DNA from: Vicugna vicugna
Taxonomy: Eukaryota
NCBI GenBank assembly: GCA_013265495.1
Contig: MU057809.1
Location: 1,665,062 to 1,729,061 of the forward strand
Direction of reading: 5' to 3'
DNA: 64,000 bases
In this document: positions 1 through 64,000 of the stretch, piece by piece
Layout: each line of letters begins with the position of its first letter
How positions within the stretch are numbered: the stretch's first letter is position 1
The notes under the pieces: model-generated
Seen by the model: only the letters and a program-made list of their open reading frames with translations
Database searches by the model: none
What the model was told of the DNA's origin: nothing
Made by a program: the position numbers and the translations under genes

Positions 1-809
1 CACTCTCGGACCCCACGCCTGTAAGGGAACTTGTGACTTAAGGGTGTCATCGTTTTAATGACTCACCCCCCAAAGCTGTGACATAGGCCCCTGGCTGTGC
101 TGTTCTTTCATAGGGCTGTTCGGGTGGGAAGGTCCCAAGGGCTTATCCGGACGGTGAACTTGAGCATCGGGACAAACTGGGCGCTTCTGGAGAACACTGG
201 GTTCTAGTCTGCGGACTGAGGGTTTACGGGTTTCCCCAGCCTCCACTCGGCTCCTGCTCTGCCTCGGCTTACCACTTCTCCCCTCCCCTCTTTGACCCCC
301 CACCGCTGCAGATGAACCCTCCCTCCCAGTGTGTTCTAAGTCTTCTGAGTGAAGTTCCTGGAGCTCCCGGAGGCAAAGGCATTCGATCTATTAAGAAACT
401 AAGCACGAAGATAAACAAATAATGGTGCTGTGGTCCGAGCACCGGAGAACCTGAACGTGAAGTCTCGGCAGTTTCGAGGCGCGTGGGCCAGGCACTCAGG
501 GAGACACACGTTTGCTTTCTGCACAGCATGCTCAAAAACGCCACCAGGAACTGCAGAGAGAAAGTTCCTAAAATAAACGCCCGAGGCCCACAGCATCCAG
601 GTCCCCAGCCCCCAGCGACCGGCCGGGAACAGGGCTGGAATCGCTCTTGCACTTGGTGAACCTCTAAATCAGCCGTGTGGTTTAAAGGAGAACTCTGGTT
701 TTCCTTATGCAGGGGAGGGAGGGTAGACATGCCTTAAAACAACACAAAAACTGACACAAATCCTGCAAAAAGGCTTGACGAGTTTTCCCACAGTGAACAC
801 GCCCCAGTG

Positions 810-995
810 ATCAACATGCCATTTATAAAGTTTTTGAACTTCAGAGGCAAGAGATCTGACAAGATCTGACCTATGCTGTTTGAGATCAGAATGTGACCTA
901 TCCTCGGTCGGGGGTGACTGGTAGGCGGCTACAAGGGAGTTGTGGGGTGCAGACCAAGTTCTGTGTTTTGCTGTGTGTGTGGATCACCCCTCCCT
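810..995 (+). mobile_element. Old L1M (L1ME-like) 3' UTR fragment
   Basis: ctatgctgtttgagatcagaatgtgacc...gggggtgactggtagg...gggagttgtggggtgcagaccaagttctgtgtttt resembles recalled L1ME 3' ends; heavily diverged. Confidence 0.4.
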
Positions 996-1534
996 GTGTG
1001 ACAGCTAGCAGAACGGCCGCCTGCATAGACCTCCTTCTGCCTGGGCCCCTAAAGCAGCACCCTCTGATTTATCTGTAGTAAAAGACACCTCCCACTCTCT
1101 ACCTTTAAAAAATGTTCTCATCTGTTACAGACTGATGCTTTTGTAAAATATAATAAAAATGAATCTAGACAGTCAAATTAAAAAAAAAGATACTCAAGAT
1201 TCAGGCCCGCTGATTGAGCTTGGTCATCGTGGCAATGCCAAAACGCTGTGAAGGTATGTAAGTGCTCAGTCTGGATTTCTGGGCTTATCCGGATGGTCGA
1301 GGGCTGGCGCACAGGCCAGACTTTGCGTGTCACTGTCTTGGGGGAAAGGCAGCCTTGCTGGTGCACCACGTCTGCCCCGAGAGCCCGGCCAGCCTCTCGA
1401 TGAGGCAGTCAGAAGACGTCAGTCAACGGGGCCTTTGCAGACACGGACAGGAATCAGCAGCCGGAAAGAGAGGGACCCTCGATGAACAAATAGGGCAACT
1501 GTCTCCCTAGGGTAACACTGAGGAGAGAACAGAA

Positions 1535-2285
1535 CATAATGATCCAAAAAACCATCTAATGAGTATCCTCGGAGAGACGCAAGCGGAGATCACATCCATC
1601 AAATAAGAACAGAGTGCTGCGAAAGGGGCTGCCTGAAGAAAGGCCGGTTCGTGGAAATTAAAAACACAGTTGTCAAAATAATAGGATGAATAAATAAAAT
1701 TCAATAGAAGGGCTGGACGAAGATGTCTGTCGAGCGTATCTCCTAGGCTGGAAAGCCGAAACAAATGAAACCCACCAAGACGTGCAAAGCACGAGGGGAA
1801 AGTTGAGACGCAAGTGATCAACTCGAAAAGACCCTTGTCCACTCAGAAAGCGTCCCCAGCAGGGAAAGAGACACCTACTCGAGGGAGGGGTCAATTACAA
1901 AATGATCGTGACACTTGTCAGAGCTGAAGAGTGATGTAATTCTCCACAACGAGAGCCTGTATGATGAATAAAAGATCTGCCTCTAGACACATCCACAGAC
2001 ACTGTAGGGAAACAAAGGGAAAGATGGATAATGAGATGTTTCCAAAATCTGTTAGAGAGGGAAAAATAAAGCATGCTGGTGCCAAGAATCAGGTGGGACT
2101 CGGGGTTCTCATTGGCTACACTGGGTTATCTTCCAGCAAGGAGATAATGAAGTGATGCTTTGGCGTTCTCAGGGAAATGGACTTTAAACGTAGAGCTCTG
2201 TATTCCGCCTAATCATCCATTGAGTGTGAGAGCAAAGTAAACACATTCTTAGACATGCAGAGGCTTTGGAAATTTACCCTCCCTA
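1535..2285 (+). mobile_element. HAL1 / ancient L1 ORF1 fossil
   Basis: A-rich decayed coding-like tract ending agagctctgtattccgcctaatcatccattgagtgtgagagcaaagtaaacacattcttagacatgcagagg, matching the recalled end of L1 ORF1/HAL1; no intact ORF. Confidence 0.55.
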
Positions 2286-3319
2286 CCGCCACTGTCCTGT
2301 CAGGCACTTCTCTTCTGTATTGGAAACTGTATGTTTCCACATCAGGTAATTCTGTTATAGTAAAAATAAATCAGTTCTACAAGAAACAGGGGTGGGGAAC
2401 CCCTGAATAATAAAACCCGGCGGGGAGGGACCGATTAGTTTAGTTCCCACATCTCCCTGCATTCAAGTCATCGTGGTCTGGGGACGTGCCGGGGCCCTAG
2501 GGTCGCTCACACCACCCGACTGGTGTTCAGAGAGAACCTCTTGCATCTGGAAGTAATCTTGTCTTCCTTCTGGCCCTCCCCTCCATGTTACTTGGACAAA
2601 TAAAACTTCTAGCTCTATCTGCCTTAAAGTGTCGCCCAACCCAGTAAGTGCACAGTACTTCTAGGTATTCTGAATGGAAATGTTCAGTCTCTCCCGGCGG
2701 CCCCACCCTCTGTGGTCCCCGCAAGACGGTGCCTGGGTGTGCTGGCGGAGCGCGGCCTGCAGGACCTGCAGGAAGACGTGGGGGTCCCTCTTTCTCGCCT
2801 GGTTGCCTCTCACCCTGCTGGAGCTCATCACTGACATCTCGCTCCTGTAGGATTCCTGGTCTGCTTCCCCTCGACTTGGGGGAGTGTCTGCCAGTCTTAC
2901 CCAGCCTGGAAGTCCACCTGCAGCCTCGGCTGTGGGGTCACCTCGCCAGCTGGAGCTGGCTCTCACTCTTGGAAAGCCTCCCTCTGCAGGACAAGCTGTG
3001 GCAACCAGGTTTTGTGAGGGGCAGCCCCACACCCACGTCTGGTCCGTTCAGCGTCCTTTCTCTGCCTGCTCCATCCGAAGCTCCAGGAGACCCAGCCTCC
3101 TTAAATTTCCTGAGAACGCCGAAGCATCACTTTATCATCTCGTCGCTGGAAGATAACTGGGTGTTGCTGATGAGAACCCTGAGTCCCATCTGATCCTGGG
3201 CGGCAGCGTGCTTTATTTTTCCCTCTCACAGGGCGGCTGAGGATGGGAAGGGGGTTCTCTCCCCAGTGCCAGGAAACGTCTACGTGCAGCTGTCTGCGTC
3301 TCCCCTTCCCATCTGAACA

Positions 3320-3670
3320 GCGGTGGCCGGGAGCCGCCTGAGATGGGGTTCATGTGTGAGTGATTTCAGGAGGCAGTGGTTTTGGGAGAGGGAAGTGAGG
3401 AGAGGAGGCAATAGGGGAAAGGCTGAACAGGAAGGTGATGCCACCCCGAGCCCAGTTTGGTCCCACCGGGAGGCCTGGAGGGGGCTTTGCGCCCCAGAGG
3501 GAGCTCCAGGGGTTGGTTAACCCTTGCCTGTGGGCTGCCGGGGAAGGGTGTGCGTTACAGGGCTCCTCTCAACACAGGGTCACCCTGAACCGGCATCTTA
3601 GAAATGGAAAGGCCGTGAGCGGCAGGGATCCATGTCGTAGCTGCGCGATTGGAGGCAGTTCACTGAGTGA
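3320..3670 (-). mobile_element. ERVL LTR fragment (LTR16/LTR33-like)
   Basis: gcctgagatggggttcatgtgtgagtgatttcaggagg resembles the reverse end of LTR16/33-type elements. Confidence 0.3.
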
Positions 3671-6243
3671 GCTCCCTTCCCGGAATTGCCGGCTCTGCTT
3701 CTGCGCCCGTTTCTCACTCTCGTTCTCCAAGAGGTCTCGCTATGTCTGCCGATGTTCCCCGCCTCCCATTCTCCTCCCACCTTGGAAAGTGTTCACAGTG
3801 CCCAGCAGCTGAAAAGTTGGGAGATCAGACGGGGAAAAATGAGAGATGGATTTTACCTGGAGCCAAACCTCGGCTGCAGCCACAGTGCTGTGTTTTGAGA
3901 CATTTCTGTGTTTCACTGAGAGCCGAAGGGAAAGAGCAGAAACCCAGGGCATGGCGCCTTCTGCCTGTTACACGCAGCTCCCTTGCCACGCGCCCCCGCC
4001 CCCCTCCCCTCCCCTCCCCTCCAGCGCGCACTCACCTCCTGAGAAGGCTGCCTTCGACCCCGAGAAGATCATTCCTTATCAGGGCAGCGGTCACATGCTC
4101 GGGACAGCAGAAAGGTATTTCACAAACGGTTGATCTGTGAATGAATATATTGCTTTCTTCCCAGAGGCCACACCTCACTGCCATTGTGTACAGTAATACC
4201 CATCTCCCACCCCCGCCCCAAACTAGCAATGAGAGCGAGACAGACCCTCCCAGGCCTCTGACTGCCTTCACGTCCTTTATACTTTTACACAGTTATTGTT
4301 CTCACCGCCCCGTCAAGCTCATTCCTCTTAATTTTGGATTTTTTTTATGCCACCTCCCTATGCAGAGGTGATTCCAGAAAGGCATCAATCTATCTCCATT
4401 ATCCCACACAAATACAAAACAGCCCAGTGAAAGGTCCATTTACTTTCTTGTATGCTGAACACCTTAAATGACCCTTGACTTTTTTTTTTAAATGCAGAAA
4501 GCATGGCTTAAATCCAGGAGGAAAATGTTCCCATCTGTAGGCTGGTAATGTATATTCAGTAATTTTCAGTTGCTTGAGTCATGAAATATGATGAAAGCCA
4601 TCCAGGTATCTCACGGGGGAAAAGGCGCCTTGAACTTCCCTCTGCCACAGAACTGGCGGGGAGACATTTCTACCCGCAATGTGCGAATCGGTGGTGGGCC
4701 CGTGACGGAACCACCGTGGCCTGGAGCTTGGGGCTTTTTGGTCGGAGCCCAGGAGGGCGGCTTCGTACTGGGCCGTGGGGGCGCCGTCTTGTGCAGCAGG
4801 CAGCCTCCCCCCAGTCACGGCGCACCGCGGGGCCCTGCCTGTTCTTCCTCTCCAAGGGGCTGGATGACAGTCTCCAAAACTTGACCACCATTTTCTTTCT
4901 CAGTTAATCCGCATTAGGGTAATGGGCACATTACATCCGTCTTGCAGTGGGTATATGTGCTGGCGGCTCTGGATAAATAATGAATACTCTCCGAAATGAC
5001 CAGAAATGCGCGTGAGCTAGCGCGGCCGGCACATAACGGATGCTTCGTTTGTCCACAGGGACTGTGTTACCAGCAGGGAACTGATCAGGCTCTAAAACGC
5101 TCTGGGTTACCTGAGGCCTGAAAGGTGCTCTGTCACGTTGGAGTCCGTTCCTCTCTGCACAGAACTTAGGAGTGGCCTGGCGTTTGCTTTAGGTCCCCCT
5201 GTTTGAAAATGGAAAATATTTATGCTCATCAATCACAGTGCCTGCCAACTGCTTCCCCCACCTCCTTGCTTTTAGAGAAAGCAACTAGAAACACCCAAGG
5301 CATGTAAATGGCTCTGAGTTATGTCTGTTTTTAGCACAGTGTTTGAGCAGGAAAGTCAGGGCTCATTAAAAATACGAATGTTGCAGCTTATGGAATCGGC
5401 TGCTTTAAACGCAGCCGCCCACACACCAGTGGTCCTCAGACTGTTCCACAGTGTTTATGCGGCAGCTCGCAGCATCTGTGGGCACATCCTGCGTCAGTGT
5501 GTGTCCCCAGGGTCCAGCTGGGCACGGCATTCACACTCCCACGCCAGCCAGTGCGGATGAGGCCAGCCCTCCGCGATTGATGTGAAAGGCAGCTGTCACT
5601 TGATCAATGTCGACATCAGTGCTGACGGTTACGTGAGGACTGTTTGGAAGAATTGTGTGCATTTCTGAGCGTGCTCTTATGCGATCCTTTCACCCTTTAG
5701 TCTTCGGATAGTTTACATTCTCTAGAATTAAGTGCATTGTTATCTACTTGGAACTCAACCGTGCATAGAGCGTTTGTAAGATTTGTCTCTCTGACCTTTG
5801 ATTTTCTTAATCAGAGAATTGTGTCTGTTTGAAATGCTGGTACTGCAATGGCTGAGTTCATTGCTTAAGATCGTGGAGGAATTGTGCCACTGCTAATAAA
5901 GGATTAGTTGAGAGAGCAAATGGGAGGGAAGGAAACATGACGAGGAAGAAAGGAAAGAATGATTGGAAACGAGAGGAAGAAGGACTCTCTCAAGGATTGA
6001 TCAGACAGAAGCCAATGTTGGGAAGAACCAATAAGGGTCAAAACTATTCAGCCCAAAGTCCCGAGGCCAAGAGATAAACACGTGGAATAAATACACTGAG
6101 CACTGCTGAGGTGGGAGGGCTCCACGCGGTCTGAGCCACCCACCCTGAGAGCTTGTAAGAGGGGAAACACACAGCAAAATCAAAACGAAACAGAACGTGA
6201 GCAGCCAAACAACCACACACACCCGTGCCAGTAATATATTGCC

Positions 6244-6255
6244 TATATATATGTA

Positions 6256-6288
<33 letters not shown>

Positions 6289-6289
6289 G
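6244..6289. repeat. (TA)n/(TG)n microsatellite
   Basis: tatatatatgtatgtgtgtgtgtatatatatatatatatatatg seen directly. Confidence 0.9.
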
Positions 6290-7134
6290 CAGGTTTTTTA
6301 GCACTGGCTTTTGTATTTGGGGATACTGAGATTAAATTATGATGTGGAAATTGTCCATGCAATGCTACAGTACTTGACTAGATACATGAAATATATCAAT
6401 ATCTTATTAATAACTGCTAAGATCCATTGCACCTGCATGTGTCACCCTGAGTATAGCTTGTTTCCTTAAAGTGCATCCTTCCACCTGTTTACGACGTGCC
6501 CGACCCCAGGAGCACCAGCATGTTTGTCACATGGAGCAGATCACTTTAAACAGTCTCCTCTATATTTCAGAATTATTTTCAGCAATAAGGATATCAGAAT
6601 CAGTAACAATCATTGTTTGTTTCTTGGTTTTAAAATAATGATCAGTTATAGAAAGAATGGATTTCATTGTTAAAGTTATCATTCAAATTCAGGAAAATGT
6701 TGCACATATAAACTAAAAGGAAAAAAATATGGCAGCTTGTGATCTGTTTCACTGTTTTAAGCATAAACAAAAACTCCAAGTGGTTGCTGGAATGGCAAAA
6801 ATGAAGCAATTCGGGCTCCGTTTTGTTCTGTATAATCCCTGTGCTATTATCATTTATTTGGAATCTACTGTTTCAAGACCAGAGTGGGGCTGGAGTTGGG
6901 AACCAAACCAGTCCGAAATGAGCTCAGACAATTCCGAACCTTTAGGAACTTTTCCATTTTAAATAGCTTTATTGAGGTATAATTTACATATCATCAGGTT
7001 CACTTCTTCAAAGTGTGTAACTCAATGGGTTTTTTCAGTCAATCTGCAGAGTTGTGTGGTTACACCGTAAGGTCACGTTAGAACGTTTTCATCCCTAAAA
7101 CCTTGTGCCCGTGGGCAGTCATTCTCTGCATTCC

Positions 7135-7614
7135 CAAAGGCAAGTTCGTCTGCCCCATGTACTGTGAGGCCAAAGGAACAGAAACGTGGGAGTTTGGAGC
7201 AGAGAAAGGTTGGCTGTAGGGCCGGCGAGCAAGGAGGATGGGGTGGCTCATGCTCAAGAAAACCCCGAACTCCCTGAAGGGATTCAGCAAAGTCTATTTA
7301 AAGGCCACATGGCGGGGAGGGGGGGGGGGTCTCAGGGTCTGTGATCAGCTCGTGCACAATCCTCTGATTGGCTGACATAGAGGTAACAGGGTGTCACACT
7401 GTCAACCCCTAGGCGCCAGAAGATCTGAGGCTACTTGCTCTCCATCATCAAGCAGTTAAGTTCTTCCCTTTGGCGGTGGTTTTTAGCATCTGAAAAACTC
7501 AGGAAATAAACATAAGATACTATGATCTGGGTCCTTCAGAGAGGAGCTGCGGCAGAGGATACAGGGAGGGTCTGTCCCTCCATGGGAAGCCCCACAGGGT
7601 CCCGCTCGGTTACA
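7135..7614 (-). mobile_element. ERV1-class solo LTR inserted in L1MB
   Basis: Ends cccgctcggttaca (= TGTAACCGAGCGGG LTR start on minus strand); interrupts otherwise collinear L1MB sequence; left boundary approximate. Confidence 0.7.
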
Positions 7615-7660
7615 CAACCCCCAAATCTCTCCCTATTTCTAGCCAACCACTAACCATTCT

Positions 7661-8199
7661 TTTTTAATTGAAGTACAGTTAGTTACAACGTGTCAATTTC
7701 TGGTGTTCAGTATAATGTCCCTGTCATGTATGTATGTATGTATATATGTATTTATATATATTCGTTTTCATATTCAAGAGAAGGACTGCAAATCAATTAC
7801 AGCACACGCTTACTGAATCCTGTGCTATACAGAAGAAAATTGTTTTTTAATCTATTTTTATATATAGTAGTTAATATTTACAAATCTCAAACTCCCAGTT
7901 TATCCCTTCCCACCCCCTTTCCTCCCATCGGTAACCATAAGATTGTTTACTACCTCTGTGAGTCTGTTTCTGTTTTGTAGACGAGTTCATTAGTGTCTTC
8001 ATCTTTTAGATTCCACATATGAGTGCTATCATATGGTATTTTTCTTTCTCTTTCTGGCTTACTTCACTTAGAATGACGATTTCCAGGTCCATCCATGTTG
8101 CTGCAAATGGCATTATTTCATTCTTTTTATGGCTGAGTAATATTCCATTGTATAAATACACCACAGTTTCTTTGTCCAGTCATCTGTTGATGGATATTT
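7661..8199 (-). mobile_element. 5'-truncated camelid-type L1 (3' UTR and ORF2 end)
   Basis: T-tract then aattgaagtacagttagttacaa...; flanked by imperfect TSD agccaaccactaaccattct (7641-7660) / agccaaacactaatctattct (8200-8220); homologous to the 3' part of 11033-12879. Confidence 0.85.
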
Positions 8200-8583
8200 A
8201 GCCAAACACTAATCTATTCTCTGTTTCTACAGATTTGCCTATTCAAAACATTTTCTATAAATAGAATCATACACTATGTGGACTTTCGTGTCTGGCTTCT
8301 TTCACTTAGCAAATTGTTTCCAAGTTCCACCACGTTGTAGCATGTATCAGTATCTCATTCTTTTTATTGCCAAATATTATTCCTTTCTATAAACATGCCA
8401 CATTTTATTTATCTGTTTATCTGTTGATGGACATTTGGGTTGTTTCTACTTTTTGGCTATTGTGAATAATGCTGTGAACATTTGTGTACAAGTTTTTGTA
8501 TGGATATATGTTTTCATTAATCTTGGGAAGATACCTAAGAGTGGAATTGCTGGGTCATATGGTAGTTTCACGTTTAACATTTT

Positions 8584-8622
8584 CTGATCCGTAGTCAGAC
8601 GCGTTATCCATTGCGCTACTGG
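8584..8622 (-). pseudogene. Tailless retropseudogene of the 5' half of tRNA-Arg(ACG)
   Basis: Reverse complement CCAGTAGCGCAATGGATAACGCGTCTGACTACGGATCAG matches the recalled tRNA-Arg-ACG 5' half with one mismatch; perfect 16-bp TSD tcacgtttaacatttt at 8568-8583 and 8623-8638. Confidence 0.9.
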
Positions 8623-8896
8623 TCACGTTTAACATTTTGATGAACTAGCAGACTCTTTTCTGAAGCAGCTGCCCCATTTTGCATTCCCACAAGTGCCGTG
8701 TGAGGGTTCCAATTTCTCCATTTCTTTGTCAACACTTGCTACTGTCTTTTTTATTACAGCCATTCTAATGGGGGCAGAGTGGTATCCCAGTGTGGTTTTA
8801 ATTTGCCTTTCCTTCGTGACAGTTGGTTTTATGTTGATCTCGTATCTTTCCATCTTGCTGAAATTGATTATGAGTTCCAAGAATTTTTTAAGGAAA

Positions 8897-9160
8897 TTTT
8901 TTTTTATTGGCGTATAGTCACTTTACAACGTTCTGTCAGTTTCTGGTGTGCAGCATAATGTTTCAGTCGTACATATACACATGTATATTCCTTTTTATAT
9001 TCTTTTTCAATATAGTTTACTACATGATATTGAATATAGTTCCCCGTGCTATACAGTAGGACCTTGTTGTGTATCTATTTTATATATAATACTTAATATT
9101 TGCACATCTTGAACTCCCACTTTATCTCTTCCCACCCCCTTTCCCCCTTGGTAACCATAC
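8897..9160 (-). mobile_element. Short camelid-type L1 3' UTR insertion
   Basis: Poly-T then attggcgtatagtcactttacaac...ggtaaccata, homologous to 12620-12875 in reverse. Confidence 0.8.
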
Positions 9161-9689
9161 AGACATACTTTTAATATTTTTTTAGTGGATTCCTTGAGAT
9201 TTTCCATGTACAAAATCAACGTAATCAGCAAATAGAAAAGTTTTACTACCCTTTTTCCCATTCTGGCTGCCTTTTATTTCTTTAATTCTTTTTCTTTTTG
9301 CCTAATTGCCTTGGCCGGTCCCCCCGGTAGAAGCGGCCAAGACAAGCATCTTTGTCTCGTTCCCACAGGAACTTACTTTTAAAACGAGCACGTTGTGTAG
9401 CTGGATTGGTATGTGTCGGGGGCAGACTGCAGAACTAAATTAAACCCCTTGGAGAATACAGTATTTGTTAACGTTCAAGTAAAAACAACGTGCTAATCTG
9501 AGGCTCCCATATATATTATTAAAACACATCAGTAACCACCGCTATTGTTTAGAACTTAGAGCAACCAACGATGTTTTTCACAGAGGAGCAGTTTATCACC
9601 GGCATTGGGCAGAATTGCTGGTGGACTGTGATAATAGAAACAGACCGGTTTTTAGTTGGTTTTATTGTTGCTTTTAAATTCTCTGTGGT

Positions 9690-9815
9690 CACAATGGCAT
9701 GAAACTAGAAATCAACCACAGAAAGAGAAACTAGAATAAACGATTGCATGGGGGCTAAACAATGTGCTACTGAGAAACCAATGGGTCAACGATGAAATGA
9801 AGGAAGAAATTAAAT
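9690..9815 (+). mobile_element. L1 ORF2 internal fragment
   Basis: acaatggcatgaaactagaaatcaacc...ctaaacaatgtgctactgagaaaccaatgggtcaacgatgaaatgaaggaagaaattaaa encodes LNNVLLRNQWVNDEMKEEIK, an L1 ORF2 motif after the endonuclease domain. Confidence 0.75.
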
Positions 9816-11032
9816 TCTCTGTGCAGAGCATGCCCCCTGCCACGTGCCCTCGGGGCGGATGGTTCCCACTGCCCCACGCCGCTGTACCGATGCCCTCCCC
9901 GGCTCTTCCGGCAGTGTCTGAACCCTGCTTTTGACACAGTTCTGTCTCTGATGTGCACAGGCGTGGGGTCTGTCTCATCCACGTCTGCCTCCCTCCCCGT
10001 CTCGTGCACAGGAGACCCTTCACACTTGCCTGCCGAGTCTGTTGAGATGGTCTGGGGACCCACTCTCAAGGCTGCTCGCGGGGACCGGCGGCCAGAGGGC
10101 ACCTGATGGCAGCCCCACAGGGGCTGCGGCGTCGAGCCTGCGCAGCCTCGGGCGGGGCAAGGGCGTGGGAGAACGCGCGGCTCTGCTGTGACTCATTGTG
10201 GGAGCCTGGGCCCCCGGCTGCAGCTCTTTTGGTTTCTCTTCTGTAAAATGGGGACAAAGGTGCAGTCTCGACCTGCTGCCACCACCTCGCCCCGCCCCCT
10301 TCAATGCCCACCCCGGAGGGGAACGTTTGTCAGTGGGGCTGGGTTACCGAACCTTTGAAAGGAGTGAGGTCTTATGACTAAAAAGGGGGAGAAACCACCT
10401 GCTTTTCTCCTTCCTGCCCTCTAGGGACTCACATTCTTGAGCTTGCCAAAATGGACTTCAAATTTTTTTTTTTGCATAGATTAGGGGGAAATGGAGAGGG
10501 TATCATTTCCTTGCATGAGTCCCCTAACTGAGATCAGCTATCTCTAAGGGGGAAAAAGATTTTTTTTTTTTTTTGGCAAAGAAAATGCATGCTCTTGAAG
10601 ATGCTGTGAAGAGGAGGAGGCTGCTAGTGTCCCATTCAAGTCCCCTGGTACATCGTGACTCTGGGCACAAAGGTCCCACCATTGTCAGCTGCAAACACAC
10701 AGGGGGATGAGCCTCGTGGCTCAGCCTTTGCAGGGAGACAATATTTAAAAGCACAGGTCCACAGTTGTAAGAAATCTAAATGAATTTTATTCCTAAGTCG
10801 TGTTTCTGCAAATATATTACAGGGGGTCCAACCTAAAACCCTCGTGGGCTCTCCTTAAATCCCAGGGGAGGCGTCTTTTCCTTCTTCCCAGCCTGTCCTA
10901 TAGACCCCATTCCAGCAAGCAAGAATCCTTTCTCTTTAGGTGCTGGAAACTGACCCCATGACAACAGATTTTCATCAGTTCAAGAGGAAAGAGAACACTT
11001 TCTTAATAAGGGCCCCATCAATTACATTGTGT

Positions 11033-12879
11033 CAATAAAATACTTAGGAATAAGTCTGAAGGTGAAAGACTTATACGCAGAAAACTACCAAACATTGCTT
11101 AAGGAAATTAAAAATGACTTAAAGAAATGGAAAGATATCCCATGCTCTTGGATTGGAAGAAATAATATTGTTAAAATGGCCAAACTATCCAAAACAATCT
11201 ACACATTTAGTGTGATCCCTATCAAATTACCCAGGACATTTCTCACAGAACTAGAACAAATAATTCTGAAGTTTATGTGGAATCACAAAAGACTCAGAAT
11301 TGCCAAGGCACTACAGAAGAAAAAGAATGAAGATGGAGGAATAACCCTCCTAGACATCAGATAATACTACAGAGCTACAGTAATTAAAACAGCATGGTAT
11401 TGGCCCAAAAACAGACATATGGATCAATGGGACAGAACAGAACCCAGAGACAAACCCACAGACTATGGTCAATTAATCCTCTACAAGGAGGCAAGAATGT
11501 ACAATGGAAAAAAGACAATCTCTTCAGCAACTGGTGTTGGGAAAACTGGATAGTTGCATGTAAATCATTGAAGTTAGAACACTTCCTCACTCCAAACACA
11601 AAAATAAACTCAAAATGGCTCAAAGACTTAAATATAAGACAAGACACTATAAATCTCCTGGAAGAAAACATAGGCAAAACCTTCTCTGACATAAATCTTA
11701 GTGATGTTATCCTAGGCAATCTACCTAAGCGATAGAAATAAAAGCAAAAATAAACAAATGTGACCTAATTAAACCTGTAAGCTTTTGCATAGCAAAGGAA
11801 ACCATAAGCAAAGCAGCATGACAACCTACAGAACGGGAGAAAGTATTTGCAAGTGACACGACTGACAAAGGTTTAATTTCTGGAATATATAAACGGCTCA
11901 CATACAGCTTAATGACAACAACAACAACAAAGCAACCCAATCCAAAAATGGGCAGAAGACCTAAACAAGCAGTTCTCCAAGGAAGACATACAAATGGCCA
12001 ACAGGCACATGAAAAAATGCTCAATATCACTAATTATCAGAGAAATGCAAATCAAAACAAAACGAGGTATCACCTAACACCAGTCAGAAAAAAAAATTCA
12101 AAAGTAATGACAAATGCTGGAGAGGGTGTGCAGCAAAGGGAACCCTCCTACACTGCTGGTGGGAATGTAGTTTGGTGCAGCCACTATGGAGGACAGCATG
12201 AAGATTCCTCAAAAGATTAAAAATAGACAGACCATATGATCCAGCAGTCCCACTCCTGGGCATATATCTGGAGGGGACTTTAATTCAAAAAGATAAATGC
12301 ACACCAATGTTCATAGCAGCATTATTTACATAGCCAAGACACGGAAGCAACCTAAATGCCCATCGACAGATGACTGGATAAAGAAACAGTGGTCTATTTA
12401 TACAATGGAACACTACTCAGCCATAAAAAAGAATAAAATAATGCCATTTGCAGCAACATGGATGGACCTGGAAATCGTCATTCTAAGTGAAGTAAGCCAG
12501 AAAGAGAAAGAAAAATGCCATATGATAGCACTCATATGTGGAATCTAAAAAAAAGGAAAAAGAAGATACTAATGAACGTATCTACAAAACAGAAACAGAT
12601 TCATAGGCATAGTTAACAATCTTATGGTTACCAGGAGGAAAGAGGGTTCGAAGGGATAAATTGAGAGTTCAAGAGCTGCAAATCCTAACAACTGTATATA
12701 AAGTAGGCAAGCAACAGGTTTCCCCTGTCGGGCACAGGGAGCTGTACTCAGTGTCTTGTAGTGACCTACAATGAAACAGATAGGAAAAGGAATATATGTG
12801 CGTACGTGTGTGACTGAAACGTGCTGCACACCAGAAATTGACGCAACGCTCTAAACTGACTGTACTTCAGTAACAAAAA
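11033..12879 (+). mobile_element. 5'-truncated L1 (ORF2 3' part and 3' UTR), frameshifted
   Basis: ORFs 11029..11364 ([17 protein letters not shown]), 11394..11735 ([13 protein letters not shown]), 12297..12548 (KQPKCPS..FAATWMDLE) are L1 ORF2 pieces in different frames; A-rich tail at ~12872-12879. Confidence 0.95.
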
Positions 12880-12885
12880 TGTGCT

Positions 12886-13595
12886 GTGTTGTATAAGAAC
12901 GAATTTGGTCGACCTGTGTCTCTGCTTCCTGGGAAGCGGCTTCTAAACCCTTTGAATCTCCCAAGTGATGGGAGCGTCTGTTGTTCATGCGGGCACCTTA
13001 GACCACACCTGAGTTAATGCTGACAAGACGGTGCAGGATGGGGGCCAGCCACCCCAGGAAGACCAGTCATGTGATTAGAGGGCTGGGGCCCTGAGCCAGG
13101 TGACATCAGCCTGACCTCCGGGAAGGACAGGGAGCTGGAGACTGAGTTAAGTCATGTGACCAGTGATTCAAACAATAACGTCTCTGTAATGAAACCTCAG
13201 TAAAAACCCTGACCACTGGAGATCACTGCCCTGGTGTTTGGTGGTCAGGCCCCTCTGTTCAGGGAGACTGAAGTATCTGAGGACATGGACGCTTGCCTTT
13301 GGGGTTTTCCCAGCCCTCACTCTGTGGGTCTCTCCTCTTGGCTGGTCCTAATTTCTGTCCTTTATTTAAAAAAAAACAGTTAATAGTCTGAACAGCATGT
13401 TCCTGAGTAATCAGCAGCATTCCAGTGAATTCTCAAACCTGACGGACCAGTGTGGGGCCCTGAATCTGCAGCCAGATGGTCAGAAGTGCAGGCGTCCTGG
13501 GGACTTCTGAGCTTGCAGTGCCTGAAGTGAGGACGGCCTTCACTTGTGAAATCTGACCCAGCGCTGGGCAGCTGGCGTCAAAATTGCGTCATAAC
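12886..13595 (+). mobile_element. MER21-like ERVL LTR
   Basis: agaccacacctgagttaatgctga, gaagaccagtcatgtgattagagggctgggg and gtaatgaaacctcagtaaaaaccctg resemble recalled MER21 blocks. Confidence 0.75.
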
Positions 13596-14638
13596 GTGTC
13601 TCCTCCTCATACCGTGGCTAAGAGGATACAAATTGGATGAGAACTTTCCATTTTCAGGTGGAGAAATCACTTTTTAGGGTGTGACTAATTCATTACTCGG
13701 GGACCCAGCTCTTCCCCTTCGAAAATCTTCTGCCCTTGTGTTTTGTTTTCTGGTTTTGACTAAAGACGAGGTTACGACTGGAAAATTGTTGTCTGGGGAT
13801 TGAAAACCAGGCTCCAGTGAACAGAGAGCCCCAGACCTGAAAGTCCTGTCTGTGTTTCTCTCTTAAGAGGAGACGGGCAGTCAGGTCAGAGGCCACGTTC
13901 ATAAAGAATCCCAACCTCCCTCCACACTTTGTGCTCCTTAATGGCTCTGCTTAAACACTTCCATAGGAGCCAACAAATTAATGGCTCATGGGACCCTTCA
14001 AAGCCTTGTAAGTAGCAAAGAAATGGAAAAGAAGACCCAATTTGTTTTATTCAGAGTTATTGGGATCAAGCTGGATTTGGTTTCTTTTGTTTACTCATTT
14101 GTTTCCAAAAATAAATTTCGGAAGGACAGACCATTAAGGAGAAAAGATACCCCAGTGTGCTGGAGACCATCTGAGAGCCAGGTGAGCAGGCAATAAGACA
14201 TAGAACTGATTGTGGTGGAGGGTTCTTCTAACACCAAGGACAATCGCAGTAGACAGCAGCGCAAACCGTGGGCCGGTGATCACGCCTCACCCCCAGCCCA
14301 CCTCGGTTCTCCGGGGCGGAAGCCCCATCAGGTAGACATGGAAGAGAAGTGCACTCCCTGTGTTTGGAACCTGGAAGTCAGGGTCCTTTTGGAATATTCT
14401 TTTCAGTTATGTGACAAATATGTATTGAGCTTGAATTGTGCCAAAACTCTGAATCAGTTTTGCTAGAAGCCTTTTCTCGGGGCCTCAGATAGCCCACAGC
14501 CTCCACGCAGAAGGGCCAGTGAGGGCCCGAGCACTTCGAGGTCCTACAGACCTGGACCAGAGTCATCCGTCTTCACACACGCCGATCATCTGACCTTAGA
14601 CAACCTCGTTCGTAAAAATACAAAAACTAGTAACTACT

Positions 14639-15048
14639 TGTAGTGGGTTAAATGGTGTCTGCCCTAAACTCATGTCTGCTGGAGCCTCAGAATGTGGACT
14701 TTTGGGAAATAGATTCTTTGCAGATGTAGTAGTCAAGCATCTTGAGATTATCCTGGGTTTAGGGTGGGCCTTCAGTCCAGTGATAGGCGTCCTTATTCAG
14801 AGAGACCCACGCTGGGCAAGGCCACATGGAGATGGAGGCAGAGACTGGAGCGATGAGCCTACAAGCCAGGAATGCCGAGGGCTGCCGGCAACCACCGGGA
14901 GCTGGGGAGGGGCACAGAGCAGACTCTCCCTCGGAGCCTCCAGAAGCAACCAGCCCTGCCCATCGCCTTGACCAGCAATGTGAGAGACAGTATTTCTGTT
15001 GTTTGAAGCCACTCGGTCATTTGATACAGCCGCCCGGGAAACTGGCAC
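14639..15048 (+). mobile_element. MLT1 (MLT1C-like) MaLR LTR
   Basis: tgtagtgggttaaatggtg...cctcagaatgtg...ctttgcagatgta...ggaggcagagactggagcgatg...agccaggaatgcc. Confidence 0.85.
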
Positions 15049-15635
15049 AGCGCTTTAGAGAGAGTTACGGCACAGTAAGTCGAGAGATGGGTACAGGAGT
15101 CTGATCAACGCACACACTCAACCAGTGCTAGTTCTTCTCACCACTCTAGGCGGTTTCAGTCGGTGGCACCGGCGCTGTGGCTTGGCGTTCAGCTTCGCCT
15201 GTCAGCTTCCTGATTATTCATTGAAACGGGCCCTAGTGCAGCTTTAACGCAGCGCCCTGGTCTGGGTTTCCACTTCGGAGTCTTTTGCTTAGTTTCGTAT
15301 GTGTGGCAGACATTGTGCGTGTCCCGCCCACATGCCCTTGGCATTCCTCGTTCCTGTACTCGCTGACCCACTGCTGGCTTGGAACTGCAGGAGCTACAGC
15401 TCTCTCTGGCCGCTGGCACCTGCTTGGTTCATATGTGGGACAGAGAGTGGAAGCTCCTAGGAGTACCCTTCACCCATGACGGGTGAGACGGGGGTAAACC
15501 CCTCAGTTTTGCATCCGCCAGCTGGGACGGTGCTGGAGTGGGGTCCACACCATGTCCCGCTGTCCCTGCAGGACTGAGCCCCAGTTGCCCACAGTAGCAA
15601 GCTGCTGGGCGCCATGCATGGTTTGGCTTTTTTCC

Positions 15636-16130
15636 TGTATTGGTTTCCTGTGGTTTCCATAATGAATGACCATAGACTTGGTGACTTCAAACAACAGACA
15701 CTGTTTTATCACGGTTCTGGAGGCCAGAAGCCTGAAATCTGTGTGATGGGGCTGAAATCAAGTGTCAGTGGGGCTGCAGTCCGTCCACAGGCTCTAAAGG
15801 AGAGTCACTCCTTGCCGCTTCTGGTCTCTGGTGGCTGTCAGAAATCCTTGGCATTTTCTGGCTTATGACCTCATCACCCCAGTCTCTGCCTCCATCTCCT
15901 CGAGGCCTCCTCTTCCACGGTCAGCTCTCGCTCGGCCTCCCTCGTATAAGGGTACACGTGATTATATTCAGGGCCCACCCAGATGATCCAGGATAGTCTC
16001 CTTACTTCAAGACCCTTCACTTAACCACATCTGCCACGTCTCTTTCCGCTGTATAAGGTCACAGCCCCAGGTTGCAGGGCTTAGGACTTGCAGATCTTGT
16101 CGGGGGCAAAGGCGTTATTCAGCCTCCCAC
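15636..16130 (-). mobile_element. MLT1 MaLR LTR
   Basis: tgtattggtttcctgtgg...cacggttctggaggccagaagcctgaaatc...gggcccacccagatgatccaggat. Confidence 0.85.
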
Positions 16131-16734
16131 CTACCCCCTCCCCTTCCGGGAATCACCTTCCCAGCAAATTAGTCACACTCACCTCCTTGTCTCAGGGTGA
16201 GGGCCTCACTTCTGACAGTGTCATTTCACAAGGAATGAGATTCATTCTTTTAAGGAATCATCTACTAATGTTGTCCTCACATCTCACTAACAATTACACC
16301 AACTGAGTCTGAGCACGGCCTTTCCATTCTTTGAGGGCTGTTTATTAACTCACAGCCGTCATTCCAAGGTGGAAGGAGTGACTGACTGGAATCGGTTTTT
16401 AGACAATAATAATTCAAGAAAAAATCCGGGAGAAGTCTTATGGGGGGCTCTCAGCTCCACCTGAAACCTTCCTCAGCCTCACTCTCCGTGGTTTACATTT
16501 CTAATTTCATATATCCAGTGGGAGAGAAGTTTGGGTGGGAGGGCCACTGGCCGGAGAGCGCCCAAGCTCTTGCAGCTGAGGCTTGCCGCTGGCAGGGGGC
16601 TGTGGGGGTCAGCTTGCCGCTGGCAGGGGGCTGTGGAGGGCAAGAAGCGGGAGAGCTGAGCTCTTCCTGGCAGGTCCCTTTGGGTGGGGAGAGTGAACAC
16701 CCCTGGTTCCCCAAGACTGCCTCCTCTTCACCAG

Positions 16735-17237
16735 TGTGAGAGGGAAGAACAAATCTGACTCCATATTGGACCTGCTCCTCTGGCTCTAGCCCCGGGCTCT
16801 GTCTGCTGTGCTGAGTCCTGCTGGGTCTGCACCTTTTGTGAAAGAATGTTGCCTGGAGCCTGAAAGAGACAGGAGAGCCCATTCTCAAGGCTCTCACCTT
16901 GAGGGTATAAACTTTTCCATTTAAAAAGAGATTAAAAATTGCAGAACAGAGAATAACATTGTCTTGGAGGTTTACAGGAACATCGTGGCTTGACCTATGT
17001 GGACAGCAGCAAGAACAAAGGATTCTGACACCAAGAAGTTTGCAACCACACCCCTCCCCTTTTTAGTATAAAAGGAGCCTGAATGCTGACTTGGGGAAGG
17101 TGGTTCTCTAGGACATTGTTCCCCCATCTTCTCAGTCTGCCGGCTTTCTGAATAAAGTCATTATCCCTTGCACCAACACCTCATCTCCTGATTTATTGGC
17201 CTGTTGTGCGGCCAGCAGGAGTTTGGACTCTGCTACA
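16735..17237 (+). mobile_element. MER41-like ERV1 solo LTR (copy 1)
   Basis: TG...CA termini, TATA (gtataaaagg ~17067), AATAAA (~17151), 4-bp flanks ccag/ccaa; aligns over its full length to 29590-30096. Confidence 0.85.
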
Positions 17238-17756
17238 CCAAGGCTGAGACCGTGACCCCATGGTTGATGTTGTCAACTTTGACTGGAGGGGTTGAAAGTC
17301 ACTGCACTGTTCGGAGATCTTTGATTGTTCACTCAGTTGCTCCATTCATTCTTTCTTTCCTTCATCTCCTCTTCTGTGAGCAAGAATCTATCAAGTGCCA
17401 TGCCAGGCCAGGCAGGGGAAGGGCTCCTTTCAACCAGGAGGAGGGAGGTTCAGGGAAGGCTCTCTGGCGGAAGTGATGGAGCTCCAGGAAGAGACACGGT
17501 GACTGGGGGCCAGAGATGGAGTTAGGCAGGGTCCCACTCTGGCCCCCTGCTGGGGAGTCCATACTGATTCAACACACAGTGGAAAGCCACCGAAGGCTGG
17601 GGGAATGTCACCACCTGATAGGTGTTTTAAGAACATTGCTCACTCTGGCTGCCATGTGCAGAAAGCACCAGAAGGGGGGAGGCCAGGTTTAGCTCCCTGG
17701 ACATCTGGACAAGACAAGACGGTGGCTGGATGGAGAGCCTTGGGCTTCACGCTTCT

Positions 17757-18125
17757 TTATGGTCTGAACTGTGTCCCCTGCAAATTCACGTTGAAGTTCT
17801 AACCCCATAGGACCTCAGCACATGACTCTACTTGGAGAATGGGTCTGTAAAGAGGTAACTGAGGTAAAATGAGGGTGTAAGGGTGGGCCCTAATCTATGA
17901 CTGTATCCTGATAGGAAGAGGTGATTAGGACCCAGACGTGCCCAGAGGGCTGACCACGTGAAGACACACGGCTAAGACAGTTGTCTGTAAGCCGAAGAGT
18001 GAGGCTCCAAGAGAAATCAACCCTGTGGACAACTTGATCTTGGACTTTCAGGCTCCAGAACCGTGAGAAAATGAATTTCTGTCACTTAGCCGCCCGGCCT
18101 GAGGGGCTTTGCCAAGGCCACTCCC
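17757..18125 (+). mobile_element. MLT1A0-like MaLR LTR
   Basis: tatggtctgaactgtgtcccc...gggtgggccctaatc...cttgatcttggactttcaggctccagaaccgtgaga. Confidence 0.85.
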
Positions 18126-19018
18126 GCAAATAATGCGCCGTGCCAGCTGAAGCTGGCCAGCCCACACGGTGCGGGCCCTCTGCTCTCCCCACACGCCCTG
18201 CCTTCTGTCTGTGCACTGCTGTCCCTCGGGTCAAGGGCCGTATTTCCCATGGTTCACCTACTCGGCCGCAGACAAATGCCGTCCTCTGCAAAGCCTGCTG
18301 GCCTCCTGTCCTCCGCAGCCTGTATCCCAGAGTTCCTACACACGGTCGTTTATTTCCAGATAACTCACTCAGAAATTCTGAGCTGGCCCTTCCGTGGCCC
18401 CAAGTCCTCCACGCACTTACAGCAATTCCCCAGCAAACGGATGTCCCTTCTACACAATCGAGACAGACCAAATTAGCGTTTAGCAGAGAAAGGGGCTGTT
18501 GCTTCTTTCTCTTTTTCTTTTTGCAAATCGTATAACTCTAAACTACCTCCAATTTCCTAAATGGAATCTGGCTCGAGATTCACTCTGGGATGGAGCAGTC
18601 TGTAATGAGATTACATTATGTTTGGGGGAAAACATTCAAATGACCAAGAGAATTAATTTTGCATCCCAACCGATAGCAAGATCCAAAGCCGTAAGTCAGA
18701 GCCTGCAACCTGCCGGTGCCCCTGGGGATGATAACGTTTCTTTCCAAATACAGCGACACGGACAGTTCCGGGGACCCATGAAATGTGGAGGTTTTAAAGC
18801 TGGAGCCGTTGGGTTCTTTCCTTTCCGGCGACAATGCTCATCTTTTCTCAGTAGCTGTCATTTACCGTGGCTGTCTCCCGGGCTTGGGAAGATGAAAGAA
18901 ATCCCCAGACCCAAAGGAGCTTCCTGGATGGGTTTCGCTGGAAGGAATCTTTTGAGAATCGATTTAAAGCATTTAAAATGTTTGGTGCTGTTTTGAAGGC
19001 TCAGCTTATGGTAGGGTG

Positions 19019-19072
19019 GAGTGTGTGCATGTGTGTGTATGTGTGTATGTGCGTGTGTGTGCATGCACACAT
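19019..19072. repeat. Imperfect (TG)n microsatellite
   Basis: gtgtgtgcatgtgtgtgtatgtgtgtatgtgcgtgtgtgtgcatgc. Confidence 0.85.
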
Positions 19073-19414
19073 GCAATCTCATCTTTTAAAAGGAAAGAAT
19101 AAGATTAAACCCTCTTTGGTTCTTTGAATCCTCTTCGCCAGGTGGTTTTATTTGTATGATATTAGACTTGTCTGAACATCTGGGAAGGATCTGAGTTGGC
19201 AGCAATTTTCTGATTCTGATTCATTGTTAAAATCAGCTCAGAAATAGCCAGGAGTTGGCAGGCTGCCCACCTCCATCCTTGTATGTCTTGGCTGCATCTA
19301 ATTCGAACAAGGTCTAAGAATGTGTGTGAGGTGGGAGCCAGAGAACCTCCATTTTGGGGGTGTAAGAGCTGCTTCTCACTACCTGCATGGTCTCAAAAGT
19401 GAACTCCTGTACTT

Positions 19415-19863
19415 GTTTGTCAATGTTCATAGCCACACTGTTCACAAGAGCCAAGACATGGGAACAACCAAAATGTCCATCAGTGGTTGAGCAGATATGC
19501 AAATTGTGGTATATCCATACAGTGGAATATTACTCAGCCATAAAAGGAAGGAGATGTTGAAAATATGATGCTGAGAGAAGCCAGACACAAACAGTCACAT
19601 GTCTTACAGTTCCTTTTATATAAAATGTTCGGGGTAAGTAAATCCACAGAGACAGAAAGCAGATTGGTGCGTGCCTGGGGCTGGGGAGAGAGACAAGTGG
19701 GGAGTGACAGCCTAATGGGCCTGGGGTTTCTTCTGGGGTGATGCAAATGTCTTGGAACTAGACAGAGGTGATGGTTGCACAATACTGTGAATGTGTTAAA
19801 TGCCAATGAATCATTCATTTTAAAATGATTAAGTTATGTGAATTTCACCTCGATTTTAAAAAA
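19415..19863 (+). mobile_element. L1MB 3' end
   Basis: aacaaccaaaatgtccatc...ggaatattactcagccataaaagg...gtgatggttgcacaatactgtgaatgtg...aatttcacctcgattttaaaaa. Confidence 0.85.
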
Positions 19864-20034
19864 CGTTCCTCCCGTCTCTGTATTCCACCAGATCTTGGGG
19901 GCTTCCTCTGGGAAAATTAGGATGTTGGACCAGAAAGAGAGATTTCAAACTTGCAGGTGGTAGACCACATTTGGCGAGTTGGTGATTAACCGAGCAGACA
20001 CAATGGTTTACAAAATTCCAAACCTCACTTTTCT

Positions 20035-20375
20035 TCGTGGTAGTTGCTTTCTAAGGGTGAGCCTCCCTCCTCCCTGCGGTGAGCCATGCCTCCTGGGCTT
20101 CGTGTTCTGCAAAGCCCCCCTCACGCCAAATCCGAGCTGGCCCCGTGATTGGCTCTGACTAGCAGATGCCACAGACGAGACATGATGTAGCCTCCACAGC
20201 TGGACCTTGAGACACCTGCAGTTTCCACGGGTGGGATATGCCCTCTCAGAACCCAGACGCCACGTCGTGAGAAAGCCCGAGCTGCGTGAGGAGCCACACC
20301 GAGGGCGGGGAGCAGCGGCCGCCAGCCACGTGCGCGAGCGGTCCTGGCACTGCAGCCCCAGCGGGCCCTGGGGGA
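20035..20375 (+). mobile_element. Diverged MLT1 LTR fragment
   Basis: gccctctcagaacccagacgccacgtcgtgagaaagcccgag...gccagccacgtgcgcgagc resembles MLT1F-H. Confidence 0.55.
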
Positions 20376-20419
20376 CAGCTCTAGCTGGCCTCCCGTGGAG
20401 CTTTTGGAAAGGCGTAGCT

Positions 20420-20833
20420 ATAGATACGGTGTTTATATCACATGTCTATGTATCTATGTCTGAATCTGTATCTGTCTATATAAACATGTAGATGTAATCG
20501 TCTGTCTGTCTGTCTGTCCATCTAACGATTCTTTAATTGGCTTACACAAGCCCAGAATCTGCAGGGAAGAGTAGACGACGCCCTCCAGCCCTGAGGCAGT
20601 CGGCTGGCAGAATTTCTTCTTTCTTCCAGGATGTCCATCTTTTCTCTTATGGCCTTCAGCTGATTGAATGAGGCCCACCGACATTATGGAGGATAATCTG
20701 CTTTATTTAAAGTCTACTGATTTAAATACTAATCTCATCTAGAAAAGTACCCTGTCAACATCTGGACTGGTGTTTGACCACATGTGTGGGTAACGTGGCC
20801 CAGCGAGGTTGGCAAGGACAGTTAACCCTCACA
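20420..20833 (-). mobile_element. MLT2 (ERVL) LTR
   Basis: ggccttcagctgattgaatgaggcccacc.acattatggaggataatctgctttatttaaagtctactgatttaaa...agttaaccctcaca. Confidence 0.85.
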
Positions 20834-22389
20834 GGGGCAGTGAACTGACCATGAGTGACCCCTCACTGGCAGACAGTCTCCCAAATTACATTCCTGTTCG
20901 TGCTCTGCCCAGATGCCCTTGGATCTGTTTCCTGTTTCCAGGCAGCTCTGCCTGCTGCTGCCCCTGCCCTCAGAGCTGCCCTGCCTGACGCACAGGGGCT
21001 GGAGCACCTGGGGTTTCTGTTCCCTGGAGTGGCCCTTGGCCAGGACCCAAGGGGATAAGAGCCAGAAGCCCAGCCCCCCCTCAGGCTGAGGCATCTTGGA
21101 GGCCTGACTCACTCTCTGCGATCCTCATGGGGTCGGGCAGAGGCCACCCTCCGTGGCGTGGAGCTTCCCCCAAGCCTCGGCCTTGCTGGATTCCTTCGCC
21201 TTCTCCCTGCCGGCTCCCCACTCACCCTACTCCCTCCCTCCCCAGTTTCTCCTGCAAGCACTCAAATCCTCATCTCCGAATGGGCTTCTGGGAATCCCAA
21301 CCTGAGACAGACTCAGCTGCGAGAGCGGGGCTGGGCGTGTTGCAGTCACCCGCAATCACTGGAAGAAACACCGAGCACCTGCTAGGTGCAGAGCATTATT
21401 TCTCGGTCTTGGAGATAGGGCGCCGGCGCAGGCAGTCAGCACCCTCTGCTTGTGGGCTGACACCCTCACGTTCGGCCCAGCAGGGAGGCGTTCCGAGGCC
21501 GGGTGGACTGTGTGTATCTGTACTGCTCCCCTGGTCCGAGCCTTGTCATTGTCAGACCAGCCACACCCCACGAGGCCTTGGCAGGCACCCGAGAATGTGG
21601 CCCCGGGCTTCTATTTGGTTTGTGCTGTTTCCCCGCGGCCTCTGGTTTCTTGCTCTTACAAGCAGAAATCAAGTGCACGTTCCGTGCAGCTGCCAGCGCC
21701 AGGCGGGTCTCATCCCTTATGCCGCCTCACTGAGCCACAGGTGCTGTGCCCCCCCTCACCCCTGCGGAGGGCCCCACCCTCGGCCTCCGGGCTCACCCAC
21801 GGCTCTCCTCTCCTCCTCACCCCTGCTTCCCGTAGCCCCCACCCCAATCATGCCAATCAAACAGCGAATAAACTCCCCAACCTAAGCCAGGCGTTCCTCC
21901 CCCATCAGAGGCCCTGCGCGCCCCAGACCACCTCGCGCTGTGATCACCGCAGACGCACATGAAGGTGCGTTGGTGTTTGGTGGCAGATATGGAAATTCAA
22001 CAAAAGGCAAGTTAATTAAAACAGAACATGCTGTTGCCTGGGGCAGCAAAATGTAACTGCTTCTTACTGACTGAATGTTAAGAAACAATGGGGAGGGTAA
22101 TGTTCTCTCTCTCCCCCCTTGGGTCTTGGAGTCCGTTTGGCAAAGGCTGGGCGTGAGTCTGCCGGCCGGGGATGGATGGCTCCAGACTGGGATGCGCGTG
22201 TGGACATGTATGTGGTTGGCCCTGGGCGCGGGGCGACCGAGGAAGAAAACCCACAGGCTGTGAGCTGCTGGGCGGGGCGCACGTCCTGCCCTGTGCGGGC
22301 CTGGGATCCCAGTGCAGAAGCAGCCCCTGGCCCTGACCGAGGGCGTCTGCTACCCACTGCTGTTATACTGCCGCGAGACAAAGCATCCT

Positions 22390-22745
22390 GTGACGCGCTG
22401 AATAATGTCCCCCACATCCATATATTGGAGTCCTAACCCCCAGGGCCTCCGAATATATTTGGAGATGGGGTCTTTAAAGAGGTGGTTAAGGTAAAAATGA
22501 GCCATGGGAGGACCCTAATTCCACAGGACCAGTGTCTTTAGAAGGAGAGGAGATTAGGACAGGGCGCGCACACAGGAAAGACCCCGTGAGGACCCCAGGA
22601 GAGGACGGCCGCCTGCAATCCAAGGAGGGAGACCTCGGAGGAAACCAACCCTGCGGACACCTTGATCTTGGACTCCCAGCCTCTGGAATTGTGGGAAAGT
22701 AAACTGTTGTCTAAGGCGCCCAGTCTGACCATTTATTATAGCTCG
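22390..22745 (+). mobile_element. MLT1A0/B-like MaLR LTR
   Basis: ctgaataatgtccccc...gtctttaaagaggtggttaaggtaaaatgag...caccttgatcttggactcccagcctc. Confidence 0.85.
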
Positions 22746-22749
22746 GGGC

Positions 22750-23190
22750 TTGCAGGTGGGCTGGGTAGTTCTGCTGAGCCTAGCTGAGCTCACCTGTGTC
22801 AGGGCTGGCTGGCTGTGGGTCCACCGTGGCTCATCTGGGAGCGGCAGTGTGGCTGGCCACACAGTGGTCTCTGGTGCTCCAGCAGGGAGACTGGGCTGGT
22901 AGTCATGGTGANNNNNNNNNNNNNNNNNNNNNNGGGGAGGGAGGGGGAGGGGAGGGGGGAGAGAGAGAACTAGCCTGCAGGCAGGTCACTTGAAGCCCAG
23001 ACTCCTGACTCGCACTCGACCACTTCTGCCACATCCCATTGGCCAGAGCAAATCACGTGACCAGCCCTGCTTCTGGGGGTGGGAACTAGACCCCACTTCT
23101 TGATGGGAGATGCCATGGAGCTGAGGGACAAAGCGGGTGGGTTTCGGGGTGGGGGGTGGAGAAATGGAGTCATTTTTGCAATCAACCTGG
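22750..23190 (-). mobile_element. Old MLT1 LTR spanning an assembly gap
   Basis: cacttctgccacatcccattggccagagcaaatcacgtgaccagccc...agaccccacttcttgatgggag. Confidence 0.7.
22912..22933. other. Assembly gap (22 N)
   Basis: Run of N next to a G-rich tract. Confidence 0.99.
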
Positions 23191-25649
23191 AGGATTATTA
23201 AGCATTTTCGTTCTGAGTGTAAAAACCTGAACTTCAGGTCCGAGTGATTTGGAGGTGAAGAGGGATGGAAACTCAGAAATAAAGAGTTAGGGGGTCCTGC
23301 CAAGCAGCTCTCAGAGATGAAGATGAGGTTCCCTGACATCAAGTCCAATGGAAAAATCAGAATCTAGCCACAGCGTTTTGAGAGACGTGGTTTCCAAAGT
23401 TTAGGCTGTTCCCCAGGAGATCTGCACATATTAGATGTAAAGCGGGTGGGACTCTCTGGTCTGAGTCCGACAGAAAAACCTTGATCTTGGCTGCGAGAGC
23501 CAGGATTTTTGTCCCTCGCTGAAATGTCACTTCCTCGGAAAGCCTCTGTCTGGATCCCCAGCCTTAGGCGGTGTCCCTGCTGTGGTTGCCCAGAGACTCC
23601 TAGCTTTTCCCCGTAGCACTGCCCTCCCTGGGCACCGTGGGTGGCCCTGTAACCCCACGGGGGCAAGGACCTCGCCTGGCTTGCTTTCCCAGCTCGTGAC
23701 AAGCCCACTGAAAAGATCTGCTGGGTGGCTCCCCGCCCCTCTCCCCAAGGCACAGAGCTCTCCTGCTTTCTGGGAAGAAATGGTGAATAACCTTGTGGAG
23801 AAAGTACAAAGTCCTTCCTTGGCAGCCCCATCCCTTTCGGGCGGCTTTGGAAATAAGCGGAGATTTATTTACAAGGAAATAAAAAAGGTTTGCATTTCTA
23901 ATGGGCTAGGAACCATTAAGTTGATGCCATCCCCAGCCTGCCTGCCAGGGATGTGAGGGAGACAGATGGTAAAACTGTGACCAGCTTTTGCTATGAAAAC
24001 AAACGGCACCCCCACCAGGTCTGCCGTGGCACCAATGGACCTGCTCCCTGGGGCCTCCTAAAGCTAACAATGGTTTGGTTTACAGCTCTGTTTGAACCTG
24101 GCTTTGTCCGGCAAGATGTTTCTCAACAGCTCAGAAATATGTGAGCACATTCTTTGAACACGTGTAATTTAGTTCCAATTGCCACTTGCTGGTGGCACAC
24201 TGCGAGTGAAAATAAACAAGGTTCATGCTTATTTTCAAGCACGTTGCAATAGGAGCAAAATTAACTTTGGTAAATAAGACCCTCTGAAAAGAGAGTGGGG
24301 TTGGGAGAAGCTGCTCGGTCCCCTGAAGCCCCAGCAATCGAGACAGGAATAGCAACGTGCCGGGCGAGGCGCTGCAGGCGGGCGTGGGGAGCGCAGGGAG
24401 TCAGACACAGTGCGACGCAATTTATTCCACTCTAGCATCTTTCACATGGAAGTTTAACAAAACAAGCCACAGCTAATTACTGACTTCCTATGCAAATACA
24501 AGCAGGGTACGCAAGGCGCAATTCATCAAATGGATGGAACCAGAAGACATCATAGGACAATCGCCAACACGGGGAAGCCAGGCCAAGCTCCGTTCGGGCC
24601 GAGGAGAGGGTTGATGACACCATTAACCAGGAGCTGACAGGCCACCAGGGGAAGGATGACAGGGCCAGAGGGGTCTGGGTGTCATGGGAGGCTGAGCACA
24701 GACAGGACAAGGTGCCCTGGGGAGGACAGGGAATCAGGCCTCTGACACAGGAGACTGACCAGGAGGGAGGAAGCAGTGCCGGTCCTGTTTGGGGATGTGT
24801 GGCGCGCTGGGGCAATTTACGGGGAGGAGGTTCCGGTTGAAATTCTGACGTGGGTGGGAGGCCCTAAAGATCTGTGCTGGGCAGGTGGAACACTTGCGTC
24901 TGGCTGAAGATGGAGAGATGGATGGGTGCAGGTGTGCTAGGATGGGGGACCAGCAGTGGAGTCATTACTGGAAGAGATGTGGGGGGCTGGGTGGAAGGAT
25001 GCATCAGAGAGGCCCCTGGAGGTGGGGAGGTGGTGGATGGTCAGGGTTGGGGGACCTAGCTTTGTGAGAGGCAAGGAAGTCACACCCAGACCTGCTCCTC
25101 GTTTTCCAGAGATGAGAAGAGGGTTTAGGTGGGGGCATTGGAGTTGGCAACGTTTGAAGGACACATCAGGGGTGACATCACTTGGATCCTGAAGTCACCA
25201 AGTGCTGGATGAGGACAGCAAACGGGGCTTCACTGTTGAGGAAGGACTTTGAGTCTCTGGGAGGCAGACAACTTGGGGCTCAGAATGGGGGACTTGTTGG
25301 AAAGACAATTACAACGCTGTCCTGGGAATCCAGGTCTCCGATTCTAAACGCAGGGTTCTCAGGATGAAAACTGCTTCCAGCCTAAGCCTGGCACATGGAT
25401 CTGAAATGAACTCCTGAAAGCAAAAAATAGAAATGAATGTATAAATTACGTTGTACCCTAGTGTGTCCAGAGCACTCTGGACATAACGGAGGACGTCAGT
25501 CAAATCAGCTGTCAGCATCTTATAGATCAAAAAATTAAAAAGAAAGAAAGAGAACAAACCAAAACAGAAGCCCAATGAAACGGCTAATTTTTTTTTCACC
25601 TTCTGTTTTGGTGGGGTTTTTTTGGAAGCAGGAGATTACTGCTCTTCCC

Positions 25650-25885
25650 TTTTTTTCTTTTAATTGAAGCGTGATCAGTGACAATGTGTCAGTCTCTGGG
25701 GTGCAGCCCAATGCCCCAGTCATGCGTATGTACACATATATTTGTTTTCATACTCGTCTTCACTAAGGGTTATGCCAAGATATTGAACACAGTTCCCTGT
25801 GCTCTAAAAACACAAAAATTTGTGTTTTTAATCTATTTATATGTATATAAGGGCTATCATTTGCGAATCTCAAACTCCCAAATTG
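25650..25885 (-). mobile_element. Short camelid-type L1 3' UTR insertion
   Basis: T-tract then aattgaagcgtgatcagtgacaatgtgtc...gaatctcaaactccc, homologous to 7661-7900. Confidence 0.8.
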
Positions 25886-28627
25886 ATGGGGTTTTTTGCT
25901 TGTTTGTTTTAGATTCGGTTGTCAGGCCCCCATTGTTCTGATGACTGTAAGTTTAGCCAGTTTTCATTTTAGAAAATGTGAAGGGGCCCAGAGAGTCAGA
26001 GACGCGCGCCCAGGGGTGGGTGCCGCCCGCGGAGCTGCAGTCCAGCTGGGGAGGATGCAGCTTCCTGCCCGGTCACCTCAAAGGCCTCGTCCTTGAAACG
26101 GCTGGAAGTCCGGCCGAGCCAAAAACACTGGAGACACCAGGTCAGACCTGCAAGATGTCCTCGGGGTAAACGCTTCTCACCTTCACAGGGAGAAGAATTG
26201 TGGCACCCCTTCCCTCGCGGCCTCTGCTGATGGCCAGAGAAGAGTGGTGATATTTACTATTTTGTCCTTACAAAACGCAGACAGAGATGCTGGCCGTATA
26301 TTTGAAAAGCAGGGGCTTAATATTTTCAGATGGGGTGTCGGGCCAGGAAAAGGGGATGGTTTCATCTTATTTATATGTTTAATGGCGACGGTGGAACCTT
26401 CTCCCAAGGAACTTACTGTCACGCCTGCAAAATGCCCAGGCAGGAAGCAAGCCATCGTTAGCTTGGGGGAGAATGACTTTGGATGTATTAACCAGGCAGA
26501 AAAAAAAAAAGTCAGGCACGCTGGGAGCTGACCGTAAGCCATCATCATTGGTTCCTCCCTGGCTAAGTTTACTCCGAAGTGACAGCTTTGCCTGGAGGCT
26601 ACAAAGCAGGCGTTCATAGAGATTCAGGAATGGTCTTTCTTTCATATTTTGCTGAGTGGAGGAGTGTCATTTTCCATTTGGCGTTTTCGATGCTCTTTAG
26701 TGTGCTCTTTCTCATTAGCCGTGGCTGCCTCTCTCTCCAAGATGAGGCGTCTTAGATGCAGAGAAGACCTGCTCTCCAAACCCAGGGGAGGCGGCCGTCG
26801 GGCCGTCGGGGTGACACCCAGCAGGGCCACAGAAGATGCCGGTTCTACCTGGTGACCTGGGTGCGCCCCAGGAGGTGGCTGTTCCTTATTTGGAAACCGG
26901 GCTTGACCTTAACCCTATTGAGTCGGCATTAAAGTCCCCGGCGCCCCCAGAAGAACCAAGTCCAGGTCTTGACCCCCATGTCACCCCCGGGGTAACAGAG
27001 AACCTCTCTTTCCACCTGGAGGGAGAGTGGCTCCGACTCAGGCCTCTCCCCGGGGTGCTGTCAACCTCCTGCCCTGGCAGACCCACCCTGGAAGAGGTGT
27101 GTGCTTTTAGCTGCAGCATTTTGCCCGCAGCTCAGGAATCTGCATCCCACTTACTGGCATTGATGGATGAACGTACCGGTCGGGGGGAAGCGCTCTGGTC
27201 ATGCACTGCTGATGCGTGAGGGAAGGATTAGCTGCGTAACACTGACTTTCCCGGGCAGGGCGGGGAACAGGCCGCGGGAGGCGAGGGGCGTTACCTCGTG
27301 CCGGGCGCCTGCAGCTTGGCCTGTGTTTAGGGCTTGGATGCCAGGGAGACACTCAGGGGCCAGGGGCATGTCTCCGGGTCCGCAGCTCCACCAGGCAGGA
27401 ACAGCCGTGAGAGGGGTCAGTCTGGGGCTGGCTTCACGGCTGCCAGGGCCACTTCCTACCAAGGGCTGGTGGAGGTTTTATCTTGGTCCAGCAACAGTGA
27501 AGACCGAAATCAAAAGTGAAGATGGTAGGTGCAGTTGAACTGCCAGAAGTTCTGGCTCAGTTAGTGAGCCTCTGGCCTGATCGCCAAGGACCAGGCATCT
27601 CACGTCTTGGGCCTTCCCGTCCTCTGGGCTCGGCAGGAGCACAAGTGATCCGGAGCCCCAGTCGGAGGCTGGGGAACCACGATGGTGGCTGAGGGCAGAC
27701 GTTTCCCACGGGTGACCCTGTCTCTGCCTCCCAGGACCCCCTCCCCGCATTTCCACCAGCTCCCTGCGCTCGGCCCTTTCCACGTGGGGCTTGCGAGGGG
27801 ACCACGGGCAGGGGTGGAACTCAAGCTCTGGCAAATTGCTCAGCCTCAGCTTCCCCCTCCGTACAATGGGAACCTCGCCGGGTTGCCGCCAACACAGACA
27901 CAAGATAATGCGTTTGGGAGCTCAACGTGGGCACCGCGGAGGGATCACAAGAGCTGCCGCTGTCAGAGGAAGATTTGGGGGCCCCAGGAAGCAGGAACGG
28001 TGTGATTGGACAAAATGGGAAGGATGCGGAGGAAAGGGAGCCAGAGCAGAGAGCAACTTGGCCACGTGCCCGGGTCACGCCCAGCGCCCGTCTCTCTGTG
28101 CGAATGGGCTCCGTGTGGTCATTCATCACACGAATATTCCAGGCCCATGGGCCTCCCTGATTCTGTCCTCTCTCCTCCTGATTGTGATGCATCAGCCCAG
28201 GACGCGCACGGCTAGGCATGCAAAGCTGCCGGGAGAGGATTCTGGGATGCTGGCAGCCCGCCACGTGCGCCCTCCCTGCCTCCATCAGGGGACCGGCCAG
28301 GGGTGGCGGGTCAGGCCCAGCCTGGGAAAGCTGATTCTTTTTCAGTCCACAGGGGGCCGTTTGCAAAATCCCTACAACCTGCGCATTGTGTCCTCGCTTG
28401 GAAAAATGGCTCCCATGTGTCTTCCAGGGCCCACTGCTGTTCATTAACCTGTTGGAGAGCCGATCTTTCACAACTTTAGGGGCCAAAACACAGGCAGTTC
28501 CTACTTTTCTTTTTGTTTTTGCCTTTTGACAGTGGATCTGAATGCCTCTCTGGTTTCCTGTGGAATCCTCCAAGTGGGGACTTAGCGTTTGATGACGGGA
28601 CCTATAAAGTCATTAATTCATTCATGA

Positions 28628-28780
28628 CTGTTATAATATTAATATTATTCTATCTTAATAAAATATTATATTAATAGAGTATTATAATAAAATATATACT
28701 AAAATATAAATACTATGTTAATAAAATGTTATATATTATTCTACATAAATAAAATATATGATGAATATTATTAATAAATC
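28628..28780. repeat. AT-rich low-complexity tract at an L2 tail
   Basis: Almost entirely A/T (ttataatattaatattattc...), between cattaattcattcat and the L2 3' end. Confidence 0.8.
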
Positions 28781-29290
28781 GACTCATTTAGTTGGTAAGT
28801 GTTTATTGATCACCTACTGTGTGCCAGGCTTATGCTAGGCTCTGGGAAAACAAAGGTGAAAAAAAACCACACACACCAGACTTGGCCCCTATCCTCAACA
28901 CATTTACAATCTAGTCAGAAGCTAGACAGTAACCAAATCATCAAGTAAGCGACTGTGAAATTGCAGTTCTGTTCTCAGGAAGTCGCACGGTGCTCTGACA
29001 GCCTGTAGTAAAAGGATTTGACTTGGTCATGGAGCTGGTGGGGTTTTTTTGAGGAAGTGACCCTTGAAGGAGGAGATGCAGTCAAGTAGGAAGAGGGGAA
29101 GAGTGAGTGGGTGGAGGGGACGGACTGGCACATGGCAGCGTGAGGTCAGGGATGGGGACACAGTGCAAGATGAGGTCGGGGGTGGGGGAATGAGCAGTCT
29201 AGTCTTTATCCCAAGAGCAGGCGGACCCACGAGGGACGTATGGGAGAAATGTGATCAACTTTGCCTGTTAGAAGTTCACTCTAGCTCCCT
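28780..29290 (-). mobile_element. L2 LINE 3' region
   Basis: gtttattgatcacctactgtgtgccaggc...tttacaatctagt...gaggaagtgacccttgaag. Confidence 0.75.
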
Positions 29291-29589
29291 GTGGTGTGCT
29301 GTGCTGTGCTGTGCAATACACCATCAGATGGCTCTATAGGAATAAAGCCTGTCCTCCAGAGGCCCAGGGGGCTGCTGGCAGGAAGCCCTCAGCATCGGAC
29401 CCTTCCGGATGGTGTCGGCTGGAGAGAGTTCTGGCCGAAGTCACACCTCTTTGAGGGAGAGCCAGCATCTGCACCTGATCAGTCCCTGAACAGCCCGAGG
29501 GCTCATCCCATCTCCAGAATTCCTGGTGGGGTTGTCTGAGGCCTTCGTTGAGGCCAGATCGAAGTTCGACAATGTCCCCTGCCTACTCC

Positions 29590-30096
29590 TGTAAGAGGGA
29601 AGCACAAGTCTGACTCCATGTGAGCTCTGCTCCTCTGGCTGTGATCCCGGCTCTGTTTCCCAGGCTGAGTCCTGCTGGGTCTGCACCTTTTGTAAAAGAA
29701 TGTTTTCTAGAGCCTGAAATAGACAGGAGAGCCCGTTCTCAAGGCTCCGACCTTTAAGGGTACAGCACTTTGCCATTCAGATAAAGATGAAACGTTGCAG
29801 AATAGAAAATAACATTTGTCCTGTTGGGGGTTTACAGGGACATCACGCCCTCACTCAGGAGAACGGCTGCAAGAACAAAGGCTTCCAGACACCCGGAAGT
29901 TTGCAACAACCAACCACACCCCCTCCCCTTTTAGTATAAAAGGAGCCTGAATTCTGACTTGGGGAAGATGGTTCTCCAGGACATGAGTCCCCCTATCTTC
30001 TAGCTGGCTTAGGTCATTATTCCTTGACCCAAAACCTCATCTCCCGATTTGCTGGTCTATCTTGCTGTGAGCAGGAAAAGTTTGGACTGGGTAACA
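29590..30096 (+). mobile_element. MER41-like ERV1 solo LTR (copy 2)
   Basis: TG...CA termini, TATA (gtataaaagg ~29935), 4-bp flanks ctcc/gtcc; collinear with 16735-17237. Confidence 0.85.
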
Positions 30097-30337
30097 GTCC
30101 TGCCTCTCTCCCTCCCCTTCCACAGCGGGTGTTCCCAAGACCACCCCGGAGAGACCTCCTGCGCCCTCGTCTCCCTGAGTCTGCTTCCTGGGACACCCAG
30201 CCCGAAGCTCTATAGTTAGAAGGATCAGAGAGGGTGCAGGTAAGAGGAGGGGGCCCAGTGAGGAGGTGAGCTCCCCAAGTCAGGCAGGGGAGCTAGTGGT
30301 CGGCACTGGGGTGGGGAGGGAAGGGAGGTGGGAACTG

Positions 30338-30755
30338 GTTATGGTTGGCTCATGTCCCCTGTAAAAGATGGCAAAGTCCTGACCCCAGCGGCTGTGAACG
30401 TGCCCTTATTTAGAAACAGAGTCTTTGCAGAGGATCAAGTTAAGATGAGGTCACTAGGGTGGACCCTAATCCACCAGGACTGGTGTCCTTACGCAGCAGG
30501 GAGCCCTGCACAGAGGCTCACACGCAGAGAAGGCCATGTGAAGATGAAGGCAGAGGCGGGGCACAAGCCAAGGAACTCTGAGCATGGCCAGCAAACGCCA
30601 GGAGCTCGGGGAGACGCCTGGAACAGACCCTCCCTCACAGCCTCAGAACCTTGATCTTGGACTCCTGGCCCCCAGAACTGGAAGATAATCAATTTCTGTC
30701 GCTTAAGCCTCCTGCTGTCGTGTGGTCATGTGTCACAGCACCCCCAGCAAACTGG
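30338..30755 (+). mobile_element. MLT1B/C-like MaLR LTR
   Basis: gttatggttggctcatgtcccc...gtctttgcagaggatcaagttaagatgagg...gccatgtgaagatgaaggcagag. Confidence 0.85.
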
Positions 30756-32554
30756 AGTTAGTCGGTGAAAGGTTGGGTAAACCCTAAGCCTCTCACCATT
30801 ACTCAGCTGAAAAGATGAACTCACGTGTTCACAGAGGAGCCTAAGCTTCAAATGTTGGTAAGTATGAAAAAACAGTGATGCATTTAAAAAATCTGTTACT
30901 GTGAAAGGAAGAAAGGCAGGTCCCCACCTCCCCCCGGCTGAAGAAGCGAGGCCCCGGGAGGCGGCTGCAGGCCTCATTTCCTGTGCTGCCTGCGGGTTTC
31001 GTGCAAAGTTTCTGTGCACGCAGCTCAGGAGTCCACCCGCCCGGGGAGGCCAGCCGGGGGGCAGGCGCTGCAGCCTCGGCCCTGCTTCTGCCACTCCCGT
31101 TTGCTCCCTGGCTCTGCCTCTGACCTGCTTCCAGAAGGCAGAGCCCCAGAGCAGGGGTGCAGGGGCGGCGGGACCCTGCCTGGTGCTGTCCTCTTCCCGC
31201 CACGCCTGACGTCCGGCGCAAAAGGGGAAGGTGACTGCAAACGAAACATGAAAGGAGAAAAGCTTTTTCAAGCTGGGTGCTGAAGCAGGTTTTTCAGACC
31301 CACCAGCTCCACGACAGATGCTTGTGTGCTGTGTTAGTAACCGTTATTAAAGGTACAAGAGGTCCTCGTTGGAAGAATTCAGAATGCCACCAGAACCTTC
31401 TGCAGATAAATTCAAAAAAACCCCAAACAACGAAAGAAAAAACACCCTAATCCACAACCCACTCTTATTTTTGGAACAGAATAATGGTAAAAAAAAAAAA
31501 AAAGAATTAAAATAATCACAAAGGTATGATTTAATCCTCACAAGGTTATAAATATTAATATGAAAATGCCTTTACATTGGGAAATGTTATTACACAGTAT
31601 AATGTTAATTTGATGAAAATCAATTCATTTAGCGCTCATCCATTTTTCACTTCTCTCTTTGGCTTGTGCTGATGATTTAAGAATTACAGTTTGGAAGAAT
31701 GTTTCTGACTTTGACAACTGCCGTCTGGCATCAGGGCGGAGCACAGGATTTTGACAATGCAATTATTTCTCCAGTAATGCTCTGTGATTCCCCACAGGTG
31801 AGACTCTGGTGTAGCGGAGGCAGGTGAGCGGCTGAGCTGCAAGCTGGATGTTTTTAATTAGAACTGTGATTTGATTGACATATGTCCTTCAGATAGGCAA
31901 AGGCGTGAAACATGAGACCGAAGGGGAAAACACCTGAATGTTGAAGGGCCGGGAGGTTAGCAGGATGGTGACCTATTGGTGCCCACTCTGAGCAGGCACA
32001 GTGTGGGGTCTGCTGTATTTCTATCTCCTTGAAGCCCACCAGCAGCCCTGGAGGGGAATATGTGATCACCCCCATTTTACAGAGGAAGAGCCTGAGGGTC
32101 TAGAGAGTCAGGAACTCCCCTGCAGGTGTACCCCTAGGAAATGGCTGGCATGGGCTGGAGGCATGGGGCCACTTAGCTCCATGGCCCATGTGGGCCATGA
32201 CATCGGCTACTACCTTGGACTAAAGCTAGAACTTTCAGGGTGTGCCAGGTCCCCTCGCCACGTCAGAATCGGTCCCAGTGACACCGCTCAGTGAAGGCTC
32301 ATGAAATGCTGACCAAAGTGAATTTATGCATAGTGTCAGTGGCCAGAGATGATTTTTAGATGGAGGCCACAGGACCAATGTTTTGAAAGTGTCATTCACT
32401 ATCCAAGAGCTGAACACCCGATTCCGAGTTCCACGAGGTGGGTCACTAGGTGAAGTCCTTTTTTAAAAAATGGAGCATCATGACAGAGCTGAAAGGAAGG
32501 AGGAAAAACAGCTGGCGTGAAGTTGCGTTTGGAACCCGTTCCAGCTCCCGGAGG

Positions 32555-33400
32555 AAGACGCGGAAGCCCGGCGGCGGGAGAGCGCCGGCGCGGCCGCTGG
32601 GGCCCCGCCCGCCTGTCTGATGTGCGCGCGGGGCGCCCACCGTGCGGCGCGTTAGGGAAGCAGCGCGGGCTGGGTGGGTCGTGCCGGCGTCGGGAGCGGC
32701 ACGCGGCTCCTCGGGGAAGGTCTGAAGAGCAGTCAAGCTGAGTTAGTGTCCAAGCGACCCTGTGACAGTCTTGATTACGGTCCCCAATGAGGGAGGCCTC
32801 GGCTTCGTTTTTGTTCACTGTAAGTTAAGAGACCGCCGGGCGGGTGGCTGAGAGAGACGCCGAGGAGGCGGCGGCCGCGCCGCGTCTGCGGCGTCTGGGG
32901 ACCGCACAGCAGGCCCTGGCACGCGCCCCCCCGGGGGCACGGAGGCTGTGTGTCTCAGTCGGTGCCCAGCGCGGGAGACGTGGTCAGGACGAGACAGAGC
33001 GCTCCTCCCGTCCCTGCAGCCCGCGGCCTGCACGCGCCGGAGGCCTGCGCTGGGACCAAGGGAAATGGGCGCGCGCCCTGCACGGGGGACCGCGCCCGGG
33101 GCTGCGGCGCGGCGGAGGCGGGCCGCGGACCCTGGAGCCGAGCGGACCCTTCCGCCGCGCTCTCCCGCAGACAGGGGCCTCTGGCGGGCGGGACCTCGGA
33201 CGGCTCTACCCCGAGGGCACGGGAGGTCTGCCGAGTTGTCCCAGGTCGGAGGGAAGGGGTGAGGTGGGAGGGAAGGGCTGGGACCCGGAGGGACGCCGCG
33301 TGCGTGGGGACCGGGGAGAAGCCCAGCCGCGGGTGCAGACGGATCCCTTCCCACCCCTCGCCCCCCGGGGCCGCAAGTGGTTTACTCTGCGAGTCTGTCT
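32555..33400. promoter_or_regulatory. CpG-island-like region, partly derived from L2 and L1
   Basis: Dense CpG; 32950-33340 retains L2 3' architecture and 33343-33515 is an L1 3' UTR fragment. Confidence 0.7.
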
Positions 33401-33515
33401 GTCTTGCTGATGAGTTCATTAGCGTCCTTTTTTTTTTTCTTTTGATTCCACATATGAGTGGTATCATATAGTATTTTTCTTTCTCTTTCTGGCTTACTTC
33501 ACTTAGAATGACGGT
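33343..33515 (-). mobile_element. Camelid-type L1 3' UTR/ORF2-end fragment
   Basis: gattccacatatgagtggtatcatatagtatttttctttctctttctggcttacttcacttagaatgac is nearly identical to 8009-8077. Confidence 0.9.
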
Positions 33516-34594
33516 CTCTTTTATAAATTAACAAAACGCGAGGGGCTGCAAATAAAAACTCACGCACCCCATCACCACGGGCAGCGCGTACTTTCCCGCA
33601 TGGTTGCCGTTCGTCCAAGGAAGTGAAAGCTTCGGTGACTTTTGTCAGTTTAAGTTAGACCCTTAACTCCTTAAACATATTTCCTGTACGTAACAGAATC
33701 ATGGCAGAAACATGAAGCTATCTGTCACATACACACCAGCGTCCACGGAGCAGAGGTGTAATCATGGGGGTGCCTGGATACCAGAACACTTGTGCAAATG
33801 AAAATTGATTTTCTCGAGAATTCTTCGCCTGGTGAAATAAATTAAATCTACATTTACTCCTATTTGTTTAAAAAGCTCTTTGTTAAAATAAGTACAGCAG
33901 TATATAGACATGATCCAATAAATTAGAGGAGGATAAATTATACCTAATAAGATTCTGCACAGAGACCACACACAGAAGGAACCCAGGGGAGGTGCGCTGG
34001 TGAAAGCCACTTAAATGTTTGGACTAATTCTCTTTGTAATGATAAAACTGACAAACATATGTTTGGGCCTCTTCAAGCTTGTTTAATTTTATTTTTTTCC
34101 AAATCAGTTTTATTATTATTTTAATTGGGGAAAAATAAGCTACGGAGTTTTCACTTAGCCTGGAGAAATGCAAGTTGAACTAGGTCTTAAAATTGAATGC
34201 AGACTGAATGGCAAGGAACAAACATCTTTAATGAGAGGAAACTGCATTACCAGCCCTGCATGAAAATGTGTTCCACCCTGAGCACACCAGCCTGCCTCTC
34301 AGATTTTCACTTTCCCCCCCAGCAAAAGGGAGATTTAAAAAGCTGTGAGTGTTGAGTGAGTGTCTAGTCAGGACCTGGCAGCTGCCACTGAGGGCAACCT
34401 GGCTGGTGCTGGTGTGGGTGGGGAGGGTTTTGCTTCTTGGCTATGTTTATGAATGCGCTGGCATCCCACGACAGGGGTGCTGGTTGGTCTGCAGAAAAAC
34501 GAAGTGGGCGTCTGCTAGCTGCTCTCAGCCCGCTGGGGGAATGTCAAAACGACAGACGAAAATTTGCTAATTCCACGTTCAATTTTTTTTCTCA

Positions 34595-34835
34595 CTGTAG
34601 GTGTTTATTGCTATGAACTTGCCTCTTAGAACTGCTTTTGCTGCACCCCATTTGTCTGGGTAAGCTGTGTTTCCATTTTCCTTTGTCTCAAGGTTTTTTT
34701 TTCTTTTAGTCTCGTCTTTTTGACCCATTGGTTATTGGGGGGGATGCTGTTTCATCTTCACACAGTGGTGAATTTTCCAGTTTTCTTCTTGTAATTGATT
34801 TCTAGTTTCATACCCTCATGGAGGGTAATGATGCT
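34595..34835 (-). mobile_element. L1 ORF2 fragment
   Basis: ttattgctatgaacttgcctcttagaactgcttttgctgc...ttgatttctagtttcatacc. Confidence 0.75.
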
Positions 34836-34899
34836 TACGTTTAGGGTGGTTTTTACACAACAATAGAAACTGGAACAATTGGTTATCAAAACGCATTGC

Positions 34900-35270
34900 C
34901 CATCCCCCCTCCCTTAGTGAGAGAATCCTGGTTTTGTTTGGACTGGCCCTGTTCCTAGCTAAATACCAGCTTTCCCAGCCTGCCTTGGAGCTGGGATGAC
35001 CATGTGATACAGCTGAGGGTCCTGAGAAAGCTTTTGCTTTCCTGCTTGTGAAACTTTCTCATTCCCTCCCTTTTCTGCCTAGAGTAAGAACATGATGGCT
35101 GGAGCTGCAGCAGCCATCTTGTGATCCCTAGGGAAAGGCCAAGAGATTTGCCATGATGTGGGTTTTGACATTGTTGTGTGGCTGCACCATTCCACACCTG
35201 CAGCCACCTACATGGACCCAATACCTCCCTTTTGGCTTGAGTCTCTATTTGCTGTGGATGCATTCCTGAC
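34900..35270 (+). mobile_element. MLT1J-like LTR
   Basis: ttcccagcctgccttggagctgggatgaccatgtga...tgatggctggagctgcagcagccatcttgtga. Confidence 0.65.
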
Positions 35271-37391
35271 TGGTCCTGTGCTCCATGTCTGTGTTAAGCC
35301 ACTGCCACCCTCAGAGCTTATCTCCTTAGCAGACACAAGCTCTGTGCCCCATCACATCACCGAGTCAGGAATGTTGGAGGCGCTCAAATATTTGTTAAAT
35401 GATGTTGAATAAATGAAAGACACTGATGGATTTCCAAGAGGTCAGAAGCAAAGTAACGAAACATCTCCAGGCTGACAATGTCGTGGGCAGGTAGGGCTGT
35501 GGCAGGGTCTTGGAGTCCGCTTTCCAGCACCACCCCTGTCCCGTTCCCAAGGTCACGGGAAGCTGCACTTCTCTTTGCGGTTGTGGGTGGGGCGAGCTGG
35601 AGGGAGCGCCCTCCCTACAGACCTGCGTCGGAAGCTGCCCCTGCTGTTTCTTTCCTCTGATATTAACAAATGTTAATTTGCCGCAATGATCATTGGCCTT
35701 TCGAGTGCCCTTTACACTGCTATAATTTTGTGGCTTCACTGAGAAAAACCAACCTTGTAATTTTACTTGGCCTGACAGAAAAATCCCTGGAGGATGTGTT
35801 CTAAGGCAGGGGAAAGTCCAGATAACTTTTTCGATTGTGGCGTTTATTCCGCTTCTCATACCGATTTAGGTTGTGCAGGTGAAAACATGTGCTTCTTTTA
35901 ACGTGAAGTGGACGTGCCACCGGCTTTTACAGCTGTCGCCACACTGCACTGCTCTGATGCTGTCTGGTCACCGTGGTCAGCCACATGGTTGGCCACACAC
36001 TGGCTTTTAGGCTAGGCGCCCCGTGGTGTACTTTTGATTTCAAAACATCCAGTAAAAATCTGTGTCATTAATTTTCCTTTGACTCACAGAGCAATCCTGT
36101 GGAAAATATGGCGAAGCCAACGGGGACAGGTGTCCCTCAGGTACAGGCTTCTGCAGCCACGGGCGCTGCTGCACGTCCCCAGTCTGTGTCCCCTGGGCCT
36201 CTTTCCGGAGGACACATGTTACTGCACAGCGTCGCCCATCGTGTGAGATGGGGCAGACCTCAGGGGGTCTTTGGTGCTCTCCTGCCTGGGCTGGGACGCT
36301 GGCCCTGCCTCTCACTAGCTTTGTGACTGCGGGCAATTTTCTGAGCCGTTCCAGTGCCTCACCCTCCCCATCTGAAATATGGGCACATAGGCGGTAGCAA
36401 GGACAAACTCTGCAGGTACGGGAAAGGGGTGGTTACTGTTGTCATCCCTCCGAGCTGAGGGGCGTGTCTGGAGCAAGCCCTGCGAGGTCAGAGGTGGTCA
36501 GCGACACGAAATGTCACAAGTATCTTCCGTCCTCATTGTCTCCCCTTGGAAGGAAGAGAGAGAGCAGCCTGTGAAACCCTTTGCAAGTGTAGATGAAATA
36601 TGGGACGTGGGTGAGGCGTTATTGTAATCACATGATTGCAATCTCCACAGAGCAGGGAGGTGGAGGCTGGCGGGGCGCCCACTGCCTGGATTCACACCTA
36701 AGGAGTGTGTGTGCGCGCGTGCGCGCGTGTTCTGTTGAAAGGCAAAATAACTGCCCGTCCTGGCCTCGCATAAAAGATAACAAGAAGATAGAGCCCGGAA
36801 CACAAGAGGGGCAGTGCAGATAGAGTGGGGTCATAAATGCGTCCAAGGCCCTTCCCCAAGCTCTGCGGTTAAATTCCGCCTCAGACTGCTTCGCATAGCG
36901 AGCCCTCGGAGGCGCGGCGGCCCTGAGAGCAGCAGCCCTGGTACACGACAGGCAGATATTTCTGTTTGGTTGTCTGGGGGAGGGGGTGACTTTTTGAATT
37001 CTTATTCTTACAGCCAACAACTTCGATGGGCTAGAAACAGATTCGAACTAATGCTTTGCTTCTGCAAGGCTTCCAGTGCGTTTTCACGCGCTTGCGTGTG
37101 TTGGGAGGCAGCTCTGCCTGATCAAGGCCTGGGGAAGGGGGTGGGGGGAGCGCACCAGGACCCCAGCCGCGGGAAGCCTCTTGTCTCTGAAGAGGGAGCC
37201 GTGGTCAGGTCGCGATCCCCATCTGGAGAGGACCTCCGGCACTGGGAATGGACAGTGGGCAGTAGCGAACAGAGGACTGCAATTTTACTATAAAAAACCC
37301 AGACTTGAAGTGGTTGGTGTAATCTGGGGAAACCTACAAGAGTTGAAAAACCACACCATTTCTTTTTTTTTTTTTTTGATTAAAAAAAATA

Positions 37392-37703
37392 TTTTGGGGG
37401 GGCAATTAGGTTTACTTACTTTTTTTTTCTTTTCCTTTTTTTTTAAGTTGAAGTAGAATTGACGTACAATACTATATGTTACAGGTACGTGATATGGTGA
37501 TTCAAAAATTTTAAAGGTTATACTCCATTTATAGTTATTACAAAATTTTGGCTACATTCCCCGTGTTGTCCAGTACATCCTTGTAGCTTGCACTTCTTTA
37601 AGTTTACTTATTTATTGATTTTTAGAGGAGGTACTGGGAATCGAACCCAGGACCTCACACATGCTAAGCACGTGCTCTAGCACTGAGCTGTACCCTCCCC
37701 ACC
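37392..37703 (-). mobile_element. Vic-1-like tRNA-derived SINE with an L1 3' fragment inserted in its tail
   Basis: gaggtactgggaatcgaacccaggacctc...cactgagctgtaccctccc (B and A boxes on minus strand); tail ggggggcaattaggttt separated from the body by an L1 3' end at ~37421-37597. Confidence 0.85.
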
Positions 37704-38009
37704 TCGTGCCATTTCTAAGTCAGCTTCTTTGGCTCTCAAGAGGCCAAGAGGAGACCTTCTCCCCCAGTTCTCAGCCCAGGCGCGGGGCCCTGGGAAGTGG
37801 GTGAGGGCACATGGTCTTCCTCTGGAGGGGCGGAAGGAGGTGCTTTGGCCACACTCCGGGAACACACTCCAGGGCTGCATCCTTGAGTCTCCCCATCAGC
37901 CATATAATTCAAACAATTATTGAAAAAAATTTGTTTGGATGGAACTTGACTTCTGTCTTGCTTCAAACACAAACCTTCATTCTAGATGGATCACAGACCC
38001 AAACGCAAA

Positions 38010-38313
38010 CCCCAGCAACGTAGATGCTTCTAGGACGGGAGCCAGATGTGAAATTGTTTAGGTTTGAGGACCTTCCAGTCTCTGACATACTCAGCTCTGC
38101 CTCCGTGGTATAAGAGCAGCGACACACAGCAGGTAAAAGTGGATGAGCCTTCCAGTAAAACTTTATGGATATTAAAATTTGAATCTCACATGGCTTTCCC
38201 ATGTAACAATTCTGCTTTTGATTTTTTTCTCAGCTATTTAAAAAATGTAAAATCATTCTGAACTCTTAAAACATAAAGCACTGAATTTAGCTCAAAGCGT
38301 TTGCCAACCTCTG
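38010..38313 (+). mobile_element. MER58B-like hAT-Charlie element
   Basis: tactcagctctgcc...ttccagtaaaactttatggatattaaaatttgaatctcacat...tttgccaacctctg. Confidence 0.75.
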
Positions 38314-39077
38314 TTCTAACAGGAAGCACAGGAGAAAATCTTACGACCTTGACGAAGATTTTTCTTGTCAGGACACAAAAAGCGCTAGGCACAAAATGAA
38401 AAATTGGATGCATTGGCCATCATCAAAATTAAACGTTTCTGCTCATCGCAAGACAGCGTTAAGAAAATGCTCATCAAAAGACATCATTAAGACAAGACGG
38501 GCACAGACCAGATAAAATAGTGACAGCACATGTATCAGACAAAGGATTTGCATCCAGAATATGTAGAGAACTCTGCAAAGTAACAATAAAGGAACAACAG
38601 CTGATTTTTAAAGTGAACAAAAGACGTGACCATGCCCTTACAGAAGATCTAAGAATGGCCAATACATCTATCAAAGATTCTTAACATCTTAGTCACTGAG
38701 GAAATGCAAATTATAAACACAGCAGGTACAACAGCTAAGATAAAAAGGAGTGACAGGAGCAAATGTTGGCAAAGATGTGGAGACCCTGCAACTCTCAGAT
38801 GCTGCTGATGGAAATGTGAAATGGCGCAATCTCTTTGGAGGACTGTTTGTTACATAGTGAAGCATGTAACTACCATATGACTCTATCAAGTCCTCTTTGG
38901 TGTTTATCCAAGAGACGTGGAAACATATGTTCGTACTATGGCAGGTAAGAGAGTGTGTGTAGCAGCCCCACCAAAGCAGTCCCAAGTGGAAAACAGCCAG
39001 AGTGTGCATCACTGGAAGACTAAATAGTGGTATATTCAGGCAATGGAATACTACTCAGCAATAAAAAGGACAAACCA

Positions 39078-39578
39078 CACGCATACCTCCTAATCTTCTG
39101 CTTCATGTTGCTCTAATTTGCAGATACTGTATTTTGCTTTTTTTTTTTAACAAATTGAAGTTTTGTGGCAACTCTTCATCAAACAAGATTATGGGCACCA
39201 TGTTTCTAACAGCCTTTGCTAAGTTCATGTCTCTGTGTCACATTTTGGTGATTCTCATGATATTTCACACTTTTCCATTATTACATTTGTTATAGAGATC
39301 TGTGATCAGTGGTCTTTGATGTTACTATTGCAAAAAGATTATGACTCGCTGAGGGCTCAGATGATGGTTAGCATCTTTTAGTAAGAAAGTACTTTTTAGT
39401 TAAGGTATGTGCACTGTTTTTTAGACATAATGCTATTGTACACTTAATAGACTGCAGTATAAACATAACTCTTATATGCATTGGGAAATGAAAAACTCCA
39501 TGTGACTCATTTTACTGTGGTATCTGTTTTATTGGGGTGGTCTGAGAGCAGACCTACACTGTCTCTAAGGGACGGCTG
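39078..39578 (+). mobile_element. Tigger1 internal-deletion derivative (Tigger1a-like MITE)
   Basis: Starts cacgcatacctc (TIR CAGGCATACCTC), caaattgaagttttgtggcaac, gatctgtgatcagtggtctttgatgttactattg joined to aaaaagattatgactcgctgagggctcagatgat, ends ...ggctg followed by TA. Confidence 0.9.
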
Positions 39579-39609
39579 TACTGGTACATGCAGTGAAATG
39601 GGTGATGAT

Positions 39610-40515
39610 GATTTTTTATCAAAGATGATTTTTAGAGCAGTCTTAGGTCTACCGTAAAAACACGAGGAAGGTACAGAGATTTCCTGTACATCCCCTACCC
39701 CTGTATACACATAGCTCCCCCATTGCCAACGTCACTCAAGAGAATGGTAACCTTTTTTACCACGGATGAACCTACACTGACACATCAAAATCCTCAAAGT
39801 CTATAGCTTACACGAGGGTTCCCTCTCGGTGGTGTCCATTCTCTGGGTTTGGACCAATGACCGGCATCCATTATTATAATATCACACAGAGTATTTTCTA
39901 CCCTAAGAATCCTCTGTGCTCTGCCTGTTCATCTCTGGCGTCTTCCATCCTGTCCTGACCCCTGGCAACCACTCATCTTTTTATTATTTCCATAATTTTG
40001 CCTTTTCCCGAATGTCATGCAGTTGGCATCGTACAGTCTATAGCTTTTGCACACTGGCTGCTTGCACTTAGTGATATGCATTTAGGTTTCCTCCATAGCT
40101 TTTCACAAATTGATAGCTCATTTCTTTTTACTGTGGGATTGTGTCTCATTGCCCGAATGTATCACAGTTTCTTCACTCACCCACTGAAGGACAAGTTGGC
40201 TGCTTCTGAGTTTGGCAATGACGAATGAGGCTGCTGTACACACCCGTGTGAGGTTTCTGTAAGGACGTAGTTTTCAGCGTCCCTGGGTAAGCACCAAGGG
40301 GCACGGCTGCTGGGCCACACGGCGAGGTGCGTTTAGTTCTGTGAGAGACCACCAGCGGTCTTCCCCGTCGCGGGAAGTGGCCGCGCCGCCCCGCAGCCCC
40401 CGCGGCGGCGGACGAGCGCTCCCGTCGCTCCGCGTCCTCGCCGGCGTTCGGCGCGGTCGGCGCTGCGGATTCCGGCTGTTCTAGTGGCTGTGTGTGGTGC
40501 CCCGTCTTCTAACTT
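39610..40515 (-). mobile_element. L1MC-like 3' region; right part GC-converted
   Basis: tttttagagcagtcttaggt...gatgaacctacactgacacatca...cctggcaaccactcatctttttattatttccataattttgccttttcc. Confidence 0.85.
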
Positions 40516-40704
40516 GAGTGATTCTTAAGAACCGCTGGAGCGAGCAGCACGCAAAGCAGGATGCGCCGCGCGGCCGCGCTCACACGAAGCGCCAGCGCGG
40601 CGAGGCGAGCAGCGACGTCGGAGGCCGGAGCGCGTCTGCCGGGCGGCGGGCGGCGACAGACGCGAGCGAGAGGGCGCTCCGCGGGGCGCCGGGGACGTCC
40701 GGCC

Positions 40705-41150
40705 TCGCTGCCCGGCGCGGTGGCCACTAGCCCCGCTGCGCGCAGGGAATTGAGGAAGTGGGTGTCACATTTTATTTAACTTTAGTTAAATTGTAGGTTT
40801 AAAGCTTAAAACTGAAGCAGTTGAGAGTATTTTCCCCTTAAACACAGCTCTTTTGTTTTGGTAGGGCTTCATCTCACGTTAACAGTTTAGAAGGCGGCAT
40901 CTGAACTGAGCTGTGCCAGAAGTATAAAATACACACCAGGTTACGAAGACTTGTTACCCAACAAGAGTAAAATTTTTATTATAGTTTAAATCTTCCTTAC
41001 GTGTTAAAATGATACTGTTTTTAATGCACTGGGCTAAAAGGTGGTATTAAAGTTAATTTCACCTCTTTCTTTTTACTTGTCTTAATGTGGCTACTAGGAA
41101 ATGTGAAATGACATGTGTGCTCTCATTCTGTTGCTACCGGACAGGGCGCG
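40705..41150 (+). mobile_element. MER33/Charlie1-like hAT element
   Basis: ggtggccactagcc...gtataaaatacacaccagg...aatgtggctactaggaaatgtgaaatgacatgtgtgctc...ggacagggcg. Confidence 0.8.
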
Positions 41151-42940
41151 GCTCTGTCTTGCTTTGGGCGGTGGGTGTGCCTGAGTGAGGCGACCGTCAA
41201 AGCTCAGGGAACCGAAGGCCTCAGAGCTGTGCCTTTTACGGTATGTTAATTACAGCTCCACAACCCCTGCTTGACTAATTTATGGCTGAAGAAATCAGGT
41301 GAGGGGAGGGCCAGCGACCGGAGGCCAAGGAGGGCACTTCCGGGGAGCGGGAAGGTTCTTCCTGGCGGGGAGGCTGATGAGACAAGTGAACGCTCGCTGA
41401 ACGTGGTGTTGGAAGGTCAACATATAATGAAGATACATTATTATTTGTAAGATCAATTGCTATATAGAGGTGATACATAGACACAGATATGTACATGTCA
41501 TCTCTATGTAGAAATCTTTAATGTCAATAAGATGTATAAAATATATATGGTGCCCAATATGTATCTCTTATATATATATTTCTTTCTTTAATACAAAGGT
41601 AAAAAATACCTGTTGGATACTGACTGTGAGTCTTTCTTTAAAATTGGGCTTTGCTTTATAGTGTGTCCAAGGAGTTTGATCTTTTGCATTTAAAAGGCAC
41701 ATTTCTGCAGAGCAGCTGGCCAATGAGTCAGGCGCTGCCCTGGCAGCCCCCGTGTTTCACAAGCAACAAGGTTCCGCAGCCCAGGACTGGTTCCCTCATA
41801 CCCAAGTCTCTCTGGCTGGAGGACTTGCCCCGTCTGAAGGAGCGGAGACCGTGGCCCAGCTGCTCCCTCCGCCTGCGTCCCGATAAAGCAGCCCCCTGCG
41901 CCGCGCCACACCCAGCCTCCCGTCAGACCTTGTCACCCTCAAAGTAAACTCCAGCACCAACGTGTGTGGGCTCGAGCTCGGTTTTCAGGGGAACTAAAAC
42001 CTTTCGACCAAGAAGACTGTTCCGTCCGCTGCAGCCAAGCCACCTGGTGACATGAAGGACACAGACTCTGAACCAAAGGTGACAGGGCTGAGGCGGCCCT
42101 CTGGCAGAGGGTAGGGGTTAATCGCTCAGACCTGTGTGTCCAGACCACAGTTCTGGGCTGCTTCAGGCACAAACACCAGATACACACTGGGGCTCTCCAC
42201 TGGGGGTGTGGAGGGACAGGAAGTCAGCCCTGGGCCAGCAGGGGGAGGTGGACCCAGACTGTGTGGCGGGGGGCAGGCTGGCCAGCAGCTCAAGGTGATG
42301 TGGTCAACCTCAGCTCCATCCTCCTCTTTGGGGGGGAGGGGTCAGGCCTGTGGATACGGCGGGGCTGTGTGAATGGAGGAAGGATGGAGGGACAGCCAGC
42401 GCTGTGATGGAGGTAGGTGTGAGCTTCAGACCTGGTGGACCTGGGCCGTGGACACAGGCCGTGATGCTGGCAATGCAAACTTGCTCAAATTACTTAATTT
42501 CTCCAAATTTCATTTCCTCTCCTGGAACAGGAGGTAATCATAGTGCTTACAGCGTTGTTTGGGAGACAAGGTAAATGGGCTAACGTAGGCCAAGTGCCTG
42601 GTTAAAGGTATTGCTGGTTCTGGGGGTGGTTCCTCAGCAGGACCCCAGCCAGTGACTGGACAAAAGGCAGAGGGGAGAATCTCCCAGGAGCTGGTCAGGG
42701 CCACAGCCCCGGACAGCCCGGGACAGGCTCACAGGAGAGGGCCGGCGGCTAGTCAAAGCCCGGAGCAGAGCTGGGCCTTAGGCTGGGTTCTCCAGAAGCT
42801 GATCGTCAGGGAAGGTTCGAGTGAAAGTGGAATCCTCTGAGACAAAATGTTCCCAGGAAACCTGGGCGGGGAGAAGGAAGGTGGGGCCAGGAAGGGAGGA
42901 GGCCGAGGGAGAGGCGTGCGGTCGCCGGAGGGCGCCCAGC

Positions 42941-43198
42941 GAGCCGGCCCTCCTGTGCTTGTGCCCCTCCCCCATCGAGCAGGGCAGCCCTCTCCCCTTC
43001 GAGTAGGGCAGACCTGTTTGATGGGAGGCCACAGGGCTCCTGAGCCTAGGTCACAGACACGTGGGGAGAGCCGGCCCTCCTGTGCTTGTGCCCCAAGTGG
43101 CCCTCTCCCCCATCGAGCAGGGCAGCCCTCTCCCCTTCGAGTAGGGCAGACCTGTTTGATGGGAGGCCACAGGGCTCCTGAGCCTAGGTCACAGACAC
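42941..43198. repeat. Tandem duplication (120 bp + 131 bp)
   Basis: 42941-43060 repeated at 43068-43198, identical apart from an 11-bp indel. Confidence 0.95.
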
Positions 43199-43485
43199 TG
43201 CGGTCACATCCTTGCTTCCTGGCCCTGGGGGAGGCCAGCCACCGTGCTGGGGGGCCACTCAAGCAGCCTGTGAGGAAGCCCCCAGGCCCAGCTGAGCCTT
43301 CAGATGAAGCCATCTTCACTGACATCCTTACTGCAGCCTCATGAGAGACCCAGACCCAGGGGGGCCCAGCTAAGCCACATCCAAGTTCCTAACTTACAGA
43401 AACTGGGAGGTAATAAATGTGTGTGATTATTTAAGCCACACAATTTAGGGTGCATTGGTTGACATGGCAACAGAGAACTGATAAA
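43190..43485 (+). mobile_element. MLT1 (E/F-like) LTR 3' part
   Basis: gagccttcagatga...ctgcagcctcatgagagaccc...cccagctaagccacatccaagttcctaacttacagaaactg. Confidence 0.8.
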
Positions 43486-43904
43486 GTCATTCTGACTCAA
43501 CTGCACGGAGGTGGGGGGAGCTGGTGACAATGCAGGTCTCACCTCTGAGTGTCCCCACCAGTGGGAGCTGGAGAATGTACACCCCCAAGCCCATAGGTCC
43601 TCAGGGAATTCTGGGGGTGGGCTGGGGACAAAATCCACAGGCAGGGAAGGGGGCTCCTGCGGCTGGAACCCAGCCTCCCACCAAGGGACCCAGGGCCTGG
43701 CTGCTGGGACCCAGAGCATAGTGGGGGCTGCATGCACCTCACCGCAAGGACACACGGGGGAGCCCCAGCAACTCTGCGGCAGGGGCAAGCGCGGCGGCTC
43801 TGTGGGCGTGGGGGGCGTGGGCGGGCCGCCTGTGGCCAGGACGCAGAGCTCAGTGACCCGTGGGGAGGTGGTGGCAGCCCGTGGCGGTGAAGACCTTGGG
43901 TCTG

Positions 43905-44070
43905 GCTTCCGGAAGCTGGGTTTGAGCCTGGGCCAGTTGACCTCTCTGAGTCTCACCTATGCAACGGGGCAATAACAGATCCTAGCTCACAGGGTTGCTG
44001 TGAAAATCCAGTGAGGGCTCCTGAGCTGGTGGCCCACCCGTGGAAGCACCAGGGATGTTAGCTATTCTTC
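43905..44070 (+). mobile_element. MIR SINE
   Basis: ctgggccagttgacctctctgagtctcacctatgcaacggggcaataacagatcctagctcacagggttgctgtga. Confidence 0.65.
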
Positions 44071-46519
44071 AGTGTCATCACCACGACTGGGAACAGGAAG
44101 CAGGGAGCCAGCTTGAGGCACTGGCGCAGACATCTCTGAGCGCCCCGCCAGTGGGAGCTGGATCCACAGCCTGGAGCAGAGCTGGGGACGCCCGGGCCTT
44201 GAGAGAGCTATGCTGCCATCCAGCTCTCTCTGAAGCCGGGGACAGGGTGCAGCGCCTCTCTGTTCATCAGCCACTGGAAAGACCCCCACCCCAGCTCTCC
44301 TGGGAACACGGCAGGACTGTGACAGTACATGAGGGCTGGGGGGTGGGGGAGCCTGCCCAGCTGGTGTTTAGTTACCGGAAGCCTGCTCTGAAAGCCCCCT
44401 GCCCTCAGACCCTCGGGAGTGCCACAGCGTCTATTCTCCTGCGCGTCTTGGCCCACGTGGTCACTCCCAGCCTGCTGACTTAGATGGGGGTGCAGGACTG
44501 TGAGCCAGGCAGGCACCACTCGACAGCTTCAAGCTGTGTGTTCAGGCTGAAACCTGCCCCCTGGGGAACCCAGAGCCAGGGATGCTAAACTCCGGAGGCA
44601 CCTCTGTGATCGCATCCCACCCTGGCTGCCTTCTTAGTGGCACTGCCTTCCGCTGTCTACACATGTGTTTCTAGGACCCAGGGTCCCAGCGTGGCCCCAC
44701 AGAACTCCGGTTCTTGGGAACTGGACTGGACTTGGGGGTTCAGAGATCACAGACACGGGGCTGCCTTCCTGTGACATCCTCGATTGAGTTCGATTTAGTA
44801 ATGACTGATGCAGCTCTCGGGCCCTTTCTCTGATGAATCCAAGCTGTCTGTCAAGTGGGAGCTACGGGCAGGAGAGAAGCATTATTATTCCAAAGCTCCC
44901 TCATCAGATTAACAGTAAGCACGTGGGGAGAATCAATGCGGTAATAGAGGCAGGGCTGCCTCCAGATAAGAGGGCTGCTTTTCAAGCATGTAGCCTACTT
45001 ATGGGCCATATGTGTCCATTTTCCTCTCCTAGCTTCTCCCTTGAGCTCTCCCAGGCGAGCTGATGATCGTCTGTAGACAACGTGTCAGCAACATCGACCA
45101 CCATCACCCTCACCCTTTATCCCTGCCCCATCTCCTGCCCGTGCCCACCGGGAAGATTAGACAAAACTCCATTGCTTCCTGTCAGAGCAAAGACATTTTT
45201 CACGACTCTTCCAAAAGAAATTTTTATCTCCCCACGATTGATCTTTTCCGGCAACTTTAAGGCCATAGTAGACAGCAAACTTCAGAAATCATTTCCCCAA
45301 ATGGATTTCCCCTGTGCCCCTCTCTCCATAACATTTAGTTTTCCCAAGTCATAGCTTGTCAGCAAGTGACTTTAGCTTGATGGCTTTCATTTCTATCTTC
45401 CGGATTCATTATTCAGAGTGGGTGGAGGTGGAAGGCAGGGGAGCTTTTCTCCAGAGGGCATTCCTTTCTAAATGGAAGGAAATGATTCTCTGGTTGTGCG
45501 TTAGAGAGAGCGGAGTGAGGCTGAAGGTGGCGGTGGTAGGAACGTGGGCAGGACAGCAGCCGGTAGCGGGTTGAGAACCTAAGGGTGGTGTGAAGCCGGG
45601 AATGGACCCAGAGGAGGCTGATGGATGGAGTGTCCAGAGTCCAAGCGCGGTATGACGCGTGGCCAGCCTTGCGGATTCCTTTTGGCCCCCTCGCCCACCC
45701 TGCATCCTGGCCTGTTTCACACACTCCCCGTTTAGAAGGAGCTCCAGACTTCTGCCCTGTCACTGGAGGCTCCTCCTGAACCGCGGCCTTTGCCGGGCTG
45801 CGCCTCCCGCCCGACGTCTTGTTCCGAACTCTCCCAGCATCTGAGCTCGTGGGTCCCCCAGGGGCTGTGTTTCTGTTTCTAGCCTCCCCTTGCCCCTCGG
45901 ACTTGATGCTTTGATAGAACTCCAGTTTTTGCCTTGAGCTGCTTGGTACTGGCTCATGTCAGCTTCCCTCCTTCTGCCTGCGGTGCCAGCCGCCCGGCCG
46001 GCCGGGCAGTTTCCCTTGCCTTCCCCGCACTGCGAACGCGACGGAGGAAGCCCGGCAGAGGCAGGCAGGCTATGGCCCGCTTTGCTCCGCGGGCACCTCT
46101 TCCCGGGACGCGGTCTCTCTCCGCTTATCCCGAGGTAACATCACGTTTGCAGGTGTAGCCCTTCGGGCACCAGTTCTCTCCCACACCCCGCTTTGCGGGT
46201 TGGCAATGGGTCCTGTAAGGATGGCTTGTGGCCTGCCCTGCCTCCACAGTTTTTAAAAATGCCAGACTAGAACTACGACTTGCCGTCCATAGCCTATTAA
46301 AGTGTGTCTTTTCACGTGAACTGAACCGCACAGCCTGTCGCCAAACACGCCAAGTCAGGGCGACCCCCAAACGCGGGCACGGAGCCCATAAATCCGCAGC
46401 TACCGTCACTCCATTCTTCCCTCCCTTTAAGGCTTTAAGATCAGAGCCTGTATAAAATTGGACACAATCTAAACGCTCAGCCACGGGGGACAGGCTGAGA
46501 TGCGCCCCAGTCCTGCTCA

Positions 46520-47070
46520 ACGACGCCTGCGTGTGCAAAGGCGGTCGTGGGACTCAGGGAGGCGGTTCCGAGGGGGACCGGCGGGCTGAGGCCGCGCCTT
46601 CCGCGTGAGCCCAAGCCCTTCGTGCCCGCGGTCCCGGCTGGGCCACCGGCTTGCAGGGCTGGGGACCACCTGTGTCCTCCTCCAGGTCCTGCTGGGCAGA
46701 GTCTCCGGAGTTAGCGGCGGGAACGCAGCCCTGGCTGGGTGGGCCCAGGGGCTGCGGGGCGGCGGGGTCCGCTGAGGGACGGGGGTCGCCTGCGGCAGGG
46801 CCGCTGCCCCACGCCGGGGCCTGGGGAGCGCGGAGGCGGCGGAGGCGGCGGGGCGGCGGCCTGCTCGCTGCCGCGCCCTGCTGGTGGCACATTTCTTCAG
46901 GTGACGGCTTCCCTTTACTCTTCAGTGCCCATCTTGATTTTTTTTTAATGTGATTTACACTGAGGCGCAGAATAAAGAGAAGCACGCTATGCTTACAGGT
47001 TACAAAGCTGGTTTCATGCGCTGCTCGGGTTTACGTTCCAGCGCGCTCCGAGTGCGCACATGCGCACACC
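46520..47070. promoter_or_regulatory. CpG-island-like region with candidate CTCF and NRF1-like motifs
   Basis: CpG-dense, (GGC)n-like tract 46831-46860, ccctgctggtggcac at ~46876, tgcgcacatgcgca at ~47053. Confidence 0.5.
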
Positions 47071-47166
47071 CCTAACCTCATGAAGATCTGAGAGCTGACA
47101 CTGGACCCCGAGCTGGGGTGCCGGTGTTGTCGTAAAGACGGGGGTAGGTTAGGGTCCCCTGGACTG

Positions 47167-47250
47167 AGGGTTGCCAGATTAAATTTGAATTTCAGAGAAA
47201 CAAATTCTTCTCCAGTATAAATATTTTTATTTGCCCTACCTGGCAAGCCT
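47167..47250. mobile_element. Internally deleted MER53-like hAT element
   Basis: agggttgccaga-ttaaatttgaatttcagagaaaca...cctggcaagcct with imperfect terminal inverted repeats. Confidence 0.65.
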
Positions 47251-48236
47251 GCCTGATTTGTGAGAATAAAAGCTTAGATGAGAATCTACTGCTTCTCGGG
47301 AGGGAGGGGGAGAGGGGGCGCTTCTTCCTTACACATCTCTCTGCGAGCACAAACCCCCTTTGGGACCGACTTTCTCCAATCACAGTTTCTCTGCCAATTT
47401 ACTTTCCGGTGTCTCCCGAAATGTTCCCTTTCTGAGAGAACTCAATCTCGCTGTCTCCTGTTTGCCTGGAATTTACATATAATGAGCCTCCTCACCGTCT
47501 CCCTGGCAACGGGGCCTCCCCAGCAACTCTCTCAGCCTCAAGACAGAAACCCTGCAGAACACTCTATTCTGGAAGCGGCTGGCATCACTTCCCGCCTAAC
47601 GTTCTTTAAACAACATTTAAACAAGATTTGGAAACTAGTTCCATCACATATTAACTTCTCCCTTTTCGTTTTTGGGGAAAGGGCGCATGGACATCTTTCT
47701 CGTACAGAGCAGGAGCTAACTTTCTCTAAGCTCTGTGTCTCAGAGAAGCCTCCAGGCCTCGCTGAGCAGCCACACAAGCCTGGCGCTAAGGACCAAGGGA
47801 TTCGGGGGTGGCGACGGGCACACTGGGGAACGGGAGACAAGGGCCCCCTTTGTTGTGTTCCTCACACATCTTGTGCTTTGAAAGGTTTTGTTTACTAAGT
47901 TACATTTATTAAGAAATACTGAATTCATTTAGAAATGATTATTATTAATCAAAGACATACAGAGCAATCAGCATGTGTGCTGATCCTGAGCGAACCAGTG
48001 TTTCCCACGGAGTGGACACGATTCCGAAAGCAAAGATGCCCTGCATTTCATCAGCCTGAGTCCTGTCATGCTCTGTTAATGTGTCGGTTCTTTCCACGAA
48101 GCGTTAGAAATACAGAAGCAAGACTAAGACTCCGCTGCTGTCCGCGGGAATGCTGGGGTGGGGCCAACCTTGGGACGGAAGATGGAACGGCCCCAGAGGA
48201 GAAGGATTCGGGAAGAAAGAGGGGAACACAGGGTTA

Positions 48237-48238
<2 letters not shown>

Positions 48239-48283
<45 letters not shown>
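48239..48283. repeat. (TG)n(CG)n microsatellite
   Basis: tgtgtg...tgcgcgcgcgcacgcg seen directly. Confidence 0.95.
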
Positions 48284-49006
48284 GGGTTGCGGTGGGGGGG
48301 CGGGGTTGAAACCTCCACCAACAAGCCATGATGCCAGTACAACAGACTGATTACATTCTAAAGTTTGACATTCAGCTGCCTGTGTTCAGATCTCACCTCT
48401 GCCACTCAGTTGTGGAGCCCTGACCTCACGAGCCTCAGTTTCCCCGTCAGTGAAATGGGGCTGATCATGGTACAAACTTGTACCATTTAAGCTCCGCGTG
48501 GATGCAAAGAATGTAAAATTCAGCTCAAACTGAGATGGTCCCTTGTTTATTTCCACTTCTGGGCAGTGTCAGATTCATCATAATATAATTATAATATGAC
48601 TGCCAACCAGTCCTGGAGCTAGAAATGTCACAGGAGAGTGATAAAGCATCTTTCATACAGCCCCCATTAAAACCTCCCCCTAGGGTTCATGGACTGATTT
48701 GGGTGGTTTGACCACATCTGAACCAGTCACGGTCCAGGGCACGAGATCACATTGGTCAGATCAGGCCTGAGGGAACTACCCTTTCTCTAGAGCAGAAGTG
48801 GACTTATCTCCAAAGAACACTCCTGAATGGAGATCAGATACTCATGGGAGAGTCATGAAGACTAAGAAGTTAACACCTGCACACAGTGAGTGCTCAATAA
48901 ATGTTAACTGTTTATTGGTTGCTATTATTTTCCCAGTGAAATCCACTTAACCAACAGTCTTATGAAAAAATTTATTCTACTGAAAATGTTTCTGCCCATA
49001 TCTCTT

Positions 49007-49378
49007 CACCATCACCATCGTCATCATGATCACCTCCATCACCACCATCATCATCAGCATCATCACCACCACTATCACCATCATCATCACCACCATTGTC
49101 ACCACCACCATCATCACCATTATCACCACCATCACCACCACCATCACCACCATCATCACCATCACCATCATCATCATCACCACCACTATCACCATCACCA
49201 TCATCGTCACCACCATTGTCACCACCACCATCACCATTATCACCACCATCACCACCACCATTATCACCACCATCATCACCATCACCACCATCACCACCAT
49301 CATCACCACTATCACCATCACCACCACTATCACCATCACCACCACCACCATCACCACCATCACACGGACACCATCACT
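49007..49378. repeat. Imperfect (CAC/CAT)n trinucleotide array
   Basis: ~370 bp of caccatcaccaccat variants, between MIR remnants. Confidence 0.95.
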
Positions 49379-49460
49379 GGCTGAGTGGCTGCTGAGTTGC
49401 CGACACTATTTCAGATGACTCACATGCCTGTAACTAATCCCTGGAACAAGTTGTGACGTG

Positions 49461-50095
49461 GTGTAGCACTAGTGACCTACCTCCATTGCATTCTCCCCCT
49501 CCTTCCTTACTGCGCAGAACACTGATTTTGTTTAGTGTGGCAAGCTACTAAATTTAAAAATCCTGAATGAATAAAAACAAACAAAACCAACTTCTCCTTT
49601 TAGGTGTGATAATCTAAAGTATGAGACATTCGGAAAAATAAGTAAAATGTCCTATGAAATGAGGCAGGCAAACAATGGAGCAGGCAGCACCCTTGCCTCC
49701 CAGCCTCCTTTGCAGCTAGGCGTGGTCATGGGACACATCTGGCCAATGAGATGTGACAGAAAGTCTGTCCGAGATGCCCAGAGAAATTCTGCCCTCTTGA
49801 TACAAACTTTACTTCCATCTCGTTACTTCTTTCCCCTTTTTCCTGCACAAAACATGGACAGGGGGCTGTGTAAGAATGGCCTCTCATGATTATGAAGATG
49901 AAAGTCACCCACTAAGAATGACAGAGCAAAAAGAAGGAGTTTAGGATGTCAAGGATATCGTGGAACAAGTTGCCAGCCCTGGGCAGCCTCCTCCCAATAT
50001 GCTGTTACAAGCTGGGGTGGAGAGAAAGGCACCCTCTTGGCGGAAGCCACTAAAGTTGGGTTTCTGCTACGTACAAGTGAACACAACCCCTCCCC
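49461..50095 (+). mobile_element. MLT1J-like LTR
   Basis: tcccagcctcctttgcagctaggcgtggtcatgggacacatctggccaatgagatgt. Confidence 0.65.
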
Positions 50096-50204
50096 GGCTA
50101 TTGCCAGACATCATGACCCACTTTACAGATGAGGAAACTGAGGCCTAGGGAGATGAAGCATTCACCTCAAGTCTAAGATTCAAACAGACTCCAAACTAGT
50201 GCTC

Positions 50205-50568
50205 TCATCTTAAAAAGGAAGGAGATTCTGACACAGACAACAATGTGGAGGAACCCTGGACGCATGCTCGGTAAGACAAGCCAGATCTGCAACACCAGCA
50301 CCGTGTGAGTCCACCGCTCACACAAGGTCCCTGGAGGAGACGGATCACAGAGACAGAGAGTAGGGGGTGGGGTCAGGGGCTGGGGGAGGGGGAGCCGAGT
50401 CCGTGTTTAACGGGCACAGAGTCTCAGTCTGAGAAGAGAAAGTTCTGGACACAGAGAAAGGTGGTAACTGCACAACATGAATGTGCTTCGTGCCCCCGAG
50501 CTGGATGCTCAGAAACGGGGGAAATGGTACAGTTTATACCATGTCTATTTTTACCACAATAGAAAAAA
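50205..50568 (+). mobile_element. L1MA/MB 3' end
   Basis: ttaaaaaggaaggagattctgacaca...agagacagagagtag...gtttaacgggcacagagtctcagt...tattttaccacaatagaaaaaa. Confidence 0.85.
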
Positions 50569-51985
50569 TTCAATGTGGAGAGTTTTACTTTAAAAACCCC
50601 ACAACAATAATTTAAAAAAACCCCAAAACCAATGCTCCCTCCAATACCTGCGTCCTGAAAGGTGTGAGCCATTTGCGCCGTTCGCTGAATGGACTGCGAG
50701 CGCGCGGGCCCGCCCCGCCCTCTCCCCTGGTTTCTCCCGCCTCTTGTCCACCGCGGGGGTGATGCTGGCTGAGTTAGCTGAAGCGGCTTCTGCCCTGGGG
50801 GCTGGCACCATTCTGCCTGCAGCAAGGACCAGGGAATGGCCTAGTCGTTGGCTCGTAAGCTGGATTTCTAGTGTGTCAGGAGGTAGACGGGGCTCAAGTC
50901 GGAACCTCAGAAGGGGAGACCAGGGGCAGCTCCAGACCGAGGGGACCCAGGATAACATTTCTCCAGGAAAGAGACATTTCCAGCATGCATACATTAACAT
51001 TCAAGACTCCCTGAGAATGTGCAGAGTGTCACCAAGGTCCAGATTTGGGGAGGCGCTCTCCTGTTCCCTGAGCGAAATGCCACTGCTCTGCTTCCCGAAC
51101 GGAGCTCGCTGCCCACGTCCCTCCTGCCCCAGGACCACTGAGGCCTAGCAGTCAAGTCAAAGGCTTTACACATCTCTCCTTCTCCGCTGCCATCCATCAT
51201 CTCTGTTGGTATTTCGGTGTGTGAGGGTTCAAGCCCCGAGGCACTGGCTTCCTTCCTGGCGGGGAGCACTTCTAAAAGGGTAAAAAAAGGCAGTTTCAGC
51301 CTCTGGCGTTTGAAGATAATCTCTGTTGCCTGAGGACGTTCGTCAGGACAGTGGATCTCCTGGACCAAAGCAGGTGCCCCAGCCACAGCCAGACCAACTC
51401 AAGAGAGCCTCTCGGGGTGGAGCCAGGCATCAGAGGTTTTAAGTCCCCAGGTGATTCCAACGTGGGCTGCGTACGACAACCAGCGCTTTGGAAGCCGGGC
51501 TGCTGGATGTGTGGTCCAGGGGCTGGCAGCACGAGCGTCACCCGGCCAGAAAAGCACCCGTCACAGTGGTCCTCCCGGGCCTCCAGGATCACCTGAGCCA
51601 GAACCCCTGTGCTAACAGGGTGCTCAGCTGATCCTGGCATGTGTTCAGTCTGGGGGCGTCAGATCAGGTCGCCATTGCGAGGAGCTGTGACTTTTGCTGA
51701 CAGTTCCAAGCCTCCCTGCCCTCGGCTCGCGCTGCCTCTGTCCAGCTTCCCCTCCTTTAGGGAGACGTGGGCCAGTGACGCTGGCCGTCCCAGGGGGCCC
51801 AGGTGATGACTCCGACTTCACCAGGACGTGACACAGAAGGGCTGAATGTACACAGGACTCTGCGACCCTTTTTGTCCCAGATACCACCGCTCGTGCCGCT
51901 AATGCCAAGATAGTAATGACTGGTAATAAGTTACATTTATTGAAAACCTACGCTATGGTAGGCACCTGGCATCCAGTGCCTCATT

Positions 51986-52147
51986 TTTTAAATAACTTAC
52001 TTTTATTTATTCTTAATTTTTATTTTTTAAAGTTTTGGGGGGTTAACTAGGTTTGTTTATTTGTTTATTAGTGGAGGTGCTGGGGATGGAACCCAGGGCC
52101 TCGTGCACACCAGGCACGTGCTCTCCCACTGAGCTGCGCCCTCCCCT
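51986..52147 (-). mobile_element. Vic-1-like tRNA-derived SINE inserted in a MIR
   Basis: ggaggtgctggggatggaacccagggcctc...cactgagctgcgccctcccc; imperfect TSD tccagtgcctcatt (51972-51985) / tccggtacctcact (52149-52162). Confidence 0.85.
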
Positions 52148-52939
52148 CTCCGGTACCTCACTGAATCCTCCTCGCAGACATTCAAGTCAATGTTAGTGTC
52201 TGTGGTTTGTAGATGGGGTCACAGAGGCACAGAGAAGGAGGTCACTCGTCCAGCAAGTTCGGGCAGCTGGCGAGCAGCGGGTGGCAAGTGGCTGGGCCCC
52301 TGGCCGCCCTCCCTGTACTCAGAAGCCTCATGGTAGGAGGTGAGAATGGAGGAGGGAGGGGACCACGGCAGGGCCGTGAGGGGAAGATGGAGCAGGAGGA
52401 GGGTGCGAGTGGAGCAGTGAGCCCGGGTGAAGCCCGAGGGGCGAGAGGACGGGACCTTGCAGACACGGGATCGCAGAGAGGGGTCTGATGCGTCCCCTGG
52501 AATGTCGAGGCGTGGCTGGGCCTCGAGGCAGGGCGCCCTTCCCTCTTCCTCTCCACCTCTCAGCTCTGCTTTCTTCTGTGACGACCTCTTCCGTGGGGGG
52601 ACGTGTCCTCCACCAGCGCCCACCTTCTGCGTTATCTGCTTGGTACCCTGCAGCAGCAGCGTCTCCGTGACTCCACTGACGCCCTCAGGATCGCCATCCG
52701 TGGGCCCGGCCCTGTCGCCTGCTTCTCCCGCAGGCAGGAGCGAGACACGGCCGAGGAGCTGGCGGGAAGCTCCAGGGCTGCTGCGGACCGCGGGGGACGG
52801 GTGCAGGGCCACCCCAGCCGGAGTCTCTCTGCGCTTGCCCTCCATAGCCGCCCTCTGGGCTCTCCGCCCCGAGACTGGCTTCTGTGGACACATCACCAGG
52901 CTCCCTTCTCTCTGGCTTTTCTTCTCTCTCTCTTTCTCT

Positions 52940-55765
52940 CTTTAAAAACAGCTCTATCAAGGTACAATTTGCATGCCATAAAGTTCTTTAGACGTGTACA
53001 ATTCTGTGACTCTTAGTGATTTTATCACCGCGGTCCTGTGCAGGACGTTTTCCCGTCATCCTCCACAATCCACTGCAGTAGCTCCAGGTAACGTCCAGAA
53101 CTTGCCTTCTCTGGACACTTTGTATAAATGGAATCATACACCACGTCGTCTTCTCAGTTTGGTTTCTCTCCCTCCGCCTGGCGTTTCTGAGGTTCCTCGA
53201 TGCTGCAGCGCGGGCCAGTGTTCCTCTTTACTCTGCATAGCACCCGTGGTATGGGGACACCACGCGCGGTTTATCTGTTCCCCCTCGACGGACCTCTGCG
53301 TGGTTGGCGGACTTGGGCTTGCGGGGGGCCACTCATAACCTGAGGACTGCCGAGCACAGAGGTTGGGCCTAAACTCCCACAGTGCAGGGCGTCAGGCTCT
53401 GAGGTTGATTCTAACAAAGACAATCTCTGTCCCGCCACCCCTTTGAAGAATGCACCAGGTGCATTAGAGCCTGAGGAGCATCCTGAGCTATTAAGTCACT
53501 AAGGACCTTTGGAAGGAGAGATACAATCGGCACACAAGTTAGTGATCTTAGCTTGAAGAACAATCACCTGAGTTAATAGTACACGAGTCACGATGTTAGC
53601 TTAGAGAAACAACAACCTTAGTTAGTGATCTTGGTATGTGGGAACATATACCCTAGTTTATGAGTATTATAAACAACATTGATCTATAGAACTATGCACA
53701 AGTTAGTGAGTTTAGTACACACTGTGTTTAAACCATAAAACAATACCTGTGCCTACGTGCAAGAATGCACAAGGTAGTCACTTGAATTTGTATAAATTAA
53801 CTGCCTGAAATAAACTCGAGGTCCACTCTTGACTTAGCGTCTTGCGGGCTAGAGTGAGACCCTCTCAACCCCACCTTCTAGTCTTGTCTTTCTTTTCTCA
53901 GTCCTGCAGCACAGGTTTCTGGACCTGATCGATTGTCGGCTGGCTCCGACATGGGCTGTTATTAACGTGGCTGTTGTGAGCGCTCGTGCACAAGTCTTTG
54001 TGTGAACCTGTGTTCTCAGCTCTCTTGGGCAGATTCTCAGGACTGGAGTTCCTGGATCATATGGTAAGTTTATGTTTAACTTTTTAAGAAACTGTCGAAC
54101 TGTTTCCCAAAGCTGCTGTATCTGTAGATTTTCACCAGCAATTTCCGGACATGCTCGCCTACACGCGGTACTGTCTGGTTTTTTAAAAATCACAGCCACT
54201 TACTAGGTGTGTCGCGGGATCTCATGACGGTTTTAATTTGCGTTCCCCTGATAACTAACACTGCCGAGTGCCTCTTCGGGTGCCTGTTGGCCCTTTGTGT
54301 GCCATCCTCAGTGAAGTGTCCATCAAGCCTTGTGCTTGGTTTTTAGCTCGGTCACCTTGCCCCCTTACCGTCGAGTTCCAAGAGCTCCTTGTGTTTGCTA
54401 CATACAAGGCCTTCATCAGACGTGTGATTGGCAAATGTCTTCTCCAGACTGTGGCTTGTCCTTTCGTTTTCTTTATGGTGTCCTTTGACGTGCAGAAGTT
54501 CTTAGTTTTAATGATGTCCAGTGTACCCATTGGCTCATGGTTTTGGCGTCATGTCTAAGAAATCTCTTGCCCAACCCGAAGTCTGGAAGACTGTCCTCTG
54601 GTTCCTCCTGGAAGCTTTATAATTGCAGTTCTTACACCTACGTGATAATCCACTTTGAGTTCATCTGGCCCGAGGGAAGGGCCTCAGCTAGTGTTTTAAT
54701 ATATGAATATCCGATTATTGTAACATCAGTTTTGTAAAGACTCTCCTTTCCCCAACGGAGCTGCCTCGGCACCTTTGTCAAAAACCAGCTGGCCGCAGGC
54801 GTGAGAGTTTGCTGCCGGGATCTCACCTCTGCTCCGTCGGCCAGTGCTCGGATCCCTATTCCGGTACCGCACAGCCTTGCTGACTGCCGCTTTACAGTAA
54901 GGTTTGAAACTGGGCAGTGTAGGTGCTCCAACTTCGTTTTTCCATTTTCAAAATTGTTTTGGCGACGCTAGGCCTTCTGCAATTCCACACGCATTTGTCA
55001 GTTTCTTCAAAAAAAATCCTGCTGGGATTTTTGTTGAATCTGTATTTACTTGTTCTGAACCCTGGTGCTGCATTCAATCGGTAGGTCACTTTGAGGAGGC
55101 TCACATCTTAACAATACTTCCTCTTCCAATCCATGAGCACGGACTTTGTTTCCGTGAATTTACACCGTCTTTAATTTTCCTCGGGAGTGTTGCACAGTTT
55201 TCAGTGTACGGATCTGACACATTTTTGTGAAATTCATTGCAAAGTGTCTTACTCTTTTTGATGCTATTGCAAATGAACTTGAAAAAAATGTAATACTCAA
55301 ATTGCTCGTTTCTAATATAGAAAAATACAATTTATTTTTGTGTATTGATCTTTCATCCTGGAAACTTGCTCAATCCACCAATTCTAGGAGGACTTCTGTG
55401 TGTATCTGTGCTCACTGGGGCTTTCTGCACCCAGGGTGACCCCATCTGTGACTGAAAACCTTCACCTCCTTCATTCCGGTCTTGTGCCTCTAATTGTAGG
55501 GGGCTTTGTCTCACTGGTTAGACTCTTGGGCACAGAGCTGAACAGAGGTGGTGAGGGTGGACATTCTGCTCCCCCCCCCAGCCCCCGGGGAGGCACTCAC
55601 CCTTTCGCCATCATGTGTGACGTTAGCATGGACCTTTTGTAGACGTCCCCCGTCAGGCTGGGAAAACCCACTTCTGCCCCTAGTTTGTTGATGGTTTTTT
55701 TCTTCGTGAACGGGTGTTGCATTTTGTCAGCTGCTTTTCCTGTGTCTTTGAGATGATGCGCTGTC
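52940..55765 (-). mobile_element. L1M (MB-like) LINE 3' portion, interrupted by an LTR
   Basis: Minus-strand ORF2 remnants (54255..54530 LDIIKTKNFCTSKDTIKK; 53849..54199 QFLKKLNINLPYDP); 3' end acagctctatcaaggtacaatttgcatgccata. Confidence 0.85.
53320..53951 (+). mobile_element. Class II (betaretrovirus-like) solo LTR
   Basis: TG...CA termini, perfect 6-bp TSD TGGGCT (53314-53319 / 53952-53957), TATAAA 53791-53796, AATAAA 53809-53814. Confidence 0.9.
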
Positions 55766-55924
55766 TGAGGGAACCGCCCGTCTCCTGCCAAGGCCCTGAC
55801 TGGTGAGAAACGCTCACTGCAGAATGGAAGGGGTGGGCTTCTGATTCCCTGCTCGGTGAGCAGTTAAGCCGAATTGGTGCCTCTTCGCCCAGCTTTCTGA
55901 CTTCCAGATTTGGCGTTAACCTCA

Positions 55925-56360
55925 GGCCACAAACTATCTGACACCCCTGCCTTCAAAGACGAAGACAACCCCTTGGAGTTGGGCTTGGCTCGGCGACTCA
56001 CCTCTGAGGAACAGAACATGGCAGAAATGGAGGCATGTGGCTTCTGAGACGAGGTCATAAAAGGCACTGTGCCTTCTGCTTGGCTCTCTCTCCTGGACAC
56101 TCAGTCTGGAGGAAGCCAGCGGGCACGCTCTGAGGTCACTCCTGCAGCCCTACGGAGGGAGCCCTCTGCGTGTGGGCGTTTTTGGAAGGGAGGCCCCAGC
56201 CAACATCTGACTGCAAACTCATGGGACACCTGGAGCCAAAACCATCGCACTCAGCCACCCCCAAACTCCTGAGCCCTGGAAACTGCAAGATAATAAATGA
56301 TTACTGTTGTAAGCCATGATGCATTGGAGTGATTTGCTCTGCAGCGACTGAAAACACAAG
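55925..56360 (+). mobile_element. MLT1 (E/F-like) LTR
   Basis: gaggtcataaaaggcactgtgccttctgc...ggaaactgcaagataataaatgattactgttgtaagcca. Confidence 0.8.
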
Positions 56361-57399
56361 AGATGTTGCCACTTTTTCTCAGGATATGTTAAAAACAATG
56401 ACAGTGGGTCTGAGGGACAAGGGTTTCTAGCCCCAGGGGCTCCTTAGGTCCCACGAGGATTGGGAATTGCTCTGAGAAGACGGCTTGGCGAGCAATCCAT
56501 GGAAACGCTTTGTAGGTGATAAATACCTCGCAGGTGATTGTTTCTGACGGTGTCATTGTGGGGTCTAGACGTACACTCGGTGCCGTCTGGTCTGGCGTCC
56601 TTCTTCCTGCTCCAACATGTCAGGTCTTTGGTAATTTGTGTTCTTCTAAGAAAGGAACCCAGGGGCGTGACCTCCCAGGGCTGACATGCTGACCAGGCAC
56701 CTGATGCTGACACAGGAGGCTGTCCCCCACCACAGCCCTGCCCTCCCGCGGGGGCTTCCGTCAGTTGCTCCCCCTTGAACGCCAGCCAGGAGGGACCGGC
56801 ACACGCGGAATTTTGATCACCTGAGGGAGGGTGATCCGCTTTCTAATTGGACTCCTCTGCCGGGCACTTCTGCTGAGGGTTTCATCCAGGAGGAAAGATC
56901 TGAAACGACTGTGTCAAAGGTTATGGAAGCATTTACACAGCAAGTGAGGTGTTGCTTAATAATCAGCAACAAAAATAACAACTGAAAAAAAAAGAAGGAG
57001 GAGGAGGCAGCATCTGCCTCGGGCTCCCACCCTGCAACGTCCCATGTGTAAAATGCGGAAAGTAAGTCTCTGTTTTCTGGAAAGAGGACGAGTTCCTGCT
57101 GATGCGCAGGAAGGCATCGCCCGCCTTCCTCTGCACACAGGTTGAGCGCTCTCTTACCCTCTCTCTGCCGGTGGCAGAAGCGCTGGTCTGCTGTTCTAAA
57201 GAGCAGGAAGCTCTTCTCAAGGAGCCTGGTGTGTTCATCAACATTTTGAATGCTGGTGACAGAAATCTACCCAAACCCGAGCAGCTTGAGCCAAACAGGT
57301 GCCGTTCTTGTCTATCTAATCAAATGATAAAGGCAGACTAGAATTTAGCTGGGGGAAAAGGGGGGGATTCAAATGCTACCTGCTATCTTATTTCCTCTT

Positions 57400-58095
57400 T
57401 TCTTGAAATTAATTGCCTTCCTTCCCTACGAGGCTAAATGGATGCCCACGGCCAAATGGATATCCCCAGGCCTGAGCTCCTGCCTCGAGTATCCAGCCCT
57501 CCTTTGGACATCCGGCAGGGCTCTCAGGCTAAGTCGGTTAAGGAAGCTCATGGTCGTCCTCCTGGAACTTGCTCCTCCTCCAGCCCTGTCAGGGCAGATG
57601 GTTCCCCACCACCTCCTCGGCTGGTGCACAAGCCAGTAACCGCAGCATCGTCCCCCTCTGAGGGCTCCCTCTCATCCTCTCAGTCAGTCAGCAAATGCCA
57701 ATCCAGCCCCGCCGTCTCTTTCTACCACCCCCACCCTGAGCCAAGCCACCATCCCTCCAGTGAAGGTTATGGAAATTGCCTTCTGGAACCTCCTGCCATC
57801 AGTGCCTGACTCCCGCTGACTTATTCGCCACTTGATCACCACGGAGATCCTTAAGAGAATAGATTGGCTCCCATCAGCACTCTGATACATGCCCTTCTCT
57901 TACGATGAGGATAAAGCCCCGAATCCTGACCAGGGCGTGTTCCTACCCCAGCCTGTCTCCCCTTCCTCATCTGGAGCCACTTCCCTCCTTGCCCTGCAGC
58001 CCCTCTGCTCCTTCCCACCCCAGGGCCTTTGCACACGTTGTTTCCTCTGCCCATAGCGTTCTTTCCTCTTGCTTTACCTGTGTGGTTCCCATTCA
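57400..58095 (+). mobile_element. L2 LINE fragment
   Basis: ccaccctgagccaagccaccatc...gaggataaagccccgaatcct...cagggcctttgcacacgttgtttcctctgcc. Confidence 0.7.
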
Positions 58096-58124
58096 CACTT
58101 CAGAGTTGGCGTGTGGGTTTTAGC

Positions 58125-58580
58125 ATGAGTCTGTCCCTCCCTCCAAAGTGGAGCCTATTTTCCTCCCTTTGAGCGTGGACTGGTTTTAGCGACTCACTTC
58201 TGATGAGCAGAATATGGCAGATGCTGAGACTCAGTTGTAAAAGGCACCGTGCCTCCCTCCTCGTTTCCTCTCCCGATGGCTGCTCCGGGGGGAGCCAGCC
58301 GCCGTGCTGTGAGGACACTGGAGCGGCCCCCTCCCCGAGGTCTCCGTGGGGAGGCACCGAGGCCTCTGGCAACAGCCAGTGAGTGAGTCTGGAGGTGGAG
58401 CCTTCAGATGGTGCAGCCCCAGCCAGCGCCGTGTCCGCAGCCTCACGACAGACTCAGCCAGACGCAGCCCGCTGGCCTGCGAGGGCCCCCGGCCCGCGGA
58501 GACGGAGAGCGTGGCGCTCGCTGTTTGGCGGCGCACGGTCTCGTGGTGGCTGGTTGCTCAGCAATCGACAGCTGACGCGG
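58125..58580 (+). mobile_element. MLT1 (E/F-like) LTR; 3' end GC-converted
   Basis: ccctttgagcgtggactggttttagcgactcacttctgatgagcagaatatggcaga...gagccttcagatggtgcagcccc. Confidence 0.8.
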
Positions 58581-58807
58581 TCAATCCCAACGTTGTTCTC
58601 TTTCACAGCCGTTGTGACAACTGTACCTAAATAATTAACTGTGAATTGCACTCTTGGAAATGTCATCGCGGCCTCGGCTCTGGCCTCAGGGACCTGACGT
58701 GGATGACGGCTTATAGGACCGAACTTCACGGCACCCAGCTGGTTGGTGGTTCAAGTTTGAGGGGACGCAGCATTACGCCAAGCAAAACAGACACCTGAAA
58801 CCCATCA

Positions 58808-58997
58808 ATTTTATTTTTTAATTGCAGTATATCCAGCTTCAGTGTGTCGATCTGGTGTACGGCAGAGTGTCCCAGTCATGCATATACGTACATATATTTA
58901 TTTTCATATTCTTTTTCATCAAAGGTTATTACAAGACATTGAATATAGTTCCCTGTGCTACACAGAATTTGTTTATCTATTTTTATATATAATGGTT
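58808..58997 (-). mobile_element. Short camelid-type L1 3' insertion
   Basis: TSD aaacccatca at 58798-58807 and 58998-59007; body homologous to 7661-7870. Confidence 0.85.
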
Positions 58998-59095
58998 AAA
59001 CCCATCATTTTTAATATCCCGTTTTTATACGACAAAATTATTTTCTGTAATGATCACAGAACAACACTTTCTTATATTATCCTTTCATTTTAAAA

Positions 59096-59203
59096 ATTAT
59101 TTTTAATACATTTTTTATTGATGTGTTGTCAGTTTACAATGTGGTAATTTCTGGTGTACAGCATAGTATTCAGATATATATATATATATAAATATATAAA
59201 ACT
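59096..59203 (-). mobile_element. Very short L1 3' tip with (TA)n
   Basis: Perfect 16-bp TSD tcctttcattttaaaa at 59080-59095 and 59204-59219; cagtttacaatgtggtaatttctggtgtacagcatagt. Confidence 0.85.
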
Positions 59204-61369
59204 TCCTTTCATTTTAAAACAAACAGTAACGACTAAGAAATAAACTTTTATTTTAAAGACAGGGTTTGAATTCAATGGTCCGTCTCTTGAGCACACTAAT
59301 ATTTGCACATAGCATCAAAAATATGACAGCTCTCCAATCTCCTTCGGTTTCACGGCTTTAAAGGTTGAAAACAAAAAACTCCAAGTGGTCACAGTGAATG
59401 GCAGAAGCGAAGTAACTCAAATTCCGTTTCTTTGTCTTCACAATAACCAAGCTGTTGTTTACTTTGAATCCACTGTTTAAACCCAGGAAGAGGTAGTGCC
59501 ACTGGGCTGGGGGACCTGAACTGCACCCCAAGCGAGCCCCAACAATTTCCGGCCTTGGCGAACTTCCTCTGACGAGGGGGACATGCCGCTGAGTCCCTGA
59601 GTGTTGGGGGCAAACTCTGCAGCCCTCCATGTCGGACACACGTCTATTGGAGGGTGAGTCAGACAAGCGTGCTGGTCTGAAGCCACACCGCTGGAACGCA
59701 GTGGGGATTGCCCAGGACTGAACCAACGAGAGGACCTCGGGGAGGAAGCGTGTGTCCTCACTGGCTGGTGTCACGTCGAGTTGCCAGTGCCCGATGATTA
59801 TAAGAAGCAAGTCGACTCTGAATCAGCTTTATTGTTGTTAACATTCTCCACATACGATGCCCTCCTTATTGCGGTCCCTGGGGGGGACGGCCCCCCAACT
59901 GGCGTTCCAGTCCCGGGACGACCAGGGAATGATTCATCCAGGTGTAAGTTGGAAACAAGACACCACGTGGGTCATGTTTTCTGGAATGCACAAGGCGGGT
60001 GTCAGCCGTCTAGGGGATTTGAAGCATCCTTGCAGGCCCACTCTCTGAGGATCTTTGCTGGCTGTGCTCCAAGGACAGTGGCAGTCCCAGGATGACTCTG
60101 CGCCCTCCAGGGACAGCCCGGGTGTGGCTGTTGCTCTAGTCCTGCCTCAGCTGCAGAGCCTCCCCCTCACGGGGCTCAGGCACCATTGTGAGCGCAGGCT
60201 TGTGGAAGACACTGTGGATGCTGTCAGGTTAGCGCTCCATTTCCAAAGCAGAGTCTTTAAAACACATTTAAATATTTCAAATCGTCCCTAAATTTTTTAG
60301 AATGCATAAATTTGGAACAGTAACAAGATTATAAAAGAAAAAGCCCGTTCCCGGCCAATAGGAGACGTAACTGCCTTATTTGTACGTTTGTCATTTATTT
60401 GCACTTCCCACCTGGATCATCCCTGGAGACTTGATTTCTCATTTCCTGGAGACTCTAAAGACAGAAAGCAGAAGTCGGTGTTAAATAATCTTTACTCTAC
60501 ACCTGTTCCAGCTACCTGCAGACACTAGTCATTTGTCCCTATGCACAAACATCAATCCAGAGAACATGAAATTTTAACTGTCAATAAATATTCCAACATC
60601 CACACACACGGAGCATCTAATTCCAGCATCAAAACGCAGATAGGCGTGAATAGATATCTGGATTTATGACAAAAGGAATCTCATTGGGAAGCCCCTCCTG
60701 GGAAGGTCTGGAGGCTCAGTGTAAAATGTTTGGGACGGCGCCTGCTTCCCTCTGCCCGTTTCCACCAAGTCGCTCCTGTAATCCTGTTTAATTAATAATA
60801 AACATTGCAGGGTTTTTTACCCCCTTCATTTAAATGATGTTTGAAATGAGATGGCTGGATGCTTCTTATAAAAATGCCTTGAAAAATAAACCACGTCAGA
60901 AATGAGTGATTCACCATCACTCAGAGTGCTGGCAGGGGAAATCTCCGGAGGGGAGAACTAAGGTTGCTCCCTGCGGGCGTTTCCGCCCCCGCTGGCCTGG
61001 TGTGCTTTCCTCCTGGGCCGTGCACAAGGCAGCTTCCCCTCGGGGGGCTCCCCTCTGTCATTTCAGGCTCCCTCTCTTCCTTCCCTGGAAGCCTGCCGTG
61101 GCCTTTGGAGGCCAGCCCCGCCCTTATGCCCCAGGACCAGGCAGGGCGTGAAAGGACCCCTGGGTCCCTGGGGCACTTCCCACTGTGCAGGCCAGCCCCA
61201 CCCAGGGGCCAGAGTCAGTGGGGCTCCTAGAAGGCTTCAAATGAGCTGTATTACTCGTGAAATCGTCACAGTTTGGTGGCCTTCCAGGCCAAGGTTCTGA
61301 GCAGAAGCTGCCCGCATCCCAGGGCAGCTGCGCGTCGTCTAGTTTGCTGTTGGGACTGTGAGCGGTGAC

Positions 61370-61740
61370 TCACGGAGCACTTACTAGGTGTGCGCTGAGT
61401 CTTTTCCATGAACGATCTTTCTTGACCTTCGTGACTGCTATGAGTAGCAACCCCGTTTTACAGGTGAGAAAACCGAGGCAGACACAAGCAAGCAGCCAAG
61501 TCAGGAAAGAAACCCAGACGGTGTCTCCAGAGTCCGGACTCAACCCCGCAGCACACCACTGCTATGAACAGCCTCCGCGAGCCTTCTCTGAGCACCGCGG
61601 GCCGCGCGATGTGTTAAGTCCCTCACAAACACTGTCTCCTTTAGTCCTCGTGGGACCCACGGGCATTACCGTCCACTCGTGCCGGCTGAGGAAGCTGAGG
61701 TTCAGTGAAGCCAGTTGTCTAAAGGAGGTCCTAGAGCCAG
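61370..61740 (-). mobile_element. Two MIR fragments
   Basis: ccccgttttacaggtgagaaaaccgaggcag and ctgaggaagctgaggttcagtgaag. Confidence 0.6.
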
Positions 61741-63832
61741 CACGTGGACCCAGGCCCCGGCAACACCATCGCTCACACTCAGAGTGCTTATGCATCTGTG
61801 GTACTGGGTTTTACTGAATTGGTAGGTGGGGTGGTGGGGACGGCAGTCCTGGTGCTGAGGCTTCTGGAGACTGGAGGAGGCAGACCCTCCAGTTTCAGGT
61901 CCCTTCAGTCTGGTTCCCACTTTGGTTTTGTAGCTTGGCTGCGTTTTCATACCTCCAACAGAGAGAGCCCAAGGATGGCATGGTGACAACAACCATGTGA
62001 ACGTCCCCTCCCCTCCCCGACCTGTCAGATTGTTTAGAGTAAGGAAGAAAAGTTGGACACTCGTCAATGCTGGAGAGAATGTGAGGGGAAAGCAAGTCTC
62101 CTGCCCTGTTGGTGGAGCTCACATCCATCCGGCCTTCCTGGAGAGCCACGTGGCAGCTCCCAGCAAGGCCAAAAATGCACGTGATCAGGCGCCGAATTCC
62201 CACGGGTGCCCGCACACCAGGGGGCGTGGAAAGAGAAACACTGCAAAAGAGATACAGCTCAGAAGTCCATCAACAGGAGAAAGACGACTAAGCCCGGTGC
62301 GTTCACTGGGTAGACTCCCATAAGCAAGTGTAACAAACAAACAAGGTGTATATAGAGCAACACGGGTAGTTAACAACAACGTAACAGTGAGTGACAGAAC
62401 GCAAGTCCTAGGAACCCGAAAGCAGCCCGCACAGCGTTACAGAACGTTCACGGATGCGCGACAGGAGGGCAGAAGCGCCCAGGACCCACCGTCCAGCAGA
62501 GGCGGGGGAGAGGGGAGCCCCTGCCTGTAGGATCAGAAGGGACTGAACTTGATCTGTGATGTTTCCTTCACTGTATATTTCAAAAAACACCCCAAGGACA
62601 GAAAATGGCATTTGTTAATTTGGGGCGGTGGGCACCTGGGAATCTGCCCTATCAGCTCTGCGCTTTTCCATGTTTTAAACATTTTGAAAAAATTAAAACC
62701 ACGTAGAAACAACATACTGAATTTATACGATCCTCTTCAGTTAAGAGCAAGTTGTTTTTAGCCGGTCTGGTAGCAGAAGGAGACAGAACACTCTCCTAAA
62801 ATGAATGAATTTCTTGCCAACGTTTCTTGCCTCCAACTCCTGAACCCCGGCCTTTAGAGTTGCATCCAGGAGACCTTTAAAAAAAAATCTGGACCTTGTA
62901 GGCAATATTGATCTACATATACCCAGCGACACAGATGGGGAAGAGAGGGCACCAAGCAAATCGATCGATAATGCATTTCTTCGGTGCCTCACCTTTGATC
63001 ATATGTGCTGATTGAGGGGCTTGTCACTGACTCTTAAAAGCAGTGTTAAATATTAATTATGAGTCATATGGCTTGGTCCCAGGGGGGCCACGCTCTCCCA
63101 CCGCCGGGGGCTGCTGCAGCACCCCCCACCCCGCTCTGCAACCTGGAAACGTGGGCAGATTTAGATTAGAAATCGCCACGATTTGCTCGCTCTCTGAGCC
63201 TAACCGTGGACAGGACGATTACGGAAACAGAATTCATTGTTCGAACAGGCTGAGCTCATAACATTAGTGTGGATTTTAAAACATCATTTCTTGGCTAGGA
63301 ATTAAAAATAGCTCGTTCTCTCCCCCGCCGAACCCCACCTCCTCTCTCTCTTGCCGGATTTAGACTCTGAGAAACCTTGATGGGTCACCTCCTCGTTAGC
63401 ATTCCTGTAGTGCCTCCTCTTCTCAACATGCCTGAGAAGCATTTCCTTTAAATACCAGTTCTTCGCGACATTCGTGCGCCCAAGCTCCGAGCTATTAGCT
63501 TAATTTTAAAAGCAGGAGATGGAAGCAGGGAGGCAAGGGACCTACCCCAGGGTCCTAAGAAGACTGATTTGGTGATTCCACCAAAACTCAGGACTGTGCC
63601 CCCACACGTGAGCGCACAAGGAGAGAGGACTCGGTTCCTTCGCCTCGCAGGCCCCCTGTCATCTGTCCTCAGTGGGCTCCCTGCCACCTCAGAATTGAAG
63701 ACATTCAAAGTCTTGAAGGCACCTTTTTTTATAGACACGGGAACCAAGGCCTTGGAAGGTGCCCGGCCGGGAGAATGCAGGCCTCCCAGTGCCCGTCTGC
63801 GGTTCCTGCCAAGCTCTCAGCTGCCTTCCTTT

Positions 63833-64000
63833 TGGCATGCGTTGAATTGTGTCCCCCCCTCCCCAGAGTTCACGTCCACCCAGAACCTTGGAATGTGAGC
63901 TTATTTGGAAATAAGCTCTTTGCAGACGTGAGCATTTAAGTTGAGGTGCAGTCACACTGGGTTAGGGGTTGGCCCTAAATCTAATGACAGGGGTCCCTAC
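63833..64000 (+). mobile_element. MLT1 LTR start, cut by window end
   Basis: gttgaattgtgtcccccc...gaatgtgagcttatttggaaataagctctttgcagacgt...ggccctaaatctaatgac. Confidence 0.85.

Follow-up and report, generated by a model that had tools for sequence, protein, structure and literature searches.

[quoted passage not shown] In the dog, gBGC is reported to create CpG islands away from genes (Berglund et al., PMC4350167). Our locus resembles these islands, as that study presents them, in being a new island off genes with a strong excess of changes from A/T to G/C (W-to-S) and a low loss of CpGs. It differs in that dogs lack a functional PRDM9, whereas the genome searched here carries open SSXRD and PR/SET exons. 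Furthermore, the dog study used alignments between species, whereas we infer the ancestral sequence from copies of the repeats and use an L1 insertion to time the change. Similar signatures have been described at PRDM9-independent hotspots of placental mammals, where gBGC acts at hypomethylated loci in many species with intact PRDM9 (Joseph et al., PMC11161765). Like them, our locus carries this signature in DNA that is rich in CpG and putatively unmethylated, and its genome has seemingly kept PRDM9. However, the loci of that study are orthologous to mouse and dog hotspots and are mostly conserved, whereas this one appears to have been made within a lineage, inside repeats; its main text names neither camel nor alpaca.

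The relation between islands and transposons has been approached from two other directions. Work on the turnover of orphan islands treats gBGC as one of their sources and deliberately excludes repeat-masked sequence; the transposon route that it describes is the insertion of CpG-rich elements, in contrast to the later rewriting of AT-rich fossils considered here (Kocher et al., PMC11170920). You et al. (PMC12582260) ask, as we do, how islands and transposons relate, and report that human and mouse islands are almost free of RepeatMasker-annotated elements; the term 'gene conversion' does not occur in their main text, and the island described here contains a probable L2 to which a plain profile search is blind. 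Our literature search, which left most subscription papers outside, returned nothing on old LINEs rewritten into CpG islands or on repeats made undetectable by gBGC, and only PMC11170920 combined gBGC, transposons and islands. Searched by title, no paper on camelid recombination with PRDM9 and CpG islands was found.

The island and its surroundings

The window (the whole stretch of DNA that was analysed, 64,000 nt) was placed in a local survey region of 264 kb around it, and genome searches were run on a 2.03-Gb mammalian assembly. A CpG island was defined by sequence as a stretch of at least 500 nt with a GC content of at least 0.55 and a CpG observed-to-expected ratio (o/e) of at least 0.65. 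By this definition, the island that the sequence-only reading had seen here is real: it spans 32401-33480, with no strand assigned (1080 nt, GC 0.67, 114 CpGs, o/e 0.95). Its CpGs fall into four parts, with 58 in 32401-32939, 42 in 32940-33256, 9 in 33257-33342 and 5 in 33343-33480. The 264 kb as a whole have a CpG o/e of 0.47, compared with 0.23-0.24 in loci fetched from elsewhere in the genome, and contain 35 island-like stretches (at least 500 nt), among which this island ranks third by o/e.

Half or more of the island's words are present in 15 of the 24 listed runs (six studies, two organism labels; one may be the source), which rules out an assembly artefact. In five runs that are RNA, or probably so, 5-6% of these words occur, which is no evidence of expression. 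A segmental copy was rejected as well, as the non-L1 part of the island occupies one place in the genome in a search that skipped common words. An exact 20-mer search of metagenomes for an orthologue returned one match, judged to be chance.

The island is intergenic, located between two genes and upstream of CARD11 as we place the start of that gene. Exons 68-95 kb to the left of the window encode CARD and PDZ domains, with CARD11 as their best structure match (E 1.7e-23), and CARD11 itself probably starts in an island with assembly gaps at about -1.1 to -0.3 kb, putting the studied island ~33 kb from this putative promoter island. A peptide near +162 kb resembles what we take to be the end of SDK1 exon 1. 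Assembly gaps lie inside both flanking promoter-like islands (L021:9398-9515 and L031:6994-7699); the studied island is fully assembled. None of the 150 longest among the 373 window frames of at least 70 amino acids (the 223 shorter ones being left out) matched Pfam, and Rfam gave no match in 32000-34500, so that both a protein-coding and a structured-RNA reading of the island were dropped. No coding gene was found among these frames, and the island may be the 'orphan' proposed from the sequence alone, although a non-coding start may lie within it.

Several other features of the window were recorded. A second island, 7 kb away at 40181-40840 (80 CpGs, o/e 1.19), looks by eye like the GC-shifted continuation of an old L1 and of a DNA-transposon fossil. 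Inside an old L1, at 8568-8638, about 40 nt lie between 16-nt direct repeats; we presume this stretch to be a tailless retrocopy resembling the 5' half of tRNA-Arg, and Rfam found no tRNA match in the interval. Two direct copies of 500 nt, 78% identical and 12.9 kb apart (16735-17229 and 29590-30088), look by eye like separate solo LTRs. The window also contains a tandem duplication of about 125 nt at 42941-43198 (92% identical) and a 357-nt array of three-base units at 49006-49363.

Ancestry of the island sequence

For the right half of the island, the most likely origin is an old L2 fossil next to the edge of a younger L1, with A/T replaced by G/C in both. The older part, a probable L2 3' segment at 32940-33256 on the minus strand, corresponds to positions 118-430 of an L2 profile; the profile has a GC content of 0.47 and a single CpG over this range, and the island segment is now 76% GC with its 42 CpGs. 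We take both the name L2 and the orientation from the tail of the repeat. For the profile, 80 copies were collected across the genome with short patterns matched exactly (60 from the 100 matches listed of 219, plus 20 of 23); the island was not among them.

A sensitive nhmmer search, put forward by the sequence-only reading as a check on its L2, left the island unmatched with all three home-built versions of the profile; in the 264 kb, nhmmer gave 24 L2 matches, one of which, at 28782-29089, is an ordinary L2. Local tests in which GC gain was allowed placed profile positions 124-301 on 32946-33128, where the L2 had been read by eye, with a score within the range of shuffles. In local tests that allow for rewriting, 38/766 and 10/400 shuffles did as well (p about 0.05), the remaining tests being not significant, and with an early version of the profile the end of the L2 could also be put at 33066, a second place that scored about as well. 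All of this would suit a CpG island or regulatory element that is ancestral and does not descend from L2, at whose edge a short L1 piece landed and was partly eroded, and in which the likeness to L2 is chance in GC-rich sequence. The local test has low power, however: when six held-out real L2 copies were rewritten in simulation at 70%, they reached no more than -3 to +14 bits in it.

What speaks against chance likeness is an end-to-end test, in which the whole profile segment is forced to align anywhere in the island with rewriting allowed, and whose range and parameters were set after alignments had been seen. For four of five profile ranges, no shuffle scored as well (0/400, 0/400, 0/389 and 0/303). 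Positions 118-430 scored 3.6 bits vs -13.6 +/- 3.3 in the 389 shuffles, and -13.7 when the island was reversed. Shuffling in blocks of 30 and 45 nt gave 1/250 and 0/250, and a shuffled profile gave 0/250 twice. The island also came first among 240 GC-rich window-strands, the best of 230 others scoring -11.5 after 10 overlapping the island or a known L2 had been set aside; these control windows overlap each other and only 36 have a GC content of at least 0.65. Across 317 nt, the alignment departs little from a single diagonal and has 24 gap columns. Collinear homology to the L2 consensus thus goes beyond chance in the end-to-end test, tuned post hoc as it was, and is borderline in the local ones. 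We regard an L2 origin of 32940-33256, as first read from the sequence, as quite probable, and stop short of a firmer statement because of the post hoc range and parameters, the overlapping control windows and the small absolute score.

The detailed L2 layout given by that reading survives in part. Its first segment, 32972-33030, falls on consensus positions about 140-209. Its second, 33190-33225, belongs to a region (profile positions 331-430) that is not significant alone in the end-to-end test (58/400 shuffles), and there the collinear placement and the one originally given score within about 2 bits of each other. Within the L2 part, 109/163 W sites have become S and 20/140 S sites have become W, in an alignment that itself favours such changes; two control L2 copies show 42/161 W-to-S with 32/137 S-to-W, and 31/141 with 35/127. 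In the best fit, the share of A/T sites that were kept is 0.25 for the island vs 0.7 for two ordinary L2 copies.

The left half of the island, 32401-32939 (no strand assigned), matched neither the L2 profile, nor a MIR profile, nor any of 87 local repeat-like intervals, and its reading as a MIR, a second L2 or a local repeat was rejected. The L2 and L1 named as the substance of the island in the sequence-only reading therefore cover 32940-33517 and leave out this half, whose 58 of the 114 CpGs matched no ancestor that was tried. This half may be an older element from which the process started. Two blocks of 81-82% GC flank a dip to 51% GC at 32711-32830, a candidate constrained core. An ancestral island without L2 gains from both points, as half of the CpGs lie in sequence with no assigned ancestor and the dip could be such a core. 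Set against it are the end-to-end result with its controls, the single diagonal and the lack of any coding exon found, and we consider this explanation unlikely.

At the right edge of the island lies a 5'-truncated fragment of a 3'UTR (33343-33517, minus strand, 175 nt) from a high-copy lineage family that we take to be L1. It has 39 other genome matches at 80-90% among 40 scored. A consensus of 11 copies (the nine best genome matches and two from the window) equals the piece at 155/175 aligned sites. The last 224 nt and the poly(A) of the L1 are not recognisable, and neither a poly(A) end nor a target-site duplication was found. We also considered that the whole 224-nt end is present in rewritten form; no signal appeared beyond 100 nt, base composition did not separate L1 from L2, and a later deletion would be the simplest reading.

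The inner edge of this piece, 33343-33400 on the minus strand, appears rewritten. Over the inner 62 aligned positions, a cut chosen after the alignment had been seen, 10/27 A/T sites have become G/C vs 21/359 in the copies behind the 11-copy consensus. Because some of these apparent changes may be old CpGs that have decayed elsewhere in the family, five CpG-like sites were masked, and seven flank copies were added to give 18 control copies. The excess persists, with W-to-S changes outside CpG at 8/25 vs 31/549 (p=1e-4), although one more diverged control copy of the 18 has 7 W-to-S changes in the same positions. The excess declines outward to 4/41 in the middle part (p=0.14) and 1/40 in the outer part (p=1.0), and 33445-33513 is identical to a sibling copy at 67/69 positions, in agreement with the gradient reported from the sequence. 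Over the whole piece, outside CpG, W-to-S changes number 13/106 and S-to-W changes 3/59, vs 87/1975 and 79/1056 in controls (p=0.001), an excess of W-to-S over S-to-W outside CpG sites that is one mark of a gBGC tract. The alignment on which the gradient had been based, 33343-33395 against 7902-7948, does contain 7 W-to-S and no S-to-W changes; the string quoted for it ends at 33383 and not at 33395, and one of the changes counted (site 30) is more plausibly an ancestral CpG that has survived in this copy.

Outside CpG sites, nine genome-wide copies of the family differ from the consensus by 2.6-6.9%. The neutral rate is 2-2.5 per billion sites per year, and this divergence suggests that the L1 inserted 15-30 million years ago. 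Since the W-to-S excess fades outward through the L1, rewriting continued after its insertion, as the sequence-only reading had proposed. In another copy of the same family in the window, at 12351-12869, the terminal 216 nt carry 39 changes from W to S and 6 from S to W, compared with 6-19 W-to-S changes in ten others; this copy may be a weaker gBGC spot or reflect a subfamily difference.

Between the L2 and L1 parts, the junction at 33257-33342 (no strand assigned) has 78% GC and could be a continuation of the L2, or else another 20-80 nt of L1 that was rewritten. The L2 score drops beyond profile position 430. Extending the L1 into the junction from its anchored end gave scores equalled by 5-43/400 shuffles at 20 nt and 19-35/400 at 80 nt, with no signal past 100 nt, which hints at a further 20-80 nt of L1. 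Beyond the L1 piece, the right shoulder at 33518-33700 (no strand assigned) has a GC content of 0.45 and a CpG o/e of 1.22, a combination that would be expected from suppressed CpG decay outside the GC-rich core.

Possible causes of the rewriting

Overall, we favour an explanation with reasonable, if not strong, confidence in which two dead retrotransposon remnants came to lie at an unmethylated spot that recombines. It would start from a dead L2 3' end adjoining a truncated L1 3'UTR. The spot would then lose its germ-line methylation and attract meiotic recombination over a long period, gBGC would fix G/C over A/T in every sequence context, and the absence of methylation would let new CpGs persist. 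Germline hypomethylation would account for the CpGs kept in the L1 piece and for the shoulder's high o/e in AT-richer sequence. Recombination and gBGC as the cause are suggested by the pattern of changes and by the papers cited above, and at least part of the change would fall within the last 15-30 million years.

The changes themselves bear on the choice of process. In the L2 part, W-to-S changes are as frequent outside TpG/CpA (82/122) as inside (27/41); 43/109 are transversions and 16/109 turn TpG or CpA into CpG. A one-way excess, free of context and fading with distance, is the pattern expected of gBGC, as far as can be judged from base changes. At C4951:30966-33270, the genome also has an open SSXRD exon and two stop-free PR/SET exons, arranged in the order known from PRDM9 (a zinc-finger array was not seen there). 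Given these exons, the locus would be of the PRDM9-independent hotspot kind, in a species that seems to keep the gene.

The changes could instead reflect a loss of methylation together with a mutational bias, without any recombination-linked fixation bias: CpGs would no longer decay, or TDG-type aberrant repair, which turns TpG/CpA into CpG (PMC4041421), would add new ones. The L1 piece keeps 3/5 of its ancestral CpG-like sites vs 11/88 in controls (p=0.023), and the o/e of the right shoulder is reached at only 45% GC, both of which fit such a bias. However, TpG/CpA to CpG accounts for only 2/15 changes in the L1 piece and for the small share given above in the L2 part, and the absence of decay cannot lift the rate of A/T-to-G/C change about sixfold. 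As the W-to-S excess persists with CpG-like sites masked, is independent of context and includes many transversions, neither lost CpG decay nor TDG-type repair explains it, and we rate a bias of this kind as less probable still than an ancestral island. Co-option of the fossils as an enhancer or promoter for CARD11 or a neighbour, with selection favouring G/C and CpG, is the least probable of all: the distance to the putative CARD11 promoter island would allow it, and species-specific orphan islands are described as tracking species-specific enhancer marks (PMC11170920), but about two thirds of A/T sites changed regardless of context, none of eight promoter motifs is enriched in the island (the best matched by 32/300 shuffles), the smooth gradient into the L1 suits conversion tracts better than binding sites, and a second such island lies only 7 kb away.

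Possible hidden transposons in orphan islands

The locus shows the size of the process directly, as repeat copies reveal the ancestor and a younger insertion brackets the change: in the old fossil, G/C has taken the place of A/T at about two thirds of the A/T sites, and along the edge of the young L1 at a third of them. A plain profile search does not find an L2 rewritten to this extent, a blind spot that matters for claims that transposons are kept out of CpG islands. We tentatively propose, as a possibility that we would not yet call probable, that in a lineage that seems to keep PRDM9, gBGC rewrote AT-rich retrotransposon fossils beyond detection by profile search within a few tens of millions of years. 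If this is true, a real share of orphan CpG islands would be hidden transposons, and the reported absence of transposons from islands would partly be a detection effect. The edges of young L1s would then provide a clock for the birth of islands and the rate at which they spread. Given methylation and polymorphism data, this locus could test whether hypomethylation precedes or follows the gain of GC.

Follow-up and report, generated by a model that had tools for sequence, protein, structure and literature searches.

How does a complete CpG island come to stand in DNA made of old, AT-rich transposons? Positions 40215-40745 of the window, by which we mean the whole 64-kb stretch of Vicugna vicugna DNA that was analysed, raise this question. 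The patch is 531 bp long and holds 80 CpG against 83 GpC dinucleotides, and the GC content of its 1-kb flanks is 0.405 and 0.415. At the sequence level a CpG island is defined by a length of at least 200 bp, a GC content of at least 0.5-0.55 and a CpG observed/expected ratio (o/e) of at least 0.6-0.65, and with a GC content of 0.708 and an o/e of 1.21 the patch lies above these thresholds. A CpG o/e above 1 is only suggestive of a germline-unmethylated state. The window as a whole has a GC content of 0.508 and a CpG o/e of 0.49, and 36 patches within its 64 kb pass the same island thresholds. We found no coding signal in 40215-40745, where all six frames are open, no Rfam match within the patch (one weak chance match lay outside it) and no tandem array at the island. 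A sequence-only reading of this DNA had claimed that the GC-rich patch is collinear with transposons, and all of 40215-40745 could indeed be aligned to repeat families of the same genome. On these alignments the island is confirmed as wholly transposon-derived, from three old and originally AT-rich fragments (Table 1).

The left source is an L1 fragment on the minus strand, in which GC enrichment rises progressively from ~40280 toward the fragment's 5' end. We searched the own-genome assembly (2.03 Gb) with 39950-40800 and scored the best 40 of 1277 first-look candidates, which gave 39 other copies; 29 own-genome L1 loci (L002-L030) were fetched and scored sensitively. All 29 align collinearly from ~39605, and 13 of the 29 extend to 40487-40520 (E 1e-73 to 1e-122). 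The family's open frame lies on the minus strand of the window, and by BLASTP the minus-strand frame at 40173-40508 shares 22/50 identities with the open frame of a family copy (E = 9e-07). Pfam returned 0 families for the ORFs of the L1 frame (7/7 frames tried), and a protein search gave 20 database homologues, none of them named. The high-copy families here, with first-look candidates numbering 1277 and 729 in the assembly, are presumably those known as L1, L1M and L1MC. The two strings on which the sequence-only reading had based its L1 comparison stand in the window as written, at 40386-40401 and at 8674-8689, and the matching dinucleotides CA at 40387, TG at 40392 and AC at 40401 are also what most of 27 copies show. 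In a pairwise alignment with the in-window L1, 8400-8766 pairs collinearly on the whole with 40159-40525 (score 111.4), but position 40401 is placed at 8639, not 8689.

The middle source is the right part of an L1 on the plus strand, the left part of which, 38610-39078, is much older than the minus-strand L1 and opposite to it in orientation. Every own-genome copy that reaches the break in this element stops aligning at 39066-39091 (break at ~39075). When the genome was searched in the ordinary way, the middle piece matched only itself. When 40536-40706 was compared with the majority of 18 copies downstream of the break, it was collinear with a score of 43.5, which 0 of 300 dinucleotide shuffles reached (mean 20.9, sd 2.9, max 33.8); other matrices gave 11.8 when tolerant of S→W transitions and 16.6 when tolerant of W→S transversions (W, A or T; S, G or C). 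The break corresponds to reference position 20, and 40510-40706 aligns to reference positions 36-261, resuming 16 positions later. Counted with a matrix that rewards transitions equally in both directions, the 197 columns of 40510-40706 comprise 99 identical positions. In the W→S direction there are 66 transitions and 11 transversions, and in the S→W direction 7 transitions and 1 transversion. Because the continuation of the split L1 aligns well above shuffles, we identify the piece with it: by this alignment, the island has at its middle the 3' end of an L1 split by later insertions. A motif at 40563-40589 that had been assigned to an L1M 3' end falls inside the same collinear alignment. Two other treatments of this piece were set aside. 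Deriving it from the majority of the neighbouring L1 gave a score of 20.0, with 32/300 shuffles as good (not significant), and a MAFFT --addfragments placement of the right L1 piece was heavily gapped, with 201 bases spread over 390 columns, and the pairwise alignment was preferred for counts. We also rejected the idea that 39079-39604 might be the 3' tail of the minus-strand L1, since none of the 29 L1 loci aligns there at E <1e-5.

The right source is a putative short DNA transposon of MER33-like type, for which a family unit of ~320 bp with defined ends and many copies would be expected. The family has 396 first-look candidates and a conserved block of ~310-330 columns in 25 copies, and the window matches both ends of its unit. 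The stretch 40701-40764 matches the left end of the 25-copy own-genome family, with the anchor agreeing at 13/14 bases, and the W→S-tolerant score of this end, 25.6, was reached by 0/500 shuffles (max 20.2). The MER33 motif proposed earlier for 40705-40735 does match the family's left end, but its actual position is slightly inside, at 40707-40732. MAFFT placed the left end at 40848-40900 (~23/51 identities), which we rejected, as 40701-40764 was best also under plain scoring. In the rest of the element and its immediate edges (40890-41160), W→S changes were found at 45/199 sites and S→W changes at 6/58. The segment at 40776-40898 has three other own-genome matches at 72-76% identity and a GC content of 0.28-0.35.

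Table 1 Features of the island and its surroundings (positions in the window).
Feature	Position	Strand	Basis or value
Left part of old L1 fragment, not GC-enriched, internal control	38610-39078	+	Copies stop at 39066-39091
AT-rich repeat material between the L1 pieces	39079-39604	.	Sequence reading
L1 fragment, 3' part of ORF2, antisense	39605-40510	-	29/29 loci collinear
CpG island by sequence criteria	40215-40745	.	GC 0.708, CpG o/e 1.21, 80 CpG
Left converted lobe	40300-40480	.	W→S per 20 bp 0.40-0.91
Central dip, largely unconverted, where the two L1 pieces meet	40480-40540	.	W→S 11/38
Right part (3' end) of split L1, heavily GC-enriched	40510-40703	+	Transition-tolerant alignment to family majority
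Right converted lobe	40540-40740	.	W→S per 20 bp 0.44-0.93
Left terminal piece of MER33-like short DNA transposon, GC-enriched to ~40740	40701-40764	.	Anchor and shuffles
AT-rich old low-copy repeat segment, sharp right border	40776-40898	.	Own-genome matches
Rest of MER33-like element, mild W→S bias only	40899-41148	.	nhmmer E = 1.4e-61, 25-copy profile

With the majority base of the other own-genome copies taken as ancestral, we counted changes in each direction. In the core of the island (40300-40480 and 40540-40740), W→S changes were found at 143/217 W sites (66%), by 126 transitions and 17 transversions, and S→W changes at 6/152 G/C sites. This imbalance bears out the earlier proposal of one-way A/T→G/C rewriting. 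Relative to the majority, the W→S changes in 40200-40500 comprise 69 transitions and 9 transversions and the S→W changes 4 transitions and 0 transversions, and the flank at 39600-40200 is balanced, with 37, 23, 37 and 4 in the same order. The rewriting is one-way, with W→S changes at 78/171 sites and S→W changes at 4/116 (Fisher p = 5e-17). In a leave-one-out comparison over the same columns, W→S transitions number 7-32 and S→W transitions 7-33 in the 29 other copies, against 69 and 4 in the window (p = 8e-28 for W→S and p = 1e-05 for S→W), and the pattern was seen in none of these 29 copies. The split L1 carries its own control, as its half near the patch has W→S changes at 77/121 sites and its half at 1.5 kb at 53/255 (p = 1e-15); in this control half, 38610-39078, the 53 changes are 34 transitions and 19 transversions, and S→W changes stand at 24/135. 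Taken by itself, the right L1 piece shows no significant S→W deficit (8/76 versus 24/135, p = 0.23). A W→S excess together with an S→W deficit, of the kind expected of GC-biased gene conversion, was thus found relative to both the flanks and the other copies. A two-state fit gave W→S values of 0.63 versus 0.13 (~4.7x baseline) and S→W values of 0.047 versus 0.20 (~4.3x below), which indicates that the loss of G/C is really lower and not merely reverted. Because the L1 majority contains no CpG, the S→W deficit is not just missing CpG decay. Of the 34 scorable island CpGs, 15 derive from TG, 11 from CA and 8 from other dinucleotides, and at most ~3/34 have the look of retained ancestral CpGs.

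The change follows position rather than element or strand, as had been argued from the letters alone: it runs across three elements in both orientations, and the two halves of one element differ. Within the minus-strand L1, T>C (43/113) and A>G (33/74) are both frequent, and no strand asymmetry was found in either lobe, including the transcription-coupled asymmetry for which we tested. A<->T and G<->C changes (6/292 and 12/192 in the patch versus 22/600 and 13/363 in the flanks) are not raised overall, so that this is no general mutation hotspot. Along the sequence, in bins of 20 bp, the W→S fraction stands at 0.1-0.2 in most bins before 40280, 0.8-0.9 at 40380-40420 and 0.53-0.93 at 40540-40720. 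Between the lobes, it falls to 0.17-0.43 at 40480-40540 (p = 9e-07 in a binomial test with a rate of 0.68), where the GC content is 0.47-0.55. The fade-out on both sides that had been described is present, but it is asymmetric, being gradual over ~200 bp on the left and sharp over ~60 bp on the right, and it is accompanied by this central dip.

The excess is also selective in kind. The two L1 pieces of the patch have W→S transitions and transversions in a ratio of 135:20. The corresponding ratio is 385:164 for other copies (p = 1e-05) and 71:42 for the flanks within the window (p = 4e-06). There is no local rise in W→S transversions, which stand at 20/292 W sites in the patch versus 42/600 in the flanks; as estimated from the counts, rates relative to the flank are ~1.3x for transversions and ~5x for transitions. 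A bias on W→S transversions as well as on transitions, which would be the footprint of gene conversion, was not what we found. By 3' context, T>C changes in the patch stand at 49/66 for TpG, 26/42 for TpA, 36/70 for TpT and 12/34 for TpC, and in the flank at 10/91, 10/80, 11/101 and 5/63, respectively, giving patch/flank rate ratios of 11.7, 7.2, 6.3 and 5.3. Transitions that create CpG are favoured, and all contexts are raised.

A second large island in the window, at 32401-33480, adjoins a young L1 in which W→S changes stand at 13/33 near the island and at 2/54 further out. This gradient suggests a regional and recent bias at island edges. The continuation of the young L1 to the left of 33336 was not significant (23/200 shuffles as good).

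Among known processes, the one with these properties of gain and reduced loss is GC-biased gene conversion at a stable hotspot. We consider long-lived, narrow GC-biased gene conversion at a stable meiotic hotspot to be the best reading of the locus, one that is plausible, fairly probable and as yet unproven. All three transposon fragments would have been in place first, and a zone of ~0.5 kb would then have come under long, strongly GC-biased fixation at a stable recombination hotspot of the kind found in germline-unmethylated DNA. Heteroduplex mismatches around repeated breaks would have been resolved toward G:C, so that, compared with the flanks, fixation would have been ~5x faster for A/T-to-G/C alleles and ~4x slower for G/C-to-A/T alleles. 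New CpGs would have been kept, and the zone would have crossed the CpG-island thresholds. Both the gain and the reduced loss are explained by a fixation bias toward G/C. We infer that recombination was the cause, that fixation rather than mutation was biased and that the island is unmethylated.

Three features fit this reading less well. One is the favouring of sites where a CpG is created. Conversion is also lowest in the centre of the patch, which argues against a single break site, as this predicts a central maximum. In human pedigrees the bias is 0.70 for transitions and 0.64-0.68 for transversions (quoted in 10.1101/2020.09.25.313411), and with values so nearly equal the transversions should have risen too, which counts against a plain gene-conversion reading. 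The same source describes CpG transitions as the class most affected. It is conceivable, at the level of a tentative proposal, that the bias concerns transition mismatches, is of the G-T glycosylase type, is strongest where CpG is created and operates in the heteroduplex to the left and right of a fixed break zone. In that case, the ~60-bp unconverted core would mark repair that proceeds without heteroduplex.

The low transversion count also admits an explanation without conversion, namely a local mutational bias. The zone would have become unmethylated in the germline, and repair there would then have made G/C and CpG directly, be it through aberrant base excision that thymine-DNA glycosylases initiate at TpG/CpA or through another source of A:T>G:C transitions. 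The confinement of the excess to transitions, the flat W→S transversions, the position of TpG>CpG as the most raised context (11.7x) and the island CpG o/e above 1 all speak for it, and we regard it as possible but doubtful. We know of no such process documented as acting on a zone that started out AT-rich and CpG-poor. The account in PMC4041421 has TDG excising T opposite damaged A in TpG and suggests that CpG islands originate in this way. A TpG-specific mechanism of this sort would leave gain only at TpG/CpA>CpG, but T before a pyrimidine is also raised 5-6x (48/104 versus 16/164, p = 2e-11), with TpC at 5.3x and TpT at 6.3x. Any process of pure gain also has to face the S→W rate, ~4x below baseline after reversion is allowed for, an argument that by our own estimate becomes only marginal if the gain was a recent burst. 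The lack of a significant deficit in the right L1 piece keeps this rival in play. Selection for a functional promoter or regulatory element of the CpG-island kind, created or maintained out of transposon sequence, is compatible with gene conversion and does not exclude it, but as an explanation in itself we think it unlikely. The patch does have the composition of an island, though nothing direct points to function, and unmethylated CpG clusters can recruit chromatin factors according to PMC3469460. The open frames without coding signal and the lack of a match to an RNA family speak against it, as does the spread of the 143/217 changed W sites, which is uniform across contexts and strands and resembles a neutral bias rather than selection on motifs.

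That the element transcripts underwent A-to-I RNA editing before insertion, or that the patch is an assembly artefact, is in our view very improbable. Hyper-editing is marked by clusters of A>G and T>C, but a retrocopy hyper-edited by ADAR would show A>G on one strand of one element, and here A>G and T>C occur at equal rates on one strand within each element and the gradient spans two inverted L1 pieces and a DNA transposon. The argument that had been made against RNA editing thus stands, in that strand symmetry and the involvement of three elements rule out single-strand editing before insertion. As for an artefact, at least half of the words sampled from 39900-41200 occur in each of 17 sequencing runs, with shares of 0.68-0.90; the patch makes up 41% of this interval, which implies that at a share of 0.90 most of the patch words must be present. 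These runs, which carry two organism labels, are among 20 entries from 9 studies that contain 39900-41200 or part of it, with no RNA data set listed. We give least credence of all to the idea that the island is old non-repeat sequence with chance matches, or that it preserves ancestral L1 CpGs in a never-methylated copy. GC-only sequence does carry little information per base, and the test of the middle piece against the neighbouring L1 failed; with the correct reference, however, 0/300 and 0/500 shuffles reached the observed scores, and the split L1 resumes just past its break. Retention of ancestral CpGs is countered by the CpG-free L1 majority and the very few island CpGs that look ancestral.

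At the level of single bases, the locus shows how AT-rich junk can give rise to a full CpG island (GC >0.7, o/e >1) without a GC-rich seed, as the three source fragments between them span the entire patch. For annotation, this means that computational CpG islands of such origin need not be promoters, and for tests of selection, that a dense cluster of substitutions can be neutral. The combination of few extra transversions and two lobes around an unconverted centre would be informative on the mechanism of the bias if it recurs at many loci. Should the bias lie in transition mismatches, single loci like this one would resolve the repair pathway behind mammalian GC-biased gene conversion. As a single locus, it supports a published idea and opens no new one, gene-conversion islands being already in print; what it adds is a clean base-by-base record and a transition-only, two-lobed footprint.

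Among the systems with which the locus can be compared, aberrant TDG repair as set out in PMC4041421 shares with it the transition-only gain of G/C and the preference for making CpG, but the mechanism described there needs TpG, and here TpC and TpT are also at 5-6x the flank. The PRDM9-independent hotspots of PMC11161765, reported there to lie at unmethylated loci and to be active in 33/52 mammals, would offer a type of hotspot that is stable and long-lived enough to rewrite a locus, and are detected by the same W→S signature. That study differs in averaging over thousands of conserved loci with CpG sites excluded, and its main text names no camelid (0 occurrences). For the dog, PMC4350167 describes such a process genome-wide and infers that gene conversion has given rise to many new CpG islands outside genic regions. 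As presented there, the dog GC-peaks and dog-specific islands resemble ours in being short (0.3-1 kb), non-genic computational islands with biased W→S change in a GC-rich region with many patches, as with the 36 in our 64 kb. The rule given there for a GC-peak is a 500-bp window with a GC content 50% above the 10-kb background; the peak here reaches 0.720 against 0.515 (0.504 without the peak), a ratio of 1.40-1.43 that falls short of the rule and counts against the gene-conversion reading, and against its 1-kb flanks it stands at ~1.75x. In contrast to the dog islands as that paper describes them, the ancestral base here can be read from transposon families, 66% of W sites have changed and the excess is limited to transitions; the text of PMC4350167 itself mentions neither repeats nor transitions versus transversions (0 occurrences). 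PMC3469460 had already stated that CpG islands can be formed by biased gene conversion. The human CpG beacons described there, which are clusters of lineage-specific CpG gain, and the accelerated regions linked to biased gene conversion show a similar coupled local rise in CpG and GC that is read as neutral. The beacons, by that account, carry a few tens of changes per kb on one short branch, whereas the vicuña island carries more than 140 in ~380 bp, probably gathered over a long time.

Around the CpG island at 40215-40745, formed from three AT-rich transposon fragments rewritten from A/T to G/C, we scored changes against the base carried by the majority of the other copies in the same genome. 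The L1 flank outside the island (39600-40200 and 38610-39078) had itself gained more A/T-to-G/C (W->S) changes than other copies in the genome have on average. Within 39600-40200, W->S transversions were found at 23 of 345 sites, compared with 264 of 9748 pooled from the other genomic copies, and W->S transitions at 37 of 345, compared with 722 of 9748. The reverse (S->W) changes, 41 of 228, were approximately equal to the pooled 1103 of 6364. This W->S excess, with S->W change nearly unaltered, points to a regional GC bias around the island, one that extends to transversions, as the local bias of the island does not.

Inside the island, approximately 60 bp at 40480-40540, in its middle, were largely unconverted, with 11 of 38 W sites changed versus ~68% to each side, and this stretch lies exactly where the two L1 pieces meet, the one on the left being on the minus strand and the one on the right on the plus strand. 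Further left, the material that separates the minus-strand piece from the left part of the plus-strand L1 (see table) was not covered by any of the 29 L1 loci aligned from the same genome.

A second CpG island, larger than the first, lies within 32401-33530 (1080 bp, GC 0.67, CpG observed/expected 0.95). The young L1 beside it has 85-90% identity to the 39 other own-genome matches listed, and the bases closest to this island were changed from W to S at 13 of 33 W sites (33320-33400) versus 2 of 54 at 33440-33520. Compared with six copies, this L1 is missing ~260 bases of its 3' end; a search for its continuation to the left of 33336 gave no significant match (23 of 200 shuffles as good).

Features of the window by position
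Feature	Position	Strand	Remarks
Assembly gap	22912-22933		22 N; the only gap in the window
Young L1 3' piece	33336-33519	minus	Adjoins second CpG island
AT-rich, repeat-like material	39079-39604		T-run near 39139-39150
Long simple repeat	48900-49420		Histidine runs in one frame, Gly/Asp or Ile/Thr in others

The L1 at 8400-8766, to which the sequence-only reading had compared the island, carries an additional segment of ~55 bp at 8573-8630 with a short repeated word on its flanks, and because of this segment the pairwise alignment is offset from the coordinates of that reading. At 42840-43390, frames of both strands contain one peptide of ~30 residues in duplicate, which suggests a local tandem duplication within a GC-rich stretch.

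Across its 64 kb, the window has a GC content of 0.508 and a CpG observed/expected ratio of 0.49, and 36 patches pass island thresholds (GC >= 0.55 and observed/expected >= 0.65 in 200-bp windows), which is many for mammalian DNA.
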